In this document: piece after piece, positions 1 through 64,000 of the stretch
Layout of the letters: every line of letters begins with the position of its first letter
How positions within the stretch are numbered: position 1 is the stretch's first letter
Assembly (NCBI GenBank): GCA_965204735.1
Contig: OZ242008.1
Location: forward strand, 160,001 to 224,000
DNA from: Longimicrobiales bacterium
GTDB taxonomy: Bacteria > Gemmatimonadota > Gemmatimonadetes > Longimicrobiales > Gaopeijiaceae
Reading direction: 5' to 3'
Length of the DNA: 64,000 bases
Position numbers and translations under genes: made by a program
The notes under the pieces: model-generated
What the model saw: the letters and a program-made list of their open reading frames with translations, nothing else
Databases searched by the model: none
Told to the model about the DNA's origin: nothing

Positions 1-299
1 GGCGACTCGGGCAACTCACGGTTGCCTGCACTGCTTACACCACCGGTTCCAAGAGGTTCCCCGCAGCGGCGGGAGGGCTCGTCGGCACCGCGACTTGGCT
101 CATCGGAGCAGGTCGGGTTGTCGACCTTTGGCGAGTGTCGCCTTGGCTGCGGGGTGCGACTCCTGCCGGACTCAGGTTGGGTGCGGGTAAACCAAAACCG
201 AGACTCATGCCATCAACAGGGGCACGTGGCCGAAAGTCGGCTCACGATATCAGCGCTCGACTTAAAATCACAGGAGGCTGTTGCAACCGTAGAAACGCC

Positions 300-1469
300 A
301 TGGACACGATGAAGAAGACGGGAATTATCGCGCTGGTGTCGGGTGCGCTGGCCGTGCCTGTTGCGTGTATCGACGACATCAGAGGAGATGACCGTGGTCA
401 ACACCGCGTTGTCGCAAGCGAAGCGCCCTCCGATGGATACCTGCAGCTCGACGGCGACCCGCTGCTGGTGCTGGGCGAGCCAGCTGGTGCCACTGCGGTA
501 CACTTTGGGACCGTCGCGGGTGCGGTCGGCTTGGAAGACGGCAGCGTGGTCGTCGGCATGCTTCATGAGCGCGAGGTGCACAGGTTCGGACCAGATGGAC
601 GGCCATTGTGGACTCGGGGCGGCCGCGGCGAAGCGCCCGGCGAGTTCAGCGGCTTGCAGCTGATGCGCCATTGCCATGGCGATCGAGTGGTTGTCTGGGA
701 TCGGTATCTTGGGCGGCTTACGGAGTTCGACCACGACGGCAACCTCATCGGAACCAGGAGGCTTGATCTGCCTGCCTACAGCGCGGATTGCGCACCGGAC
801 GGGGCCTTCGTGTTCACTGGGTGGGGCGACTACTCCCAGGCCGCTGAAGTGGGCGAGCGATACAGGTGGGAGGTGCCGCTTCACGTGGATCGGGGTCAAG
901 GCATTCAGCTATTGCGGGCCGATGTGCCCGGACCCGACCGGGTCCGCTTCTCGAAGTCCGACGGACCTCTGACGTGGGGCCGCGAGCCGGTTATCGGGGC
1001 CGCCAACGACGGGGTTTGGCTGGGCACGGCCGACGCCTACGAACTGGAATTGATCGGATGGAACGGGACGACCGCCCTCGAAGTCGTGTTGAACGGTCCG
1101 AGTCAGAGGGTTACTGACGCCGACCTGCGCGCTTATCGGGCGCAGCGCATGAAGTCGCTCCCCGACGAGAGCAGTCGTGCCCGCTTCGGAGAGCGTTGGC
1201 GACGGATTAGATCCCAGCTGCCTTCCAGTTATCCCGCGTACGACCAGCTCCTCGACCTGCGGGACGGAGGTCTCCTGGTCCAAGTCTATCCGCGACCCGG
1301 GGCTCCTCGTGAATGGCATCGCCTCGACCGGCAAGGGACCTGGACCCACCGTCTGTTCCTAGATCGGAACATGGATGTCCTCGACGCCGGTGCCGACTGG
1401 ATCCTCCTCCTCGTTCGCGACGAGCTGGACATCGAGACGATCGAGCTCTACGCGCTAGCGGAGAGGTAA
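300..1469 (+). CDS. 6-bladed beta-propeller lipoprotein (DUF5128/TolB-like)
   Basis: Signal peptide with lipobox (MKKTGIIALVSGALAVPVAC); GGRGEAPGEF motif; C-terminal DELDIETIELY; start at ATG 300 or 309. Confidence 0.8.
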   Translation: MDTMKKTGIIALVSGALAVPVACIDDIRGDDRGQHRVVASEAPSDGYLQLDGDPLLVLGEPAGATAVHFGTVAGAVGLEDGSVVVGMLHEREVHRFGPDGRPLWTRGGRGEAPGEFSGLQLMRHCHGDRVVVWDRYLGRLTEFDHDGNLIGTRRLDLPAYSADCAPDGAFVFTGWGDYSQAAEVGERYRWEVPLHVDRGQGIQLLRADVPGPDRVRFSKSDGPLTWGREPVIGAANDGVWLGTADAYELELIGWNGTTALEVVLNGPSQRVTDADLRAYRAQRMKSLPDESSRARFGERWRRIRSQLPSSYPAYDQLLDLRDGGLLVQVYPRPGAPREWHRLDRQGTWTHRLFLDRNMDVLDAGADWILLLVRDELDIETIELYALAER

Positions 1470-1505
1470 ACTCGGTCGCAAGTCGGGGTGCCCAAAGGAG
1501 GAGCA

Positions 1506-2744
1506 ATGTCTGCGAAGGAACGATCCCTGACGCCGCGTTCGGCTATGGCAGCGACGCGGGCTTTCTCGTGGCTCCTGGTCGTCTTCTCGGCTTCGGTCGC
1601 CACAGGCGGCGAGCCGGAGTCGGTCCGGGCACAGCAGTCGGTCGGACCCGGGTTGATCTTGGAGGACAGCGTGGTTCTCCAGGAGAGCCGAGACGCTTAC
1701 GTCGGTCAGCCGGTCGAGATGTTTCTGGGCAGCGACGGCTCGCTGTTCGTCATCGACGGGTTCTCGAACAGCGTGGCGCGCTTCGACCAATCGGGACGGC
1801 TGATCCGTACCTATGGACGGCAAGGCCGAGGCCCGGGGGAGTTTTCCTACATCGGCTTCGGCGGATTTGCCGAGGAGGTTCTGGGAGTCGTCGACGGTCG
1901 GCCTCCGCAGCAGGAGATCGAGTTCTTTGACGTGGAGTCCGGCCGCCACCTGGGAAGGGTCGCAACGTCCAACATTGTGACGGCCGTAACCGCCCACGGG
2001 GAGAAGCTGTGGGTGGGAGGCGTGAATACCGACCAATGGAAGGGCGTGGGGGTCAAGTCCCTCCATGCCCTGCCGGGCGGCGAGGTTGCACTGGATCGCG
2101 TTCCAACTCCCAAGCCGTACTCGCAAAGCCAATTGCTTCTGTGGATTGGCGGAAGTGCTCGGTTGCACGCCGGCGACGCGGACCTCCTTGTCGGATACAT
2201 GGCAAGCCCGTTCCTAATGCGCGTCGACCCCGACGGAGACGTGCTCGACACGATACCGCTCGTGGCCGGCAAGCGCCGGGGCGTGCCCGCCGAGGACAAG
2301 TTGCTCGAGATGGCGAACAGCCATCAGACCGGCAAGACGACCTACGAAGAGATATTCAGCGCTTGGTCGTCTCTGATGAATCTGTCCAGAAGCGACGGTT
2401 TTGTCTTCACTGTTCACCAGGACAGCGAGCTTCACGGCCAGCAGGTTGCCGGAAAGCTCTACGTGAGCAGCCTGCGCGAAGACGGCACGAACCAGTGTCC
2501 CGACACGCCCGTGTCCACATCGGACGTGGGGCGGCCCGTCGCGGCGCTTCGCGGTGCGAGCCTCTTCGTCCTGGACCAGCGGATACACGACGGCGAACCC
2601 GACCGTTTGCGAACCGTCGTGCGGAAGTTCACGGTGGATCCCACCGAGTGCACGGGCCAAGTCGGAGTCCGAGGTCGGTCGGGGGATACAGCTCTGATGC
2701 TCGAAGGAATCCCGAGGTCATCCCGCTTCCCGCGGCCAGCGTGA
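1506..2744 (+). CDS. 6-bladed beta-propeller protein, secreted
   Basis: AAGGAGGAG RBS before ATG 1506; hydrophobic N-terminus; YGRQGRGPGEF motif. Confidence 0.8.
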   Translation: MSAKERSLTPRSAMAATRAFSWLLVVFSASVATGGEPESVRAQQSVGPGLILEDSVVLQESRDAYVGQPVEMFLGSDGSLFVIDGFSNSVARFDQSGRLIRTYGRQGRGPGEFSYIGFGGFAEEVLGVVDGRPPQQEIEFFDVESGRHLGRVATSNIVTAVTAHGEKLWVGGVNTDQWKGVGVKSLHALPGGEVALDRVPTPKPYSQSQLLLWIGGSARLHAGDADLLVGYMASPFLMRVDPDGDVLDTIPLVAGKRRGVPAEDKLLEMANSHQTGKTTYEEIFSAWSSLMNLSRSDGFVFTVHQDSELHGQQVAGKLYVSSLREDGTNQCPDTPVSTSDVGRPVAALRGASLFVLDQRIHDGEPDRLRTVVRKFTVDPTECTGQVGVRGRSGDTALMLEGIPRSSRFPRPA

Positions 2745-2773
2745 CGAGCCCCCGTGTCGCTTTCGTCACGTGG

Positions 2774-2965
2774 CTACCGGGGAGGGGCCGGGCGGCTCAC
2801 GTCGGCGGCCACGTGCCAGCCCCGAACCCCGTTCTGTTGCAGAACATCGCGGACGATCGTCGTCTTGCCGGTCTGCCGAGGACCGATGACCGCGACGATC
2901 AGCGGCTTCTCCAGGCGCAGCAGCCGGAGCACCGTCCCTACGTGTCGTCTCTGGAACTGTCTCAT
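2774..2965 (-). pseudogene. Truncated AAA (AAA_14-like) ATP-binding protein, N-terminal fragment
   Basis: IVAVIGPRQTGKTT Walker A in a 63-aa ORF with no Walker B. Confidence 0.6.
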
Positions 2966-3562
2966 GTCAGTGAATATACGTCACGAGGGCATCTTACTCA
3001 ACAACATCTTGGAAGCGGCCGTGAGGCCGAGGGTTCGGGGCGGCGCCGGGGGGCCGGTCCCTTGGCGGGGCCGTCGCCGTTGCGGATGCCGAAGAGGCCG
3101 TCGTAGCGGTCCAGCGAACCTCCACGGCAGGCGCGATGTCGGGACGCCGGGCTCGGGCTCACCCACGGCCCGTTCTCCGAACGACAGGACCGAGCCCCCG
3201 TCCGACCCGCAGTGCTCAAGGAACGGCGGGTGCTCACCATGAAGGACATGTGGCGGCCGTTCGCCGACCGGCGCTCCGACGCTCCCCGGGAACCCGACTG
3301 AGGCAGCCCCCGATGATATCGGGGGTCCGCTGCTGGCCCGTTGCCTTGCGTTACCGGCGTTGAGTTGGTAGCATGAGGGTCACGTGGGCACGGGGAGTGC
3401 GGAGGAGGGGGGAACAGGTCCTCCCTCCTCCGCACTAGTAGACGCAATCCAACTGAGGCGCTTGCATTCCGCAACCTCGTTCCAACACGAAGGATAGGGT
3501 ACCGAAAATGATAGCACCGTACAGCTTGCGTCAGGCCGGGCGCGTCGTGCGAGTGGTTCGGG

Positions 3563-4219
3563 CTAGACGTTGTACAGATGCCGAAACCAAGCAATGAACG
3601 CCGTTGCTGCTGGCGCATCGTGATGGAAGTATCTTGCACGGATTGCAGTACCGTAGCGCAAGCCGGGCTCCTTCTGCCATGCCAGCCATGCGTGCACTAC
3701 GGCCTTCTGAGTGTCCGTTGCCGTGAACTCTGCCCCCAATGCCGTCGCCTGATTTGTCGCAGTCCTTGCATGTGCAAGCAGCGGGTTGCCAGCCTCGACA
3801 AGGTCGGCAAGAAACTCCTCCAACGCTCCTTTCCGCAGGTTGTCAGGCATGATCCATACGCCGACTCGGGTGCCATAGTCAGGGGACTCGCCCACGAAGC
3901 CGCCCGCGGGAATCTGATCAGGAACGGGCACCCCCACCTTACTGAGACGGGACGACACTGCCGCCCAACGCCTCAACGGTTGGTTGTCGGCATCCAACAC
4001 AAATCCTGCTGAACGGCCCGTGCTGCTACGCACGCTGACAGCGATGGCGGACAGTACGCCCTTCACTCCGTCGCCGGGCGCGTTGGGAATCGGGAGCGGC
4101 GGTGGTGGATTTCTTTCACCGTAGCCGATATCGTGCCAGCGGAGCAGGTGCCGTACAGCACTCTCGTCGTCCTTTCCCTCGACCAGCAGGACGGACCGTT
4201 GATTGTCGACTGTGGTCAT
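3563..4219 (-). CDS. DUF3226 family Toprim-like protein
   Basis: LLVEGKDD and VLDAD Toprim motifs; GVWIMPDN..GALEEFL; overlaps the upstream ATPase stop by 4 nt. Confidence 0.8.
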   Translation of the reverse strand: MTTVDNQRSVLLVEGKDDESAVRHLLRWHDIGYGERNPPPPLPIPNAPGDGVKGVLSAIAVSVRSSTGRSAGFVLDADNQPLRRWAAVSSRLSKVGVPVPDQIPAGGFVGESPDYGTRVGVWIMPDNLRKGALEEFLADLVEAGNPLLAHARTATNQATALGAEFTATDTQKAVVHAWLAWQKEPGLRYGTAIRARYFHHDAPAATAFIAWFRHLYNV

Positions 4220-5313
4220 CGCAGTTCGATTTCGTGGTCGATAGCACTCTCGACGTCGGTGCTGTCAAATCCGACAGAGTGCGTCAGTGCCCGTTCTACT
4301 TTATGAACGGTAAACTCGGTCGCAAGGTCGGGGCGGGACGCAGCAAGGGAAGCGAGCCCTCGAATGCAGTCGTAGCTGTGAGTGGTGGCGAACACCTGAA
4401 TACTGGCCTTGGTGGCTTGCTCGATGACCAGTCGCCAGAGATCCTCGAGCACCGTCCAATGAAGTCCCGTGTCGATTTCATCGACCAGCAATACTCCTCC
4501 AGAGAGTTGAGTCAATGATAGAGCCAACGCAAGCAAGCGGCGCGTGCCATCGCCGTGACTGCCGATTGGAGTCCGCCGGGCCGTGTTGTGGAGTCCCAAG
4601 ACGATGTCGCCCCGGCCGTAACCGTTCGCGCTCAAGAAATGGATTGAATCCAGATTGTGTTCCACCAATTTGAGCGCATCAATTACTTCCAATTCTCGCC
4701 TCTCCAGCACCACTTGATCCCACATACGACGCATCGAATCTACACCCAGAGACGATGCAGTCACAAATTGGACAGGCGTGGTTGGCAATGCATCAACAGT
4801 TGTCCGCATTGTCCGAGTATCCAGGTGAAGCGTGCCGTCCATAGTCGCAGGAAAGAGCAGAGCATCTCCGGCGTCGGTACTCGAAACCCGCACGGCGAGC
4901 AACTCGGCATCGTCTTCGTCCTTCTCGAACAGACGGTGCTGATCGGAGTGGAGATCGCCCGTGTCTTCCTCAACGGTCACGGTCACGAACCGACCCTGGT
5001 CGCTTGACCGAATGCTGAACTCGGATCCAAGACCAAAGCGATGTCCGTACATGAACCCCGAAATATCGGCCATCCTACGTATGCGGCCTTGATACGGACG
5101 GTCGTGATCGCCAAGGTACTTGATCTCACCACGCTTGTCCGCGATCCCGCGAAGCACGTAGGGACTGCCTCCGGACGCCAAGAACTGGACTGCCTCGAGG
5201 ATTGAAGTTTTTCCGGAGTTGTTCTTGCCAACCAGCAGGTTGACTCGGGCCAAGTCGCGCAGCTCGTAGGACTTGAAGCTGCGATAGCCTTGAAGCTCCA
5301 GGTTGCGGATCAC
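4216..5313 (-). CDS. ABC-type ATPase (AAA_15/AAA_21 family)
   Basis: Walker A GKNNSGKT, signature-like GDG, Walker B LLVDEIDTGLH, H-loop ATTHS. Confidence 0.9.
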   Translation of the reverse strand: MIRNLELQGYRSFKSYELRDLARVNLLVGKNNSGKTSILEAVQFLASGGSPYVLRGIADKRGEIKYLGDHDRPYQGRIRRMADISGFMYGHRFGLGSEFSIRSSDQGRFVTVTVEEDTGDLHSDQHRLFEKDEDDAELLAVRVSSTDAGDALLFPATMDGTLHLDTRTMRTTVDALPTTPVQFVTASSLGVDSMRRMWDQVVLERRELEVIDALKLVEHNLDSIHFLSANGYGRGDIVLGLHNTARRTPIGSHGDGTRRLLALALSLTQLSGGVLLVDEIDTGLHWTVLEDLWRLVIEQATKASIQVFATTHSYDCIRGLASLAASRPDLATEFTVHKVERALTHSVGFDSTDVESAIDHEIELR

Positions 5314-5472
5314 GCTGCCGACCTCCGTTGCGCTCTCGGCGGATTATCTTGGTCTCCGACTAGGATTAGTGGACCGATGCCACAAGGTACTTTCGCGGGT
5401 TCCGGTCCGCCACCCCTCCGTCGCCGACGTGTCACCGCGTTGGCCTCGTCGGTCCGAAGCCTGGGAACCCGT

Positions 5473-7224
5473 TCACCGGCCCGCCCAGTGGGCTCGGACA
5501 CGAACGGCGAAGTTGTTTCGGTTGCGGCCGGTGAACGCGAAGTTGGCGGCCCGCTCGTAGGCTGCGCGAACCCCCAGGGCGATCCGGCCGGGTTCCGGCT
5601 CGCGGCGCCACTCCAACGTCAAGCGGCGGCGGACCTCGCTGGGGAACTCGGCCGTCTTCGTCCACACCCACGGCCGAGGGTCGCCCTCGAAGGCGCCTGC
5701 GAGCGTCCATTCGTCCGCCGACCAGCGCTCCTGGGCGACCGACGCCTCCGCCTTCCACGCCGACGCCGTCCACGCGAATCCGACGGAGACGCCGCGGGCG
5801 TTGGGTCCCAGGGGATCTCCCAGAACCCGTCCGTCGAGCGTGAGGCCGGAGGTGTACTGGTGATGCGTGTGGGGAAGGGGTCCCGCGCTCTTGGCGTCGG
5901 CCCACACGTCCAGGCGCCCCTGGCTCCCGAGTCCGTAGGCGCGCGCGCCGAACGCCCAGATCGCGTCCTGCCAGAACGCCCGCAGAGCTTGGTCCCGGTT
6001 CGCCCGAAGGTCGGTGGCGACGAAGTTCATGAAGAAGTGGGTGCGGATCGACGGGACGGTGACGAGAACGTCTATCCCGGCGACCTTGTCTGAGATTTCG
6101 ATCACGCCCCCGAGGAAGGGCAGGAAGACGTCGATGGCGCGCTCGCCGAGGGTCCCGTCCGGCGCACCGTCGCCGCCCTGCAGGTTCACGTACACCAACG
6201 CGAGTTCGACGGTACGCCCTGGGCGGTTGCTGAGCCGGAAGGCCGACAGCCAGCTGCCGGGCACGTCGCGGTCGGCGCCCATCCGGGCCAGCAGCGCCGA
6301 CGCCCGCCACTGACCCCACCCGCGAAGCCGACCTGGGAGACGAACCGGCCGCTCCGTTGCCAGGCGGATCATGTCGAAGCCCCGAGCGTTGCCGGAGAGC
6401 AGCGGCCCTCCGTCCCGTCCGTAGCCCATCGTCACCGAGTTGCGGCCCGCTTCCAGCGCCAGCGGACCCTGCACGAGCCTGGCGTATGCGGAATGGAAGG
6501 TCGCGGAGACGGAGGCGGAGGCGGACTCGCCGCCGCGGAGCGCGTGGAGCCAGGCGCGGGGGCGAAGGGAGGCGGCGAACCGGCCGGACTCGGCCTCGGC
6601 GGCGAACTCGGCCGAGACGGTCCACCCGTCGGCGATCTTCCGGCCCTGGTTGCGCTGCAGGATGGGGTTCAGGAGTCCATCGATCTCGCCGGCGGCGCCG
6701 GGGCCCAAGGGCCGGTAGGGCGACTGGGCCAGCCACAGGTCGACCTGGGCGTCCCGGAGGGCGACGGGAGCCGGTTGCGGGAAGCGTCTACGGAGCCGCG
6801 CCAAGGCTTCGGCGACCCGGGGACGAAGCGCTGGCCGCCCGAGAGATGCGGCGCGCTCGGCCGCCTCGGCCACCCAGCGAGCGAACGCGGCGCGGGAGTG
6901 GGGAGCTTCGCCGGCCGCGAGGGTCGCCACCAGGTCCGCCGCGGCCAGCAGCTCGACGTCGGCGTAGGCGGGGTCGAGGACGGGGACGTAGGCCGTGGCG
7001 CGGGTTCCGTCCTCGGCGGCTTGGGCGCGCAGCCCGCCGGAAAGCGTCGCCTGGGCGGCCAAGGTCGCGCCGATCGCCGCCGCGGTCCCCAGAACGAGGA
7101 CTCTGCTCGGTGCTCGGCGTCGGTGGGGGCGTGCGGGCCGCCGGAGTCGGGGCGGCGGCGCCGGGCCGCGCCACAGGGCCGACCGGGTCCCTCCCGCGAC
7201 GGACATGGCTCTGCTGAAACCCAC
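5473..7224 (-). CDS. Capsule assembly Wzi family outer-membrane protein
   Basis: GYGRDGGPLLSGNARGFDMIRL and YTSG...LGDPLGPNARG motifs; beta-barrel-like C-terminus; true start probably somewhat downstream. Confidence 0.75.
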   Translation of the reverse strand: MGFSRAMSVAGGTRSALWRGPAPPPRLRRPARPHRRRAPSRVLVLGTAAAIGATLAAQATLSGGLRAQAAEDGTRATAYVPVLDPAYADVELLAAADLVATLAAGEAPHSRAAFARWVAEAAERAASLGRPALRPRVAEALARLRRRFPQPAPVALRDAQVDLWLAQSPYRPLGPGAAGEIDGLLNPILQRNQGRKIADGWTVSAEFAAEAESGRFAASLRPRAWLHALRGGESASASVSATFHSAYARLVQGPLALEAGRNSVTMGYGRDGGPLLSGNARGFDMIRLATERPVRLPGRLRGWGQWRASALLARMGADRDVPGSWLSAFRLSNRPGRTVELALVYVNLQGGDGAPDGTLGERAIDVFLPFLGGVIEISDKVAGIDVLVTVPSIRTHFFMNFVATDLRANRDQALRAFWQDAIWAFGARAYGLGSQGRLDVWADAKSAGPLPHTHHQYTSGLTLDGRVLGDPLGPNARGVSVGFAWTASAWKAEASVAQERWSADEWTLAGAFEGDPRPWVWTKTAEFPSEVRRRLTLEWRREPEPGRIALGVRAAYERAANFAFTGRNRNNFAVRVRAHWAGR

Positions 7225-7483
7225 GATCTCTCCCCCTCCTGCTGCCGCTGTCCCGCCGCGCGGCCGGAGCAGCGCTCGGCCAGTCGCCGGTCAGCCGTGC
7301 GTGACGGTTGTGCCGCCGTGCGCCCGGATCGGCGCAAACGTTCGCCGGACTTGCCCGCGTGGGCTCGCCAAGGCACTTTCGCCGGGTTCCAAGCGCAGCG
7401 GTGCGCCGGTCCATGAGCGCAATGGCCACATGTGCGCCCCGGCTCCGCTTCGCTCCTCCGAACCCAGTCCAGGCAGTCCAACA

Positions 7484-8947
7484 ATGTCGAACGCCGCCCC
7501 CAGCCAAGTCACCCCCAACTTCGTGAACGGGGAGTGGTCGGTCCCGCAATCGGACCAGCGCTTGACGGTCGAGGACCCGGCCACCGGCGAGACGCTGGGC
7601 GCGGTGCCCCTCTCGGGAGCGGTCGACGTGGACGCCGCCGTCGGCGCCGCCAAGGCGGCGTTTCCCGAATGGCGACGCACGCCGGTGGTGGAGCGGGCCA
7701 GGGTCTTCTTCCGCCTGAAGGCCCTTCTGGACGAACGCCGCGACGAACTGGCGCTGGGGCTGGTCCGAGAGCACGGCAAGAACATGGCCGAGGCCGCAGG
7801 CGAAGTGCAGCGCGGGATCGAGAACGTGGAGCACGCGGCCGGGATGCCCACACTCATGATGGGCGACACCCTGGAGGACGTGGCGCGGGGCGTGGACTGC
7901 GAGACGGTGCGGCAGCCCCTCGGCGTCTTCGCCGTGATCACGCCGTACAACTTTCCCGTGATGGTGCCGCTCTGGTTCTGGCCCTACGCCGTGGCGGCGG
8001 GCAACACGGTGGTCCTCAAGCCGAGCGAGCAGGACCCGCTCACCCACCACCGGGTAGTGGAGCTGGCGGCGCGGGCGGGCCTCCCTCCCGGCGTGCTGAA
8101 CGTGGTGCACGGACGAGGCGAGACGGCAAAGGCGCTCGTGGAGCACCCGGACGTGGCCGGAGTGTCGTTCGTCGGCTCCAGCGAAGTCGCGGCGGCGATC
8201 TACCGGGCGGCGGGCGCGGCCGGCAAGCGCGTGCAGGCTCTGGGGGGCGCCAAGAACCACATGATCGTGCTCCCCGACGCCGACCCCGACGCGGTGGCTT
8301 CCGCAGTCGTGGAGTCGGTGTTCGGCTGCGCGGGACAGCGCTGCTTGGCGGGCTCGGTGGTGGTCGGCGTAGGCGAGTCCTACGAGCCCGTGCGGGAGCG
8401 GGTCCTGGACGGCGCCGCGTCCCTGAAGGTGGGTCGCGGAGTGGAGGAAGGGGTCGACATGGGGCCGGTGATCTCGGGAGCGCACAAGAACCGGGTGGCG
8501 GGCTTCATCGCCCAGGGAGAGCGCGACGGCGCCCGCCTCCTGCTGGACGGCCGCGGCGCCGAGGTGGCCGGATGCCCCGGCGGCCACTGGTTGGGACCCA
8601 CGGTCTTCGAGGACGTCTCTCCCGACACCCCCATCGGGCGCGACGAGGTGTTCGGCCCGGTGGCGGGGCTGGCGCGGTCCGACTCCCTGGAAGCCGCGCT
8701 GGAGCTGGTGGGCCGGAACCCCTACGGCAACGCGGCGTCGATCTTCACCCAGTCCGGCCGCGCGGCTCGGGAGTTCCGCTACCGGGCGGGCATCTCGATG
8801 CTGGGAGTCAACATCGGAGTCGCGGCGCCGATGGCGTTCTTTCCCTTCGGAGGCGCCCGGGCCTCCTTCTACGGCGACCTCAAGGCTCAAGGCAAGGACT
8901 CGGTCGCGTTCTACACCGACCAGCGCGTCGTGATCTCCAGGTGGTGA
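7484..8947 (+). CDS. mmsA: CoA-acylating (methyl)malonate-semialdehyde dehydrogenase
   Basis: ITPYNFP, LKPSEQDP, FVGSS, GAKNH, AGQRCLA, EVFGPV, GVNIGVAAPMAFFPFGG. Confidence 0.9.
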   Translation: MSNAAPSQVTPNFVNGEWSVPQSDQRLTVEDPATGETLGAVPLSGAVDVDAAVGAAKAAFPEWRRTPVVERARVFFRLKALLDERRDELALGLVREHGKNMAEAAGEVQRGIENVEHAAGMPTLMMGDTLEDVARGVDCETVRQPLGVFAVITPYNFPVMVPLWFWPYAVAAGNTVVLKPSEQDPLTHHRVVELAARAGLPPGVLNVVHGRGETAKALVEHPDVAGVSFVGSSEVAAAIYRAAGAAGKRVQALGGAKNHMIVLPDADPDAVASAVVESVFGCAGQRCLAGSVVVGVGESYEPVRERVLDGAASLKVGRGVEEGVDMGPVISGAHKNRVAGFIAQGERDGARLLLDGRGAEVAGCPGGHWLGPTVFEDVSPDTPIGRDEVFGPVAGLARSDSLEAALELVGRNPYGNAASIFTQSGRAAREFRYRAGISMLGVNIGVAAPMAFFPFGGARASFYGDLKAQGKDSVAFYTDQRVVISRW

Positions 8948-10371
8948 GCGAAGCCCCCGCGGCCGGCCCGCCGGCCGCGTCCCCCGGCGCGTCCCCCGTC
9001 CCGTCCGCCAGCCGGCCGCCCGCTCCCGCCGTTCCTCCGCACTCTGCCGACAGCCGCAGCGCCGCTCTCCTCGCCCGCCAAAGGGACTGCCTCTTCGACT
9101 GCGTGCAGCCCCTCTACGCCGAGCCCGTGGCGGTCGCCGAGGGAGCCGGGTGCTGGGTGAAGGACCACGACGGCCGAGAGTACCTGGACGCCTTCGCCGG
9201 CATCCTCACCACCTCTCTCGGGCACTGCCACCCGCGAGTCGCTGCGGCCGTGCAGGAGCAGGCCGCTCGCCTGGGCCACGTGTCGCCCCTTTACGTGAAC
9301 GAGCCCCAGGTGGAGGCCGCGGAGGCGCTGGCCCGGATCGCGCCGGGCGACCTGAGCCGCACCTTCTTCCTCAACAGCGGCACCGAAGCGATCGAGACCG
9401 CGCTGGCGGCGGCGCGCCTCCACACCGGGCGCACCGAGGTCGTGGCGCTGCGCCACGCCTACCACGGGCGCACCAGCCTGGCCGCCGCCGCGACCGCCCA
9501 CGCGCCCTGGCGAGTCCTGCCCAGCACGGTCGCGGGGATCACCCACGCCCTCTCGCCCTACCCCTACCGCGCCCCTTTCGGCCCGTGCAGCGACGAGGAG
9601 CTTGCGGAACGGTACGCCCAGGACTTGGCCGAGGTGATCGAGACCACGACGAACGGCCGCCCCGCCGCCCTCGTGGCCGAGACGATCCAGGGCGTCGGCG
9701 GCTACATCGTGCCTCCCAGAGGCTACTTCCAGCGGATGGCCGAAGTGGTCCGCTCCTACGGCGGCGTCTTCGTCAGCGACGAGGTCCAGTCCGGCTTCGG
9801 ACGCACGGGGGGACGGTGGTTCGGGATCGAGCACTGGGACGTGGTTCCGGAGATCATGGTCACCGCCAAGGGATTGGGCGCGGGGATGCCCGCCGGGGCG
9901 GTCACGGCCACGCCGGAGGTCGCGGCCAGCTGGCACGGCAAGACCCTCTCGACCTTCGGCGGCAACCCGGTGTGCATGGCGGCGGTCGCCACCGCGATCC
10001 AGGTCATGGAGGAAGAGGACGTTCCGGCCCGGGCCGAGGCGCGGGGCGGAAGGCTGCGGGCGGGCCTGGACGAGTTGGCTGCGCGCTTCCGGTGGATCGG
10101 CGAAGTGCGCGGCATGGGGCTGATGCAGGCGCTGGAGCTGGTGGAGGACCCGGACTCCAAGTCCCCCGCCCCGGCCCTGGGCGTCGCGCTGCTGGACGCC
10201 GCCAAGGAGAACGGCCTGCTGATCGGCCTCGGCGGCCTCCACGGCCATGTGATCCGTCTGGGGCCCTCGCTGCTGATCTCCGAGGACGAAGTCGACGAAG
10301 CGCTGCGTCGCCTCTCCCTCGCCTGCGCCGCCGTGGACGACTCCCGCCCGCGCCCCCGAGCGGACCGATGA
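8944..10371 (+). CDS. Class III PLP aminotransferase (beta-alanine/alanine-glyoxylate AT2-like)
   Basis: NSGTEA, YHGRT, ETIQGVGG, DEVQSGFGRTG, TAKGLG, STFGGNP; GTG start overlaps the mmsA stop. Confidence 0.9.
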   Translation: MSEAPAAGPPAASPGASPVPSASRPPAPAVPPHSADSRSAALLARQRDCLFDCVQPLYAEPVAVAEGAGCWVKDHDGREYLDAFAGILTTSLGHCHPRVAAAVQEQAARLGHVSPLYVNEPQVEAAEALARIAPGDLSRTFFLNSGTEAIETALAAARLHTGRTEVVALRHAYHGRTSLAAAATAHAPWRVLPSTVAGITHALSPYPYRAPFGPCSDEELAERYAQDLAEVIETTTNGRPAALVAETIQGVGGYIVPPRGYFQRMAEVVRSYGGVFVSDEVQSGFGRTGGRWFGIEHWDVVPEIMVTAKGLGAGMPAGAVTATPEVAASWHGKTLSTFGGNPVCMAAVATAIQVMEEEDVPARAEARGGRLRAGLDELAARFRWIGEVRGMGLMQALELVEDPDSKSPAPALGVALLDAAKENGLLIGLGGLHGHVIRLGPSLLISEDEVDEALRRLSLACAAVDDSRPRPRADR

Positions 10372-10586
10372 TCGCCGGGCTTCCCCTGGACACCTGGATC
10401 CTCGTCGTCGCGGCCACCGTGCCGCCCCTGGTCGTGGCGGCGGCGGCCTGCCGGGTCCACGGCCGAAGCGCAGACGGGTCGGGCGCCAAGCGGCCCTGGC
10501 CCGGCGAAGACGCGCCCGCCGCCCCCGCCGGAGAGAACGCCGGCGCCCCCGCCGGCGCCCCGGAAGGTCCCGCCCGAGCCCCGTGA
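10368..10586 (+). CDS. Small single-TM protein coupled to the symporter
   Basis: MIAGLPLDTWILVVAATVPPLVV; ATGA/GTGA overlaps on both sides. Confidence 0.6.
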   Translation: MIAGLPLDTWILVVAATVPPLVVAAAACRVHGRSADGSGAKRPWPGEDAPAAPAGENAGAPAGAPEGPARAP

Positions 10587-12088
10587 CCGACTCCGGCAAC
10601 CTCACCATCGTCGCGGTCCTGGCCGCCTACATCCTCGTGCTGGTGGGAATCGCGTGGCGGACCAGCCGCGAGAGCGGCTCCGTCTCGGGCTTCTACCTGG
10701 CGGGAAAGAAGCTGCCCTCCTGGGTGATCGCCTTCTCCGCCAACACGACCGGCGAGAGCGCGTGGCTCCTTATCGGCCTGACCGGCATGGGCTACCTCGT
10801 GGGCTTCCACGCCATGTGGGTCGTGCTGGGAGAGGTGCTGGGCGTGGCGCTGGCGTGGACGGTGGTCGCCCGTCCCTTCAAGGAGTTCACCGACCGGTAC
10901 GACGCCATCACCGTGCCCGACTACCTGGCCGACCGCTTCCACGACCGGAACCACGTCCTTCGCGTCGTGAGCGCGGTGATCATCTTCACGATGGTGGTGG
11001 CCTACACGGCGGCGCAGCTCACGATGTCGGGCAAGGCGTTCTCGTCGTTCATCGGGACCAGCTACCTCAACGGCGTCCTGATCGGGGCGGCGGTGATCCT
11101 GGTCTACACCAGCGTCGGGGGCTTCAAGGCCGTCGCCTACAGCGACCTGGTCCAGGGGGCGCTCATGTTCCTCTGCCTGATCCTCCTGCCCGTGGCCGGC
11201 ATCTGGCACGCCGGCGGCTGGAGCCAGCTGATGGCGGGGATCGGCGAGACGGACCCGGCGCTGCTGCGGCCCCTGGGCGCCCACGGCCTCGGCGCGGCCG
11301 GCATTGCCAGCGCCCTGAGCTTCGCGGGGATCGGGCTGGCGTTCCTGGGCGCGCCCCAGCTGCTCACCCGGTTCATGTCGGCACGCGACAAGCGGCAAAT
11401 CTCCCGGGGCGGGGTGATCGCCGTGGCGTGCATCGTGGTCTTCGACACGGGCGCCGTGCTGGCCGGCGTCGCGGGACGCTACCTCTTCCCGGGGCTGGCC
11501 GATCCCGAGACCGTGCTGCCGGTCATGTCCACCGAGCTCTTCCCGGCGGTGGTGGCCGGACTGGTGCTGGTGGTGGTCATGGCGGCGATCATGTCCACGG
11601 TGGACTCGCTGCTCATCCTGGCGTCGTCGGCCGTGATCCGGGACTTTGTGCAGAAGATCCTTCGACCGAACCTGTCGGACCGGGGGCTGTCGTCGGCGGG
11701 ACGGATCCTGACCGCCGTCATTGGGCTTGGCGGACTCGCGTTTGCGCTTCCGGGAGAGAACCAAGTGATCTTCTGGTTCGTGCTCTTCGCGTGGTCCGGG
11801 CTGGCGTCGGCGTTCACCCCGGTGGTACTCTGCTCCCTCTTCTGGCGACGCACCACCCGAGCGGGGGCCGTGGCGGGCATGATCGCCGGCTTCCTCACGG
11901 CCGTAGCGTGGGCGGTGGTCAAGGAGCACTTCCTGGACCTCTACGAGATGATCCCCGGCTTCGCGGCGGGCTTCGCGGTCACGATCGGCGTCAGCCTCTT
12001 CACCACGCCGCCGCCGGGCGCGGCCGAAGAGCTCGACGACGTGAGGCGCGTGGTCGGCGGTCCCTTCACCGCAGGAGCATCGGAATGA
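10583..12088 (+). CDS. putP: Sodium:solute symporter, PutP-like
   Basis: About 13 TM segments; FYLAGKKL, SAWLLIGLTG, YTSVGGFKAVAYSDLVQG, AAIMSTVDS. Confidence 0.8.
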   Translation: MTDSGNLTIVAVLAAYILVLVGIAWRTSRESGSVSGFYLAGKKLPSWVIAFSANTTGESAWLLIGLTGMGYLVGFHAMWVVLGEVLGVALAWTVVARPFKEFTDRYDAITVPDYLADRFHDRNHVLRVVSAVIIFTMVVAYTAAQLTMSGKAFSSFIGTSYLNGVLIGAAVILVYTSVGGFKAVAYSDLVQGALMFLCLILLPVAGIWHAGGWSQLMAGIGETDPALLRPLGAHGLGAAGIASALSFAGIGLAFLGAPQLLTRFMSARDKRQISRGGVIAVACIVVFDTGAVLAGVAGRYLFPGLADPETVLPVMSTELFPAVVAGLVLVVVMAAIMSTVDSLLILASSAVIRDFVQKILRPNLSDRGLSSAGRILTAVIGLGGLAFALPGENQVIFWFVLFAWSGLASAFTPVVLCSLFWRRTTRAGAVAGMIAGFLTAVAWAVVKEHFLDLYEMIPGFAAGFAVTIGVSLFTTPPPGAAEELDDVRRVVGGPFTAGASE

Positions 12089-13776
12089 CGGGAATGACCA
12101 GAGGCCGGTTCCTGGGGTTGTCCGCCGGCGCCGGCGCGGGGCTGGCGACGGGGTGCGGGCCCGACGGGCCACGCGTCGCCTTCGCCGCAGACGGCGGCAC
12201 GGCTCCGGATCTGATCGTCCACGGCGGAACGATCCACACGATGGACGACGCCAACCCCCGGGCCGAGTCGGTTGCGGTGAAGGACGGCCGCTTCGTGGCG
12301 GTGGGCTCTCGGTCCGACGTGGAGAACCTCCGGGGCGCCGGGACGCAGGTGATCGACCACGGCGACGCCGTGATCGTCCCCGGCTTCGTCGACGCCCACA
12401 CGCACCCGGCCGGCGCGGGCGTTCGGGAGCTGAAGGACGTGAACGTGGACGTCCGAAGCGTCGCCGAGATCAAGGACCGGATGGCGGCGAGGGCCAGAGA
12501 GACTCCCGTGGGCCAGTGGGTCGTGGGCTTCAAGTACGACGACACCAAGCTGGCCGAGGGCCGGCCGCTGAACCGGCTGGACCTGGACGAAGCGGTCCCG
12601 GACCATCCGGCGGTCGTGGGACACCGGGGCGGCCACACCAGCGTGTACAACTCCCGCGCCTTCGCTCTGGCCGGCGTGGACGCCGACACCCCGGACCCCG
12701 ACGGAGGCAAGTTCTACCGTGCGGAAGGAGCGCTGACGGGGCTGGTGGCGGAGCGGGCCAACTACGTCTTCCGCTCGCTGATCCCCAACACCCACACCGA
12801 CGACGACCGGCAGGCCGGCGTGGCCCTGATCACCAAGCTCATGGCCCAGGCCGGATTGACCTCCTTCCACGACGCCGGAACGTCGGCCGCCAGCCTGAGG
12901 GCCTACCGGGCCGCCTACGAAGCCGGCGAGCTGCGCTGCCGCGTCTACATGCTCATGCGAGGTCCCTACGAGGACCTGCGCCGGGCTGGGGTGGCGACGG
13001 GCTTCGGCGACGAGTGGCTGCGAGTCGGGCCGGTCAAGTACGGCGCCGACGGCTCGGCCTCGGAGCGCACGATGCGCATGAGCACGCCCTACGTGGGCCG
13101 CCCCGACGACTACGGCATCCTGACCATGAGCCAGGCCGAGCTCCACGAGGCGGTGGAGCAGGCCCACCGCTCCGGCTGGCAGGTCGGCGTCCACGCCAAC
13201 GGCGACGTCGCCATCGACATGGTGCTGAACGCCTACGAGCGCGTACAGGAGCGCTGGCCCCGGCCCGACCCGCGCCATCGGATCGAGCACTGCTCCCTGG
13301 TCGACCCGGACCTCCTCCGCCGGATCAAGGCCGCGGGCGTCGTGCCCACGCCCTTCTACACCTACGTCCACTACCACGGCAACAAGTGGGTGGAGTACGG
13401 TCCCGAGAAGATGGAGTGGATGTTCGCCCACCGGTCGTTCCTGGACCACGGAATCCCCGTGGCGCCGGCGTCGGACTACACTCCGGGTCCCTACGAGCCG
13501 CTCATGGCCGTCCAGAGCATGGCGACCCGCACCGACTTCGACGGTCGCGTGTGGGGCGCGAGCCAGCGGATCAGCGTGGCCGAAGCGCTGCGCATCTGCA
13601 CGATGGGCGGCGCGTTCGCGTCGTTCGAGGAGCACGAAAAGGGCTCCATCGCCGCCGGCAAGCTGGCGGACTTCGTGGCGCTGGCCGCCGATCCCCACGA
13701 CGTCGCCCCCGGCGCCGTCAAGGAGATCCCCGTCCTGCGCACCGTAGCCGGCGGAGCAACCACGCACGAGGCATGA
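12085..13776 (+). CDS. Amidohydrolase 3 (YtcJ-like), Tat-like/lipoprotein signal
   Basis: MTRGRFLGLS...ATGC; PGFVDAHTH, HANGD, RHRIEHC, ASD, GKLADFV. Confidence 0.9.
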   Translation: MTGMTRGRFLGLSAGAGAGLATGCGPDGPRVAFAADGGTAPDLIVHGGTIHTMDDANPRAESVAVKDGRFVAVGSRSDVENLRGAGTQVIDHGDAVIVPGFVDAHTHPAGAGVRELKDVNVDVRSVAEIKDRMAARARETPVGQWVVGFKYDDTKLAEGRPLNRLDLDEAVPDHPAVVGHRGGHTSVYNSRAFALAGVDADTPDPDGGKFYRAEGALTGLVAERANYVFRSLIPNTHTDDDRQAGVALITKLMAQAGLTSFHDAGTSAASLRAYRAAYEAGELRCRVYMLMRGPYEDLRRAGVATGFGDEWLRVGPVKYGADGSASERTMRMSTPYVGRPDDYGILTMSQAELHEAVEQAHRSGWQVGVHANGDVAIDMVLNAYERVQERWPRPDPRHRIEHCSLVDPDLLRRIKAAGVVPTPFYTYVHYHGNKWVEYGPEKMEWMFAHRSFLDHGIPVAPASDYTPGPYEPLMAVQSMATRTDFDGRVWGASQRISVAEALRICTMGGAFASFEEHEKGSIAAGKLADFVALAADPHDVAPGAVKEIPVLRTVAGGATTHEA

Positions 13777-13777
13777 C

Positions 13778-14923
13778 ATGAAGGACGACTTCCACCCTGC
13801 AACCTTCGCATCCCCCTTCCTCTGGATGCGCCTCGCCTGGGACAACGGCGGCATTCCGCGCCGGTACTGGCGGAAGTTCGCCGGCATACTCGCGTTGTCC
13901 ACGACGACGACACCGTTGCGGCTGGCCGAGCGGGTGGCGTTCTCGAGGAAGATCGACAGGACGCCCATCGACAAGCCGCCGTTCTTCGTACTGGGCTTCC
14001 CACGCACGGGCTCGACGCACTTGCAGTACCTGCTCGCCCAGGATCCGCAGTGGGGCTACTTCAACACCTACCAGTGCGTGGCGGCGCCGTTCTCGTTCGT
14101 GGCGAGCGGCTGGATCAAGCGGCTCCTGCGGAAGGCCATGGAGGCCGCCGGCGAGCAGACCCGGCCCATGGACAACGTCAAGGTAACGCTGGACTCGCCG
14201 CAGGAAGAGGACCTCGCCGTTGCCGCCATGTCGCGTCTGTCGGCCGTGCACCAGCTGGCGTTCCCCAAGTCGTTTCGGGAGACGGTGGCCAAGTACGTGA
14301 TGATGGGGCGCAGGCCGGACGGCTCTCCCGACGGCAGCCTGTCGGCGCGGGAGCTGCGCCAGTGGGAGCGCGTCTACGTCCGCGAGGTGCGAAAGGTGGT
14401 CCTCCACTCCGGCGGCAAGCCCCCGATGCTGCGGAACACGCTCAACATCGCCCGCTCCGACCACTTGGCGCGCCTCTTCCCGGGCGCGAAGTTCCTGCAC
14501 ATCATCCGCAATCCGTACGCCGTCTACCCCTCGGTGATGCACCTCAACCGCACGATGCTGCCGCTGTACCAGCTGGACGACTACGACTGGGACGAAGTGG
14601 AGCAGCACATTGTCGACGCCTACAAGCTGCTGATGTCCAAGTACATGCGAGACCGCGAGCTGATTCCGGACGGGCGCTTCGCCGAGGTGCGCTACGAAGA
14701 CCTGGACAAGGATCCGCTGGGCGAGCTGGAGCGCGTGTACGAGGAGCTGGAGCTCCCCGGTTGGAGCGTCGCCCGCGAACGCATCGAGGCGTACCTGGAG
14801 ACGGTGGCGGGCTACCGCAAGAACCGCTTCACGCTGCCGCAGGCGACGATAGATCGGATCACCGACGAGTGGGGGTTCGCAGTGGACGCCTGGGGCTACG
14901 AGCCGCCCCCCGCCGCCGAATAA
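13778..14923 (+). CDS. Sulfotransferase, Stf3-like
   Basis: 5'-PSB loop GFPRTGST, 3'-PB HIIRNPYAVYPS, RYEDL, RPMDN..PQEE. Confidence 0.85.
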   Translation: MKDDFHPATFASPFLWMRLAWDNGGIPRRYWRKFAGILALSTTTTPLRLAERVAFSRKIDRTPIDKPPFFVLGFPRTGSTHLQYLLAQDPQWGYFNTYQCVAAPFSFVASGWIKRLLRKAMEAAGEQTRPMDNVKVTLDSPQEEDLAVAAMSRLSAVHQLAFPKSFRETVAKYVMMGRRPDGSPDGSLSARELRQWERVYVREVRKVVLHSGGKPPMLRNTLNIARSDHLARLFPGAKFLHIIRNPYAVYPSVMHLNRTMLPLYQLDDYDWDEVEQHIVDAYKLLMSKYMRDRELIPDGRFAEVRYEDLDKDPLGELERVYEELELPGWSVARERIEAYLETVAGYRKNRFTLPQATIDRITDEWGFAVDAWGYEPPPAAE

Positions 14924-14936
14924 CGCGCGAACGGAC

Positions 14937-16913
14937 ATGCTGAGGTTTGCCGAGGAGCTGCTTCTCCTCCTCATCGACGAGGACTCCGGCAGCTTGGCGT
15001 TCGTGCCCGAGCGCGACTTGAACCACGCGCTGGCCGGCGCCGCGCTCATGGACCTGGCGCACGAGAACCGGATCGACACGGACCTGAAGCAGCTGACGGT
15101 GGTCGATTCCGCGCCCCTGGGCGACGACGTGCTGGACCCGGTGCTGGCGCGCCTGGCCAAGAGCACAAAGCAGCGCGCGCCCGAGTACTGGGTGCGCCAC
15201 TTCGCGCAGGACGGCGAGCGCATCCGGGCGTCGTCGCTCCAGCGCTTGGTCGAGGCCGGCATCATTCGGTCCGCCGACGAGGGCGCGATCGAAACGACGA
15301 CCAAGGTGGCCCGGGCCAAGCGCTACCCGGCAGTGGACGGCAAGGCGGAGCAAGAGGTGCGCCTCCGCATCATGGGCGTGCTCTTCAGCGACGACGTGCC
15401 CGGGCCGCGCGACGTGGTGATCATCTGCTTGGCCGACGCCTGCGGCGTCTTCAAGGGCATGCTCGCCAAGGCGGAGTTCGAAGAGGCGCGGGAGCGGATC
15501 GATACGGTGCGTCGCCTCGACCTGATCGGCCAAGCAGTGACCCGGGCCGTGCGCGAGTCCGAGGCGGAGGAGAAGGAGACCCGCCCGCGGCTGAAGAAGC
15601 CGCCGATGGCCAAGGGGCTGCCGTTCGTCGGCAACGTCCGCGAGGCGTCGATCGACTTGGGGCGCTTCCTGGCCGAACAGTACGTGGAGCTGGGTCCCGT
15701 GTTCGAGGTTCGCATTCTGCGCAGGACGCTTCTGGTGCTGGCGGGCGAGGAGGCGAACCGCTTCGTGAACCGCCAGGGGAGGCGCTGCTTCAGCTCGAGA
15801 GAACCGTTCCAGGGGCTTGCCGAAGGTCTAAACATGCACAGGATCGTGCTGAACATGGAGGGGCAGGAGCACTTCGCGATACGCAAGGCGTTCGCCCCCG
15901 CGCTGGGTCGCCCCCGCTTCAACCAGTGCTTCGACCTGGCCAACGAAGTCGTGCACCGGCAAGTTGCCGCCCTGCCCGTGGGCCGGCCCCTGCATCCCTT
16001 GCCGTTCCTGCAGCAGGTCGTCGCCGAGCAGATGGGAAGGATTCTGACGAACCGGTCGGCCTCCGAACAGGTCGAGGACATGGCGACGATGCTCGACATC
16101 TTGCTGAAGACCAAGGTGACCAAGCAGCTGCCATGGCTGCTGTTCGCGAGCAGGTTCAAGAAGGCGAAGGCGGGCGTGGAGACCGTTGCGCACGAGATCC
16201 TCGAGGCCCATGGGCCGGGCGGGCCGTTCCACGACTCCGGCGATTTCATCAGCGACCTGATCGACCTCAACCGCCGTGACCCGCAGCTCATACCCGAGAC
16301 CGACATGAGCGGCTGGGCGATCGCTCCCTTCCTCGCGGGAATGGAGACCGTGGCCAACACGTGCGCCTTCAACCTCTACGCCGCGCTGAAGTACCCGGAG
16401 CTGAAGGATAAAGTCGTCGCGGAAGCGGACGCTTTCTTCTCCGGCGCGCCGTCGGCCAAGGGGTTGGCGGAGATGGACGTCACGCGTCGCCTGATCATGG
16501 AGTCGATGCGCATGTGGCCGGCGGCCCCCGTGCTCTTCCGGGTCGCGGCCAACTCCTTCGACTTCGCGGGCTACCACGTGTCCGCAGGCACGCCCATGTT
16601 CCTTCCGCAAGCGGCGACCCATCACCTGCCCGAGCACTTCCCCGAACCGGAGCGCTTCGATGTCGACCGGTACCTGCCGGAGCGCGCAGAGCACCGGCAG
16701 TCTCATGCATACGTTCCCTACGGCGTGGGCGTGCATCGCTGCCTGGGCGCAGGCTTCGCCGATCTCCAGACGCTGCTCATCCTGGCCGTTTTGATGAACG
16801 GCGCGGAGATGGAACTCCACCCGCGCGACTACGACCTCAAGGTCACCAACGTCCCGACGCCCAGACCCGCGAAGAACTTCAAGATCAAGGTGACGAGGCT
16901 GCGGACGGGGTGA
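14937..16913 (+). CDS. GOLPH3/Vps74 (GPP34) domain - cytochrome P450 fusion
   Basis: N-terminal FAEELLLLLIDE..LAGAALMDLA (GPP34); P450 I-helix AGMETV, ExxR (ESMR), PERF, YGVGVHRCLG heme motif. Confidence 0.85.
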   Translation: MLRFAEELLLLLIDEDSGSLAFVPERDLNHALAGAALMDLAHENRIDTDLKQLTVVDSAPLGDDVLDPVLARLAKSTKQRAPEYWVRHFAQDGERIRASSLQRLVEAGIIRSADEGAIETTTKVARAKRYPAVDGKAEQEVRLRIMGVLFSDDVPGPRDVVIICLADACGVFKGMLAKAEFEEARERIDTVRRLDLIGQAVTRAVRESEAEEKETRPRLKKPPMAKGLPFVGNVREASIDLGRFLAEQYVELGPVFEVRILRRTLLVLAGEEANRFVNRQGRRCFSSREPFQGLAEGLNMHRIVLNMEGQEHFAIRKAFAPALGRPRFNQCFDLANEVVHRQVAALPVGRPLHPLPFLQQVVAEQMGRILTNRSASEQVEDMATMLDILLKTKVTKQLPWLLFASRFKKAKAGVETVAHEILEAHGPGGPFHDSGDFISDLIDLNRRDPQLIPETDMSGWAIAPFLAGMETVANTCAFNLYAALKYPELKDKVVAEADAFFSGAPSAKGLAEMDVTRRLIMESMRMWPAAPVLFRVAANSFDFAGYHVSAGTPMFLPQAATHHLPEHFPEPERFDVDRYLPERAEHRQSHAYVPYGVGVHRCLGAGFADLQTLLILAVLMNGAEMELHPRDYDLKVTNVPTPRPAKNFKIKVTRLRTG

Positions 16914-16922
16914 GGCCTGGAG

Positions 16923-17153
16923 CTACGAGCCGTCGCCCCCGGAGTCCGTGGTCGCTCGCTCTTCGGAAGGGACGGGAGGCCGGTTCCTGTCGGGCGCGAT
17001 GAGCCGCGGGGGCAACCGGAGATAAGTTCGCCCGGAAGTCGCCTCGCGGTCCTGAATGTCTTCGAATATCCGCTTCAGGTCATATCCGAACTTGCGAGCG
17101 TGCTCGTCCCTGATTGCCCGTACGTCTGCCACGATAGGGTCGGTCCAAGTCAT
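16923..17153 (-). CDS. Small putative antitoxin partner of the PIN toxin
   Basis: WTDPIVADVRAIRDEHARKFGYDLKRIFEDI; overlaps the PIN gene by 4 nt. Confidence 0.7.
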   Translation of the reverse strand: MTWTDPIVADVRAIRDEHARKFGYDLKRIFEDIQDREATSGRTYLRLPPRLIAPDRNRPPVPSEERATTDSGGDGS

Positions 17154-17578
17154 GTCGACTCTCCATGGAAATCCAGCCCGTTGGTGACGGCCACCGCAAC
17201 GTGCAATGCATCTCCTGCCGCGTTGGCGGGAAACGCTCCTACCGTTACAAGATGCTGAGCGAGTTCAAGGGCCGAGGGCGTTGTCGCCACTACATCCAAG
17301 TTGCGAATGCTCTCTTTCCGTGCACTGGCTAACTCTTGGTTTCCCGCCCCGGCTTCCCCGATTACGGCCTCCGACACGACCAATCGCCAATGTTTCGCTG
17401 CTGTCGCCCACCAGTCTTGCGTGGCCTGTTGCCTACCCAAGACGACAACATCGCGAGACCGTCGTGCGACCAAATAGCTAACCACGCTGGTCTCAAGATA
17501 GACGGTGGGTCGTACTGTGCACATTCTTTCCTGCTTCTGGCCACCTGATGATGTCTCGACGTCGACAAATAATCTCAT
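17150..17578 (-). pseudogene. PIN-domain (VapC-like) toxin, C-terminally truncated
   Basis: VYLETSVVSYL...DALHVAVAV; ends at GLDF without the usual LLTWN...H tail. Confidence 0.65.
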
Positions 17579-17585
17579 CGCTTCA

Positions 17586-18256
17586 CTACTCCTGCAAACG
17601 CAAGCTAGGCAGACTGTCGCAGATATCGACGGTCCGCAAGCTAACTGTCGTAATTCGTTTCACGAGGTCGATAATGTACCGGTCATCACCAGTTTCAGCG
17701 GCCCAATCGTTTGGGTCGTTGACAATGCCACTGGTCCCCATCGCATGATCGGGCGGTCGCTACGTTTCTCGAGGGCCTGTTCGGCATGGACACTCCATTT
17801 GCTCGTAGTGGACACGAAGATTCCTCCGCTGAATTCGGTCGTGGATGACGTTGCGATGAACCTGTCCACTTCGACACGGCGTATCGCAGCTCCGCGGGCA
17901 TAGAACTTGCACTGAATGGCGATCAGCCCACCACCATCACGCTCGCGGGCCACGAGGTCGATCCCTGTGTCGATCCGTCCGGCCCTCTGCGGATAGTCCT
18001 TCCACAGCCATACCTTATCGAATCGCTGCCGCTGCGCCTTGTCCACCTCGATGAACGCCTTCACTAGCTGCTCGAACACCGTCCCCTTAGCATACTGGTT
18101 CGTTGGGGACTGCCCCAGGGTCTTCTGTTCAAGAACTTCGAGCACCTGCTGGAACGACGACGGCGGAGCGTGCCGTACTCGGGGAAGAAGCCTTCGAGTC
18201 GCTCCTGGGGGTCGTTCAGGTCCATCCGTCGTCCCGTTCTCGGGTTGGCTTGCCAA
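17586..18256 (-). pseudogene. Type ISP restriction-modification enzyme with a large internal deletion
   Basis: N-terminal Mrr-like nuclease (DTGIDLVA..IAIQCKFY) joined out of frame near 17735 to the C-terminal peptide SGIVNDPNDW..RYIIDLVKRITTVSLRTVDI..LP (TAG at 17586). Confidence 0.8.
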
Positions 18257-18579
18257 TCACGGTGGCACTATTGATTGATAGGACGAGGTCGCCGCGGGCG
18301 CAAGTTGGTGTTGGGCAACTTGATCCCCGGGCCGGGCTTCGGCCCGCATCCCCGCCGCCCTCAAGAGACGGAGCGAGCAGGTGTGCCGAGGCGGGTCGCC
18401 GACGGTCGTCCGCCCCCGGGATCGCACCGAGTGGGATCGCGGGGGCGTCAGGAATGCGGACGCACCCCCGGGCAACTCCTGGAACCACCAACTACTTGGC
18501 CGCCGGCCCACGGTGTGCCACCTTGACCTTGACGCCGAGTCACCAACGAAGTCGCCCGTCCACCAGACGAAGATCCCGC

Positions 18580-21143
18580 ATGAAGACCAACTTCGATCCT
18601 TGCGCCGCTGCAGCTCCCGCGCCCGGAACGCGGGCGGGGGTGGGCTGGTCGCTCGCCGCTCGCGTCGGTGCCCTGTCGTTCAAGACCCGGACGCTGGCCG
18701 GAGCGGTCGTCCTCTTGGCAGTCGGCGTCGCGGAGGCGACTGCCCGGGAGGGCCGCCCCGCCCAGGAGCAGCAGGTCGTCGCGGTTCCGGGCCTGCAAGT
18801 GCCCGTGGAGATCGTTCGCGACCGCTGGGGCATCAACCACATCTACGCCCAGACCGAATACGATCTCTTCTTCGCCCAGGGCTACGCCGCCGCCCGGGAC
18901 CGCCTCTTCCAGTTCGAGGTGTGGCGGGCCCAGGCCACCGGCACGGCCGCCGAGATGCTGGGCCCCTCGGAGATCGAACGCGACGTCGGCTTCCGCCTCT
19001 TCAAGTACCGGGGCGACATGACGCAGGAGATGAACCACTACCACGACCGGGGATCGGAGATCATACCGGCCTACGTGGATGGCGTGAACGCGTGGATCGC
19101 CCGGACCGAAGCCGACCCGTCGCTGCTCCCCGTCGAGTTCGAGCTCCTCGGCATCCGTCCCAAGCGGTGGACCCCGGAAGTGGTGATCTCCCGCCACCAG
19201 GGACTGTTGGGGAACATCGGCGCCGAGCTGAACTACGGTCGGGCGGTCGCCGCCGCGGGCAGCCAAGCCGTCAAGCGAGTGGCCAACTTCCACCCCGGCG
19301 ACCCGGAGATCGATCTGGATCCGGCGATCGACGGCAGCCTGCTGGAGGCGGACATCCTTCGACTGTACAACGCGTTCCGGCGTCCGATCCGCTTCCGACC
19401 CGACCACTTGGCGCCGGAGCATCGCGGGAGCGGCCCGGCCCGGTCGCTTCTGGACGGCGCCGCCGACTCGGACGCCCTGGCGTGGTCGGAGCCGGAGTAC
19501 GAGAGCAGGGGCTCCAACAACTGGGTGGTCGCCGGACGGCTCGCGGAGAGCGGCTTCCCCATGATGGCCAACGACCCGCACCGCGCCCAGTCGGCCCCCT
19601 CGCTCAGGTACTGGGTGCACTTGGTGGGGCCGGGCTGGGACGTGATCGGCGGCGGCGAGCCGGAGATCCCTGGGGTCAGCATCGGCCACAACGGCCACGG
19701 AGCGTGGGGACTCACGGTGTTCAGGACGGACGGCGAGGACCTCTACGTCTACCGCACCGATCCCGCCGACCCCAACCGCTACCGCTACCGGGACGCATGG
19801 GAAGAGATGACGGTGATCGTCGAGGATATTCCCGTGAAGGGCCAGGGGCCGCACCGCGCCGAGCTCAAGTACACGCGCCACGGCCCGGTGGTCTACGAGG
19901 ACCCTCGAAACCAAGTCGCCTACGCGGTTCGGGCGGCGTGGCTGGAGCCCGGCGGCGCTCCCTACTTGGCCAGCCTTCGCATGGACCAAGCCAAGACGTG
20001 GGAAGAGTTCGTCGAGGCGTGCAGCTGGTCCAACATCCCCGGCGAGAACATGGTCTGGGCCGACCGGGACGGAAACATCGGCTGGCAGGCCGTGGGGATC
20101 GCGCCCGTGCGACGGAACTGGTCCGGCCTGGTGCCGGTTCCCGGCGACGGACGCTACGAGTGGGACGGCTACCTGCCGATCCCCGCCAAGCCCAGCGTGC
20201 TGAACCCCTCCGAGGGCTTCTTCGTCACCGCGAACAACCACCTGACGCCGCCCGACTACCCCCATCGAGACGCCATCGGATGGGAGTGGTCGGACCCCTA
20301 CCGGTGGGCCCGGGCGTCGGAGGCGCTGGGTTCGGGGCGCCGCCACTCGGTGGGCGACATGGCGGCGCTGCAGACCGACTACCTGTCGTTGCCGGCGCGC
20401 GCCTTGACGCCCATGCTCCGCCACGTGTCGTCGGTGCTGCCCGCCGTCGAGGAGGCCCGCCGCCGCCTGTTGGAGTGGGACTTCGTCCTCTCGCCCGAGT
20501 CGGTTGCGGCGGGCGTCTACGCGGCGTTCGAGCGGCGGGTGCGGCGCAACGTGTACGAAGCAGTCGCGCCGCCGGGTCGCGTGCGCCGCTTCCTTCGGGG
20601 AATGGCCATGACCAAGGTCCTGGCCCACCTGGAAGCGCCGGGAGGCGAGTTCGGCCCGGACCCCGTCGCCGGTCGGGACGTACTCCTCCTCCGCAGCCTC
20701 GAAGAAGCCGTCGAGGAGCTGCAGGCGAAGCTGGGACCGCACATGGACGAGCGGGAGTCCGATGGCGAAGGTTGGCGCTACGGCCAAGCCGCATACAAGC
20801 ACGCGGTTGTCCGCCACCCCCTCTCCGACGTCGTGCCGGACGAGCTGGCGGGCCGCCTCTCCGTGGGCCCGGCGCCGCGAGGCGGGAACAGCTACACGCT
20901 CAACAACACTGGAAGCGGCGACAACCAGACTTCGGGCGCGTCGTTCCGCATCGTAGTGGACACCGGCGACTGGGACCGGACGCTGGGCGCCAACACCCCC
21001 GGCCAATCCGGCGACCCCGACTCGCCGTTCTACCGCAACCTCTTCGACCTTGGGCCGCCGACCGCTACTTCCCGGTCTTCTACTCCCGGGAGCGGGTGGA
21101 GTCGGTTGCGGCGGAGCGATGGACGCTGACGCCGAGCAGTTGA
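18580..21143 (+). CDS. Penicillin acylase family (Ntn hydrolase) with a frameshift near 21051
   Basis: RDRWGINHIYA, GSNNW catalytic Ser, ANDPH, PGQSGDPDSPFY; the final 30 or so aa (WAADRYFPVFYSRE) lie in another frame. Confidence 0.85.
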
Positions 21144-21808
21144 ATCGGCCGGCGCCCTTGGGTTCGCTGGAGAACCCTCGGTTCTTCGCAGTGCCCAAGG
21201 AGATGCGCGAATGGCTGGAAGCCAGCCACCACGCCGCGGACGACCAGTGGGTGGGCTACTGGAAGAAAGACTCGGGGCTGCCCAGCGTGACGTGGCCCGA
21301 GTCGGTGGACGTGGCCCTCTGCTTCGGCTGGATCGACGGGCTCCGGAAGTCCATCGACGAGAAGAGCTACAAGATCCGCTTCACGCCACGTCGGCCGGGG
21401 AGCCACTGGAGCGCCCGCAACATTGCCCGCATGAAGGAACTGAAGCGGGCGGGCTTGGTGGCCGAGGCCGGGCTGGCCGCTTACCGCGCCCGCAACGCCG
21501 CGAACCAGAAGAAGGCGTCCTACGAGCAGCCGGCCGTCGCGCTTCCCACCGAGTACGAGCGCCGCATCAGGGCCGAGCCCCGGGCGTGGCGCTGGTTTCG
21601 GAAGGCCCGGCCGTCGTACCGCAAGCAGGTCGCGTGGTGGGTCGTCAGCGCGAAGCGTGAAGACACCCGGCTGCGCCGACTGGAAACCCTGATCGAGTCG
21701 TGCGCCAAGGGCGAAGTCGTCCCCGCCATGCGCTGGAGCGCCAAGCGAGCCTCGGCTGGAACCGGCGGACCTGGCCCGGAGGTAGCGAGCCGCGCCCCGA
21801 ACCGGTGA
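21140..21808 (+). CDS. YdeI/OmpD-associated family protein
   Basis: ALCFGWIDG, RFTPRRPGSHWS, WVVSAKREDTRLRRL; TTG start overlaps the upstream stop. Confidence 0.85.
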   Translation: MNRPAPLGSLENPRFFAVPKEMREWLEASHHAADDQWVGYWKKDSGLPSVTWPESVDVALCFGWIDGLRKSIDEKSYKIRFTPRRPGSHWSARNIARMKELKRAGLVAEAGLAAYRARNAANQKKASYEQPAVALPTEYERRIRAEPRAWRWFRKARPSYRKQVAWWVVSAKREDTRLRRLETLIESCAKGEVVPAMRWSAKRASAGTGGPGPEVASRAPNR

Positions 21809-21832
21809 GCCTCGGCCGGCGTCCGGCGAGCT

Positions 21833-22669
21833 TCAGCTGGAGCCAGCGTTCCCCCCGCCGCCACTCTCGCCTTCCGGGTCCGGTCCGGCGTCGTCCGTGG
21901 CGTGCGCGGCGGCGTCGGAGCACTCTCCCGAGTACGCCTCAGGGGTCTCCTCCCGCACGGTCTCCAGCTGGAGTCGGCGCGGGCGGGATCGCTCGTCGAG
22001 CTTCGCGCCCAGGGCGCTGACCTCGGCCTTCAGCGCCGCAAGTCCCGCCGAGAGTTCCCTGTGGTCCTCGCGAGCGTGCTTCTCCAACCGGTCGATTCGG
22101 CCCCCCAGCCGCTCCTCCAGCCTGTCGATGTGCTCCCGAAGCGCTTTGGTTTCGGCGCGGGTGTTCCCGGCCCCCTTGTCGATGTGCTCCCGAAGGGCTT
22201 GGGTGTCGGCGCGGGCGTCCCCAGCCAGTTTCTCGACGTGTTCCCGAAGGGCTTGGGTGTCGGCGCGGGCGTCCCCAGCCAGTTTCTCGACGTGTTCCCG
22301 AAGCGCCTGGATTTCGGCGCGGGCGTCCCCAGCCAATTCCTCGACGTGCTCCCGAAGTGCCTGGATTTCGGCGCGGGCGTCCCCAGCCAATTTCTCGACG
22401 TGTTCCCGAAGGGCTTGGGTGTCGGCGCGGGCATCCCCAGCCAATTCCTCGACGTGCTCCCGAAGCGCCTGGATTTCGGCGCGGGTGTTCCTGATTCCCT
22501 CGTCGATGTGCTCCCGAAGCGCTTTGGTTTCGGCGCGGATCTTCTCCATCTCGGCTCGAAGGCTCCTGGCTTCCCTGCGGGCGCTCGCCCTCAGGGCCAG
22601 AAACAGTCCCAGAGCCGAAATCACCAAGGAGGCGATCTGCCAGAAGTCGCTGCCGGTCGGTAGTTCCAT
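21833..22669 (-). CDS. Membrane-anchored coiled-coil protein with 18-aa tandem repeats
   Basis: N-terminal TM helix followed by 8 copies of RA(E/D)xxALREH(V/I)xxxxxxx. Confidence 0.75.
   Translation of the reverse strand: MELPTGSDFWQIASLVISALGLFLALRASARREARSLRAEMEKIRAETKALREHIDEGIRNTRAEIQALREHVEELAGDARADTQALREHVEKLAGDARAEIQALREHVEELAGDARAEIQALREHVEKLAGDARADTQALREHVEKLAGDARADTQALREHIDKGAGNTRAETKALREHIDRLEERLGGRIDRLEKHAREDHRELSAGLAALKAEVSALGAKLDERSRPRRLQLETVREETPEAYSGECSDAAAHATDDAGPDPEGESGGGGNAGSS
22106..22537 (-). repeat. 54-bp coding tandem repeat, 8 units
   Basis: Recurring cgacgtgttcccgaag...cggcgcgggcgtccccagcc with period 54. Confidence 0.9.
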
Positions 22670-22702
22670 CTTCGACGTGTCCTTCTCGGGACGGGCCGGT
22701 TC

Positions 22703-23911
22703 TCAGGACGGCTCCGTGCCGGGCGTAAGCGATTCCGAGGCCGAGGGAGCAAAGATAGGCCGCAACTCCGCCGCGCAAACCCCTGTGGGCGCGAGACCTC
22801 GCGCTTGGGACGGGGGCGGAGCCCACCTCGCCTGCTGCTCCGCCATCCACGCCGCGGGCGCCACGGCCTTCCGCCGCTCCCCAGGCCGCCGGGCGAACCA
22901 CTTCAGCGCCAAGAGCGTCTCCGTCGCCGCGACTGCTCCCATTGCCCCGTCCCGGTCCTCGGGCGCCGGACGAAAGACCCCCGCGACCACGCGGGCGGCC
23001 CGCCGGGCGGCGCGGGCCGTAGTGGGGCGGGCCAGGTCGCCGTGGAGCCTGCCCCGGCGAATCAAGTAGATCCGGTCCTCGCCTCCGAAGCCCTCGACGG
23101 GGTAGACCAAGTTCATCTCCCGAACTTGGCCCTGGAACCCGGAGAGGTGCGCTCGGAGCTTCTCCATGCGCTTCATCCGATCCCTGATCCGCGCCGCGTA
23201 CTCGTAGTCCAGCCGTTCCGCGGCCTCCGCCAAGGCGCCCGACAGCTGCGAGAAGAGCCGCTCGTCGCGCCCCTCGAGAAAGCCCCGCGCAACCGCCAGG
23301 CGCCGCTGGTACTCCGCCCTCGTGCAGAGCCCGGCGCACGGAGCCGGGCACGATCCCGTTGCGCCGCGCAGGCACGCGGGCGGCCGATCGGGCGCGAAGA
23401 TCTCCATCTGGTCGCCGAAGCGCGTGGGAACGTCCCCTGGGCAGTCCCGCAGCCCTGTCGCCCGCGCCAGGTCGTTCACGGCCCCGGCCAGCCACTCCGT
23501 GCGGGGCAGCGGCCCGTAGTAGCGCGCGCCGTCGTTCGCCACCCGCCCGACGACCAGAAGCCTGGGCGCCGGCTCGCGCGTGATCTTCACGAACCCGAAC
23601 CTCCGCTTGCGCTTGTGCTCCACGTTGTACTCGGGGCGCCACGCCCGGATCAGCCGCATCTCGCGAAAGACGGCTGCGAACTCGCTGGGCAGGTACTCCC
23701 ACGCCACGTCGGCCGCCTCCCGGACGAGCCGTCTCGTCTTGCCGTCTGCTGCGCGGAAGTACGACAACAGGCGGGACCTGACCCGGACCGACCTCCCCAC
23801 GTACAGGACACGCCCGTCGCCGGCGAGCCAGCGGTAGACGCCGGGCCGGTCCTCCGCTCGCGTCCGCACGTCGTCCCTAAGGGGACTGCCGGAGATCGGG
23901 GTCCTGGACAT
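22703..23911 (-). CDS. UvrC-like GIY-YIG + UVR domain nuclease (Cho-like, no C-terminal RNase H/HhH)
   Basis: PGVYRW..VLYVGRS..RSRLLSYF, PEYN, Cys cluster CPAPCAG, AAERLDYEYAARIRD. Confidence 0.85.
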   Translation of the reverse strand: MSRTPISGSPLRDDVRTRAEDRPGVYRWLAGDGRVLYVGRSVRVRSRLLSYFRAADGKTRRLVREAADVAWEYLPSEFAAVFREMRLIRAWRPEYNVEHKRKRRFGFVKITREPAPRLLVVGRVANDGARYYGPLPRTEWLAGAVNDLARATGLRDCPGDVPTRFGDQMEIFAPDRPPACLRGATGSCPAPCAGLCTRAEYQRRLAVARGFLEGRDERLFSQLSGALAEAAERLDYEYAARIRDRMKRMEKLRAHLSGFQGQVREMNLVYPVEGFGGEDRIYLIRRGRLHGDLARPTTARAARRAARVVAGVFRPAPEDRDGAMGAVAATETLLALKWFARRPGERRKAVAPAAWMAEQQARWAPPPSQARGLAPTGVCAAELRPIFAPSASESLTPGTEPS

Positions 23912-24061
23912 AGAGCACTCATCTTCGTATTTTGTTCGGGAAAAGGCAATGGGCCAACCGGGCGAGCCGACCAGGCGAAGGTGCGGTCGACCGCCATGCT
24001 CGCCGGCCACTGCTCGTCGCCGGCTTGCCGCCGGGGCCGCGAAGCGGTACTGTCGCGCTCC

Positions 24062-25483
24062 ATGCCTGGACATGGACGGTCCCTCGTCATCCGCGATCCC
24101 CTCTGGAACGCGATACGGCTGGATCCGGCAGCCGTCGCCATCATCGACACGGCGGCGTTTCAGCGGCTCCGCTACATCCGCCAGCTGGGGCTGGCTCACC
24201 TGGTCTACCCAGGCGCCACCCACACGCGCTTCGACCACGCCCTGGGCGTCTACCACCTGGCGACGAGGGCGCTTCGCATCCTGAAGGAGAAGCAGCCGGG
24301 CCCTCCGGAGGCTTGGCGGGGCGAACGGCTGATCCCCTATGCGGCCCTCCTCCACGACATCGGCCACTACGCCTTCTCCCACGCGCTGGAGGAGCTCGAG
24401 CCCGACCGCATCCCGGGCGACCACGAAGAAGTCGGCCTCCAGTTCTTCCAGTCCCACGACCTGAGGTCCGCCCTCGAACCCCTGGGCAAGGAAGCGGGCG
24501 AAGCGGTGCACCGGCTGATCCGGGGCGGCGACGACGCGCCCTTGCGGGGCTTGGTCAGCGGCAGCCTCGACTTGGACAAGATGGAGTACCTGCGTCGCGA
24601 CGCCCGGTTTTGCGGGGTCCCCTACGGCGCCGTGGACGTGGACCGTCTCCTGCAGGGACTGGCGCTCCTTCGAGACCCGGAGACGGGCAAGTGGGAAGTG
24701 GGACTGCAGGCGAAGGCGCTGAGCGCCCTGGAGTCGCTGCTCTTCTCCAAGTACCAGATGTTCCGCACCGTCTACTGGCACCACGGGGTGCGGGCCGCCA
24801 CGGGGCTCTACAAGCGGATCGTGGAAACGGCGGTGGAAGCCGGCCTCCTGTCCCCCGAAGAGCTGGTCGGTCCCACGGACGAAGCCCTTCTCCACGAACT
24901 CGAACGAAGGGCGTGGGACTCTTCCGACCAAAGGGCGGAGCAGATCGCCGAACGCTGGCTTCCGGCCCTGCGGAACCGACGGCTGCCCAAACGAGCGGCG
25001 GAGGCGACGGCGTGGCAGATGGAGGGGCGCGCGTTGCCGGAGTGGGCCAGCGGCGACTCGCCGGAGAAGCGCCGGTGGGAGAACGAGGTCGCCCGCGAGC
25101 TGGGACTGGCCCCGGGCGAAGCGATCCTCGACTTCCCCGTCAAGAAGGCCATGTTCCAGCTGGACGTGCTGGTGGACTGCTCCGGGAAAGTGGTGCGGAT
25201 GGGAAGGAAGGGAATCCCCGGTCTGATCGACCTGCCGAGGCTGGCCCGAGAGCTCTACCGAACCGCCCGGGTGCTCCGTCTCTTCACCTTCGAGCGGCGG
25301 AAGGTTTCCCCGGAATGGGTGCTCGATCGACTGACCGATGGAACCAATTCGGTCGCTGGTGCCGTCTACACTATGGAGGAGGCTGGTCGCCCGAACGGGC
25401 TGCGGCGCCGGGGACCGCAGGGCGGACCGGACCAGCGAAACGATCAACCCTTGACGCCGAGACCAATACACCCCATTGATTAG
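24062..25483 (+). CDS. HD-domain phosphohydrolase (dNTPase-like)
   Basis: FQRLRYIRQLG, HTRFDHALG, ALLHDIGH, DKMEYLRRD, VYWHH. Confidence 0.9.
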   Translation: MPGHGRSLVIRDPLWNAIRLDPAAVAIIDTAAFQRLRYIRQLGLAHLVYPGATHTRFDHALGVYHLATRALRILKEKQPGPPEAWRGERLIPYAALLHDIGHYAFSHALEELEPDRIPGDHEEVGLQFFQSHDLRSALEPLGKEAGEAVHRLIRGGDDAPLRGLVSGSLDLDKMEYLRRDARFCGVPYGAVDVDRLLQGLALLRDPETGKWEVGLQAKALSALESLLFSKYQMFRTVYWHHGVRAATGLYKRIVETAVEAGLLSPEELVGPTDEALLHELERRAWDSSDQRAEQIAERWLPALRNRRLPKRAAEATAWQMEGRALPEWASGDSPEKRRWENEVARELGLAPGEAILDFPVKKAMFQLDVLVDCSGKVVRMGRKGIPGLIDLPRLARELYRTARVLRLFTFERRKVSPEWVLDRLTDGTNSVAGAVYTMEEAGRPNGLRRRGPQGGPDQRNDQPLTPRPIHPID

Positions 25484-25573
25484 GGCTGTACTCGCTACAC
25501 CTAGGCGGGGCTCGGACCTAGCCTGCTGCTGGGGCTCGGGGCCAGCTCGCGCCGGAGAATCGAGCAAAGAAAG

Positions 25574-26467
25574 ATGGCAAGAAAGACTCGAGGCAAGAAG
25601 GGGCGGACCAACCCCCTCACGGGCTTCGACTCCAGCCTGGACGAGCAGACCGCGCTGGACCAGTATCTGAGGGACGTGAGCCGCCACGAGCTGATCACCC
25701 CCGAGGAGGAGAAGCGGCTGGGGGCCATGGCCCAGGAAGGCGACGAGGAGGCCATCCAGGCTCTCGCGAAGGCCAACCTGCGCTTCGTGATCAGCGTGGC
25801 CAAGAAGTACCAGAACCGAGGCGTCTCCCTCACGGACCTGATCCAGGAGGGGAACGTGGGACTGGTGACCGCGGCCCGGAAGTTCGACCCGGAGCAGGGG
25901 GTCAAGTTCATCAGCTATGCCGTGTGGTGGATCCGGCAGGCCATCCTGGCTTCGCTGGCCAACCAGGGGCGTCCTGTTCGGGTGCCCCTCAACCGGGCCT
26001 CGGACCTGGCGCGGATATTCCGGGAGAAGGAGCGCCTGAAGCAGGAGCTGGGCCGCGAGCCCACGAGCTACGAGCTGGGGCGGGCGGCTCGCCTGACGCC
26101 CGAGCTGGTGGAGTCGCTTCAGACGCTCAACGCGGCGGAGATCCGCCTGGACGCCCCCATCGGCGACAGCGAGGACTCCCAGCTGGTGGAGCGCTTCATC
26201 ACCGAGGAGGCGCCCGAGCCGGAGGTGGAGGTGGAGAACCGTCTTCTCCACGAGGCGATCAGCAAGGCGCTGGGCAACCTGGAGGACCGGGACGCCGAGG
26301 TGCTGAAGATGTACTTCGGCCTCGAAGGGGAGCGGGAGCACACGCTGGAGGAGATCGGCAACCACCTGGGCGTCACCCGGGAGCGGATCCGTCAGCTGCG
26401 CGACCGGGCGCTGCGGCGCTTGGCCGAGGGAGATTGCGGAGAGGCCCTGCGCTCCTTCGCAGCCTGA
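25574..26467 (+). CDS. RNA polymerase sigma factor, RpoD/RpoS family, lacking region 1.1
   Basis: ANLRFVISVAKKY, DLIQEGNVGL, KFISYAVWWIRQ, TLEEIG..GVTRERIRQ. Confidence 0.95.
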   Translation: MARKTRGKKGRTNPLTGFDSSLDEQTALDQYLRDVSRHELITPEEEKRLGAMAQEGDEEAIQALAKANLRFVISVAKKYQNRGVSLTDLIQEGNVGLVTAARKFDPEQGVKFISYAVWWIRQAILASLANQGRPVRVPLNRASDLARIFREKERLKQELGREPTSYELGRAARLTPELVESLQTLNAAEIRLDAPIGDSEDSQLVERFITEEAPEPEVEVENRLLHEAISKALGNLEDRDAEVLKMYFGLEGEREHTLEEIGNHLGVTRERIRQLRDRALRRLAEGDCGEALRSFAA

Positions 26468-26570
26468 CGTGCCGTCGGGCGGGGCCGTCGGTGGGACGGC
26501 TCCCCCGGCGTTCCGTCGCGTCTGCGAACGCCCCCCGGTCGAGACTCGGCGCGCTCCGCAACGAAGGGCG

Positions 26571-27485
26571 ATGACGCCGGGCCGCGTGCTGGAGGCGGTC
26601 GGCGGCGCCTACACGGTGGCGGCGCCCGACGGAACCGTCACCGCGTCCATCAGGGGCCGGATCAAGCACGTCGGCGGCGCGGAGGACAAGGTGGTGGTCG
26701 GCGACCGGGTCGGCGTGCGGCTCGATTCCGGGGGCTGGGTGATCGAGGAAGTGCGGCCCAGGCGTTCGGCGCTGATCCGCTGGTCCGCCGACGGCCGCGT
26801 GGCCAAGGTGATGGCGGCCAACCTGGACCGCCTGCTGGTGGTCGCGTCGGTCAAGGACCCCAAGCCCTCCCGAGAGGTCCTCGACAGGATGCTGGTCATG
26901 GGCGAGTCGGGGAGGCTGGCCGTCGTCCTCGTGCTGACGAAGACCGACCTGCCCGGCACCGGCCGTCGCCGGCGGTCGCTGGAGGACTTCTATGAAAGCG
27001 TTGGCTACCGGGTGCTCTCGACTTCGGCGACGACCGGGGAAGGGATGGAAGCGTTCGACCGGCTGGTGCGCTCCGGGGCGTCGGCGCTGGCCGGGCCTTC
27101 AGGCGTAGGCAAGTCCTCCCTCCTCAACTGGGTCGAGCCCTCGCTCTCGCTTCGCACGTTGACCGTGGGGAGACGCTCCCGGGCCGGCCGCCACGCCACC
27201 GTCTCCGGCCGCCTGGTGCCCCTGCCCGGGGGAGGATACGTGGCCGACCTGCCGGGGTTCTCGGCCGTGGGTCCCGGCTGCCCCGGCGCGGCCGGGCTCG
27301 ACCACTGCTTTCCCGACTTCCGCGCCTTCCTGGGCAAGTGCGCCTTCCGGGATTGCCGTCACCTCCAAGAGCCCGGCTGCGCCGTCGCGGCGGCCGTGGA
27401 GGACGGCCGCATCCGGAGCGCCCGTCACCGCACCTACAGGGCGATCCTGGCCGAGACCGGCGCGCCCCGACGAGGCTCGCCGTGA
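26571..27485 (+). CDS. rsgA: Ribosome small subunit-dependent GTPase A
   Basis: TKTDL, GPSGVGKSS, GRHAT, DLPGF, CAFRDCRHLQEPGC zinc site. Confidence 0.9.
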   Translation: MTPGRVLEAVGGAYTVAAPDGTVTASIRGRIKHVGGAEDKVVVGDRVGVRLDSGGWVIEEVRPRRSALIRWSADGRVAKVMAANLDRLLVVASVKDPKPSREVLDRMLVMGESGRLAVVLVLTKTDLPGTGRRRRSLEDFYESVGYRVLSTSATTGEGMEAFDRLVRSGASALAGPSGVGKSSLLNWVEPSLSLRTLTVGRRSRAGRHATVSGRLVPLPGGGYVADLPGFSAVGPGCPGAAGLDHCFPDFRAFLGKCAFRDCRHLQEPGCAVAAAVEDGRIRSARHRTYRAILAETGAPRRGSP

Positions 27486-29773
27486 AGATCGCCCACCTCT
27501 CCGACCTGCATCTGGGCTACGGGAGCGGCCAGCGGGCCCGGGACGTGCTCCGCGCCTTCGAGGCCGCCATGGCGCGGGCGACGGCGCTGGAGCCCGACCT
27601 GGTAGTCGTTTCCGGCGACGTCTTCGACCACCCGGAGGTGGGCGCCCAGCCGATCGCCGTCTTTGCCAAGGCCGTGGCTCGGTTGCGCAGCCGTCTCCCC
27701 GGCGTGACGGTGGCCGTCGCTGCGGGCGTCCGCGACACCCCGCTGGACTCGGAGCGCCCCGGTCCGCTGGCGCTGGTCGGCGAGGTCGCGTCGGTCCAGG
27801 CGGCGTGCACCTCGGTGCTTCGCTTTCGCGTTCTCGACGGCGCGGCCAGCGTCGTCCTCGCGCCTCACCGCGCAGTTGCGGATTCGCGCCCCCTGGCCGT
27901 CGCGCCGGACCCGGAGGCCGAATGGAACGTGCTGGTCGCCTACGCCGCCGTCGCGTCGGACGCCGCTCACGCCTCGGTCGTGCCCCTGGCCGGATGGGAC
28001 TACGTGGCGCTCGGCTCCAGGCACACCCGCGCCTGCGTTGCCGAGCAGGCCCACTACGCCGGCTCCCTGGAGCGGATCGGCCCGGATCCGTGGTTGGAGG
28101 CGGCCGAGGACAAGGGCTTCATGACGTTCGACGCGGGGGCGGCGAAAGCCACGTTCTGGCGCGTCGGAGCGCGGCCCGCGATCAGCCTGGCCCCGGTCGA
28201 TGCGACGGGGCGGGGGACTGCGACCGCTGCCCGGCGCCTGGCCGAAGCGCTGGCCGCGGTGCCCGGCAAGATCGACGGCACGCTCTTGCGGATACCGGTG
28301 AAGGGACTCGCGCCCGAGGATCTTGCCGTTCTGGACCGCAAGGCGCTGGAGCCGATCCGGCGACGAGCGGCCGAGCTGCGGGTGACCGCGTTGCGCGAGG
28401 GCCCGCCCAGGCGCACGCGAACTCGGGCGTCCGCAGGCGACCGCTGCGACGTGGTCCCGAGCTTCGTTTCCCTCCAGGCGCGTGCCCTGGGCCCGGCGGC
28501 GGAGTTGGCGGACGCTCGGGGACTGGTGGCGTTCGTGGAGGACGGCGGCTCCGTTTGGAACGAATGCGTGTCCGCCTTCCGAAGCTCCCTTCCGGGCGTC
28601 CTCGACGGAGCGCGGGAGCGATCGGCGGGCGGCAGCCCGCTGCGCCAGGAGGAGTGGGCGGCCCTCTGGCTCGGCGACGGCCCGGCGGCGGCCTGGGTGT
28701 CGGCGGCGGCCACGCTGGCCTTCCCGTCGCGGGGCGGCCTTGGCGCTGCCGGAAGTGCGGGTCGGCAGGCGGCGCCCCAGCGCCTCTCACAAACGGCGAC
28801 CAGGGCGAAGCCGGTCGAAGCGGCGGAGCGGGCCGAGGCGCAGGAGGAGTGCCTTCGCGCGCTGCGGGAGGAGGAGGCCGAGGTCCGGGGGGACCTGGAG
28901 GCCGGGGTCGTGGCCTGGGTGCGGGAGCGGCAAGACGCCGAGACTCGTCTCCTGCTCTACCGGGATCGGGGACGCGAGCTGCGGACCCGACTGAAGCGGA
29001 TCGACGACGCCGGGGCGGAGGGGTCTTGCAGGAGCTGCGGCGCGACGCTGGGGGACCGGCTGGAAACGGTGGCAAGGGCGGGCAAGGAAGAGTGGGAAGG
29101 GGTGGTCCAGGACGGCCGCTGGTGGCGGCAGCGGCTGGATCAGCTGGAGCACAAGCCCGCCGAGCTCAGGGCGCTGGAGTCGCGGGCGCTGACTCTGTCC
29201 GCGGAGGCCGCCGACCTGGCCGAACAGATGGAGCGCCGAAAGCGCGTCGGGCGAACCCAAGCGTCGTCGGCCGCCGGTTCGAGTCGGGCGTCGGAGGGAG
29301 CGGCCGAAGAGGGTCTTGCCAAGGCGAGCGGCGAAGCTCTCGACGAGGTCCGCGCCCGGGTCCACGCAGAGGTCGTGGAGATCACGGGCGGGCGCTTGGC
29401 CGGCTGCTTCCCAGCCCTCTTCGATGAATGGACCAGGGGCGGCCGACGGGGCGGCGGCGACGTGTCGGCCCTGGAAGCGGCCACGCGCGTCGCCATGGCC
29501 GAACTGGCGCTGGAGGCCGGCGTGAAGCTGGGCTCGGTGATCCTTCCCGACAGCCTGGACCGTCTGCGCGACGAGGACGCGCCCCGCGCCCTGGACCGAC
29601 TTGCTCGCTTGGCCCGGCGCATTCCCCTGGTCCTCGTTGCCGCTTCCGAGCGCACGGCGTCCGCCGCGCCCGAGCGCTTCGACCTCCTCTGCCGCCCCGA
29701 GGACACCCTGGACCGCGGTCGCGTCGTCCGCCGCCAGCGTCCGGGGCTGGGCGCCGTCCGGCTTCAGCCCTAG
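27482..29773 (+). CDS. Degenerate SbcD-like metallophosphoesterase fused to a SbcC-like coiled-coil/zinc-hook remnant
   Basis: AHLSDLHLG, SGDVFD, YAGSLER; later a coiled coil, CRSCG hook and SLD D-loop. Confidence 0.7.
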   Translation: MKIAHLSDLHLGYGSGQRARDVLRAFEAAMARATALEPDLVVVSGDVFDHPEVGAQPIAVFAKAVARLRSRLPGVTVAVAAGVRDTPLDSERPGPLALVGEVASVQAACTSVLRFRVLDGAASVVLAPHRAVADSRPLAVAPDPEAEWNVLVAYAAVASDAAHASVVPLAGWDYVALGSRHTRACVAEQAHYAGSLERIGPDPWLEAAEDKGFMTFDAGAAKATFWRVGARPAISLAPVDATGRGTATAARRLAEALAAVPGKIDGTLLRIPVKGLAPEDLAVLDRKALEPIRRRAAELRVTALREGPPRRTRTRASAGDRCDVVPSFVSLQARALGPAAELADARGLVAFVEDGGSVWNECVSAFRSSLPGVLDGARERSAGGSPLRQEEWAALWLGDGPAAAWVSAAATLAFPSRGGLGAAGSAGRQAAPQRLSQTATRAKPVEAAERAEAQEECLRALREEEAEVRGDLEAGVVAWVRERQDAETRLLLYRDRGRELRTRLKRIDDAGAEGSCRSCGATLGDRLETVARAGKEEWEGVVQDGRWWRQRLDQLEHKPAELRALESRALTLSAEAADLAEQMERRKRVGRTQASSAAGSSRASEGAAEEGLAKASGEALDEVRARVHAEVVEITGGRLAGCFPALFDEWTRGGRRGGGDVSALEAATRVAMAELALEAGVKLGSVILPDSLDRLRDEDAPRALDRLARLARRIPLVLVAASERTASAAPERFDLLCRPEDTLDRGRVVRRQRPGLGAVRLQP

Positions 29774-29860
29774 CCCGCACGCCGGCGGCCGGACCCGCGC
29801 GACCAGGACGGGTCGGTGCACGAGGAGATCGTGCCGACGGGCCCGACCCGTGCGCTCGGG

Positions 29861-32185
29861 CTAGTCGTTGCCGTCCTGCGCCAAGGTCGACCACGCGGTG
29901 AAGCGCTCGCGCCACGCCTCCTGCGCCTCTTCGTCGCCCCGCTGCCCCGCGTCCCAGTACAGCCCGTAGTAGACCCAGGCGTAGTAGTTCGGGATGCCCA
30001 CCGTGGACAGGTCGGGCCAGTACTCCCACTCGTCGGGGATTCCCCCTCGATGCACGAAGACTTCCTCCGTCAGCGTCCGAGTCCGCTCCATGTCGACCCA
30101 CGGCCCCACCACGCCCGCCAAGACGGACTCGTCGGTGTTCCGCACCACGCCGGGCGCTCCCTCCGGGGACCCGGTCCACAGCCGGAACGCCAGCCCCTGC
30201 CGCACCACGTAGCGCCGGAGCCCGAAGGTGGCCGCCGCGCTGCCGCTGGACGCGAAGTACACGGGGCGGTCGCCCAGGGAGTTCGAGATCGCCGACAGAG
30301 AGAACTGGTGCCAAGGGTACATGTGCTGGCCCGGCCCGCCGGCCATCGTGGCCGTCACCGGTCCCAGGTCCACCGTCCGGTCCTCTTCCATCAGCACGTA
30401 GCTCCGGGCGACCCGGTCGACCACCTCGTCGCTCAAGTCGGATCGGAAGACGGCGCGGGTGGGCGGCCGCACGGGCTCGCGCAGCAGGATCGGCGTCTTC
30501 CCCGCGGCTCGCGCCTCCTCCGGGTCGTGAGTGTACATCGCGTCGGTGTTCTCGGCCGTGTAGGGGCGCTGGCAGAGGATCCGCGTGGGTTCGGCCTCCG
30601 GGTCCTCGCCCGGCGCGCAGGGCCGGGTCAGCTCCCGAAGCTGCTTCACGTACCAGTGGGTGTTCAGGTACGAAACGACGGCCACGGTCACGTCCCGCCG
30701 AATGCCCTCCACTTCCTGCAGGTACCACAACGGAAAGGTGTCGTTGTCGCCGTTCGTGAAGAGCAGGCCATAGGGCTCCACGCTCATCAGCAGGTTGTAG
30801 CCCCAGTCGCGGGCAGCGTAGTCGTTGCCGCGGCTGGCCCGGTCGAAGTTGAGGAACACCGGGATCAGGGCCAGCCCCAGCACCGGGGCGCCGAACGCCA
30901 GCGAGCGGCCCGACGCCCGCGCCAGCCGTTGCCAGAGGGCCGCGATGCCCGTGCCCGCCAGCAGTCCCCACACCGAGAACCCGACGACGAAGAAGTAGTC
31001 CCGCTCCCGCACCTCGTGCAGCTCCCGGTCGGGGATGGGGTTGTCGGGGATCGAGTAGCCGTACTTGAAGTTGAGGTAGTAGACCAGTCCCGCCGACAGC
31101 ACCGCGAAGAGCGACGCCAGATACGCCCAGCTCGCCTTGTCGCGTCGGTAGTGCTCCGCCATCCCGAAGAGCCCCAGGCCGATGAAGAGCGCCGTGAAGG
31201 GAAGCCGGGCCGGCCCGAAGAGCACGTCGGAGCCCGACATGCCCCGAGCCCACTGCCAATCGAAGTACTGGAACCAGTTGCGAAGCTGGGAGACCAGGGG
31301 CGCCTGTCGGGGGACGAGCGGCGGCTTGTCGTACTGCTCGCGCTTCAACGACGACGACAGCTCTTCGCAGCCGGCGTTCCCGTAGGTGACGATGGCGCCC
31401 AGCGCGTCGCCGACGCCTTCGCACGTCGGCTGGGCTTCGTTGATGACGGGCCCCAGGCCCGACCGAACCGGCAGGAAGAGGTGGATCGACAGGCCCAGGA
31501 AGACAGCCAGGGCGCCCGCCGCGTAGAGGCGGGGGTTGAGGAGCGCCTGCGGACGCACCATCAGGACGAAGAGGAGGAGCGACGGGGCCGCCAGGAACAC
31601 CATCAGGTGGTTGCCGACCGAGAGCGCCAGCACGAACACCATCAGCACCAGCAGGTTGTCGTCCTTGCCCTTGCCCAGCTTCTCCTGCCAGCGGAAGGCG
31701 AGCCACGACAGGAGCGCGATGGTGAAGAGGGAGACGGTGTAGACCTTCTCGTTGACGTTCGACTGGTTCCACACCGTGAACGCCGTGGCGCTGACCAGCA
31801 CCGCGGCGTAGGCGCCGGCCAGGCGGAAGCGCCGGTCCCGGGAGAAGTGGCGGAGCACGTGGTGGATCACGAGGAACCACAGCCCGTGGGCCAGTGCGCC
31901 CATGAAGGTCGAGAAGAGGTTGATGCGGACGGCGGTGGACAGCCCGGTGGGGCCGAGGAGAATCTCCCAGGTGCGGGCCAGGACCACGAAGAGCGGGTTT
32001 CCCGGCGGATGAGGGATGCCCAGGATGTGGCCGGTGGCGATGTACTCGCTGGCGTCCCAGAACGCCGTAGTGGGCGCCAAGGTGGCCGCGTAGAGGGCCG
32101 CGACCGACGCCGCGGCGATTGCCGCCCAGCCGTAGGGGGGCCGCGGGTCGCCGGCGCCGACGGGGGAAGGACTCCCGTTCCTCAT
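29861..32185 (-). CDS. DUF2723 (TMEM260-like, GT-C) membrane protein
   Basis: TLAPTTAFWDASEY, HPPGNPLF, FTNGDNDTFPLWY; multiple TM segments. Confidence 0.9.
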   Translation of the reverse strand: MRNGSPSPVGAGDPRPPYGWAAIAAASVAALYAATLAPTTAFWDASEYIATGHILGIPHPPGNPLFVVLARTWEILLGPTGLSTAVRINLFSTFMGALAHGLWFLVIHHVLRHFSRDRRFRLAGAYAAVLVSATAFTVWNQSNVNEKVYTVSLFTIALLSWLAFRWQEKLGKGKDDNLLVLMVFVLALSVGNHLMVFLAAPSLLLFVLMVRPQALLNPRLYAAGALAVFLGLSIHLFLPVRSGLGPVINEAQPTCEGVGDALGAIVTYGNAGCEELSSSLKREQYDKPPLVPRQAPLVSQLRNWFQYFDWQWARGMSGSDVLFGPARLPFTALFIGLGLFGMAEHYRRDKASWAYLASLFAVLSAGLVYYLNFKYGYSIPDNPIPDRELHEVRERDYFFVVGFSVWGLLAGTGIAALWQRLARASGRSLAFGAPVLGLALIPVFLNFDRASRGNDYAARDWGYNLLMSVEPYGLLFTNGDNDTFPLWYLQEVEGIRRDVTVAVVSYLNTHWYVKQLRELTRPCAPGEDPEAEPTRILCQRPYTAENTDAMYTHDPEEARAAGKTPILLREPVRPPTRAVFRSDLSDEVVDRVARSYVLMEEDRTVDLGPVTATMAGGPGQHMYPWHQFSLSAISNSLGDRPVYFASSGSAAATFGLRRYVVRQGLAFRLWTGSPEGAPGVVRNTDESVLAGVVGPWVDMERTRTLTEEVFVHRGGIPDEWEYWPDLSTVGIPNYYAWVYYGLYWDAGQRGDEEAQEAWRERFTAWSTLAQDGND

Positions 32186-34248
32186 GGCGCGGACGTCCCC
32201 GCGACGCTCCGGGCCGACCCGACGGGCCGCTCCAGCAGCAAGCTTCCTGTTTCCATCACGGTGCACTCCCAGCTCTCGGGGACCCAGGTCGTTCCCGAAT
32301 ACTCTGCGACGATCGCCGGCCCTGCGAATCTAGCCCCGGCGCCCAGGGCGTCGCGGACGTGGCTTTCCGCCACAATGGACCCGTCGGCGGTCAGAACGGT
32401 TGCCGGCTCCGCCTTCGGGGCCGTTCCGGGACCGGGGCCCGGAAGCCGCACCTCCGCCGGCGGCGCCTGGGCCACCGCACGCAACGTAACGGCTTCCACC
32501 GGGCTCTCGCGCCGGGCGTAGCCGTAGCGCTCTTCGTGGGCGGAGTGGAACGCCTCCGCCCAGTCTTCGGCCGGCACGCGAAGCTCGAAGCTCTGGCCGG
32601 CGTAGCGGGCGTCCACCGAGCAGCGGACGGTCACGCCTTCGCCTTCGAAGCCCTCGTCGCGGAGGGCGCCGGCCGCTGCCGCCCGGAGCTCGGCGAAGGC
32701 GTCCTCGCACTCCTGGGGGTCGTCGCCCGCGCGCTGCAGGACCGTCCGGGACACCTCGCGGGTCACCGGGGCCACCAGCATTCCGAAGGCGGAAAGGAGA
32801 CCGGGCGACGGGGGCACCAGCGCGCGCTCGACGCCGATCCTCCCCGCCAGCTCCGCCACGTGAAGTCCGCCCGCCCCGCCGAACGCGACCAGGCAGAACT
32901 CCCGGGGATCGTAGCCCCGCTCCACCGAGATCACCCGCAGCGCGCGCTCCATGGCGCTGTCGGCCACCGCCAGCACTCCCTCGGCCGCCGCCTCCAGGCT
33001 GGCCCCCATCCCCTCGGCCACGCCCCGCAGCACGGGCTCCACCGCCTCCCGGTCCAGCGACGCGGTTCCGCCCAGGAACCCTCCGACGGGCAGCCGCCCG
33101 AGCCACACGTGGGCGTCGGTCACGGCCAGAGAACGACCGCCGCGCCCGTAGCACGCCGGCCCCGGCTCGGCCCCGGTGCTCTCGGGCCCCACCTTGAGGG
33201 CGCCTCCGGCGTCCAGCCGCGCGATGCTGCCGCCCCCTGCGCCCACCGTGTGGATGTCCAGCACCGGGACCGCCACCGGCTGCCCGTCGACGGCGAACTC
33301 CCGGGTGCGGAGCGGCCGTCCCGGGCACAGGGACACGTCGGTGGACGTGCCCCCCATGTCGAAGGCGACCACCTTGTCGAAGCCGGCGGCGCGTCCCCAG
33401 TGCAGCGCCCCCACCACGCCGCCGGCCGGACCGGACAGCACGGTGTGCACTGGTTCCCTCGTCGCCCGCCTCACCGGCACGGTTCCCCCGTTGGAGCCCA
33501 TGATCGCGACCCGCTCCGCGCCGGCCCGCTCCTCCAGCCGGGCCAAGTAGCCCGACACCATCGGCGCGACGAAGGCGTTCACCACCGTGGTCGAGGTTCG
33601 CTCGTACTCGCGAAACTCGGGAAGCAGCCGCGACGACACCGACACCGGCACGCCGCTCCCCTCCAGCGCCGTCGCCACCGCTTCCTCGTGGACCGGATTC
33701 GCGTACGAGTGCAGCAGGCACACCGCCACCGAGTCCCGCTCCCGCGCCCACTCCGCCAGCTTGGCCAGCTCCTCGGCGTCCACCGGCTCGAGCTCCGCGC
33801 CCTGGGGGTCCAGCCGCCCCGCCACGCCCAGCCGGTCCTCCCGTCCCGCCAGCGGCGGCTTGCGCCAGCCGACCAGCGCATAGAGCTGGGGACGGTTCTG
33901 ACGCCCGATCTCCAGCACGTCCTCGAAGCCCCGGTTGGTGACAAGTCCCACCCGCGCGCCCTTGCGCTCCAGAAGCGCGTTGGTCGCCACCGTGGTTCCG
34001 TGGAGAAGGACGAAGGGCCGGCGTTCGGGGCGCCCGCGTTCGGTCGAGCTTTCGCCCAGCCCCAGCGCCCGGAGCCCGTCGAGCACCGCCCGGCTGGGGT
34101 CCGCCGGCGTCGAGGGCACCTTGAGGCTCCGCAGCCCGCCGTCGGCGAGGATCAGCAGGTCGGTGAAGGTGCCGCCCGTGTCCACGGCCACCAGGAGGGG
34201 CTCGGCGCCCGCCTCCGTCGGCTTCGGCTTTCGCGTCGCTTCCGTCAA
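32182..34248 (-). CDS. Hydantoinase/oxoprolinase A family protein
   Basis: DTGGTFTD, HGTTVATNALLE, SGPAGG, DMGGTSTD, AFGGAGGLH. Confidence 0.9.
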   Translation of the reverse strand: MTEATRKPKPTEAGAEPLLVAVDTGGTFTDLLILADGGLRSLKVPSTPADPSRAVLDGLRALGLGESSTERGRPERRPFVLLHGTTVATNALLERKGARVGLVTNRGFEDVLEIGRQNRPQLYALVGWRKPPLAGREDRLGVAGRLDPQGAELEPVDAEELAKLAEWARERDSVAVCLLHSYANPVHEEAVATALEGSGVPVSVSSRLLPEFREYERTSTTVVNAFVAPMVSGYLARLEERAGAERVAIMGSNGGTVPVRRATREPVHTVLSGPAGGVVGALHWGRAAGFDKVVAFDMGGTSTDVSLCPGRPLRTREFAVDGQPVAVPVLDIHTVGAGGGSIARLDAGGALKVGPESTGAEPGPACYGRGGRSLAVTDAHVWLGRLPVGGFLGGTASLDREAVEPVLRGVAEGMGASLEAAAEGVLAVADSAMERALRVISVERGYDPREFCLVAFGGAGGLHVAELAGRIGVERALVPPSPGLLSAFGMLVAPVTREVSRTVLQRAGDDPQECEDAFAELRAAAAGALRDEGFEGEGVTVRCSVDARYAGQSFELRVPAEDWAEAFHSAHEERYGYARRESPVEAVTLRAVAQAPPAEVRLPGPGPGTAPKAEPATVLTADGSIVAESHVRDALGAGARFAGPAIVAEYSGTTWVPESWECTVMETGSLLLERPVGSARSVAGTSAP

Positions 34249-34255
34249 AGCTGTT
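34228..34255 (+). repeat. 28-bp direct repeat, left copy (island boundary)
   Basis: CTTTCGCGTCGCTTCCGTCAAAGCTGTT; 27/28 identical to 40541-40568. Confidence 0.85.
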
Positions 34256-34443
34256 CCGCCTCCGTGCTCCGTTTCCTGCGTGTCTCCGGCAATGCAAGCT
34301 AAAGGTGGACCTGGAGCGGCGCTTGGCCGACGCCCTGCCCCGACGACGCCTGCAAGCCCAGGTCGTCAGGTCGGCTCGGGGCCTCACGCGCTGCTGGGTG
34401 CGACAGCTTGCAGCTCCGCAATGCAGCCGATAATGTGCGCGAC

Positions 34444-35013
34444 ATGTCGGACCTGCCCGAAGTCGAAATCGACTTGGAGCGCCTGCGCGCCAGGGACCAG
34501 GAAGAAGTGACGAAGGTCGTAATGACGTACGGCCCCGTGCTCAAGTCGGTGTTTTGGGGAGTCGCGGTCGATCGGCATGACCTTGCCGACATCGTGAACG
34601 ACTTCTGGATACATATCGTGCCGAGACTGGACCGCTACTCCGGCAAGTCTCCGTTCGGGCCGTGGCTCGTGCGCTGCGCCAAGAACTTCCGCAACTCCAG
34701 GGCGCGCAAGAACAGCGCCTGGGCTGCTCGGACGGCAACCTTCAAGGAGCGCCGGGAGCTGGTGGTCGACGGTTCGGCCCTCGACGAGGAAGTCCAGCGG
34801 CAGTTGCTGAAGCAAGCCGTCTTCAAGGCAGTGGACGAGCTGCCGGGGCTGGAGGGCCAGGCGGTGACGCTGACGATGCTGGAGGGCCGGAGCAAGGCGG
34901 ACGCCGCGAAGATGCTGAACGTCAGCCAGGCGACGGTTGCGAACTTGGTGCGACGGGGGCTGTTCAAGCTGCAGGAGAACGAGCTTCTCCAAAGCTTTCA
35001 CGACGACATGTAG
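34444..35013 (+). CDS. ECF-type RNA polymerase sigma factor
   Basis: Region 2 (DLADIVNDFWIHI..YSGKSPFGPWL..CAKN) and region 4 (AVDELP..AAKMLNVSQATV..RGLFKL). Confidence 0.8.
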   Translation: MSDLPEVEIDLERLRARDQEEVTKVVMTYGPVLKSVFWGVAVDRHDLADIVNDFWIHIVPRLDRYSGKSPFGPWLVRCAKNFRNSRARKNSAWAARTATFKERRELVVDGSALDEEVQRQLLKQAVFKAVDELPGLEGQAVTLTMLEGRSKADAAKMLNVSQATVANLVRRGLFKLQENELLQSFHDDM

Positions 35014-35019
35014 GGACCC

Positions 35020-35754
35020 ATGCCGCCGCCGTTGCTCGCCCTGTCCGCCAGTTCGAGGTTGCGCCGGAAGCTCCGCATGGTCGCCGAGGCCGGCCCGGTG
35101 TCGCCGATCGTCGGACCCGTCGCCTTTGCTCGCAGCTGGAGCGGGCTGGCCGAGCTTGCCGCAGCTCACCCCGCGTCGCCGACGGTCGTCGATGCCGCGT
35201 TCCCCGAGGGTTCGCCCCCGCCGTCCACATTCGCGACGGCGCCGGGGATCGGTGGGAGCGACTCGCTTGGCGTCATTCGGCACGCCGTTCTTGGGGCCAT
35301 CGATCCCGAACGACCTCGTCGCTTGCTGGCCCGGATCCGCGAGCAAGGCGCCACCGAAGCCTGCCGGATCATGGACCACGTGCTGACCCGGTCCTTCGGT
35401 CCGTGCACGGTACCGGACTTGGCGGCGAGCCTGGGGCTGTCCCACTGGTCGCTGCTCCGCCGTTGCGCCGCCCTCGGCATTCCCACGCCCAAGAAGCTGA
35501 CCGACCTGGGACGCGTCTACACCGTCGAGCGACTGGCCGAGTGGAGCGAGCAACCGTCGGGCGTCGCGGCAACGGCCGTGGGGTACCCGGAGCCCGCCAA
35601 CTACCGACGAACGGCTCGCCGTGCCCTGGGCGAGCCGCCGACGGCGATCCGTCGCAGCGGCGGCGCCGCCTACGTGGGCCGCGTCATTCTGCGGAGGCTG
35701 GCGCCGCCGCCGACAGGTCCCGTCGGCCTCGCGCAACACGGCGCCAAAAACTGA
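35020..35754 (+). CDS. AraC-like HTH transcriptional regulator
   Basis: TVPDLAASLGLSHWSLLRRC..GIPTPKKL; ATAVGYPEPANYRR second HTH; homologous to the C-half of 62230-63633. Confidence 0.75.
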   Translation: MPPPLLALSASSRLRRKLRMVAEAGPVSPIVGPVAFARSWSGLAELAAAHPASPTVVDAAFPEGSPPPSTFATAPGIGGSDSLGVIRHAVLGAIDPERPRRLLARIREQGATEACRIMDHVLTRSFGPCTVPDLAASLGLSHWSLLRRCAALGIPTPKKLTDLGRVYTVERLAEWSEQPSGVAATAVGYPEPANYRRTARRALGEPPTAIRRSGGAAYVGRVILRRLAPPPTGPVGLAQHGAKN

Positions 35755-35794
35755 CCTGCATGTTCAGGGTTTCGAGAGCGTTCAACAGGTACGC
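35743..35794 (+). promoter_or_regulatory. Class A promoter-like motif GCCAAAAACTGACCTGCAT-N16-GCGTTCA-N4-GTACGC
   Basis: Same blocks at identical spacing at 42274-42325; lies directly upstream of a propeller operon. Confidence 0.7.
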
Positions 35795-35827
35795 ACAGCG
35801 GTCTCACATCCAACTGGGGGTGGCAGG

Positions 35828-36883
35828 ATGAAGGTGCGGCGCGTGTTCGCCCAAGTGGTCGCTACCACCACCTTGGCAAGTTGTGGCAGCGATCCGGTCC
35901 CGTATCGGCCCTTGTTCTCGTTGGCGGACACGGTCTCCAGAGTGAAGTCGGCCGCGGTCTTCGACACGCTGTGGGCGTTCGGTGGCCCGGACGACACGCT
36001 TCTCGCCTTGCCGGCAATGCCCCGTCCCGATGGTTCCGGCGGGGTGGTCTTCGTCGACGTGCAGAGCATGAAGGTTCATCGCATCGGGGGCGAGGGGACG
36101 TTGCTGTGGTCGTGGGGCCGCAAGGGCGAAGGCCCAGGCGAGATCAAGAACGTTCGGGCCATGGACGTTCGCGACGACGGCTCCGTGGTTCTCGTCGACT
36201 CGGGGAACCGGCGGATCGTGACGCTGGACTCTGGCGGCAAGCAGATCGGCGAAACGGGCTTTTTCGGGAGGACGGTGCACTCCGTGGCGTCTCTCTTGGA
36301 GGACAAGCTCGCAGTCCACTCGACCAGCCCGTTGTGGGGCGTCTTGGAGGGCGGCAAAGTGCAGGAAGCGGAGTCTCCTCCTGGAACGGGTCCCTCTCCG
36401 TCGGTGGTGCAGCACCAAGGCCACGTCGTGAGGTGGCGAGGGGACAAGTGGGTGTTCGGCTACGGAGTGGGGAACGGCTGGATGGTCTTTGCCGATGACG
36501 CGCTTGTCGGCGTGCATCCATATGTGGAGCACACGGAGGTCCCGGCAGTGCGGGAGGCAGACCGGGTGCGCCGGACCTCTGGCTTCGTCTCCCGGCCTGT
36601 GACGTCCGGCCGTTCCCTTGCAGTGATCGGCGACACTCTGCATGTGCTTTTCGGCGGCGTCAAGGGCCTGGCTGGCCACAAGATCGACAGATACAACCTT
36701 CGGACGGGCGAGTACTTGAACACCGATCTGCTGCCGCACTACGCAAACCGAGCGGCCATGGCCGAAGGAAGAGTGGTCACCGTCTATTCGGCGGGTCTGT
36801 TCCCGCGTATCGTGGCGCTGGCGCGCAGGTCCCCTGACGACGTAGAAGCTGGTGTCAGCCTCGACAAAGGAGTTGAAAGATGA
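35828..36883 (+). CDS. 6-bladed beta-propeller lipoprotein
   Basis: Lipobox LASC; WGRKGEGPGEI motif. Confidence 0.8.
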   Translation: MKVRRVFAQVVATTTLASCGSDPVPYRPLFSLADTVSRVKSAAVFDTLWAFGGPDDTLLALPAMPRPDGSGGVVFVDVQSMKVHRIGGEGTLLWSWGRKGEGPGEIKNVRAMDVRDDGSVVLVDSGNRRIVTLDSGGKQIGETGFFGRTVHSVASLLEDKLAVHSTSPLWGVLEGGKVQEAESPPGTGPSPSVVQHQGHVVRWRGDKWVFGYGVGNGWMVFADDALVGVHPYVEHTEVPAVREADRVRRTSGFVSRPVTSGRSLAVIGDTLHVLFGGVKGLAGHKIDRYNLRTGEYLNTDLLPHYANRAAMAEGRVVTVYSAGLFPRIVALARRSPDDVEAGVSLDKGVER

Positions 36884-38073
36884 TCAAGCCGGTTCGCTTG
36901 ATCTCCGTCTCGCGCCTGCTGGCGCGCACGGTGGCCGCTGCCCTGCTGCTGAGCTTCCTCGCTTGTTCCGACGCCCCGGGCGCGCACGACGCAGTCGCGA
37001 ACGACGGCTCCCGCCCCTGGGCTTCGCGGGATTCCTGGCTGGAGGCTCGGCTTGAGGCCGTTTCAGACGCAAGCCTGAACCTGGGCGAGGTCTTGGGCTT
37101 GGCAGTCGGGCATCAGGACATGGTCTACGTGCTGGACGCACTTAGTCCAGGCGTGGTCGTCTTGGACTCGCTTCTGTCGCCGGTCACGACGGTCGGCCGA
37201 CGAGGCGAAGGACCCGGCGAGTTCATGTTCATCCGCAACGTCCAGGTCCTGCCCGGAGACAGCCTGATGGTGTTCGACGGACAGCTGAAGCGCGTCACCG
37301 TCTTGTCAGAAGCGCCGGAAGCGCCGGAAGCGCAGTACGACTCGATGCGCTTCGCGGTGGTGCCCGCCGACGTCTCGCAACTCTGGAGAATGCTCGGACC
37401 CGTTGGGAACTACTTGGCCTACGACCGGCGAACGTTCTACGCAGGTGACATTCCAGAGGCAGACGCAGCACGCAACGACGTGTTCTTCGTCCTCGGCGAC
37501 GACGGCCTGACCAAGCGGCATGATTCCGTTCTGGTTGCCCCATCGTTGGAGACCTTGGTCGCGCGGAGTTCCGGGGCCGTGGCGCTCGGCCGGCACCCGT
37601 ACGGCCGCGAAGGATTCGTGGGAATGCTGACCAACGGGGGCTTCGCATACGTCAACTCGGACGCACTGTCGGTTGCGATCTTCGACGACGAAGGGCAACA
37701 AACCCGGTCGTTCTCGTATCCTACCGTCCCGTTGCCGGTGTCGTCCCAGGACCTTGCTGCCGAACTCGACAAGCTTCGACCGGCCCTTGCGAGAGTGCTG
37801 AGGGAAGGGGCTCCCTACACGCGGCCTCCGTTGGTTGGCATGGTCGTGGACGACCAGGATCGGATCTGGCTGGGGCTGCGCGGACCTGCCGAAGAGATGC
37901 CATGGGAATGGGCCGCGTTCGAGCTCGACGGTCGCCATGTGGGCTCGGTGCGCCTGCCTGCCGGTCTCTTGCTTCGCGCAGCCACAGGGGGCAAGCTGCT
38001 GGGAGTGGCCGTCGACGACCTCGAGGTGCCGAGGATTCACCTCTATCGGACCGTTGGGACGGCCGCATCATGA
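36880..38073 (+). CDS. 6-bladed beta-propeller lipoprotein
   Basis: Lipobox FLAC; VGRRGEGPGEF motif; DDLEVPRIHLY C-terminus. Confidence 0.8.
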   Translation: MIKPVRLISVSRLLARTVAAALLLSFLACSDAPGAHDAVANDGSRPWASRDSWLEARLEAVSDASLNLGEVLGLAVGHQDMVYVLDALSPGVVVLDSLLSPVTTVGRRGEGPGEFMFIRNVQVLPGDSLMVFDGQLKRVTVLSEAPEAPEAQYDSMRFAVVPADVSQLWRMLGPVGNYLAYDRRTFYAGDIPEADAARNDVFFVLGDDGLTKRHDSVLVAPSLETLVARSSGAVALGRHPYGREGFVGMLTNGGFAYVNSDALSVAIFDDEGQQTRSFSYPTVPLPVSSQDLAAELDKLRPALARVLREGAPYTRPPLVGMVVDDQDRIWLGLRGPAEEMPWEWAAFELDGRHVGSVRLPAGLLLRAATGGKLLGVAVDDLEVPRIHLYRTVGTAAS

Positions 38074-38131
38074 GGGCAGGCGTGGCTCGAAACGGCGACT
38101 CCGGCCAGCGGCGGCCGCCTGCTGTCGTGTG

Positions 38132-39298
38132 ATGGCGGACCTTCCCCCGTCCAGTGCGGTCGAGGGCCGATTCCCGGCCATGACGGGCCGCATCTTCGGC
38201 AAGCTGGCCGCGCTCTTTTCGCTGTACGCAGGATGGCTCCTTTTCGACGACCTCGATGGCGTGCCCTATCTGGAGCGCCTCGTCATGATCGGCGGCATCG
38301 CCTCGTTTGCCCTGGCGCTGCTGGTGGCTCCTGCCGTCTTTGCGGCCGGCAGCGAGTTCGACGTCTTCGGCGAAAGGGGGCCAGGAGAACGGCGACGCGG
38401 CTGGCGGTGGCTCGGTCTGGCGGCCCTCGGGGCTTGCCTAATGGCCGAGACGGGAGTTCCCCTGTCGGAGTACCTGCTCGACGTTGTCGCCCCGAACCGA
38501 ACACGCGGGGTGCCGGAACCGGGAGTCAGGTACTACAACCGCCTCCTGGTGCCAATCGCAGTGGGGATCTTCATCGTGACCTCGGGCGTGGCCGGTGCCG
38601 TGGTCCACTGCATGACTCGGGACTCGAGTCCGGGCCGCCGCAGTCTGGTGCGGTTTCTGACGTGCGTGGGCTTGGTCGCGTTGTTCTGGGCGTCTCTCCT
38701 GATCTGCAGCGAGCTGGTGAGGTCCACCACCACTATGCCCGTCGTCCTGATCGTCCTTGGCCCGCAGCTGATCCCCCTCCTGCTGACGTGGCGCCTTGTG
38801 CGCTCCCAGGGCTACGGCGTCCTCGAAGTCGTCGGGTTGGACAGAAGGATGGACCGTTGGCTGGACGCCGATGCCGTGGACCGACTTGTGCATGCCGTAA
38901 GCCGACAGGACGCGCCGAACGCCCCCGTCGTCGAAGATGTAGCGCGGAACCGGACCGAAGCGGAAGCCGCTCGGTTCATGCTGGCAATGAGGCGCGCAGC
39001 GGCCCCTGCGATCCGGGTGAGTGAAGCGGAAGCGCGGGCGACCGCAGCTCGCGCCCTGGCGGCGGCGCCGGCTCAAGCTGCAACATCAGGCGCCACGAGT
39101 CTCCGGCGGCTCGTCTCGGGTCGGGTCGGCGATTTCGGCGTGTCGTGGGCATCCCTGTCGGCAGGGTTGGTTCTCTTCGGCCTCATGGCTGCCGTGCCCC
39201 CCAACGCCTTGGCGGCTCTGACCGTGGCGTTGATCGGGACCGCAGTCCAGACTCGTTGGCTCCGGCCTGCTCGCGCAACCGCGCCGACACCGGCCTGA
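38132..39298 (+). CDS. Multi-pass membrane protein of unknown function
   Basis: About 8 hydrophobic segments; co-oriented in the operon; start 38132 or 38180. Confidence 0.65.
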   Translation: MADLPPSSAVEGRFPAMTGRIFGKLAALFSLYAGWLLFDDLDGVPYLERLVMIGGIASFALALLVAPAVFAAGSEFDVFGERGPGERRRGWRWLGLAALGACLMAETGVPLSEYLLDVVAPNRTRGVPEPGVRYYNRLLVPIAVGIFIVTSGVAGAVVHCMTRDSSPGRRSLVRFLTCVGLVALFWASLLICSELVRSTTTMPVVLIVLGPQLIPLLLTWRLVRSQGYGVLEVVGLDRRMDRWLDADAVDRLVHAVSRQDAPNAPVVEDVARNRTEAEAARFMLAMRRAAAPAIRVSEAEARATAARALAAAPAQAATSGATSLRRLVSGRVGDFGVSWASLSAGLVLFGLMAAVPPNALAALTVALIGTAVQTRWLRPARATAPTPA

Positions 39299-39305
39299 CG
39301 AGCGG

Positions 39306-40514
39306 ATGAACGACACGTTTTCCAAGACCGTCGCCGGGGTGCTGGTCGCCTGCGCGCTGGTGGTTGCGGTTGCCGTCGTGCGGCAAGCCTTCTGGACGCC
39401 TGCGCCGCCCCCGCCTCCCAGCAGCGAGCCCCGCACGGAGAACGGCGAGTACGTGCAACGGACTTCGGCCGCCGGCGAGTCGCGATCGTGGGCAACGGGC
39501 CCTTGGCTGGAGCTCGACTCGAAGAACACGAGAACGGCGACCGGTTACGGCCTGGACGACTTCGACAACGTCGCGCTCGACTTGAAGGGCCGAGCGCATG
39601 TGGTGGATCGATCCAGCAAGAAGGTCGTCGTGTTCGATCCCGACTTGCAGTTCATCCACGCCGTCGCCCTCTCCCCCGCCGACCAGGAGATCGGAATCGA
39701 CATGCTGGGGACGGACAGCATCGCAGTCCTCGATTGGCGAACAGGACTGGCGTCGGTCAGGTCCACCAGAACTGGTGAAGTGGCATCCCACTTTCTTGTC
39801 TCCGGCGCCGGAACCTACTACCCCTACGCGATATGGGCCTTTGGGCAAGGCGCCGGCTTCCTGACGGCCTACACAAGCTCCTACACCCCCGACAACGCGT
39901 TGCAGAAGAACCGGCAAAACTTCATTCGCCTCTTCGACCGCGGCGGAGGCGTTGCCCGCGATTCGGTGTTCCTGTTTCCGGCCACGGAGAAGCTGGTTGC
40001 TGGAGCCGGGCTCGGCGTTTCGGTCGGCCCGCACCCCTTCGGCGCCACCTCCTACGTGCGCGTCCTGGCGGGCACGACGGTGGTCCAGGCGTCCTCGGAC
40101 CGCTTTGCCGTCAGCCTCGTAGACGTCGAGGAGGACGCGGCCACCTCCTTCTCGTACCCCACGGATCCGGCGTGGGTGTCCGACGCTGAGCTGACGGCCG
40201 CCGCGGCTCGGGAGTCGGAGGAGCGCGCCGCCGCTCTGCTCGCCGAAGGGCGTCGCGCCCGCCAAGTGCTGGCCGGGCTCGCAGTGGACAACCTGCGCAG
40301 CACAATCTGGGTAGGCGTCTGGGCGCCGCCCGGGTCCGACAGGGAGTGGGCCGCCTTCGACACGTCGGGCACGCATCTGGCTTCGGTTGCCCTGCCCGCC
40401 GCCTTTGTCCTGCACAGCGTAGTGGATGGCCGCTTGGTTGGCATCGACTACTCCGAAGGCAAGCGTGCTCCGGCGCTCCAATCGTTTCGAGTGCTTCGCG
40501 ACGACGAGCCCTGA
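39306..40514 (+). CDS. 6-bladed beta-propeller-like protein with N-terminal membrane anchor
   Basis: Alignable with 36880-38073 (DSV....E.LVA...HP(F/Y)G, SFSYPT.P..VS, EWAAF...G.H..SV.LPA). Confidence 0.75.
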   Translation: MNDTFSKTVAGVLVACALVVAVAVVRQAFWTPAPPPPPSSEPRTENGEYVQRTSAAGESRSWATGPWLELDSKNTRTATGYGLDDFDNVALDLKGRAHVVDRSSKKVVVFDPDLQFIHAVALSPADQEIGIDMLGTDSIAVLDWRTGLASVRSTRTGEVASHFLVSGAGTYYPYAIWAFGQGAGFLTAYTSSYTPDNALQKNRQNFIRLFDRGGGVARDSVFLFPATEKLVAGAGLGVSVGPHPFGATSYVRVLAGTTVVQASSDRFAVSLVDVEEDAATSFSYPTDPAWVSDAELTAAAARESEERAAALLAEGRRARQVLAGLAVDNLRSTIWVGVWAPPGSDREWAAFDTSGTHLASVALPAAFVLHSVVDGRLVGIDYSEGKRAPALQSFRVLRDDEP

Positions 40515-40540
40515 GGCCCGACCCCGACTGACGGTGTTGA

Positions 40541-40568
40541 CTTTCCCGTCGCTTCCGTCAAAGCTGTT
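40541..40568 (+). repeat. 28-bp direct repeat, right copy (island boundary)
   Basis: CTTTCCCGTCGCTTCCGTCAAAGCTGTT. Confidence 0.85.
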
Positions 40569-40619
40569 TCCCGTCCCCGCTTTCCGTACTCCAGCGCGCT
40601 TGGCCCTTCGCTTCTCCCG

Positions 40620-42182
40620 TTGAACGTCCGTCCGTCCCTCGATTCCTTCCTGAAGAACGCCGCGCCCAACTCCCGCGTTCCCGTCTGGTGCGAGTTCCTC
40701 TTCGACTCCGACACCGCGGTCACGGCATACCACAAGCTGAAGGACGGACCCTTCGGCTTTCTGCTGGAGTCGGTGGTAGGTGGTGAGCAGTGGGCCCGCT
40801 ACAGCTTCCTGGGAAGCCGCCCTCGGGGCGCCTGGAAGCTGGAGGGCGACGCGCTTTCGCTCTGGAGCCCGTCCGACGGCTGGCGGCTGGTGCAAGCTCG
40901 CGACCCCATGGCGGACCTGGAGCGGCGCCTGACCGGGTCCGCTCCCCAGGCCGACCCTCGGCTGCCGCGGTTCTGGGGCGGCGCCGTCGGCTACTTCGGA
41001 TACGACCTGGTGCGCCGCTTCGAGCGGCTGGGTCCGGGACCCGCCGACGACCGGGGCTTTCCCACCGCGCTGGTCCTCTTCACCGACGTGGTGGTGGCGG
41101 TGGACAACCTCAACGGCCGAGCGAAGGCCGTCGCCACCGTCGAAACGGGGTCGAACTCGAGTCGGGCCGGCCTTGAACGGGCCTACCGAGACGCCGTCGC
41201 GCGCCTGGAGGACACGGTGGGACGGCTGCTGTCCCGCTCGGCGCCCGCGCCCCTCGACTTGGCGTTCGGCGACGGCACGCTCCGCGCGGGCGCCCCCGGC
41301 GCCACGGAGTCCGACCAACCCGTCGCCACGCCTCCGTTGCCGCCCATCGAGTACGTCAGCAACATGAAGAAGGACGCCTTCTTGGCCTGCGTCCGGCGGA
41401 TCAAGGAATACATTGCGGCCGGCGACGCCTTCCAGGTGGTCCTCAGTCAGCGCCTCGCCACCCCGTTCCGCGGTCCCCCCTTCCACCTCTACCGGGCGAT
41501 TCGGACCCTCAACCCGTCGCCCTACCTCTACCACCTGGACCTGGACGACTTCAGCATCGTAGGCTCCTCGCCGGAGGTCATGGTGCGGCTCGAAGATGGG
41601 ATCGTCACCGTCCGGCCCATCGCGGGGACCCGGCGACGGGGACGTTCGGTGGCGGAGGACCGAGCGCTGGCCGTCGAGCTTGCCCGCGACGAGAAGGAGC
41701 TTGCCGAGCACCGGATGCTGGTGGACCTGGGACGCAACGACGTGGGCCGAGTGTCCGAGTACGGGTCGGTGACGGTCCCCGAGCTGATGAAGATCGAGCG
41801 CTACTCCCACGTCATGCACTTGTGCAGCCAGGTGGAAGGGCGCGTGCGCCGTGGGGTCTCGGCCCTGGACGTGCTTCGGGCGTGCTTCCCCGCCGGGACC
41901 GTCTCGGGCGCTCCCAAGGTCCGCGCAATGGAGATCGTGGACGAGCTGGAGCCCACGGCCCGGGGGCCATACGCCGGTGCTGTGGGGCACGTCGGCTGGG
42001 GCGGCGCGCAGATGGACACCGCCATCGCGATCCGCACGATGGTGGTGAAGGACGGAACGGCCAGCGTCCAGGCCGGGGCGGGCGTGGTGGCCGACTCCGA
42101 CCCCGCGTCCGAGCACAAGGAGACCCTCAACAAGGCCCGGGCCCTCCTGCGGGCCGCTGCGATGGCCGAGGGCGCTTCCTAG
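40620..42182 (+). CDS. trpE: Anthranilate synthase component I
   Basis: FLLESV, GDAFQVVLSQR, NPSPY, PIAGTR, EHRMLVDLGRND, PAGTVSGAPK, QAGAGVVADS. Confidence 0.92.
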   Translation: MNVRPSLDSFLKNAAPNSRVPVWCEFLFDSDTAVTAYHKLKDGPFGFLLESVVGGEQWARYSFLGSRPRGAWKLEGDALSLWSPSDGWRLVQARDPMADLERRLTGSAPQADPRLPRFWGGAVGYFGYDLVRRFERLGPGPADDRGFPTALVLFTDVVVAVDNLNGRAKAVATVETGSNSSRAGLERAYRDAVARLEDTVGRLLSRSAPAPLDLAFGDGTLRAGAPGATESDQPVATPPLPPIEYVSNMKKDAFLACVRRIKEYIAAGDAFQVVLSQRLATPFRGPPFHLYRAIRTLNPSPYLYHLDLDDFSIVGSSPEVMVRLEDGIVTVRPIAGTRRRGRSVAEDRALAVELARDEKELAEHRMLVDLGRNDVGRVSEYGSVTVPELMKIERYSHVMHLCSQVEGRVRRGVSALDVLRACFPAGTVSGAPKVRAMEIVDELEPTARGPYAGAVGHVGWGGAQMDTAIAIRTMVVKDGTASVQAGAGVVADSDPASEHKETLNKARALLRAAAMAEGAS

Positions 42183-42273
42183 CAGCCTCCGCTCCATGGG
42201 GGACAGCTCCATCGCCCACAGGGTCGCGGGCCGCCGAAAAGCGCCTGTCCGGGGAGGGCCGGGTCCGGGATCT

Positions 42274-42325
42274 GCCAAAAACTGACCTGCATTTTCGAGG
42301 GGCTGGGGGCGTTCAGAAAGTACGC
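42274..42325 (+). promoter_or_regulatory. Class A promoter-like motif, second copy
   Basis: GCCAAAAACTGACCTGCAT-N16-GCGTTCA-N4-GTACGC, followed by AAGGAGG RBS and ATG 42360. Confidence 0.7.
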
Positions 42326-42359
42326 GGCGGCTTCCACGCCCAATCGCAAGGAGGATCGA

Positions 42360-43403
42360 ATGAGCCGCTTTGTCCGGAAGGACCGGGCCAAGGCCCTGGT
42401 CGCAGTCGTCCGTACGTTGCTCGTGGGCCTGTTGTTGGGCCCAGCCGCGGCCTTGGACGCTCAGCGCCAATGGTTGCCGCCCCCCGTGGAAGTTGTTGCG
42501 TGGGAGGATGTCGACGGGAATGTCCTTGGGGGGCGTCCGCTGCAGATCGAGGGCAGTCCGCGAGGAGGGTTGGTCGTGGCCGACTGGGGAGACTTCTCCA
42601 TTCGCGAGTTGTCTGCTTCCGGCGAACTCGTCTGGAAGTTCGGACGAAGCGGCCCGGGACCTGGCGAGTTTCTCGCCATTCTGGACTTGCACTTTGCCGA
42701 CGACGGAAACCTGCACGTCCTCGACCCACGGAATCGCCGGGTGACGGTCGTCAGCGCGACAGGCGATCTTGTCGAGAGTGTGCCCGTCCCGGGTGGGGAG
42801 CCGGCAGCGCTGTTGCCCGCGTCCTTCGACCCCGGGTACTTCGCCGTCGTGCCGCACACCAACAAGAAGGACACCTTGTGGAGGTCGTTCTCAAAAACCG
42901 GCGTTCGGCATCGGACCGTGCTCATGCCGTCGGAAGTGGCGTTCGATCATGACTTGGCAGGCGAGGGTTGGGCCGCGGAGATACCGGGCGGTCGCGCGGT
43001 AGTCTTTTTTCGATGGTCCAGCCGGATGATCATCTTGGACGCCGACGGCAATGCAAGCGTTGTTGCGGACGGAATAGAGGCGATCCCTTTTCCCGAACTC
43101 GTCGCAGTCGAACGATCGGGGCCCGGCTGGACCGTTAGTGGATTCAAGGTCGATCCCAAAGCCGTGAAGGCAGCGCGGGGAGCGACGGCCACTGCGTCCC
43201 GCATCTTTGTGCTGTACTTGGGAACCACTGGCCATGCAGGGCGTGTGGTGGACACCTATTCGACGCATGACGGCGAGTACCTTGGATCCTACCTGTTCCC
43301 ACGCAGCGTGGACGCGATTGCCGTTCTCGCAGACGGTCGGCTTGCGACTCTTGAGAACCGACTGGTTCCGACCCTTCGCCTGTGGGACCTGTCTGTCGAC
43401 TAA
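42360..43403 (+). CDS. 6-bladed beta-propeller protein, secreted (orphan)
   Basis: Signal peptide ..AALDA; FGRSGPGPGEF; resembles 35828-36883 (D.Y....GEYL). Confidence 0.8.
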   Translation: MSRFVRKDRAKALVAVVRTLLVGLLLGPAAALDAQRQWLPPPVEVVAWEDVDGNVLGGRPLQIEGSPRGGLVVADWGDFSIRELSASGELVWKFGRSGPGPGEFLAILDLHFADDGNLHVLDPRNRRVTVVSATGDLVESVPVPGGEPAALLPASFDPGYFAVVPHTNKKDTLWRSFSKTGVRHRTVLMPSEVAFDHDLAGEGWAAEIPGGRAVVFFRWSSRMIILDADGNASVVADGIEAIPFPELVAVERSGPGWTVSGFKVDPKAVKAARGATATASRIFVLYLGTTGHAGRVVDTYSTHDGEYLGSYLFPRSVDAIAVLADGRLATLENRLVPTLRLWDLSVD

Positions 43404-44770
43404 GGCTCCGCCGCCAGCTCGTCGTACAGGCGCGCTAGCGTCTCGATCCCCTTCTCGAAGCACTCGGTGGCGAACCACTCGTTGGGGGCGTGCATGTTGC
43501 ATCCGGGGAGCGCGAAGCCCAGCAGCAACGTCTCCGCGCCGAGGATCTCCTCCAGCTCCACCACGATGGGGATGCTGCCGCCTTCCCCCGCCAGCACGGG
43601 CGGCGCGCCGAACGCCTGCTGCAGCGCACGCGACGCCGCGTCGAAGAGAGGACCGCCCACCGTCGCCCTCCACGGCCGCCCGCCGTGGAGCTCCACCACT
43701 TCCAGCGCGATCCCCGGCGGCGCGACCTGCCGCAGGTGCGCCTCCAGCAGCTCCCGCACCCGCTCCGGCGTCTGGTCGGGCACCAGCCGGAAGCTGACCT
43801 TCGCGGTCGCCGAAGCCGGCAACACGGTCTTGGCCCCCTCGCCCGTGTAGCCCGAGAGGATTCCGTTCACGTCGCAGCAAGGGCGGGTCCACACTCGCTC
43901 CAGCAACGAGCGGCCGGCCTCGCCGCCCGCCGGCGTCGTGCCGACTTCCGCAGCGTACTCGTCCTCGTCGAAGGGCAGCCGACGAATCCCCTCCAGCGCC
44001 TCGGGCGGCGGATCGACCACGTCGTCGTAGAAGCCGGGGACGGCGATCCGCCCCGCGTCGTCGTGCAGGCCGGCCACGATCCGGGCCAGGGCGTTGGCCG
44101 GATTGGCCACTGCGCCCCCGTACGCCCCCGAGTGCAGGTCGCTCGACGGCCCCTTGGCGTGCAGCTCGAAGTAGGCCAGCCCCCGCAGCGAGAAGAGGAG
44201 CGAAGGCACGCCCGGCGCGAACATCGCCGAATCCGAGATCACCACGGCGTCCGCCCGCAGCCGCTCCCGACGTTCCTTCACGAAGGGGACCAGGTTCGGC
44301 GAGCCCACCTCCTCTTCGCCCTCTGCCAGCACCACCACGTTGACCGGCAGCGCCCCCTTGGTCGCCAGGTGCGCCTCCAGAGCCTTCAGGTGCAGGAAGA
44401 GCTGGCCCTTGTCGTCGGCGGACCCTCTGGCGTAGATGCGGCCGTCCCGCACTTCGGGCTCGAACGGGGGCGACTCCCACAGGTCGAGGGGTTCGGGCGG
44501 CTGCACGTCGTAGTGACCGTAGATCAGCACCGTGGCCGCGTCGGCGCCTGCCCCTCGCCACTCTCCCACCACCACCGGGTGGCCCGGCGTCGCGTGCACC
44601 TGCGCTTCCAGGCCCGCTCCCGAAAGCTGGTCCCGCACCCAGTGGGCCGCCCGCGCCACGTCGCCGTCGTGCTCCGACTTGGCCGAGACCGACGGGATGC
44701 GCAGAAACTCCCACAGCTCGTCGTAGAAGCGGGAGCGCTCGGCCCGGACGAACTCGAGGGGTCCGGTCAT
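43400..44770 (-). CDS. M20 family dipeptidase
   Basis: YGHYDVQP, ARGSADDKGQ, EGEEEVGS, DLHSG, GGSIP, HAPNE. Confidence 0.92.
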   Translation of the reverse strand: MTGPLEFVRAERSRFYDELWEFLRIPSVSAKSEHDGDVARAAHWVRDQLSGAGLEAQVHATPGHPVVVGEWRGAGADAATVLIYGHYDVQPPEPLDLWESPPFEPEVRDGRIYARGSADDKGQLFLHLKALEAHLATKGALPVNVVVLAEGEEEVGSPNLVPFVKERRERLRADAVVISDSAMFAPGVPSLLFSLRGLAYFELHAKGPSSDLHSGAYGGAVANPANALARIVAGLHDDAGRIAVPGFYDDVVDPPPEALEGIRRLPFDEDEYAAEVGTTPAGGEAGRSLLERVWTRPCCDVNGILSGYTGEGAKTVLPASATAKVSFRLVPDQTPERVRELLEAHLRQVAPPGIALEVVELHGGRPWRATVGGPLFDAASRALQQAFGAPPVLAGEGGSIPIVVELEEILGAETLLLGFALPGCNMHAPNEWFATECFEKGIETLARLYDELAAEP

Positions 44771-44786
44771 GGCCGACGGGAGCCGG

Positions 44787-45065
44787 TCAAGTCAGCCCCT
44801 TGACCCCCCAGCGGTAGAGCCAGCCCATCATCGCCGAGAAGACGAACGCGCCGGCCATCCCGCCCAGGCTCAGCGCCCTCGGGTCGTCGAACTCGAAGAT
44901 GCCGACGCCGAGCATCCCGCCGATGGCGGCCGCGAAGGCGCCCAGCAGGAAGAGGAGCGTCGAGTGTCCAGGGGTCTCGCGCGGGTTCTTCACGAGGAGC
45001 TTCATGGAGAGCCCCACGACCCCGCCCATCACGACCCAGACCGCAACACCGATCCAGTTTTCCAT
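44787..45065 (-). CDS. Small membrane protein (GlsB/YeaQ/YmgE-like)
   Basis: 3 Gly-rich TM helices, 92 aa. Confidence 0.65.
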   Translation of the reverse strand: MENWIGVAVWVVMGGVVGLSMKLLVKNPRETPGHSTLLFLLGAFAAAIGGMLGVGIFEFDDPRALSLGGMAGAFVFSAMMGWLYRWGVKGLT

Positions 45066-45074
45066 GTCCGAAAG

Positions 45075-45713
45075 CTACTTCCTTCCCATGCGTCGCTTCA
45101 ACTCGTCGAGGCGCGTGTCCGCACTCCGCTGCCGGCGGGAGGCGCCGAGCTCGCGGTCGAAGCCGGCGGCGTCGCGGACCCCTTCGGCCGTCGCGTCCTC
45201 GCCGCCGACCTTCTCGGCCATCCGGTCGAACTCCCCGAAGAGGTCGTCCGGGTCGCTCAGGGAGGAGCGCGCCCGAGTTCGCCCCGCGGTGGCGGCCATG
45301 GCGCTGCGCTTGGCCTGGGCCTCCTTGATCTGCTTCAGCATCTCCCGGTACTCGGAGTCCCTAAGGCGAATCTCGGCCTCGATCGCGTCGGCCTTCTCCG
45401 ACAGCACCCGCCGGCGCTCCGCGTGCCTTGCCCCGAACTCCGCGGCGACCTCGGCCGTCTCCTGGTCGCCGATCTCCCGGGCCATCGCCTCGCGCCGGCC
45501 GCACGTCTCGACCTCGCGACTCTCGGCCGCCGCGGCCTTCCGAGCCCGCTCCAGCTCCCGCTTCAGGCCGTCCAGCGCCGCCTTGGCGTCCACGGCCTCC
45601 CGCTCCATGCCCCTGACCAGGGAGTCCACCATCTCGGGGACCTGATCCCGGCCCACTTCTTGGTGGAAGTTCTCCACGGCCTCTCTGAACGCCCTGCGAA
45701 GGTTGTCGAACAT
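45075..45713 (-). CDS. PspA/IM30-like coiled-coil protein
   Basis: MFDNLRRAF..; long coiled coil; FDRMAEKV; RLDELKRRMG. Confidence 0.7.
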   Translation of the reverse strand: MFDNLRRAFREAVENFHQEVGRDQVPEMVDSLVRGMEREAVDAKAALDGLKRELERARKAAAAESREVETCGRREAMAREIGDQETAEVAAEFGARHAERRRVLSEKADAIEAEIRLRDSEYREMLKQIKEAQAKRSAMAATAGRTRARSSLSDPDDLFGEFDRMAEKVGGEDATAEGVRDAAGFDRELGASRRQRSADTRLDELKRRMGRK

Positions 45714-45745
45714 GGCGGGGATTATAGACGGATCAGCGGCCGTCG

Positions 45746-46969
45746 TCACCCCGGGTCGGCGGTTGGCGAGCCGACCCCGCCTCCCGGCCGAGCCGAGGCT
45801 CCAGGCGCCGGCGAGTCCGAAACCCCAGGTCCCGGCCCGTTCGCGCCCGGTGCTTCCTGCCGGCGAGCCATCCAGTGCAGCACGCCGCCCTCCGAGACCC
45901 CCGCATAGAGGGCGCGCTCCGGCTCCGGGGGCCGGTCGAGGGACGCCAGCGCGCGCTCCGCCGCCTCCGACACCGCTCGGAGCGCTTCCGCCTCCACTTC
46001 CTCCAGCGTTCCGGCCGACACCCCCTCGTCGGCCAAGTACGCCTCCAGGAGCCCCACCGGGTCTCGCCGCCCCCACTCCCGAAAGCGCTCCTCCGAGAAC
46101 GTCTGCCGCGCCTCGCGCTCGTCGTGGGTTGCGTGCCCCCCCATCCGGAAGGTCTCGGCCACGACCACCGCCGGGCCGCGGCCGGCGAGGCACCGCTCCC
46201 GGGCCAGGGCCGTGGCCGCGTAGACGTCCAGCACGTTGTTGCCGTCGCAGGTCCATGCCGCGATTCCGTAGGCCGCCGGCATCGCCTCAAGCTTGCCGGG
46301 CAGGTGGCGGTCGGTTCGCGTGCCCAGGGCGACCTGGTTGTTCTGGACCACGAAGATCGCCGGAACCCGCAGGCGCGCCGCGAAGACGAGCCCCTCGTGA
46401 CACGCCGCCGTCCGCGTGGCGCCGTCGCCCGCCCACGTCAGGGCCACCCGCGCTTCGCCCCGGCTGCGGAACGCGAAGGCGAGCCCGGCAACGACGGCGA
46501 CGCTGGTGCCCATGTGGCTGATCGGCTGGACGACTCCACGGCGCAGGTCGCCCATGTGCAGGTCCCGTCCCCCGCTGGGACTGTCCGCGGTGGCCAGGTA
46601 GCCGGTGAAGCCGTGCTCCAGCGGCATCCCCATCATGTGGCAGGCCCCGGCGTTGCGGATCATGGGCGACACCACGTCCGCGCCCCGGTCCAGCGCGGCC
46701 ACGGCGCCCACCGTGACCGCCTCCTCGCCGGTGCCCAGCCACGCCTTGCTGATCTTCCCGTGGCGCACCCAGCGCTTCAGCTCGACGTCCTGGAGGCGCG
46801 TAAGGAGCAGGTCCCGGTAGAGCCCCAGAAGGCCGGCCTGCCCGAGTCCCTCCACGCGAGCGCGCCGGGCCGGGTCGTCGGCGACGCGAAGCCGGTACTC
46901 CCGGACCAGGTCGGGGGCCGGGGTCCACGTCACGTACTCGGGAGGATCGAGGGACGGGTAGCGCTTCAA
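45746..46969 (-). CDS. TPP-dependent 2-oxoacid dehydrogenase E1 alpha subunit
   Basis: GDGA..NNQ TPP motif, CDGNN, RMGGHATHD; TTG start inferred. Confidence 0.85.
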   Translation of the reverse strand: MKRYPSLDPPEYVTWTPAPDLVREYRLRVADDPARRARVEGLGQAGLLGLYRDLLLTRLQDVELKRWVRHGKISKAWLGTGEEAVTVGAVAALDRGADVVSPMIRNAGACHMMGMPLEHGFTGYLATADSPSGGRDLHMGDLRRGVVQPISHMGTSVAVVAGLAFAFRSRGEARVALTWAGDGATRTAACHEGLVFAARLRVPAIFVVQNNQVALGTRTDRHLPGKLEAMPAAYGIAAWTCDGNNVLDVYAATALARERCLAGRGPAVVVAETFRMGGHATHDEREARQTFSEERFREWGRRDPVGLLEAYLADEGVSAGTLEEVEAEALRAVSEAAERALASLDRPPEPERALYAGVSEGGVLHWMARRQEAPGANGPGPGVSDSPAPGASARPGGGVGSPTADPG

Positions 46970-47348
46970 GGGAGGACCGAGGGGCAAGGGGGTCGAGGAG
47001 CGCGCGGGGACCGGCGCAACCCGGGTACGGCGACGCCAAGCACGATCGAGGGGTCGAGGCGCACGCGGGGACCGGCGGTCCGACGCGGGGAACTTACTTC
47101 GGCCTCGCCGGGGGACCAACGACACTTCAGCCTCGCCGGGGGACCAACGAACAGCGGGTTCGCGAGCGAACGGGACTCCGACGGACGGCGGGACCTCCGC
47201 GAGCGTCTTGCCTTCGGCGGGCTGGTCTGCCTTCGGCGGGTTGCCCAGGGCGCCGGCACCCCCGACATTTGCAGGGAGGCGCCGTGCCGGGGGGACGCGC
47301 CACGGGGGATCGGAGGGCACCGACCACGCACCGACGGGAGCAACCACG

Positions 47349-47954
47349 CTGAGTTCCCAAAAGGCACAGATCGCCGCCGACGTGGCGCTGGCCATGTTCG
47401 AGGCCCTCCAGCACAAGGACCGTCCCGACGAAGTGCTTGAAGACGAGGACGTCTCGCGAACGATGCCCCGCCGCCTGGGGTTGAGCGACGTGATCGACCG
47501 CCAAGTCCGCTTCCAGCGCGAGAACGTGCGGCAGGGGAACAAGTTCACCGTGGACGAGCTCGCCGAGTTCATGCGGCTCACGCTCCGCCGCCCCGACTCG
47601 CGGGAGATCTTCTTCGACACTGGCGCGCGGCTGTCGGCCAAGGGCGCCGGGCTGACGCGACTCCTTCCGCGCCGCCTGCGCTTCGTCGCCGCCAAGCGCC
47701 GGATCCGGAAGTGCCTGGGCCAGCTCTTCGCTCGTCGGCTGGGCGGGTTCCTCTCGGGTCCCTTCGCCTTCGAGACGTCGGCGTCTCCCTTCGTGCAGGT
47801 GGACGAGACGGGCGAAGCGTGCCACCTGCTGTCCGGGCTCTGCCAGCAGGCGCTGCGGGACGTGGTGGACAGCGGGCTGACGGTGGCGAAGGTCGCCTGC
47901 GAGACCAAGGGCGACCCGTCGTGCCGGTGGGTGCTGACGGACGACGCCGAGTAG
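47349..47954 (+). CDS. V4R-like domain protein
   Basis: C-terminal ACHLLSG..CETKGDPSCRW; start uncertain (47349-47394). Confidence 0.6.
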   Translation: MSSQKAQIAADVALAMFEALQHKDRPDEVLEDEDVSRTMPRRLGLSDVIDRQVRFQRENVRQGNKFTVDELAEFMRLTLRRPDSREIFFDTGARLSAKGAGLTRLLPRRLRFVAAKRRIRKCLGQLFARRLGGFLSGPFAFETSASPFVQVDETGEACHLLSGLCQQALRDVVDSGLTVAKVACETKGDPSCRWVLTDDAE

Positions 47955-48010
47955 CTTCCCGACGTTTCTTCGGGGCCCCGCCGGGTCCCTCGGGCTCGAA
48001 CCCCGCTCGC

Positions 48011-48445
48011 CTATTCCCCGCCCACGTGGTACAGCATCACGTACACGATCAGGCCGGTGACGGAGACGTAGAGCCACAAGGGGAAGGTCCAGCGCGCCAG
48101 CTTGGCGTGGGCCTTGAACCGCCGCCGGCGGACCAGGAGCAGCAGGCGCGCCACCATGGGGACGATCGCCGCCGCCAGCGCCATGTGGCTGAAGAGGATC
48201 GACAGGTAGACGGCGCGGAGCGGCGCCGGTCCCTCGAAGCGGTGAGTCCCCGTCAGCGAGAAGCGCACCACGTAGAAGACCAGAAAGAGCGCCGCCGCCG
48301 TCACCGCGCCGATCATGCACTTGCGGTGCCGCGCCAGGTCCCGGCGGCGCACGAAGCGAAGCCCGGCGACCAGGAGCACCGCGCTGGAAAGGTTCAGGAA
48401 GGCGTTCACCGTCGCCAATCCGGCCCCGAACGCCTCGACCGTCAC
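48011..48445 (-). CDS. DUF420 family membrane protein (cytochrome oxidase assembly-associated)
   Basis: VNAFLN, HRKCM, YLSILFSH, HAKLARWTFPLWLYVSVTG. Confidence 0.88.
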   Translation of the reverse strand: MTVEAFGAGLATVNAFLNLSSAVLLVAGLRFVRRRDLARHRKCMIGAVTAAALFLVFYVVRFSLTGTHRFEGPAPLRAVYLSILFSHMALAAAIVPMVARLLLLVRRRRFKAHAKLARWTFPLWLYVSVTGLIVYVMLYHVGGE

Positions 48446-49377
48446 GGGGCGCCGGCGGCGGGTGCCGGTTCCGGCCGCTCGTCGACCCCGCCGGCCCCGC
48501 CGGCCCGAGCACGCCCGGCGGCCGTCGCCGCCAGCGTCAGGAGCACGGCGGCCAGCAGCGTGTGGGCCGACACCCAGGGAGCGCCCAGCCGCTGGGCCAC
48601 CGAGACGAACCCCAGCAGCATCTGGGAGACGACGACGACGGCCATGCCCGCCGCCAGCCGACGAGCCGCGGGTTCCCGCACCCGACGCAGCACCCGCCAA
48701 GCGTGCCAGAGCACCATCCCGACGACCAGCACGCCCAGCGCCCTGTGCTGGAAGTGGATCGCCACGAGGGGATGGTCGAGCGGGGGCGCCAGCCGGCCCA
48801 GGCAGAGGGGCACATCGGGACACGCGACCCCGGCGTCGGTGTGGCGCACCACTGCTCCGCCCACCGACTGGAGGAAGACCGCCCACGTTCCCGCCACCCC
48901 CGTCCGTCGCGTCGCTCGCCGGTCGCGCTCCGTGCCCGTCCACCCCGGCCCGGTGCGCTCCAGCATCGCCACGACCACAACGAGAAAGGCGAAGGCCATG
49001 GCCAGGTGGGCCGTGGACACCGCGTCCGGCAGCTTGTAGATCACCGTCGCGCCCCCCAGCAGCGACTGCACCACCAGCTGTGCCAGCCCGACCGCGCCCA
49101 GCCAAAGGAGGTCGCCGCGCCCGGGATGCGCGCGCCGCACCAAGACCACCGCCGCCGCGAAGAGGAGCACGAGGGCGCCGGCCCAGAGGCGGTGCAGGTG
49201 CTCCCAGAAGACGCCGCCGGTCATCTCGGGCATCATCGAGCCGAAGCAGGTGGGCCAGTCGGGGCAGGCCAAGCTGGACTCGGTGGCGTGCACCACGCTG
49301 CCCAGAAGCAGCAGCGCCAGCGTCCACAGCAGGACGAAGAAGAGGAACCTTCGCGCGCCCCGCGCCCTGCCCGTCAA
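48442..49377 (-). CDS. ctaA: Heme A synthase COX15/CtaA family
   Basis: LACPDWPTCFG, EHLHR, second ACPDVPLC, HFQHR, conserved His. Confidence 0.85.
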   Translation of the reverse strand: MTGRARGARRFLFFVLLWTLALLLLGSVVHATESSLACPDWPTCFGSMMPEMTGGVFWEHLHRLWAGALVLLFAAAVVLVRRAHPGRGDLLWLGAVGLAQLVVQSLLGGATVIYKLPDAVSTAHLAMAFAFLVVVVAMLERTGPGWTGTERDRRATRRTGVAGTWAVFLQSVGGAVVRHTDAGVACPDVPLCLGRLAPPLDHPLVAIHFQHRALGVLVVGMVLWHAWRVLRRVREPAARRLAAGMAVVVVSQMLLGFVSVAQRLGAPWVSAHTLLAAVLLTLAATAAGRARAGGAGGVDERPEPAPAAGAP

Positions 49378-49378
49378 C

Positions 49379-51214
49379 TCAGAGCTCCTCCTCCAGCCAG
49401 GCGTAGCGCCCGTCCATGGCGGCCCGAGCCGTGCGGTAGGTGCTGGCGTCGTCGTTGCGGAAGACCTGGCGGAACCGGGCCGCGATCCGTCGCCGAGCCA
49501 GCGCGCACGCCTGGTCCGCCAGCTCGAACGGGGCCGGGTCGTCGGGCCGCTCGTCGGCCAGCTTCATCGCCCTGGCGCAGCAGGACGCCATGACGAAGAG
49601 GTCGCAGCCGATGTCCACGAGGCGCCCCAGGACCGCTTGGCGGCGCTCGAGCTTGGGACCGAAGCGGACCATGCAGTGGAAGATCGTCCGGGCCAGCCGA
49701 CGGGAGGCCCGGTCGGCGTAGCGCATGTGGCCGGCCAGCGCGCCGAAGCTCCGGTAGCGGGGCCAGCGGCCCCATCCCAGCCAACGGGAGGGGTACCAGG
49801 CGGCGTAGTGGACCGCCGCCCGAAGCGCCGAGGCCGCCCGCCGCCCCGCCGGCGCGCGGGGGTCGATCATCTCGCCCGCCACCGCCAAGTGCTGGTCCAC
49901 GGCCTCTCGGGCGATGAAGAGCCGCATGATCTCGCTGGACCCCTCGAAGATCATGTTGATCCGCGAGTCCCGCAGGGCGCGCTCAAGGGGCGCCGGGTCC
50001 TCGCCCCGCTGCCGCAGCGAGTCCGCCGTCTCGTACCCTCTGCCGCCCCGGATCTGCACGGCGTCGTTCACCAGCTCCCACGCCTTCTCGCTGTGCCAGA
50101 GCTTGGCCGACGCCGCCTCGAGCCGGATGTCCAGCTTCTTGCCGTCGGAGATCGCGGCCGCCAGCTCCACCGCTGCCGCCATGGCGTAGGTCTCGGCCGC
50201 CATCCGCCCCAGCATCTGGGCGACGGCGTCGTGCTTCCCCACGGGCCGCCCCCACTGGACCCGCTCCGCCGCCCACCGCCGGCACGTGGCCAGGTACGAC
50301 TTGGCCGCCGCCGCGCAGAAGGCCGGCAGGGCCAGCCGTCCGGTGTTGAGGGTGATCAGCGCCAGCTTCAGGCCCAGTCCCTCGCCCCACAGCAGGTTCT
50401 CCCGGGGCACCTTCACGTCCTGGAAGCGGAGCACGCCGTTGGAGATGCCGTTCAGCCCCATGAAGCGGCACTGGTGGCCGTTCTCGACGCCCGGCCACGC
50501 CGTCTCCACGATGAAGGCGCTGATCGGGCGCTTGCCGCGCACCCCCTCCCGCGCCGGAGTCCGCGCCATCACCACGAGAAGCTCGGCCCGGGGACCGTTG
50601 GTCGTCCACAGCTTCTCCCCGTTGAGCACGTAGTGGCTCCCGTCCTCCGACGGCTGGGCGAAGGTGGACATGTTGGCCGGGTCCGATCCCACCATCGGCT
50701 CCGTGAGGGCGAAGGCCGAGAGCGCGCCCGCCGCCGCCCGGGGCAGGTACTCGCGCTTCTGCTCCTCGGTTCCGAAGAGCGCCAAGGGCGTGGGCACGCC
50801 TATGGACTGATGGGCCGAGAGGAAGGCCGCCGTGGAGCCGCACCGCGAGGCCACGATGCCCAGCGCCCGGTTGTAGGAGGTCTGGGAGAGCCCCAGTCCG
50901 CCGTACTCGGTGGGAATCTTGATCCCGTACGCGCCGATCTCGGCCAAGCCCTTCAGCACCGAGTCCGGCACCCACTGCTCCCGGTCCACCGCGTCGCCGT
51001 CCACGTGCTCCTCGACGAACGCCGCCAGCCGCTTCAGGAAGGGCGCGGCCCGGGCCGCCTCCTCCGGGTCCTGCTCCGGGTGCGGATGGATCAGGTCCAG
51101 CGAGAGCCGCCCCCCGAAGAGCTCCTTCATGAAGCTGCGCTTCCGCCACCCTTCCTCGCGCGCGCCCTCGGCGACCGCCCTGGACTCGTCGGCCCCTGCG
51201 GGTCTGCTGCTCAT
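49379..51214 (-). CDS. Acyl-CoA dehydrogenase (ACAD9/VLCAD-like)
   Basis: AFALTEP..GSD, NGEKLWTTNG, QIRGGRGY, IFEGSSEI. Confidence 0.92.
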   Translation of the reverse strand: MSSRPAGADESRAVAEGAREEGWRKRSFMKELFGGRLSLDLIHPHPEQDPEEAARAAPFLKRLAAFVEEHVDGDAVDREQWVPDSVLKGLAEIGAYGIKIPTEYGGLGLSQTSYNRALGIVASRCGSTAAFLSAHQSIGVPTPLALFGTEEQKREYLPRAAAGALSAFALTEPMVGSDPANMSTFAQPSEDGSHYVLNGEKLWTTNGPRAELLVVMARTPAREGVRGKRPISAFIVETAWPGVENGHQCRFMGLNGISNGVLRFQDVKVPRENLLWGEGLGLKLALITLNTGRLALPAFCAAAAKSYLATCRRWAAERVQWGRPVGKHDAVAQMLGRMAAETYAMAAAVELAAAISDGKKLDIRLEAASAKLWHSEKAWELVNDAVQIRGGRGYETADSLRQRGEDPAPLERALRDSRINMIFEGSSEIMRLFIAREAVDQHLAVAGEMIDPRAPAGRRAASALRAAVHYAAWYPSRWLGWGRWPRYRSFGALAGHMRYADRASRRLARTIFHCMVRFGPKLERRQAVLGRLVDIGCDLFVMASCCARAMKLADERPDDPAPFELADQACALARRRIAARFRQVFRNDDASTYRTARAAMDGRYAWLEEEL

Positions 51215-52440
51215 CGGCTTCCTGCTCCTTCCTCGGCGGGCGCCGGCGGAGGCCCGACCAAGGCTGCCAGCTCCTCGTGGCGAGCCTCGGCGTCGGCCTC
51301 GCCCACCCGGATCAGCTCCGCCACGTAGTCGGGCTGAAACATGATCATACTAAGGAAGTCCGGCGCCTCCGTCTGCCGGGTCCCCAGCCCCCGCGTCATG
51401 AAGCGCAGCCCCTTGGGCAGGTCGGGCTCGTAGCGGCTCGCCAGCCGGCCCAGGTCCACCGACGGCCGGATCGTCACCAGCTTCACCACCCGCAGCCCCA
51501 GCCTGCGCTCCGGCGGCAGCTGGGCGACCAGGGCGTTGATCCGGTCCAGCAGGTGCCCGTCCTGGTCCAGCACGTCGAGGAAGACCGAGTTGAGGAGGAT
51601 GCCTGCGACTTGGGCCGGCGGGGGGTAGCCCGTGACCGAGGGCGCGTCCGCCTCCGACGCCGTGCGCTCCCGCCGCGTGCTGACCGCCAGGATGCGGGAG
51701 GCGCCCAGGTGAAGCGCGGGCGCGAGAGGGGCCGTGAGGCGGATGCCGCCGTCGCCGAACCAGTGGGCGCCGAGCCGCACCGCGGGGAAGACCAGCGGCA
51801 GCGCGGCCGAGGCCATGACGTGGTCGACCGAGAGGGTCGTCACTCGGGAGCGCCGGTTCGGCTTCTGCCACTCCTCGATGTCGTGGCCCTGGGTCCAGGT
51901 GACCGACTGGCCCGTGGAGTAGTTGGTCGTGCTCAGCGCCACCGCCTTCAGCCTTCCTGTGCGCAAGTTGTAGTTGATCCCCGTCAGCTCGCCGCGCACC
52001 GCGTGGAGCGCCTCGACCAAGTAGGCCCGCAGCGGGTCGGTGTCCAGCAGCCCCACCGCCCGCGGCGGACGCTTCCCGCCCCCGGACACGAGCTGCCGGC
52101 CCCAGCGCGCGACGTGGCGCGCCAGCGACCACGGGTCGGTGCGGAAGACCTTCTCGGTGCTCAACTCGGACCAGAGGTGGTGCAGCTCCTCGGCGGCCTG
52201 CTCGAAGGTGCCGTGGTGGGCGGCGAAGTGCGCCGCGTTGATCGCCCCCGCGCTCACGCCGGTGATGATCGGCGCCTCGAGCCGGGGGAAGCGGCGCGCC
52301 AGGGAGCGGAGCACCCCCACCTGGTACGCGGCCCTCGCCCCGCCGCCGCTCATGACGAACGCCAGGTCGCCGCCGGGCGCCGCGACGCCCTCGCCCCGCT
52401 TCGCCTGTTCCTCGCCCCGCGCTGGGTCCTTGCTCCGCAT
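51211..52440 (-). CDS. Patatin-like phospholipase
   Basis: SGGGARAAYQ, GVSAG, DGG. Confidence 0.9.
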   Translation of the reverse strand: MRSKDPARGEEQAKRGEGVAAPGGDLAFVMSGGGARAAYQVGVLRSLARRFPRLEAPIITGVSAGAINAAHFAAHHGTFEQAAEELHHLWSELSTEKVFRTDPWSLARHVARWGRQLVSGGGKRPPRAVGLLDTDPLRAYLVEALHAVRGELTGINYNLRTGRLKAVALSTTNYSTGQSVTWTQGHDIEEWQKPNRRSRVTTLSVDHVMASAALPLVFPAVRLGAHWFGDGGIRLTAPLAPALHLGASRILAVSTRRERTASEADAPSVTGYPPPAQVAGILLNSVFLDVLDQDGHLLDRINALVAQLPPERRLGLRVVKLVTIRPSVDLGRLASRYEPDLPKGLRFMTRGLGTRQTEAPDFLSMIMFQPDYVAELIRVGEADAEARHEELAALVGPPPAPAEEGAGSR

Positions 52441-52511
52441 TGCCGGCTCCGTTGAAGGGGGAGGCGTCCGGTCAAGATACCCTTGCTTGACGCATCGGCG
52501 CATGGTCCCAA

Positions 52512-55124
52512 ATGTCCAGCGTGGCCAAGGGACTTCTCGCCGGGGGATCGCTGGCCGCCGCGCTGCTGGCGACGCTGGCGGTTCAGGCGGCGGACAGGGG
52601 GCCGCGCCGTTCCGCCCCTCGCGCCGCCGTCCCGGCCGGCGCCCAGGCGGCCTCCGACTACGCGGGCGCCGAAGCCTGCCGAAGCTGCCACGCGGACCAC
52701 TTTGACGCCTGGGCGTCGTCCACCCACGGAACCGCCGGCGGCCCCCCGGGACCGGAGACGGTGATCGCCCCCTTCGGCGGTCCCCCGATCCGCTTTGCCG
52801 ACGCCGTGGTGTCGCCCCGGGTGGACGCCGACCGGTACCTCTTCGTCGTGGAGCGTCGGGGCCGTCCGCCGCTTCGCTACCAAGTCTCGGGCGTCGTCGG
52901 CCGGGGCCACATGGTGGGCGGAGGGACCCAAGGCTTCCTCTCCGCCTTTCCCGACGGCACCGAGCGCTTCCTTCCCTTCGACTGGTCCGCGGACGCCGAA
53001 GCGTGGTTCTGCAACACGGCCTTCGTGGGCGGCTTCTGGGTTCCGGGCGCGGACCGGGCGGCGCTCCGTGCCGACGCGGGATGGCTCCCGATCACCCCGG
53101 AGACGCGCCTGACCGAGTGCGGCGACTGGCCGCCCGTCCGGGTCATGGGCTCCACCCGCCGCTTCGCCAACTGCCAGAACTGCCACGGCAGCGGCGTCGA
53201 GGTCGCCTACCTTCCCGACGATCGCCGCTACGAGACCGCGATCGCGACCCTCCGGATCGACTGCGAATCGTGCCACGGTCCCGCCGCCGACCACGTGGAG
53301 CGCGCCCGCTCCGGCCTCCTCGCCTCTTCGCCCGACCTGGGCCTTCCCGCCCTGGACACCCTGGACGTCGACCAGTCCCTGGCGGTCTGCTTCCAATGCC
53401 ACGCCCTGAAGCGGTCGCTGGAGGACTCGCCGCCCCCGGACCCGTCGCCGAGCGGCCGGCCGCGCCGCCCCCCTGCGCGGTACAGCCTGGGGCTGCCCCT
53501 CGTGGGCGACTCGCCCTACCTCCCCGACGGCCGCATCCGCACCTTCGGCTACCAGCAGACCCACCGCAGCAGCGCCTGCTACCTCTCGGGCGCCATGACC
53601 TGCGTGGATTGCCACGACCCTCACTCCCAGTCCTACCGAGACCCCTTCGGCGCGCCCCTGGCCGGCCGCTGGGACGACGGCCAGTGCACCGCCTGCCACG
53701 CCAGCAAGGCCGCGGACCCGGAGTCCCACACCTTCCACCCGACCGCCTCCGACGGCGCCCGATGCGTCTCGTGCCACATGCCCTACGTCCAGCACCCGGA
53801 GCTGTCGGACGCGATCCCCTACGCCCGCTCCGACCACACGATTCCCGTCCCGCGCCCCGGCTTCGACGAGGCGGCGGGGCTGCCGTCGGCGTGCGCGGGC
53901 TGCCACCAGGACCGGACGCCGGCGGCCCTCGCCGAGCAGGTTGCGGAGTGGTGGGGGGAGCTGAGGCCGCACCGCCCGGAGGTCGCCGCGCTCTTCTCGG
54001 CGGCCTTTCCGGGCGCGGCAACTCCCGCCCGACCGCCCTCCGGCGCCCCGCCCCAGCCGACCCGCCCGGAAGACTTGGCCGCCCCCGCCCGTCCCCACGC
54101 CCCCGGCGCTTACGGCGCCCCCGCCGCCCCACCCGCCCCCTCGGCCCAGGCAACTTCCTCGGCCCAGGCAACTTCCTCGGCCCATGCCGCCCTCGCGGCT
54201 CCAGCCGCCTCCTCGGCCCAAGCCACCCTCGCGGCCCTGACCGAGGCCGCCGCCCTTGGCGAGCGCTACGCCCTTGCCAAGCTCATGGCGCTGAACGCCT
54301 GGGTCCTGGGCGCGGCCGCCTCGCCGGACCGCGTGGTCGTCCCGGCGGCCACCGCAGCGCTGACCGTCCTGGCCGGCGATCCCGACGTCGACGTCCGCGC
54401 CGTCGCCGCGGCCGCGCTTCACGCCACCCACGACGACGACCACCCGGCCCTTCACGCCCTCCTCGTCGCGCCGACGGCCCCTCCGTCCTCGACCCCCTCT
54501 CTGCCGCCCTCCACCGCTCAGTCCCGCGCCGCAGGCGTCCGCGTCCGCTGGGCCGCCGCTCTCTCCCAGTGGGCGGCGGCGCTCTCCCGCTCTCACGGCC
54601 CGGCGGCGGCCCTCCCCTTCCTGCAACGAGCGCGGCAACTCCGCCCGACCGATCCGGAGGCGCTGATCGGCCTCGCCGCAGGGCTGGCGGCGGTCGGCAA
54701 CCACGCCCAGGCCGTGGGAGTCTACCAGGACGCCCTTGGCCTCGATCCCGACCACCCGGTCGCCCTGGTCAACCTCGGGCTGGGCCTCGAGGCCCTGGGC
54801 CGCGACGCCGAAGCCGAGGCCGCCTACGACCGGGCCGCGACGGCAAGACCGAGCGAGGCTCTGGCGCACTTCAACCTGGGCAACGCCCGCTTCCGCCGCG
54901 GCGACCTGCTGGGCGCGGGCGTCGCGTACCGCGCCGCCGTCGAATCCGATCCGGGCTTGGCCCGCGCCCACTTCTACCTCGCCGTCGTCCTCGTCAACGG
55001 CGGTGGCGATCTGGAGGAAGCCCTTTCGGCCCTGTACAGCGCCGCCGAGTTCGCCCCCGACGACGAAAAGGTCCGTCGCGTTCTCCAGCAGGTGGAAGCG
55101 GCGGTGAACAGGCCGGGCGGCTAA
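52512..55124 (+). CDS. Multiheme c-type cytochrome (8 CxxCH) with C-terminal TPR repeats
   Basis: CRSCH, CQNCH, CESCH, CFQCH, CVDCH, CTACH, CVSCH, CAGCH; TPR ALVNLG/AHFNLG; signal peptide. Confidence 0.9.
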   Translation: MSSVAKGLLAGGSLAAALLATLAVQAADRGPRRSAPRAAVPAGAQAASDYAGAEACRSCHADHFDAWASSTHGTAGGPPGPETVIAPFGGPPIRFADAVVSPRVDADRYLFVVERRGRPPLRYQVSGVVGRGHMVGGGTQGFLSAFPDGTERFLPFDWSADAEAWFCNTAFVGGFWVPGADRAALRADAGWLPITPETRLTECGDWPPVRVMGSTRRFANCQNCHGSGVEVAYLPDDRRYETAIATLRIDCESCHGPAADHVERARSGLLASSPDLGLPALDTLDVDQSLAVCFQCHALKRSLEDSPPPDPSPSGRPRRPPARYSLGLPLVGDSPYLPDGRIRTFGYQQTHRSSACYLSGAMTCVDCHDPHSQSYRDPFGAPLAGRWDDGQCTACHASKAADPESHTFHPTASDGARCVSCHMPYVQHPELSDAIPYARSDHTIPVPRPGFDEAAGLPSACAGCHQDRTPAALAEQVAEWWGELRPHRPEVAALFSAAFPGAATPARPPSGAPPQPTRPEDLAAPARPHAPGAYGAPAAPPAPSAQATSSAQATSSAHAALAAPAASSAQATLAALTEAAALGERYALAKLMALNAWVLGAAASPDRVVVPAATAALTVLAGDPDVDVRAVAAAALHATHDDDHPALHALLVAPTAPPSSTPSLPPSTAQSRAAGVRVRWAAALSQWAAALSRSHGPAAALPFLQRARQLRPTDPEALIGLAAGLAAVGNHAQAVGVYQDALGLDPDHPVALVNLGLGLEALGRDAEAEAAYDRAATARPSEALAHFNLGNARFRRGDLLGAGVAYRAAVESDPGLARAHFYLAVVLVNGGGDLEEALSALYSAAEFAPDDEKVRRVLQQVEAAVNRPGG

Positions 55125-55361
55125 GGAGCGGCGCGCAGGCCTCTGCGGGCGGTGTGCCAATTTTGATATACCACGGGAGCGGCTTGCGGCGTCTCCATAT
55201 ATGTCGGCAGGAACCGACAGGCTCACGGGGGAGGACTCGCACCTTCCCGGAATTCAGAATCTCTACCAGGAGACAGCAGCATGACTTACCTCCGCAAGCT
55301 CGCCCGGCTCTTCCGTCGCGCCGTCGCGACGGTCGCCTTCGGCCAGGGCACTCCCCAGTCG
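54115..55361 (+). repeat. Left anchor repeat, copy 1 (TPR 3' end + class B promoter + MTYLRK leader)
   Basis: Near-identical to about 57355-58467. Confidence 0.9.
55154..55198 (+). promoter_or_regulatory. Class B promoter-like motif GTGCCAATTYTGATATACCACG-N10-GCGGCGTCTCCAT
   Basis: Also at 58255-58299 and, independently, at 63687-63731 with the same spacing. Confidence 0.7.
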
Positions 55362-55817
55362 GTCACGCTGAAGAGCAGGGTGGCCACGACATTCCCGACT
55401 CCGACAAACCGCTCCAACTCCCCCAGGTCACGGGTCAGAACCTTCCGGCACGGTCGTGGGCAAGACCCCGGATCACTCTGGGACAAGACCGGGCAAAGCC
55501 GCTGCTACATGGCCAACACCGGAGTCAGCGTTCTCGTAGCTGGGCTGGCATTCCTGCAACTTGGTTGTGACGCGACATCGCCGTCGCACGATTCACAACC
55601 GATAGTTGTCGAAGCCCGACCGGCTGTAACCGAGCGCGGAACACTACAGGTTCGGCTGACCAGCAGCAGAAACGCCGTTGCCGGTGTTCCAGTCGTTCTT
55701 CGCGTCTACGACCTGGCAGGAAACGTCGTGGACGAACGGAAGTTTGCTTCTCTGCAGGACGTCGCGGCAGGCGCCGTATTCACGGACGACAGCACTGAGA
55801 CGGAGGGCGAACGATGA
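55281..55817 (+). CDS. Hypothetical lipoprotein-like protein with MTYLRK leader
   Basis: GGAG RBS; internal lipobox-like VLVAGLAFLQLGC; ATGA overlap with the next gene; alternative start at 55509. Confidence 0.55.
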   Translation: MTYLRKLARLFRRAVATVAFGQGTPQSVTLKSRVATTFPTPTNRSNSPRSRVRTFRHGRGQDPGSLWDKTGQSRCYMANTGVSVLVAGLAFLQLGCDATSPSHDSQPIVVEARPAVTERGTLQVRLTSSRNAVAGVPVVLRVYDLAGNVVDERKFASLQDVAAGAVFTDDSTETEGER

Positions 55818-56407
55818 AGCCATGGGCCAGGGCCGTATCCGCCGTTCTGTTGATCACTACGGCAACCCTCCCCGCATCGTTGGTCGCTGTAGAATCCGCT
55901 TCCCTCAATCGTCCTCTGGACGTAACTGTCGAGCTGTCGGCTCTGGAATGCCGCGCAGACGGCAACGTTGTCTTCAGCGCAACAGGCTCCTCTGGAGGCT
56001 TCGCGGCCGAAGCGGTTCGTGACGCCATCCCTTCCTGCGAGGTGGACTGGACGGCGGCCGTAACGGGTTGTACGACGTGCTTCACATCCGTCATGTTCCT
56101 CGTGGGCGGCGCATGGGCTGTTCGAGCTGCACACTTGGGCATGAGGCTCGCCATTGCCATGACCAGAGGCCAAGCCCGGGCAGCGATGTTCGCTGCCGGG
56201 TTCACCTTCGCTGGCGTCTTGTCCCAGCTCTTGCCTGGATGTCGCGGGTGCTTTTCTGCAACGTGCGTGCGTGAGTTGGCTCGAGGCGTGATGGAGGCGA
56301 TTGAGCAGTTGTTCACGTCTCCCCTCTGGTCGTGCGCGAACGCGGACGTCAATGCCGAGTTGGAGTGCCTGATTGGGATCAACGACGATGGCGAGATCGA
56401 ATACTAG
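55814..56407 (+). CDS. Secreted Cys-rich (9 Cys) hydrophobic hairpin protein, bacteriocin-like candidate
   Basis: Signal peptide; GCTTCF...hydrophobic core...GCRGCF. Confidence 0.65.
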   Translation: MKPWARAVSAVLLITTATLPASLVAVESASLNRPLDVTVELSALECRADGNVVFSATGSSGGFAAEAVRDAIPSCEVDWTAAVTGCTTCFTSVMFLVGGAWAVRAAHLGMRLAIAMTRGQARAAMFAAGFTFAGVLSQLLPGCRGCFSATCVRELARGVMEAIEQLFTSPLWSCANADVNAELECLIGINDDGEIEY

Positions 56408-56627
56408 CACTGGCACCGTCGAGAAGGTCGCTAGGTATCGGCGCCGAGCTCGATGCGCGGTGATCGTTGCGGTAGCGATGGCGACGGTGGGACCGGTCGT
56501 GGACCCGTCCCTGGAAGCGATAGTGTCGGCGGTGACGGCGTGGGCCGCCGGCACTATCATCTGGCTGATCGCGGACATCTCCAAGGCGGTCGTTGACTGC
56601 GCCGACGGGCAGGACTGCGAGGACTAG
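56388..56627 (+). CDS. Small 2-TM protein (immunity-like candidate)
   Basis: Two hydrophobic segments; overlaps the end of the Cys-rich gene. Confidence 0.5.
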   Translation: MARSNTSTGTVEKVARYRRRARCAVIVAVAMATVGPVVDPSLEAIVSAVTAWAAGTIIWLIADISKAVVDCADGQDCED

Positions 56628-56710
56628 GTTGGCAACCGCCAAATGGGAAGTGGACGGGACCACCGTCACGGAAAAATGGCTCGAATGCTTTGAACCGGAG
56701 TGGTAGAGAA

Positions 56711-57271
56711 ATGATGAAGCTACTTGAGCGTCAAGTCCCGCTCTGGCTGATCTTGGTCTGCTTCGTCACCATGGCGACGACACTCGTGGTGGCGGCTTGG
56801 TTGTCTTCACGACCGGCCGACGAACCGACCGTCGTGAACGTCGTGGACGTCGTCTGGACGGACGGACGGCTGGAGATGCCCAACCCGGAAGCGTTCACGG
56901 AAGGGCACGACGGCCCTGTCGCTTTTCGCATCATTGAGGACGGAGAGGTCGTCATGGAGTTCGCAGGGGCGAACTTGGCGGAAGCACGCCAGAAGCTCGA
57001 GCAAGCATCCATGGAATACCTCGAGGAGATGGCCGGCCGACCGGATGCGTCTCAGGCGCTGCGGGCTCTTGTAGAGCTGAGAGAAAGCCTCCCGTCCGAT
57101 TCTTCCATCAGGCTTATGACGGCCGACCAACTGACTCGTTTGCTGGAGACGATGGAACCGCTGTTGGCGGCTGGTTATGCCGACATGCCGGCGGAGGAGC
57201 AGGCCAAGGTGCTCTCGGGCGTGAAGGAAGCCGTGAACGCCGTGAAGTCGGAGGTGGCGAAGGACTCCTGA
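56711..57271 (+). CDS. Membrane-anchored hypothetical protein (DEPTVV family, paralog of 58387-59061)
   Basis: SRPADEPTVV..DVVW..DGPV..ESLP...I.LMT..TRLLE..EPLLAA. Confidence 0.75.
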   Translation: MMKLLERQVPLWLILVCFVTMATTLVVAAWLSSRPADEPTVVNVVDVVWTDGRLEMPNPEAFTEGHDGPVAFRIIEDGEVVMEFAGANLAEARQKLEQASMEYLEEMAGRPDASQALRALVELRESLPSDSSIRLMTADQLTRLLETMEPLLAAGYADMPAEEQAKVLSGVKEAVNAVKSEVAKDS

Positions 57272-57345
57272 CTCCGGGACCGACGGACCGGCCTGGCGAG
57301 CAGGCGGTCACGCTCCCGAGGGCTGGTCCAGTTCGTTATCCACGC
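57223..57345 (+). repeat. Right anchor repeat, copy 1 (about 120 bp)
   Basis: gaaggaagccgtgaacgccgtgaagtcggagg..ggtccagttcgtt..ccacgc recurs at 60967-61086. Confidence 0.9.
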
Positions 57346-57354
57346 ACGCGCGCA

Positions 57355-58225
57355 GCGCCCCTGCCGCCCCACCCGCCCTCGCGGTCCAGGCAATGCCTTC
57401 GGCCCAGGGCGGCCCTCTCGGCCCAAAGCCACCCTCGCCGCCCCGACCGAGGCCGCCGCCCTTGGCGAGCGCCACGCCCTTGCCAAGCTCATGGCGCCTG
57501 AACGCCTGGGTCCTGGGCACGGCCGCCTCGCCGGACCGGGCGGTCGTCCCGGCGGCCACCGCAGTGCCCTGACCGTCCTGACCGGCGATCCCGACATCGA
57601 CGTCCGCGCGGTCGCCGCGGCTGCGCTTCACGCCACCCACGACGACGACCACCCGGCCCTTCGCCCCCTCCTAGCCGCGCCAGCGGCCCCTCCGTCCTCG
57701 GCCCCCTCTCCGCTGCCCTCCACCGCAACGAGCGCGGCAACTCCGCCCGACCGATCCGGAGGTGCTGATCGGCCTCGCCGCAGGGCTGGCGGCGGCCGGC
57801 AACCATGCCCAGGCCGTGGGAGTCTACAGGACGCCCTTGGCCTCGATCCCGACCACCCGGTCGCCCTGGTCAACCTCGGGCTGGGCCTCGAGGCCCTGGG
57901 CCGCGACGCCGAAGCCGAGGCCGCCTACGATCGGGCCGCGACGGCAAGACCGAGCGAGGCTCTGGCGCACTTCAACCTGGGCAACGCCCGCTTCCGCCGC
58001 GGCGACCTGCTGGGCGCGGGCGTCGCGTACCGGGCCGCCGTCGAATCCGATCCGGGCTTGGCCCGCGCCCACTTCTACCTCGCCGTCGTCCTCGTCAACG
58101 GCGGCGGCGATCTGGAGGAAGCCCTTTCGGCCCTCTACAGCGCCGCCGAGTTCGCCCCCGACGACGAAGAGGTCCGTCGCGTTCTCCAGCAGGTGGAAGC
58201 GGCGGTGAACAGGCCGGGCGGCTAA
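57355..58225 (+). pseudogene. Degraded duplicate of the 3' part of the multiheme-TPR gene
   Basis: Near-identical to 54115-55124 with deletions and frameshifts (e.g. gtctacagg vs gtctaccagg). Confidence 0.9.
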
Positions 58226-58254
58226 GGAGCGGCGCGCAGGCCTCTGCGGGCGGT

Positions 58255-58299
58255 GTGCCAATTTTGATATACCACGGGAGCGGCTTGCGGCGTCTCCAT
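58255..58299 (+). promoter_or_regulatory. Class B promoter-like motif, copy 2
   Basis: Identical to 55154-55198 (part of the duplication). Confidence 0.65.
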
Positions 58300-58386
58300 A
58301 TATGTCGGCAGGAACCGACAGGCTCGCGTCGCGAGGAGGCTCGCACCCTTCCCGGAATTCAGAATCCTCTACCAGGAGACAGCAGC

Positions 58387-59061
58387 ATGACTTACCTTCG
58401 CAAGCTCGCCCGGCTCTTCCGTCGCGCCGTCGCGACGGTCGCCTTCGGCCAGGGCGCTCCCCAGTCGCAAGTCCGGCCGAACCAAGCCCCGGTCCGCCGC
58501 GGCTTCTCCCACCGCGGCCTCGCCCTGGTGCCGCTGCTCAGGTTCAGGCATGGACTGACGGTGGGCGTCATAGCGATCGCGATGTCCGCCAGCGGCTGCA
58601 CGGACGCGTTTTCGCGGCCGGTCGATGAGCCGACCGTCGTTGACGTCGTCTGGAGGAACGGCCGTGTGGAACTCGCCGATCCAGAAGTCGCGCTGGAGCG
58701 GCCCGACGGCCCTGTCAGGGTTCGCTTCATCAAGGACGACGAGGTAGTCAAGGAATACGCCGCCGGAAGCTTGGCGCAGGCACGGGCGGAAATGGAGCGT
58801 GACGTCCGGAACAAGTGGAAGGATATGGCCAGGCGCCCGGGCGCATTGCCCGAAACCAGGGCGTGGGCAGAGCTGATGGAGAGCCTCCCTACCGAGTCTG
58901 CCATCATGCTCATGACGGACGAAGAACGGACGCGCCTGTTGGAGGCGGTGGAGCCGTTGCTGGCGGCTAGTCGCCGCGACATGAGGGCGGAGGAGCGTGC
59001 CAGGATGCTGTCCGACGTTAGAGAAACCGTGAACGCCTTGATGTCGGAGGTGGCAAAATGA
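58387..59061 (+). CDS. Lipoprotein-like DEPTVV family protein with MTYLRK leader
   Basis: Same first 23 aa as 55281; lipobox-like ASGC; body paralogous to 56711-57271. Confidence 0.7.
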   Translation: MTYLRKLARLFRRAVATVAFGQGAPQSQVRPNQAPVRRGFSHRGLALVPLLRFRHGLTVGVIAIAMSASGCTDAFSRPVDEPTVVDVVWRNGRVELADPEVALERPDGPVRVRFIKDDEVVKEYAAGSLAQARAEMERDVRNKWKDMARRPGALPETRAWAELMESLPTESAIMLMTDEERTRLLEAVEPLLAASRRDMRAEERARMLSDVRETVNALMSEVAK

Positions 59062-59534
59062 TGATGGCACGTGGCTTGGTCTTCATCCTTCTCCTCCTCG
59101 GCGCGGCCTTCGCTGCCGAGCCAGCGGAAGCCGCCGTAGCCCCGGACGCCGAAGTCACTTCGGTCAACACCTGTCCGATCCCCCAACGCAACTGCTCGAG
59201 GTCGGAGGCATGGGAAATGGGCATCAACTGCGGGGCATGCTTCGTCGAAGTGTTCCTGTGCCCGTTCGCGATCGGGGCCGTCTACATAGCTCCGGACCCT
59301 GCGTCAAAAGCGGCTGCGATCCTTGCCGCGCTCATCACGTGTCTGGGTCCATTCCAGTCGTGCACGCAGTGTGTCAGGGCGGCCCACCGCTGCGGCGACG
59401 AAGCCAAGGAGCGGGCGGCGCGAGAGCACCTGCGGGCGACCATGGAACGCATTCGTCGTCTGGAGGAGATGCTGATCCCAGGCAATGGTAACGAGTGCGA
59501 AGAGAGCGCTCCTGATTGCCATACTCCCCACTGA
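59058..59534 (+). CDS. Secreted Cys-rich (11 Cys) hairpin protein, bacteriocin-like candidate
   Basis: Signal peptide (..GAAFA/AEA); CxxC-x6-C...C-x6-CxxC; ATGA overlap; GGAGG RBS. Confidence 0.7.
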   Translation: MMMARGLVFILLLLGAAFAAEPAEAAVAPDAEVTSVNTCPIPQRNCSRSEAWEMGINCGACFVEVFLCPFAIGAVYIAPDPASKAAAILAALITCLGPFQSCTQCVRAAHRCGDEAKERAAREHLRATMERIRRLEEMLIPGNGNECEESAPDCHTPH

Positions 59535-59548
59535 GCGGAGAGGCTAAC

Positions 59549-59794
59549 GTGATAAACTTTCTGGTCACTTTTGGCCGATGGTGGCTTGGGTTTGGATGCG
59601 GCTGGTGTTTCGCCATGACCTACGGCCCCTGGACGGTCTTGGTCGCTGTTCCAATGACGGTGTTGGTAGTGTGCACCGCGTTGTGGTTCTGCGGCTTTCG
59701 CGGGGCCGTGTTTGCCCTCTTCGGGGGCGATACGCCGACGCTTGTTCGTCCGGTTCCGGCCTGGCTCCTGCGAATCGCCCCATGGCTCCGATAG
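59549..59794 (+). CDS. Small Trp-rich 2-TM protein (immunity-like candidate)
   Basis: GGAGAGG RBS, GTG start, hydrophobic 81 aa. Confidence 0.6.
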   Translation: MINFLVTFGRWWLGFGCGWCFAMTYGPWTVLVAVPMTVLVVCTALWFCGFRGAVFALFGGDTPTLVRPVPAWLLRIAPWLR

Positions 59795-59804
59795 GTCCCG
59801 GCCC

Positions 59805-60980
59805 GTGAGTCGCGACTGTCCAGGTCCGTGCGTCGGTTTCGTGCCGATCTGGGCAGTCGCGACCATCGCAGCAACCCTGCTCGCTTCTTCCGCAGAGGCC
59901 CAATGGCGGCTGGGTCCGCCGGACTTGGTGATCGGCGAGGAAGCAGGGACGCTGTTCGACGACATAGCGGATGTGTTCGTCCGCGACGCTCGCATCTACG
60001 TGACGGACCGAGGCGCCCGCACGATTCGAGCGTTCGCTCGGGCGACCGGGCGCTTGGTCGCAACGGCGGGGCGTGAAGGCGAGGGCCCTGGCGAGTTTCG
60101 GTTTGTGGGCTGGGTAGACGACTGCGGTACCGACGCAATCGTCGCGTCGGACCACGGCTTGGACCGTGTGTCCGTCTTTACCCTGGATCTGGACCATGTT
60201 CGGACGTTCGCTCTGGGCGCCACGCGACTCGCTGCGATCCAGTGCGTTGGTTCGCGCGGATTCGTAGGAATCAAACGAAACCCCGATCCCCTGCTCCACC
60301 TTCGGGGGGAAATCCCAATGGAGCCGTACGTCGGTACGGTCGATCTCGTCCTGTTGGGGCCAGACGGTTCCCTCCAGCGGACGATCGGAAGATTCCCTGC
60401 TGAAGACCGATTCCGTGTGGCCATGCCCGACGGCCGGGGCTACAGCATACTCCCCCTCGTGTGGGGTCTGCGGCCGGTCTTCGAGTCCTTCCAGCAGGGG
60501 TTTGTCTTCGGAACAGGAGACTCGTGGTCGCTGGCCCGCTACGACGCGGAGGGCAACGTCTTGGACACGCTGGCGCTGGACCAGAGCCGTCTCGCCGTTG
60601 CGCGTGCCCATGTCGACGAGCATGCCCGGCGAGCGGTCGCGGCCAGCCGCAACCCCGAACGCGATCGACGGTTCTACGCGGACTACCCGTTCCCTTCCCA
60701 CTTCCCCGCATACACCGATGTCGTCGCGTCGAAGAGCGGCTTCACCTGGGTAGAACAGTTCTCCGCACCTTACCCGGAAGCTGACCCTCACTGGAAGGTC
60801 TTCGCACCCGACCGCGCCTTGGCGGCTACTGCGGACTTGCCGAGAGGCTTCGAACTCATGTGGGTTGGGGACACGCAAGTCGCGGGAGTCGTGAGAGACG
60901 AACTGGGCGTCCAGAGCATGGAGCTGCGCCCCATCGTGCGCGTGGCGGAAAACGACCTATCGGCTCGAAGGAAGCCGTGA
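59805..60980 (+). CDS. 6-bladed beta-propeller protein, secreted
   Basis: Signal ..SAEA; AGREGEGPGEF; PL.WG..PV and RDELGVQ motifs resemble 300-1469; start uncertain. Confidence 0.8.
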   Translation: MSRDCPGPCVGFVPIWAVATIAATLLASSAEAQWRLGPPDLVIGEEAGTLFDDIADVFVRDARIYVTDRGARTIRAFARATGRLVATAGREGEGPGEFRFVGWVDDCGTDAIVASDHGLDRVSVFTLDLDHVRTFALGATRLAAIQCVGSRGFVGIKRNPDPLLHLRGEIPMEPYVGTVDLVLLGPDGSLQRTIGRFPAEDRFRVAMPDGRGYSILPLVWGLRPVFESFQQGFVFGTGDSWSLARYDAEGNVLDTLALDQSRLAVARAHVDEHARRAVAASRNPERDRRFYADYPFPSHFPAYTDVVASKSGFTWVEQFSAPYPEADPHWKVFAPDRALAATADLPRGFELMWVGDTQVAGVVRDELGVQSMELRPIVRVAENDLSARRKP

Positions 60981-61086
60981 ACGCCGTGAAGTCGGAGGCG
61001 GCGAAGGACTCCTGACTCCGGGCCGAGGGACCGGCCGGCGAGCAGGCGGTCGCGCTTCCGAGGGCTGGTCCAGTTCGTTTCCACGC
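60967..61086 (+). repeat. Right anchor repeat, copy 2 (relic of DEPTVV gene end EAVNAVKSEAAKDS*)
   Basis: Near-identical to 57223-57345. Confidence 0.9.
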
Positions 61087-61111
61087 GCCGAAGCAGTAGA
61101 TTGCAGGTGCC

Positions 61112-61588
61112 ATGACCCGAATCCGCGTCGCCGTCGCCCTGGTACCGCTCCTGTGCGGGGCGTGCCACGCCTACGCGCCGGCGTCTCCTTCCGCCGTCGG
61201 ACCCGGCGACCAGGTCCGCGCCCTCCTCACCGCCGAGCAGCTCGACCGCTTCCGGGGGGTGCTGCCGACCGACGCCCGGAGCGTGGAAGGCACAGTGCTC
61301 GAAGCGGTCCCGGGCGAGCTGCTGCTGGAAGTCCCCCTTCTCGTCCAAGCCGAAGGGCTGCGCGTCGAGTCGCTCCGGCAGCGGCTTCGCATCCCCGAGA
61401 CGGGATTGGCCGACTTGGAGTTCCGCACCCTCGCCCGGGGCCGAACCTGGGCCCTGGCCGGCGCTGCTGCCGCGCTGGTGGGGTACGTGACCTGGGACCA
61501 ATGGTTCTCCGACGCCAAGCGCGACCCCCAAGTGCTGCCCGGCCCGGTCAACGAGTTCTGGCGGGTCGTGGTCCCGGTTCCGCCGTGA
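61112..61588 (+). CDS. Hypothetical lipoprotein
   Basis: LCGAC lipobox-like motif; C-terminal TM helix. Confidence 0.65.
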   Translation: MTRIRVAVALVPLLCGACHAYAPASPSAVGPGDQVRALLTAEQLDRFRGVLPTDARSVEGTVLEAVPGELLLEVPLLVQAEGLRVESLRQRLRIPETGLADLEFRTLARGRTWALAGAAAALVGYVTWDQWFSDAKRDPQVLPGPVNEFWRVVVPVPP

Positions 61589-62010
61589 CCTCCATGCATC
61601 CGGCCGCAAGGCGCGCCGGCAGAACCCCGTCGCCCGTGGTCGGCCTGCCCCTGGGCGCCTTTCCGGCCCTGCTGGCGTTGATGGCGGCCGCCGTCGCGAC
61701 CGCCTGCGACGAGGACCCCATCGGCTCGCCCCTCTCGATTGAGCTGGCGGGTCCCGGCGCCGGCGTCGTCGGCGAAGAGCTGGCGGTGCAGTACCAAGTG
61801 CGCGGCCGCCAGCTCCTGGGCGTCGTCTTCACCTGGGGCGACGGCGCCGCCGACACCCTCGCCACCGAGGGCGCCCAGAGCGCCGCCGGCACGCGACGCC
61901 ACACCTACCGCTCTGCTGGCGTCTACACCGTCCAGGCCCGGGCCCAGGACGCGGTGGAAGGCGTCGCGACCGCCGAAGCGTCGATTCGGGTGGAGGACGC
62001 CGGTTCCTGA
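61585..62010 (+). CDS. PKD domain lipoprotein
   Basis: ATAC lipobox; FTWGDG..HTYRSAGVYTV. Confidence 0.75.
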   Translation: MTSMHPAARRAGRTPSPVVGLPLGAFPALLALMAAAVATACDEDPIGSPLSIELAGPGAGVVGEELAVQYQVRGRQLLGVVFTWGDGAADTLATEGAQSAAGTRRHTYRSAGVYTVQARAQDAVEGVATAEASIRVEDAGS

Positions 62011-62094
62011 CCGGCGGCGTCTTCGCCGCCCGGCCACGACAGGCGCTCGCCCCGCCATGACAGGCTGAGCACGGCGCGCCACGGGGCCGATCCT

Positions 62095-62146
62095 GGCGGA
62101 AAGTGACCTATCGAGGGAACGGCTCTCCAGCGTTCTCGAAGTGTTC
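62095..62146 (+). promoter_or_regulatory. Degenerate class A motif upstream of the sigma-AraC fusion
   Basis: AAAGTGACCT..GCGTTC with the same 26-nt TGACCT-to-GCGTTC offset as the class A copies. Confidence 0.45.
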
Positions 62147-62229
62147 GCGGGCTGGACCGGAACACGTCCGGGAACCTTTGGCGGTTTGCGGAGTATCACT
62201 GTCAGTAACCGCCAACAGGGGGCCGCCCA

Positions 62230-63633
62230 ATGGACGCTGCTTCGCCAATCGACTCGACCGCCGACACGCCGAAGGCAACCGAGAGACCACCCACGCTCGC
62301 CGAGCTGGAACGCTTCCGAGCCGCCGACCCCGCCCTCCTGCGGGAGTGGCTCGCGGAGGTGGAGCCACGCCTGATCGGGACGATAGCGGGCTGGGCCGCC
62401 GATCCCGCCCACGCGGACGACCTGCTGCAGGAGGTCCAGGTCCGCATCTACCGGCGGCGGGCAGGCTTTTCCGGCTCCGGCACGTTCGCGCGGTGGGCGG
62501 ACAAGGTCTGCCTGAACATCTGTCGCACCGATCAGCGCATGAGGGCGCGCAATCGGGCGGTGCCGATCGACCAGTGCCCGGAGATCGCGGACGACGCGCC
62601 CGGTCCCGCGGAGCAGTTCCAGAGCCGCCTGCGGGCCGCGACGGTTCGCGAGGCCGTCGAACGGCTGGACGAGAGGGAGCGGGAAGCGGTCGTCGCCTGT
62701 CACCTCGAGGAGCTGCCGACGGCCGAGGTCGCCCGAACGATGAAGACGACCGAACAGGTCGTCAGAACCCTGGTCCACCGGGGCTTCCGGAAGCTCAGGA
62801 GCATGGACGACGTGACGGAGTTCATGATCGGCTCCAACAGCCGCGCGCCACAAGCGTCCTCCGTTCTCGCGCTCCAATCGGACTGCCGGCTTCGGACTCG
62901 GTTGCGGACGGGCGTGCGGGCCGGGGCCGTCCACGGCTTGGTGGAAGGCGTCCACTTCGCCTCCGGCTGGAGCGACCTGCGGGAGTTGGCGCTCCGCTTC
63001 AGTGGTTCGCCCGCGTTCGTGGACCCCTCGCATCCCTCGGCGGAGGAACGACGAGACCCAGCGGCGTGGTTGCAGCAGGCGGTGCCGGAGTGTCCTCTGA
63101 TCCGCTACGGGAAGGGCGGCGCCAAGTCGCCGGCCACGGACGCCGAGTTCGTCGCGCGTCTGACGCCCGGCGACAACGACAGCCTCGTGGCGATCGGCAC
63201 TGCGGTGCTTCTGGCCGCCAACTACGACTTGGTGCGCAACCTGCTGGCGAACCTCGGGAAGGTCGCTCCCGTCGAAGCTCGAGAGCTTCTGGGGAGCGTC
63301 GTTCGCCGCACGGTGTTCCCGTGCACGGTCGGGGCACTGGCGACGAGCTGGGGAACCAGCGTGGCGATGGTAGGGCGGCGGTGCCGGGCGTGGGGACTGC
63401 CGAAGCCCAAGAGACTCGTCTTGCTGGCACGCCTCTTTCACGTGCAGAGGCTGGCCGAATGGAGCGGTCGGCCGCCGGGCGCGATCGCCCTCGCCCTGGG
63501 CTACTCGGCCTACTCCAACTACGCGCGGTGCGTGCGAAGGGAGATGGAGTGCACGTCGTCGGAGGTCGCCCAACGCGGCGGAGCGGCCTACGTGGCCGCG
63601 AGACTGATCGACGAGGTTGGGGACTCCCGATGA
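62230..63633 (+). CDS. ECF sigma factor - AraC-like HTH fusion protein
   Basis: ADDLLQEV..FSGSGTFARW..CLN (region 2), EVARTM..VRTLVHRGFRKL (region 4), then TVGALA..GLPKPKRL..ALALGYSAYSNY. Confidence 0.8.
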   Translation: MDAASPIDSTADTPKATERPPTLAELERFRAADPALLREWLAEVEPRLIGTIAGWAADPAHADDLLQEVQVRIYRRRAGFSGSGTFARWADKVCLNICRTDQRMRARNRAVPIDQCPEIADDAPGPAEQFQSRLRAATVREAVERLDEREREAVVACHLEELPTAEVARTMKTTEQVVRTLVHRGFRKLRSMDDVTEFMIGSNSRAPQASSVLALQSDCRLRTRLRTGVRAGAVHGLVEGVHFASGWSDLRELALRFSGSPAFVDPSHPSAEERRDPAAWLQQAVPECPLIRYGKGGAKSPATDAEFVARLTPGDNDSLVAIGTAVLLAANYDLVRNLLANLGKVAPVEARELLGSVVRRTVFPCTVGALATSWGTSVAMVGRRCRAWGLPKPKRLVLLARLFHVQRLAEWSGRPPGAIALALGYSAYSNYARCVRREMECTSSEVAQRGGAAYVAARLIDEVGDSR

Positions 63634-63686
63634 GGCGGTCCAGCGCGAGCCGGTTCGCGCCCCTCGAGATCGAGGAATTCGCAGAG

Positions 63687-63731
63687 GTGCCAATTCTGAT
63701 ATACCACGCAGCGGGCGGGCGGCGTCTCCAT
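63687..63731 (+). promoter_or_regulatory. Class B promoter-like motif, independent copy
   Basis: GTGCCAATTCTGATATACCACG-N10-GCGGCGTCTCCAT; the flanks are unrelated to 55154. Confidence 0.7.
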
Positions 63732-63794
63732 CTACAAGACCCAATGCCCCCGTTTGGAAGTACGCGTTCCCCGCAACAAGGATCCCTGACTGAC

Positions 63795-64000
63795 ATGAAG
63801 ATGGAGCCCCGCCGCGCGACGCTTCTGGTCGCGGCGTTCGTCGCGTTGCCGTTGGCCACCGAACCGCTCTCGGCCCAGACCGTGCTGGCCGCTCGGGCCG
63901 GCATGTCCTTCGCAACCCTCGCCTACAGCTCCAACCCGGGCGTCGACATCGGCTACCGCCGAGGCGTGTCGGTCGACCTGTCGGCCACGTGGTACCCGGC
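63795..64000 (+). CDS. Secreted/outer-membrane beta-barrel (porin-like) protein, partial
   Basis: MKMEPRRATLLVAAFVALPLATEPLSAQTVLAARAGMSFATL..; runs off the window. Confidence 0.55.
   Translation, partial: MKMEPRRATLLVAAFVALPLATEPLSAQTVLAARAGMSFATLAYSSNPGVDIGYRRGVSVDLSATWYP

Follow-up and report, generated by a model that had tools for sequence, protein, structure and literature searches.

ECF sigma factors form one of the major classes of signalling proteins in bacteria, and the known means of controlling them comprise anti-sigma factors, two-component systems, kinases and a few sensory extensions fused to the sigma factor. In the stretch of DNA analysed here (64,000 nucleotides from a Longimicrobiales bacterium, called the window below), one gene joins an ECF sigma factor to an AraC-type DNA-binding domain, and a related pair is encoded elsewhere in the window by two separate genes. 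The locus raises the question of whether the join is real and, if it is, what a sigma factor might do with a second DNA-binding protein. We suggest, with a probability of roughly 40%, that the product, an intact ECF sigma factor followed by a linker, a receiver-like domain and an AraC domain, is a sigma factor with its own tethered co-activator.

The fused gene is intact

62230..63633, + strand: fused gene, 467 aa from an ATG start; ECF sigma factor, linker, receiver-like domain and AraC-type DNA-binding domain

The open reading frame listing returns the gene at these limits, bearing out the prediction of a single 467-aa frame. Neither the stop codon nor the frameshift that the original prediction had named as counting against it is present in Logan contigs from four runs in four studies, all of which cross the junction with 0 gaps. 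Three of the four contigs span 62500-63200 and contig X2 starts at 62592; one is identical to the window sequence and is possibly the source of the assembly. Near the junction just two substitutions occur, C>A at 62811 (Asp194Glu) and a synonymous C>T at 62823, and the runs that hold the window sequence are labelled as sponge and marine metagenomes. The same fusion is found in proteins 80-81% identical to this one from three other assemblies. A long-read indel error or a decaying gene could have produced such a join, and indels or pseudogenes do occur in this genome, where the sigma gene at locus L002 switches frame between regions 2 and 4. Against this explanation, which we consider extremely improbable, stand the gapless contigs with their one conservative and one synonymous change, the close fused homologues on three other contigs, and the family signatures kept in both halves of the protein. 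The fused reading frame is confirmed as real and intact. AlphaFold2 (AF2) models the protein with a mean pLDDT of 88.3, with a whole-protein pTM of only 0.60.

An ECF sigma factor joined to a response-regulator-like protein

62359..62529, + strand: sigma region 2, residues 44-100 (Pfam Sigma70_r2, 23.7 bits)
62644..62802, + strand: sigma region 4, residues 139-191 (Pfam Sigma70_r4_2, 42.1 bits; Sigma70_r4, 37.4 bits)
62863..63234, + strand: non-canonical receiver-like (CheY-fold) domain, residues ~212-335 (~125 residues); fold matches, no Pfam match
63271..63573, + strand: AraC/XylS-type double helix-turn-helix DNA-binding domain, residues ~348-448 (HTH_18, family profile, AF2 helices 348-448)
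63583..63624, + strand: family-specific C-terminal helix; invariant Gly-Gly 450-451, then helix 452-465 (AF2)

The sigma part belongs to the ECF (group 4) sigma-70 family. As the definition of this group has it, regions 2 and 4 are present and regions 1 and 3 are absent; about 190 residues precede the linker. The Sigma70_r2 match lies 0.3 bits below its gathering score of 24, Sigma70_r4_2 (residues 139-189) exceeds its cut-off of 25.7, and the NCBIfam model TIGR02937 (sigma70-ECF) covers residues 37-191 with 76.9 bits against a cut-off of 42.9. Foldseek matches the sigma part to SigH (9m9e_F, E 4.8e-6), SigW, AlgU, RpoE, SigL and SigK, all with probability 1.00. No specific NCBIfam sigma subfamily reached its cut-off for the fused protein, and the ESM Atlas returned, at lead level, only ordinary ECF sigma clusters (~200 aa, scores 0.79-0.80) and no fused cluster.

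The two-part anatomy first proposed was right about the sigma and AraC parts, but fold searches reveal a receiver-like domain between them that had been overlooked. Nearly all of the top 50 VIA-align matches are receiver domains (Z 11.4-13.0, typically over ~110-125 residues, rmsd 2.4-3.4), and the best Foldseek matches are response regulators, including 3cu5. Pfam Response_reg is absent: of four receiver-like pieces scanned to E 10, three had no match at all and one had two irrelevant matches. Lying as it does between sigma4 and the AraC domain, the receiver-like domain makes the extension a whole response-regulator-like protein.

In receivers, as known from CheY, roles are held by an acidic pair, a Thr or Ser and a Lys. 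A 16-sequence alignment read against the strands of the model gives a different picture here. Asp265 (D61 of the C-half, in an FVDP motif) follows strand 58-60 of the model and is invariant in 16 of 16 sequences, its equivalence to the phospho-acceptor Asp at the end of beta3 being one of position in the model only. The acidic pair after beta1 is not conserved (E/Q-x-D/N/S, variable), Tyr-Gly/Ala takes the place of the Thr/Ser after beta4, and L-x-P-G, where x is T, M, A, D, I, R, Q and others, takes that of the Lys after beta5. The AF2 model also has no helix between beta4 and beta5. The domain order, with ~260 residues holding first a receiver and then an AraC DNA-binding domain, is that of the YesN/AraT/XynC class of response regulators, and the receiver domains of AraT (Z 12.1) and XynC (Z 11.8) are among the fold matches; in contrast to that class, there is no Response_reg sequence match, neither the acidic pair nor the Thr and Lys is conserved, the modules show no kinase gene and the partner is a sigma gene.

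As to whether the C-half has a helix-turn-helix fold, a match of the family profile to the AdpA DNA-binding domain (E 1.4e-5) and a confident AF2 model, in which the C-half forms one compact unit (pTM 0.89), speak in favour. The profile also matches VirS (2.2e-5) and the AraC-family structure 3mn2 (0.0024), these matches covering ~90-96 residues, and more weakly SoxS (E 0.049). Pfam HTH_18, at residues 370-448 of the fused protein, scores 33.4 bits, 0.2 below its cut-off of 33.6; it scores 34.8 bits in the window's split copy and 30.4-40.1 in further fused proteins of the family. The second recognition helix carries the invariant residues Y431 and R433 (fused-protein numbering); G246, G247 and V251 are likewise invariant in the C-half alignment. 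Judged by the TIGR02937 score, the invariant recognition-helix residues and the compact fold of the C-half, both DNA-binding parts look functional.

This anatomy could also be read, in our view with rather low probability, as a regulatory extension, in which the receiver-like domain would clamp sigma2 and sigma4 (compare the PhyR receiver and the SnoaL domain of ECF41) and release or activate the sigma factor on a signal; the split protein would then be a soluble anti-sigma or a stabiliser, as PorX is for SigP, and the AraC domain would be secondary. The regulator gene does occupy the +1 position relative to the sigma gene, the usual place of an anti-sigma, and the adjacent modules contain no other anti-sigma candidate. 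Among the modes of ECF regulation, C-terminal extensions are reported to rank second in frequency (PMC7826278), and PorX, a response regulator, binds SigP, an ECF sigma factor, and stabilises it (PMC5005315, citing Kadowaki et al. 2016). PorX of Porphyromonas gingivalis, whose receiver is among our fold matches (Z 12.5), thus offers a response regulator with an ECF sigma partner; however, PorX and SigP are separate proteins, and PorX has an output domain other than the AraC DNA-binding type and receives its phosphoryl group from PorY. Solved PhyR chains align with the model over 297-318 columns in the same order, sigma-like then receiver, but with an rmsd of 20-22 Å, so that the domain order matches and the packing does not. 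In PhyR, an anti-anti-sigma factor of the general stress response in Alphaproteobacteria, the sigma-like domain is a decoy that binds NepR, the receiver is phosphorylated and there is no DNA-binding output; here, in contrast, the sigma part passes the ECF superfamily cut-off, Thr and Lys are missing from the receiver, and the protein continues into an AraC domain. Those missing switch residues make a phosphorylation switch unlikely, and no kinase is seen in the modules, where a 403-aa membrane protein has no Pfam match. The AraC domain is as conserved as the rest of the protein and has retained the residues of its recognition helix, for which a pure anti-sigma would have no use.

The fusion arose more than once

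62806..62862, + strand: post-sigma4 helix (residues 193-199) and flexible linker (residues 200-211)

AF2 places a helix at residues 193-199 and gives a pLDDT under 50 at 201-206. A tail motif after sigma4 recurs in partner-linked sigma factors. In a split orthologue from the same genus (59% identity), the junction reads TAG, 11 nt and ATG, and in the DNA alignment the fused gene has one extra base there, so that over these 14 nt the two differ by the stop codon and that base. The linker thus derives from the former stop codon and intergenic spacer. The junction of the fused gene also contains an in-frame ATG (Met199, 62824-62826), which closely follows a GGAG.

The family lies in Longimicrobiales (Gemmatimonadota), and an exhaustive search of 1.84 billion representatives (E <= 1e-30) found 10 of its 48 clusters to be fused. 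Among 48 distinct strong loci, 8 are fused, 11 have adjacent genes and 8 have a sigma gene upstream on the same strand within 3 kb; in 16 of the 48 there is no sigma gene within the examined flank, most of these 16 flanks being only 1.5 kb. In the closest species representatives examined (64% and 59% identity), sigma and regulator are adjacent genes, and the window-type fusion is confined to proteins at least 80% identical, relatives at 59-66% being split. A second fused clade, whose members come from two GTDB families and are 24-35% identical to the window protein, has kept sigma and HTH_18 in all of them. Two genomes hold two fused paralogues each. In the tree the fused proteins fall into two or more clades placed apart from each other, and testing rejects a single origin (delta lnL 50.7 for one fused clade, p-AU 0.0064). 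The second clade is the older, and the window-type fusion is young.

Two further loci deserve mention. The 512-aa open reading frame at L002, in the window's own genome, was considered as a second fusion and set aside, as tblastn puts its sigma region 4 in a different frame. At L013, one genome encodes a close sigma homologue (49% identity), and a phylum-wide search found no match to the C-half there.

The window's own split pair is related to the fused gene in a different way:

34408..35013, + strand: sigma gene of a paralogous split module, 201 aa from a TTG (ATG at 34444); TIGR02937, 62.9 bits
35020..35754, + strand: receiver-like and AraC gene of the same module, 244 aa

As had been noted, 6 nt separate the stop of the sigma gene from the start of the 35020 frame, and each half of the fused protein aligns with its counterpart: by BLASTP the N-half is 24% identical to the split sigma (45/186, E 2e-7) and the C-half 38% identical to the 35020 product (93/244, E 9e-38, 29 gap positions). 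All the motifs quoted for these alignments can be found, with one difference: the split sigma has YSG in place of the FSG given. The 35020 protein is without part of the receiver-like domain, as seen from the 29 gap positions and from profile matches in two pieces (1-68 and 100-257). Pfam PhyR_sigma-like matches only the split sigma, below cut-off (25.1 vs 27). Pfam has no match for the 403-aa membrane protein or for the two genes that follow the split pair (35621-36883 and 36880-38073), and the ESM Atlas no usable match for the membrane protein. Complex prediction for the pair (34444-35010 with 35020-35751, purpose-built alignments) gave 0.00 and 0.16 against a mark of 0.32, values that speak neither for nor against binding.

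The split pair sits in the other main branch of the family tree from the fused protein and is a distant paralogous module rather than an unfused orthologue. The fusion had been proposed as a Rosetta stone for this pair. Because the fusion is conserved and its closest relatives are split, that reading is supported for the family; it is in sister species, however, that the true unfused orthologues are found, the window's pair being only a distant paralogue.

These comparisons also bear on an explanation that dispenses with direct contact and that we think unlikely: sigma factor and AraC-type regulator would be two steps of one cascade, the regulator switching on the sigma operon or the sigma factor transcribing a regulator that acts elsewhere, and the fusion would be a tolerated loss of a stop codon, with the C-half perhaps also starting at Met199. 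The youth of the window-type fusion, the slight difference from the aligned split orthologue and the ATG with its upstream GGAG are all consistent with such an accident, and ECF sigma genes under the control of two-component regulators have been described (PMC7826278). The second fused clade is harder to accommodate, having been kept over ~24-35% identity and two families with all domains intact, as are the two genomes that each carry two fused paralogues; an accident that hampered either part would be expected neither to persist nor to recur.

A putative ECF-type promoter precedes the fused gene

62171..62196, + strand: putative ECF-type promoter; -35 GGAACC (62171-62176), 16-nt spacer, -10 GTAT (62193-62196), 33 nt upstream of the ATG

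The motif GGAACY-N16-GTA also precedes five other sigma or fused genes of the family, accounting for 6 of its 8 occurrences in 296 kb of loci, and across the whole genome there are 35 matches at spacing 16 compared with 7-20 at spacings 13-20. In the closest examined split relative the sigma gene is preceded by GGAACC and GTAC with a similar spacer of 17 nt between them, and when orthologous promoters are compared, conservation runs mainly from -35 to -10. We infer from these patterns that 62171..62196 may function as the promoter of the fused gene. As for an AraC binding site, a by-eye alignment of six GGAACY-N16-GTA promoters brought out no common motif in the 70 nt that precede them, and GGAAC(C) repeats lie upstream of only some promoters.

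A possible sigma factor with a tethered co-activator

Since sister species encode the regulator by a gene of its own next to that of the sigma factor, it is likely that the two parts work jointly at shared promoters, and sigma factor and regulator may be physically coupled. In the tethered co-activator model, the sigma part would attach to core RNA polymerase and recognise the GGAACC/GTAY promoter, and the AraC-type domain would bind DNA adjoining the -35 element, in the manner of AraC/XylS activators that touch sigma region 4. The receiver-like domain, which is without most of the phosphorylation residues, would be the contact that holds the regulator to the sigma factor in split systems, and the linker would substitute for this contact in the fused proteins. 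The extra DNA contact could then allow several paralogous sigma factors with near-identical core promoters to address different genes.

The reality of the fusion, the linkage of sigma and regulator across loci, the fused state kept over long divergence, the separate fused clades, the functional look of both DNA-binding parts, the flexible linker and the common promoter motif favour this model. Against it can be set the AraC site motif that was not found upstream of the six promoters, the modest pTM of the whole model, the HTH_18 score just under its cut-off and the L013 sigma factor with no C-half match. Precedents in the literature fall on both sides. Rob, an AraC/XylS protein, contacts RNA polymerase via alphaCTD and region 4 of sigma70, but, as described in PMC9178005, it displaces region 4 from the -35 element rather than binding beside it. 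The DNA-binding protein CarD has been tied to how several ECF sigma factors act (PMC4374960, PMC6061681). The binding of SigP by PorX is a precedent for this model as well. Rob, SoxS and their relatives, the AraC/XylS activators that contact sigma region 4, share the DNA-binding fold of the C-half; they act in trans on the housekeeping sigma factor, whereas the partner here is an ECF sigma factor, and the association is covalent in a fifth of the family clusters.

A close parallel is with ECF sigma factors that carry C-terminal extensions (SnoaL-like in ECF41, ECF56, ECF294 and ECF295, TPR in ECF42, Cys-rich in ECF238, DUF1835 in ECF264 and transmembrane in ECF263). These likewise consist of a sigma2 and sigma4 core with a fused C-terminal domain and no separate anti-sigma gene, the extension or its split form lying at +1. 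In contrast to them, the extension here is a complete response-regulator-like transcription factor, receiver fold plus AraC double helix-turn-helix, and would bring a second DNA-binding domain; Pfam finds no SnoaL-like or TPR domain of the ECF41/42 type in the fused protein, whose extension folds as receiver and AraC. An AraC or HTH_18 extension is not named in the main text and the part of the supplement covered of the ECF classification (PMC7826278), nor, by term, in the main text of a review (PMC8999054), in agreement with the original prediction, which knew of no such extension. Likewise, no description of a sigma-AraC or sigma-pseudo-receiver fusion was found in the ECF literature searched, in which few subscription journals are covered.

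A fuller version of the model, which we offer more tentatively, is that one polypeptide reads the -10 and -35 elements through sigma2 and sigma4 and an upstream site through the tethered AraC domain, that a phosphorylation-independent pseudo-receiver docks the sigma factor, and that this architecture arose at least twice from sigma/regulator pairs. It would represent a new way of controlling ECF sigma factors, with the anti-sigma replaced by a partner that resembles a response regulator.

If the tethered co-activator model is true, the conserved pairing and repeated fusion would add a mode of ECF control that relies on a second DNA-binding protein incorporated into the sigma factor, and synthetic biology would gain a sigma factor with a potentially longer, more specific promoter. 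Independently of this, the pairing shows that the gene at +1 of an ECF sigma factor need not encode an anti-sigma. For Longimicrobiales, which are uncultured Gemmatimonadota, the hypothesis covers ~48 uncharacterised protein clusters.

Anatomy of the fused protein and its split paralogue

The original prediction had read a single ORF joining an ECF sigma factor to an AraC-like half, and a split pair elsewhere in the window whose genes lie 6 nt apart. The ORF listing bears out both statements, the first together with Pfam and pairwise alignments.

62230-63633, (+), fused gene, single ORF of 467 aa with an ATG start
34408-35013, (+), split sigma gene in the ORF listing, with an ATG at 34444
35020-35754, (+), split partner gene, 244-aa ORF, 6 nt from the split sigma gene

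In the fused ORF, Pfam places Sigma70_r2 at residues 44-100 (23.7 bits, slightly below the gathering score of 24), Sigma70_r4_2 at 139-189 (42.1 bits) and HTH_18 at 370-448 (33.4 bits, cut-off 33.6). With TIGR02937, the NCBIfam model of the ECF superfamily, the fused protein reaches 76.9 bits (cut-off 42.9), and its sigma part belongs to the ECF family. Both sigma regions, r2 and r4_2, are present in the split sigma, and HTH_18 (34.8 bits) in its partner. Identity between the sigma half and the split sigma is 24% (E 2e-7), and between the C-half and the split partner 38% across 244 columns (E 9e-38). The proposed homology stands; the split pair is a distant paralogue of the fused gene. The split regulator is a shortened sub-type, without part of the receiver-like domain present in other members; a few relatives (L065, L066 and L072) likewise have a profile match broken into these two pieces.

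The "AraC-like" description fits the last ~100 residues of the C-half, which read as an AraC/XylS double helix-turn-helix, and missed a receiver-like domain in the first ~125. The helix-turn-helix fold on which the prediction depended is supported by a profile of 16 family members, whose matches include AdpA (DNA-binding domain, E 1.4e-5), VirS (2.2e-5) and, at 0.0024, an entry of the AraC family. Pfam gives nothing for the first ~125 residues, even at E 10; when the C-half is modelled alone (pLDDT 91.6, pTM 0.89), they form beta-alpha repeats. In a VIA-align comparison with 48,161 solved chains, response-regulator receiver domains fill nearly all of the best 50 rows (Z 11.4-13.0, typically ~110-125 residues aligned, rmsd 2.4-3.4). 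Foldseek gave no match to this part at E <= 0.001; its best rows are the full-length response regulators FixJ, StyR and RcsB and the receivers of the AraC-type regulators AraT and 3cu5.

The functional positions of CheY receivers are an acidic pair, an Asp, a Thr/Ser and a Lys. Reading the family alignment against the strands of the model, we assigned Asp265 (FVDP) to the end of beta3, where it is invariant; the acidic pair after beta1, the Thr/Ser after beta4 and the Lys after beta5 are not conserved. Because these three are not conserved, and no kinase domain is seen in the family modules, the receiver-like domain is probably phosphorylation-independent. Solved chains of PhyR (a sigma-like domain, then a receiver) align with the whole-protein model across 297-318 columns; at an rmsd of 20-22 Å, the likeness is one of domain order only. 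We regard a regulatory clamp of the PhyR or ECF41 kind as a less probable alternative to the mechanism favoured below.

Integrity and origin of the junction

The fusion is real. Contigs from four public runs in four studies (X1, a sponge metagenome; X2, a marine metagenome; X12 and X13, labelled as organisms) were aligned to 62500-63200, which three of them cover entirely and the X2 contig from 62592; the X12 contig is identical here and may be the source. The junction check that the original prediction had proposed comes out in favour of the fusion: no contig has a gap, and close to the junction just two substitutions occur, 62811 C>A (Asp194Glu) and 62823 C>T (synonymous). A large protein collection contains this protein (99% identity) together with three others of 467-478 aa, 80-81% identical and from separate contigs, each of which carries the sigma and HTH_18 Pfam domains. 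Structure prediction, also suggested at the outset, gives a confident AF2 model of the whole protein (mean pLDDT 88.3, below 50 only at residues 1-3 and in the linker at 201-206). Since contigs cross the junction without gaps, fused homologues exist and the model is confident, an artefact is highly improbable.

In G055, a genome of the same genus, the orthologues of the sigma (51% identity) and of the C-half (59%) are separate genes, followed, as in the window's genome, by genes for an outer-membrane beta-barrel protein and a TonB-dependent receptor. DNA alignment shows the G055 junction as TAG, 11 nt and ATG; in the window's genome the stop is absent and one extra base brings the two frames into register, so that residues ~200-211 derive from what was intergenic spacer. 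L049, the nearest species representative that turned up in the genome collection (64% identity), likewise has the two genes separate and adjacent. At the junction (62812-62826), GGAG stands three bases ahead of an in-frame ATG (Met199), from which separate translation of the C-half could start. Partner-linked sigmas have a short conserved helix after region 4 (MDDVTEF, MDEVMEL and SEDVMEM, for example), at 62806-62826 in the window and at the sigma C-termini in L003, L008, L009, L010, L013 and L049. The helix, a possible docking element, is missing from several ECF sigmas of these loci that have no linked partner.

Fusion has recurred. A maximum-likelihood tree built from 56 C-halves, with the ten weak homologues as its root, puts the fused rows into two starred clades: the window's fused protein and its three relatives at 80%, which lie within split sequences, and an older clade of five rows from four genera and two families. 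In a 67-row tree the fused label needs three changes, of which at least two are required by starred branches. A tree constrained to keep the 11 fused rows in one group loses 50.7 log-likelihood units (p-AU 0.0064); that group was named after the first tree was seen, and some of its rows have long branches. One row of the outgroup, L047, belongs to a genome flagged as unpublished, and none of the claims rests on it.

Distribution and linkage to sigma genes

Relatives' loci come from Longimicrobiales bacterium MAGs (10/12) and Gemmatimonadetes bacterium MAGs (2/12). Of 401 genomes drawn from across the phylum, 132 give a match with E <= 1e-15; the strong ones lie in a few genera of the window's family and one genome of another family, and the remainder are weaker homologues of ~270 aa. 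The window's genome has five copies of the C-half family:

62230-63633, (+), fusion
34408-35754 of the window, (+), split pair
L003, split pair
L002, G000:C1:3440640-3442022, outside the window, minus strand, pair in which the sigma has a frame change between regions 2 and 4
L004, G000:C1:4011725-4015483, trio of sigma, 403-aa membrane protein and C-half

L002, which appears as one 512-aa ORF, was considered as a second fusion and rejected, sigma region 4 lying in another frame (tblastn: residues 1-168 in frame -1, residues 142-200 in frame -2); the explanation is either a sigma pseudogene with a frameshift or an assembly indel error. The trio order, with a multi-pass membrane protein of ~400 aa between the sigma and receiver-like AraC genes, occurs in L004, L015, L052, L053, L063 and L074. 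This protein has no Pfam or Atlas match and may be a sensor or anti-sigma lost from adjacent and fused modules.

Profiles of both halves, run over all fetched loci, gave 48 distinct strong C-half loci.

Table. Position of the sigma gene at C-half loci
Fused: 8/48
Immediately upstream: 11/48
Upstream, same strand, within 3 kb: 8/48
On the other strand: 3/48
Downstream: 2/48
None within the flank fetched, in most cases only 1.5 kb: 16/48

An exhaustive search of 1.84 billion cluster representatives returned 48 proteins at E <= 1e-30; in ten, which are 454-525 aa in length, the C-half forms the C-terminal end. Pfam, run on eight of the ten, finds Sigma70_r2 and HTH_18 in all eight and r4_2 in seven; for the remaining two, precomputed matches to sigma regions and HTH_18 are on record. 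At least one fused relative (P0014) has NCBI among its listed sources. Several modules adjoin genes for secreted proteins with a GxGPGEF motif (window 35621-36883 and 36880-38073; L004:230-1363; L008; L012); one such protein matches DUF5128 (6-bladed beta-propeller), and the two in the window have no Pfam match.

A shared promoter motif and candidate targets

62171-62196, putative ECF promoter GGAACC-N16-GTAT, 33 nt before the ATG of the fused gene, from sequence reading

GGAAC[CT]-N16-GTA occurs eight times in 296 kb of fetched loci, six of them directly upstream of family sigma or fused genes, and the sigma gene of the closest split relative fetched is preceded by GGAACC, a similar spacer of 17 nt and GTAC. 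Genome-wide, GGAACY-N16-GTAY occurs 35 times, against 7-20 at spacings of 13-15 and 17-20. It precedes three family sigma genes (the fused gene and two paralogous sigmas), four paralogous lipoprotein genes of ~163 aa and two lipoprotein genes of ~380 aa, at window 62171-62196 and G000:C1 798747, 1741826, 2744242, 2990392, 3442110, 3495423, 3496186 and 3791097. This looks like an autoregulated ECF promoter common to the paralogous sigmas, and the genes behind it form a candidate regulon of the subfamily.

Extra GGAAC(C) copies lie upstream of the -35 near G000:C1 2990392 (minus strand; three cgatGGAACCc units ~22 nt apart) and at window 62110-62176, where three GGAAC copies precede the fused gene; these may be sites for an activator, tandem promoters or a chance occurrence. 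From 63795 to the window's end lie the OMP_b-brl_2 beta-barrel gene and that of the TonB-dependent receptor, which has a carboxypeptidase-regulatory-like domain, in the order also found in the same-genus genome (L007:3066-4401). Both are possible targets.

Implications for sigma-regulator coupling

The original interpretation of the fusion is supported with three corrections: the receiver-like domain it missed, the paralogous status of the split pair, and coupling by binding, which we infer. The anatomy, the conserved linkage to sigma and the recurrent fusion are matters of observation; the way the parts work together is proposed here. We favour, at a probability of roughly 0.4, a tethered co-activator, a sigma carrying its own AraC-type activator. 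In this model, recognition of the shared core promoter would fall to sigma2 and sigma4, and the AraC domain would contact DNA next to the -35; in split systems, docking would be the task of the receiver-like domain. Precedents are Rob, which engages alphaCTD and sigma70 region 4 (excerpt of PMC9178005), and PorX, which binds and stabilises the ECF sigma SigP (excerpt of PMC5005315). Counting against a tethered co-activator, the promoter comparisons found no AraC binding site, and the pTM of the whole-protein model is 0.60, the sigma contact being conjectural. A cascade without sigma-regulator contact, in which fusion is merely tolerated, seems to us slightly less probable than a clamp.

The extension matches no type named in the available text of the ECF classification 2.0 paper, in whose main text and searched part of the supplement AraC, HTH_18 and PF12833 do not occur; AraC and HTH are likewise absent from the term-searched text of a 2022 review of non-canonical ECFs. 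The full-text literature, in coverage that mostly excludes subscription journals, gave no description of an ECF sigma-AraC fusion, and an earlier one is possible. The fused protein is an ECF sigma with a C-terminal extension, and what seems new is that this extension is a receiver-like AraC-type transcription factor.
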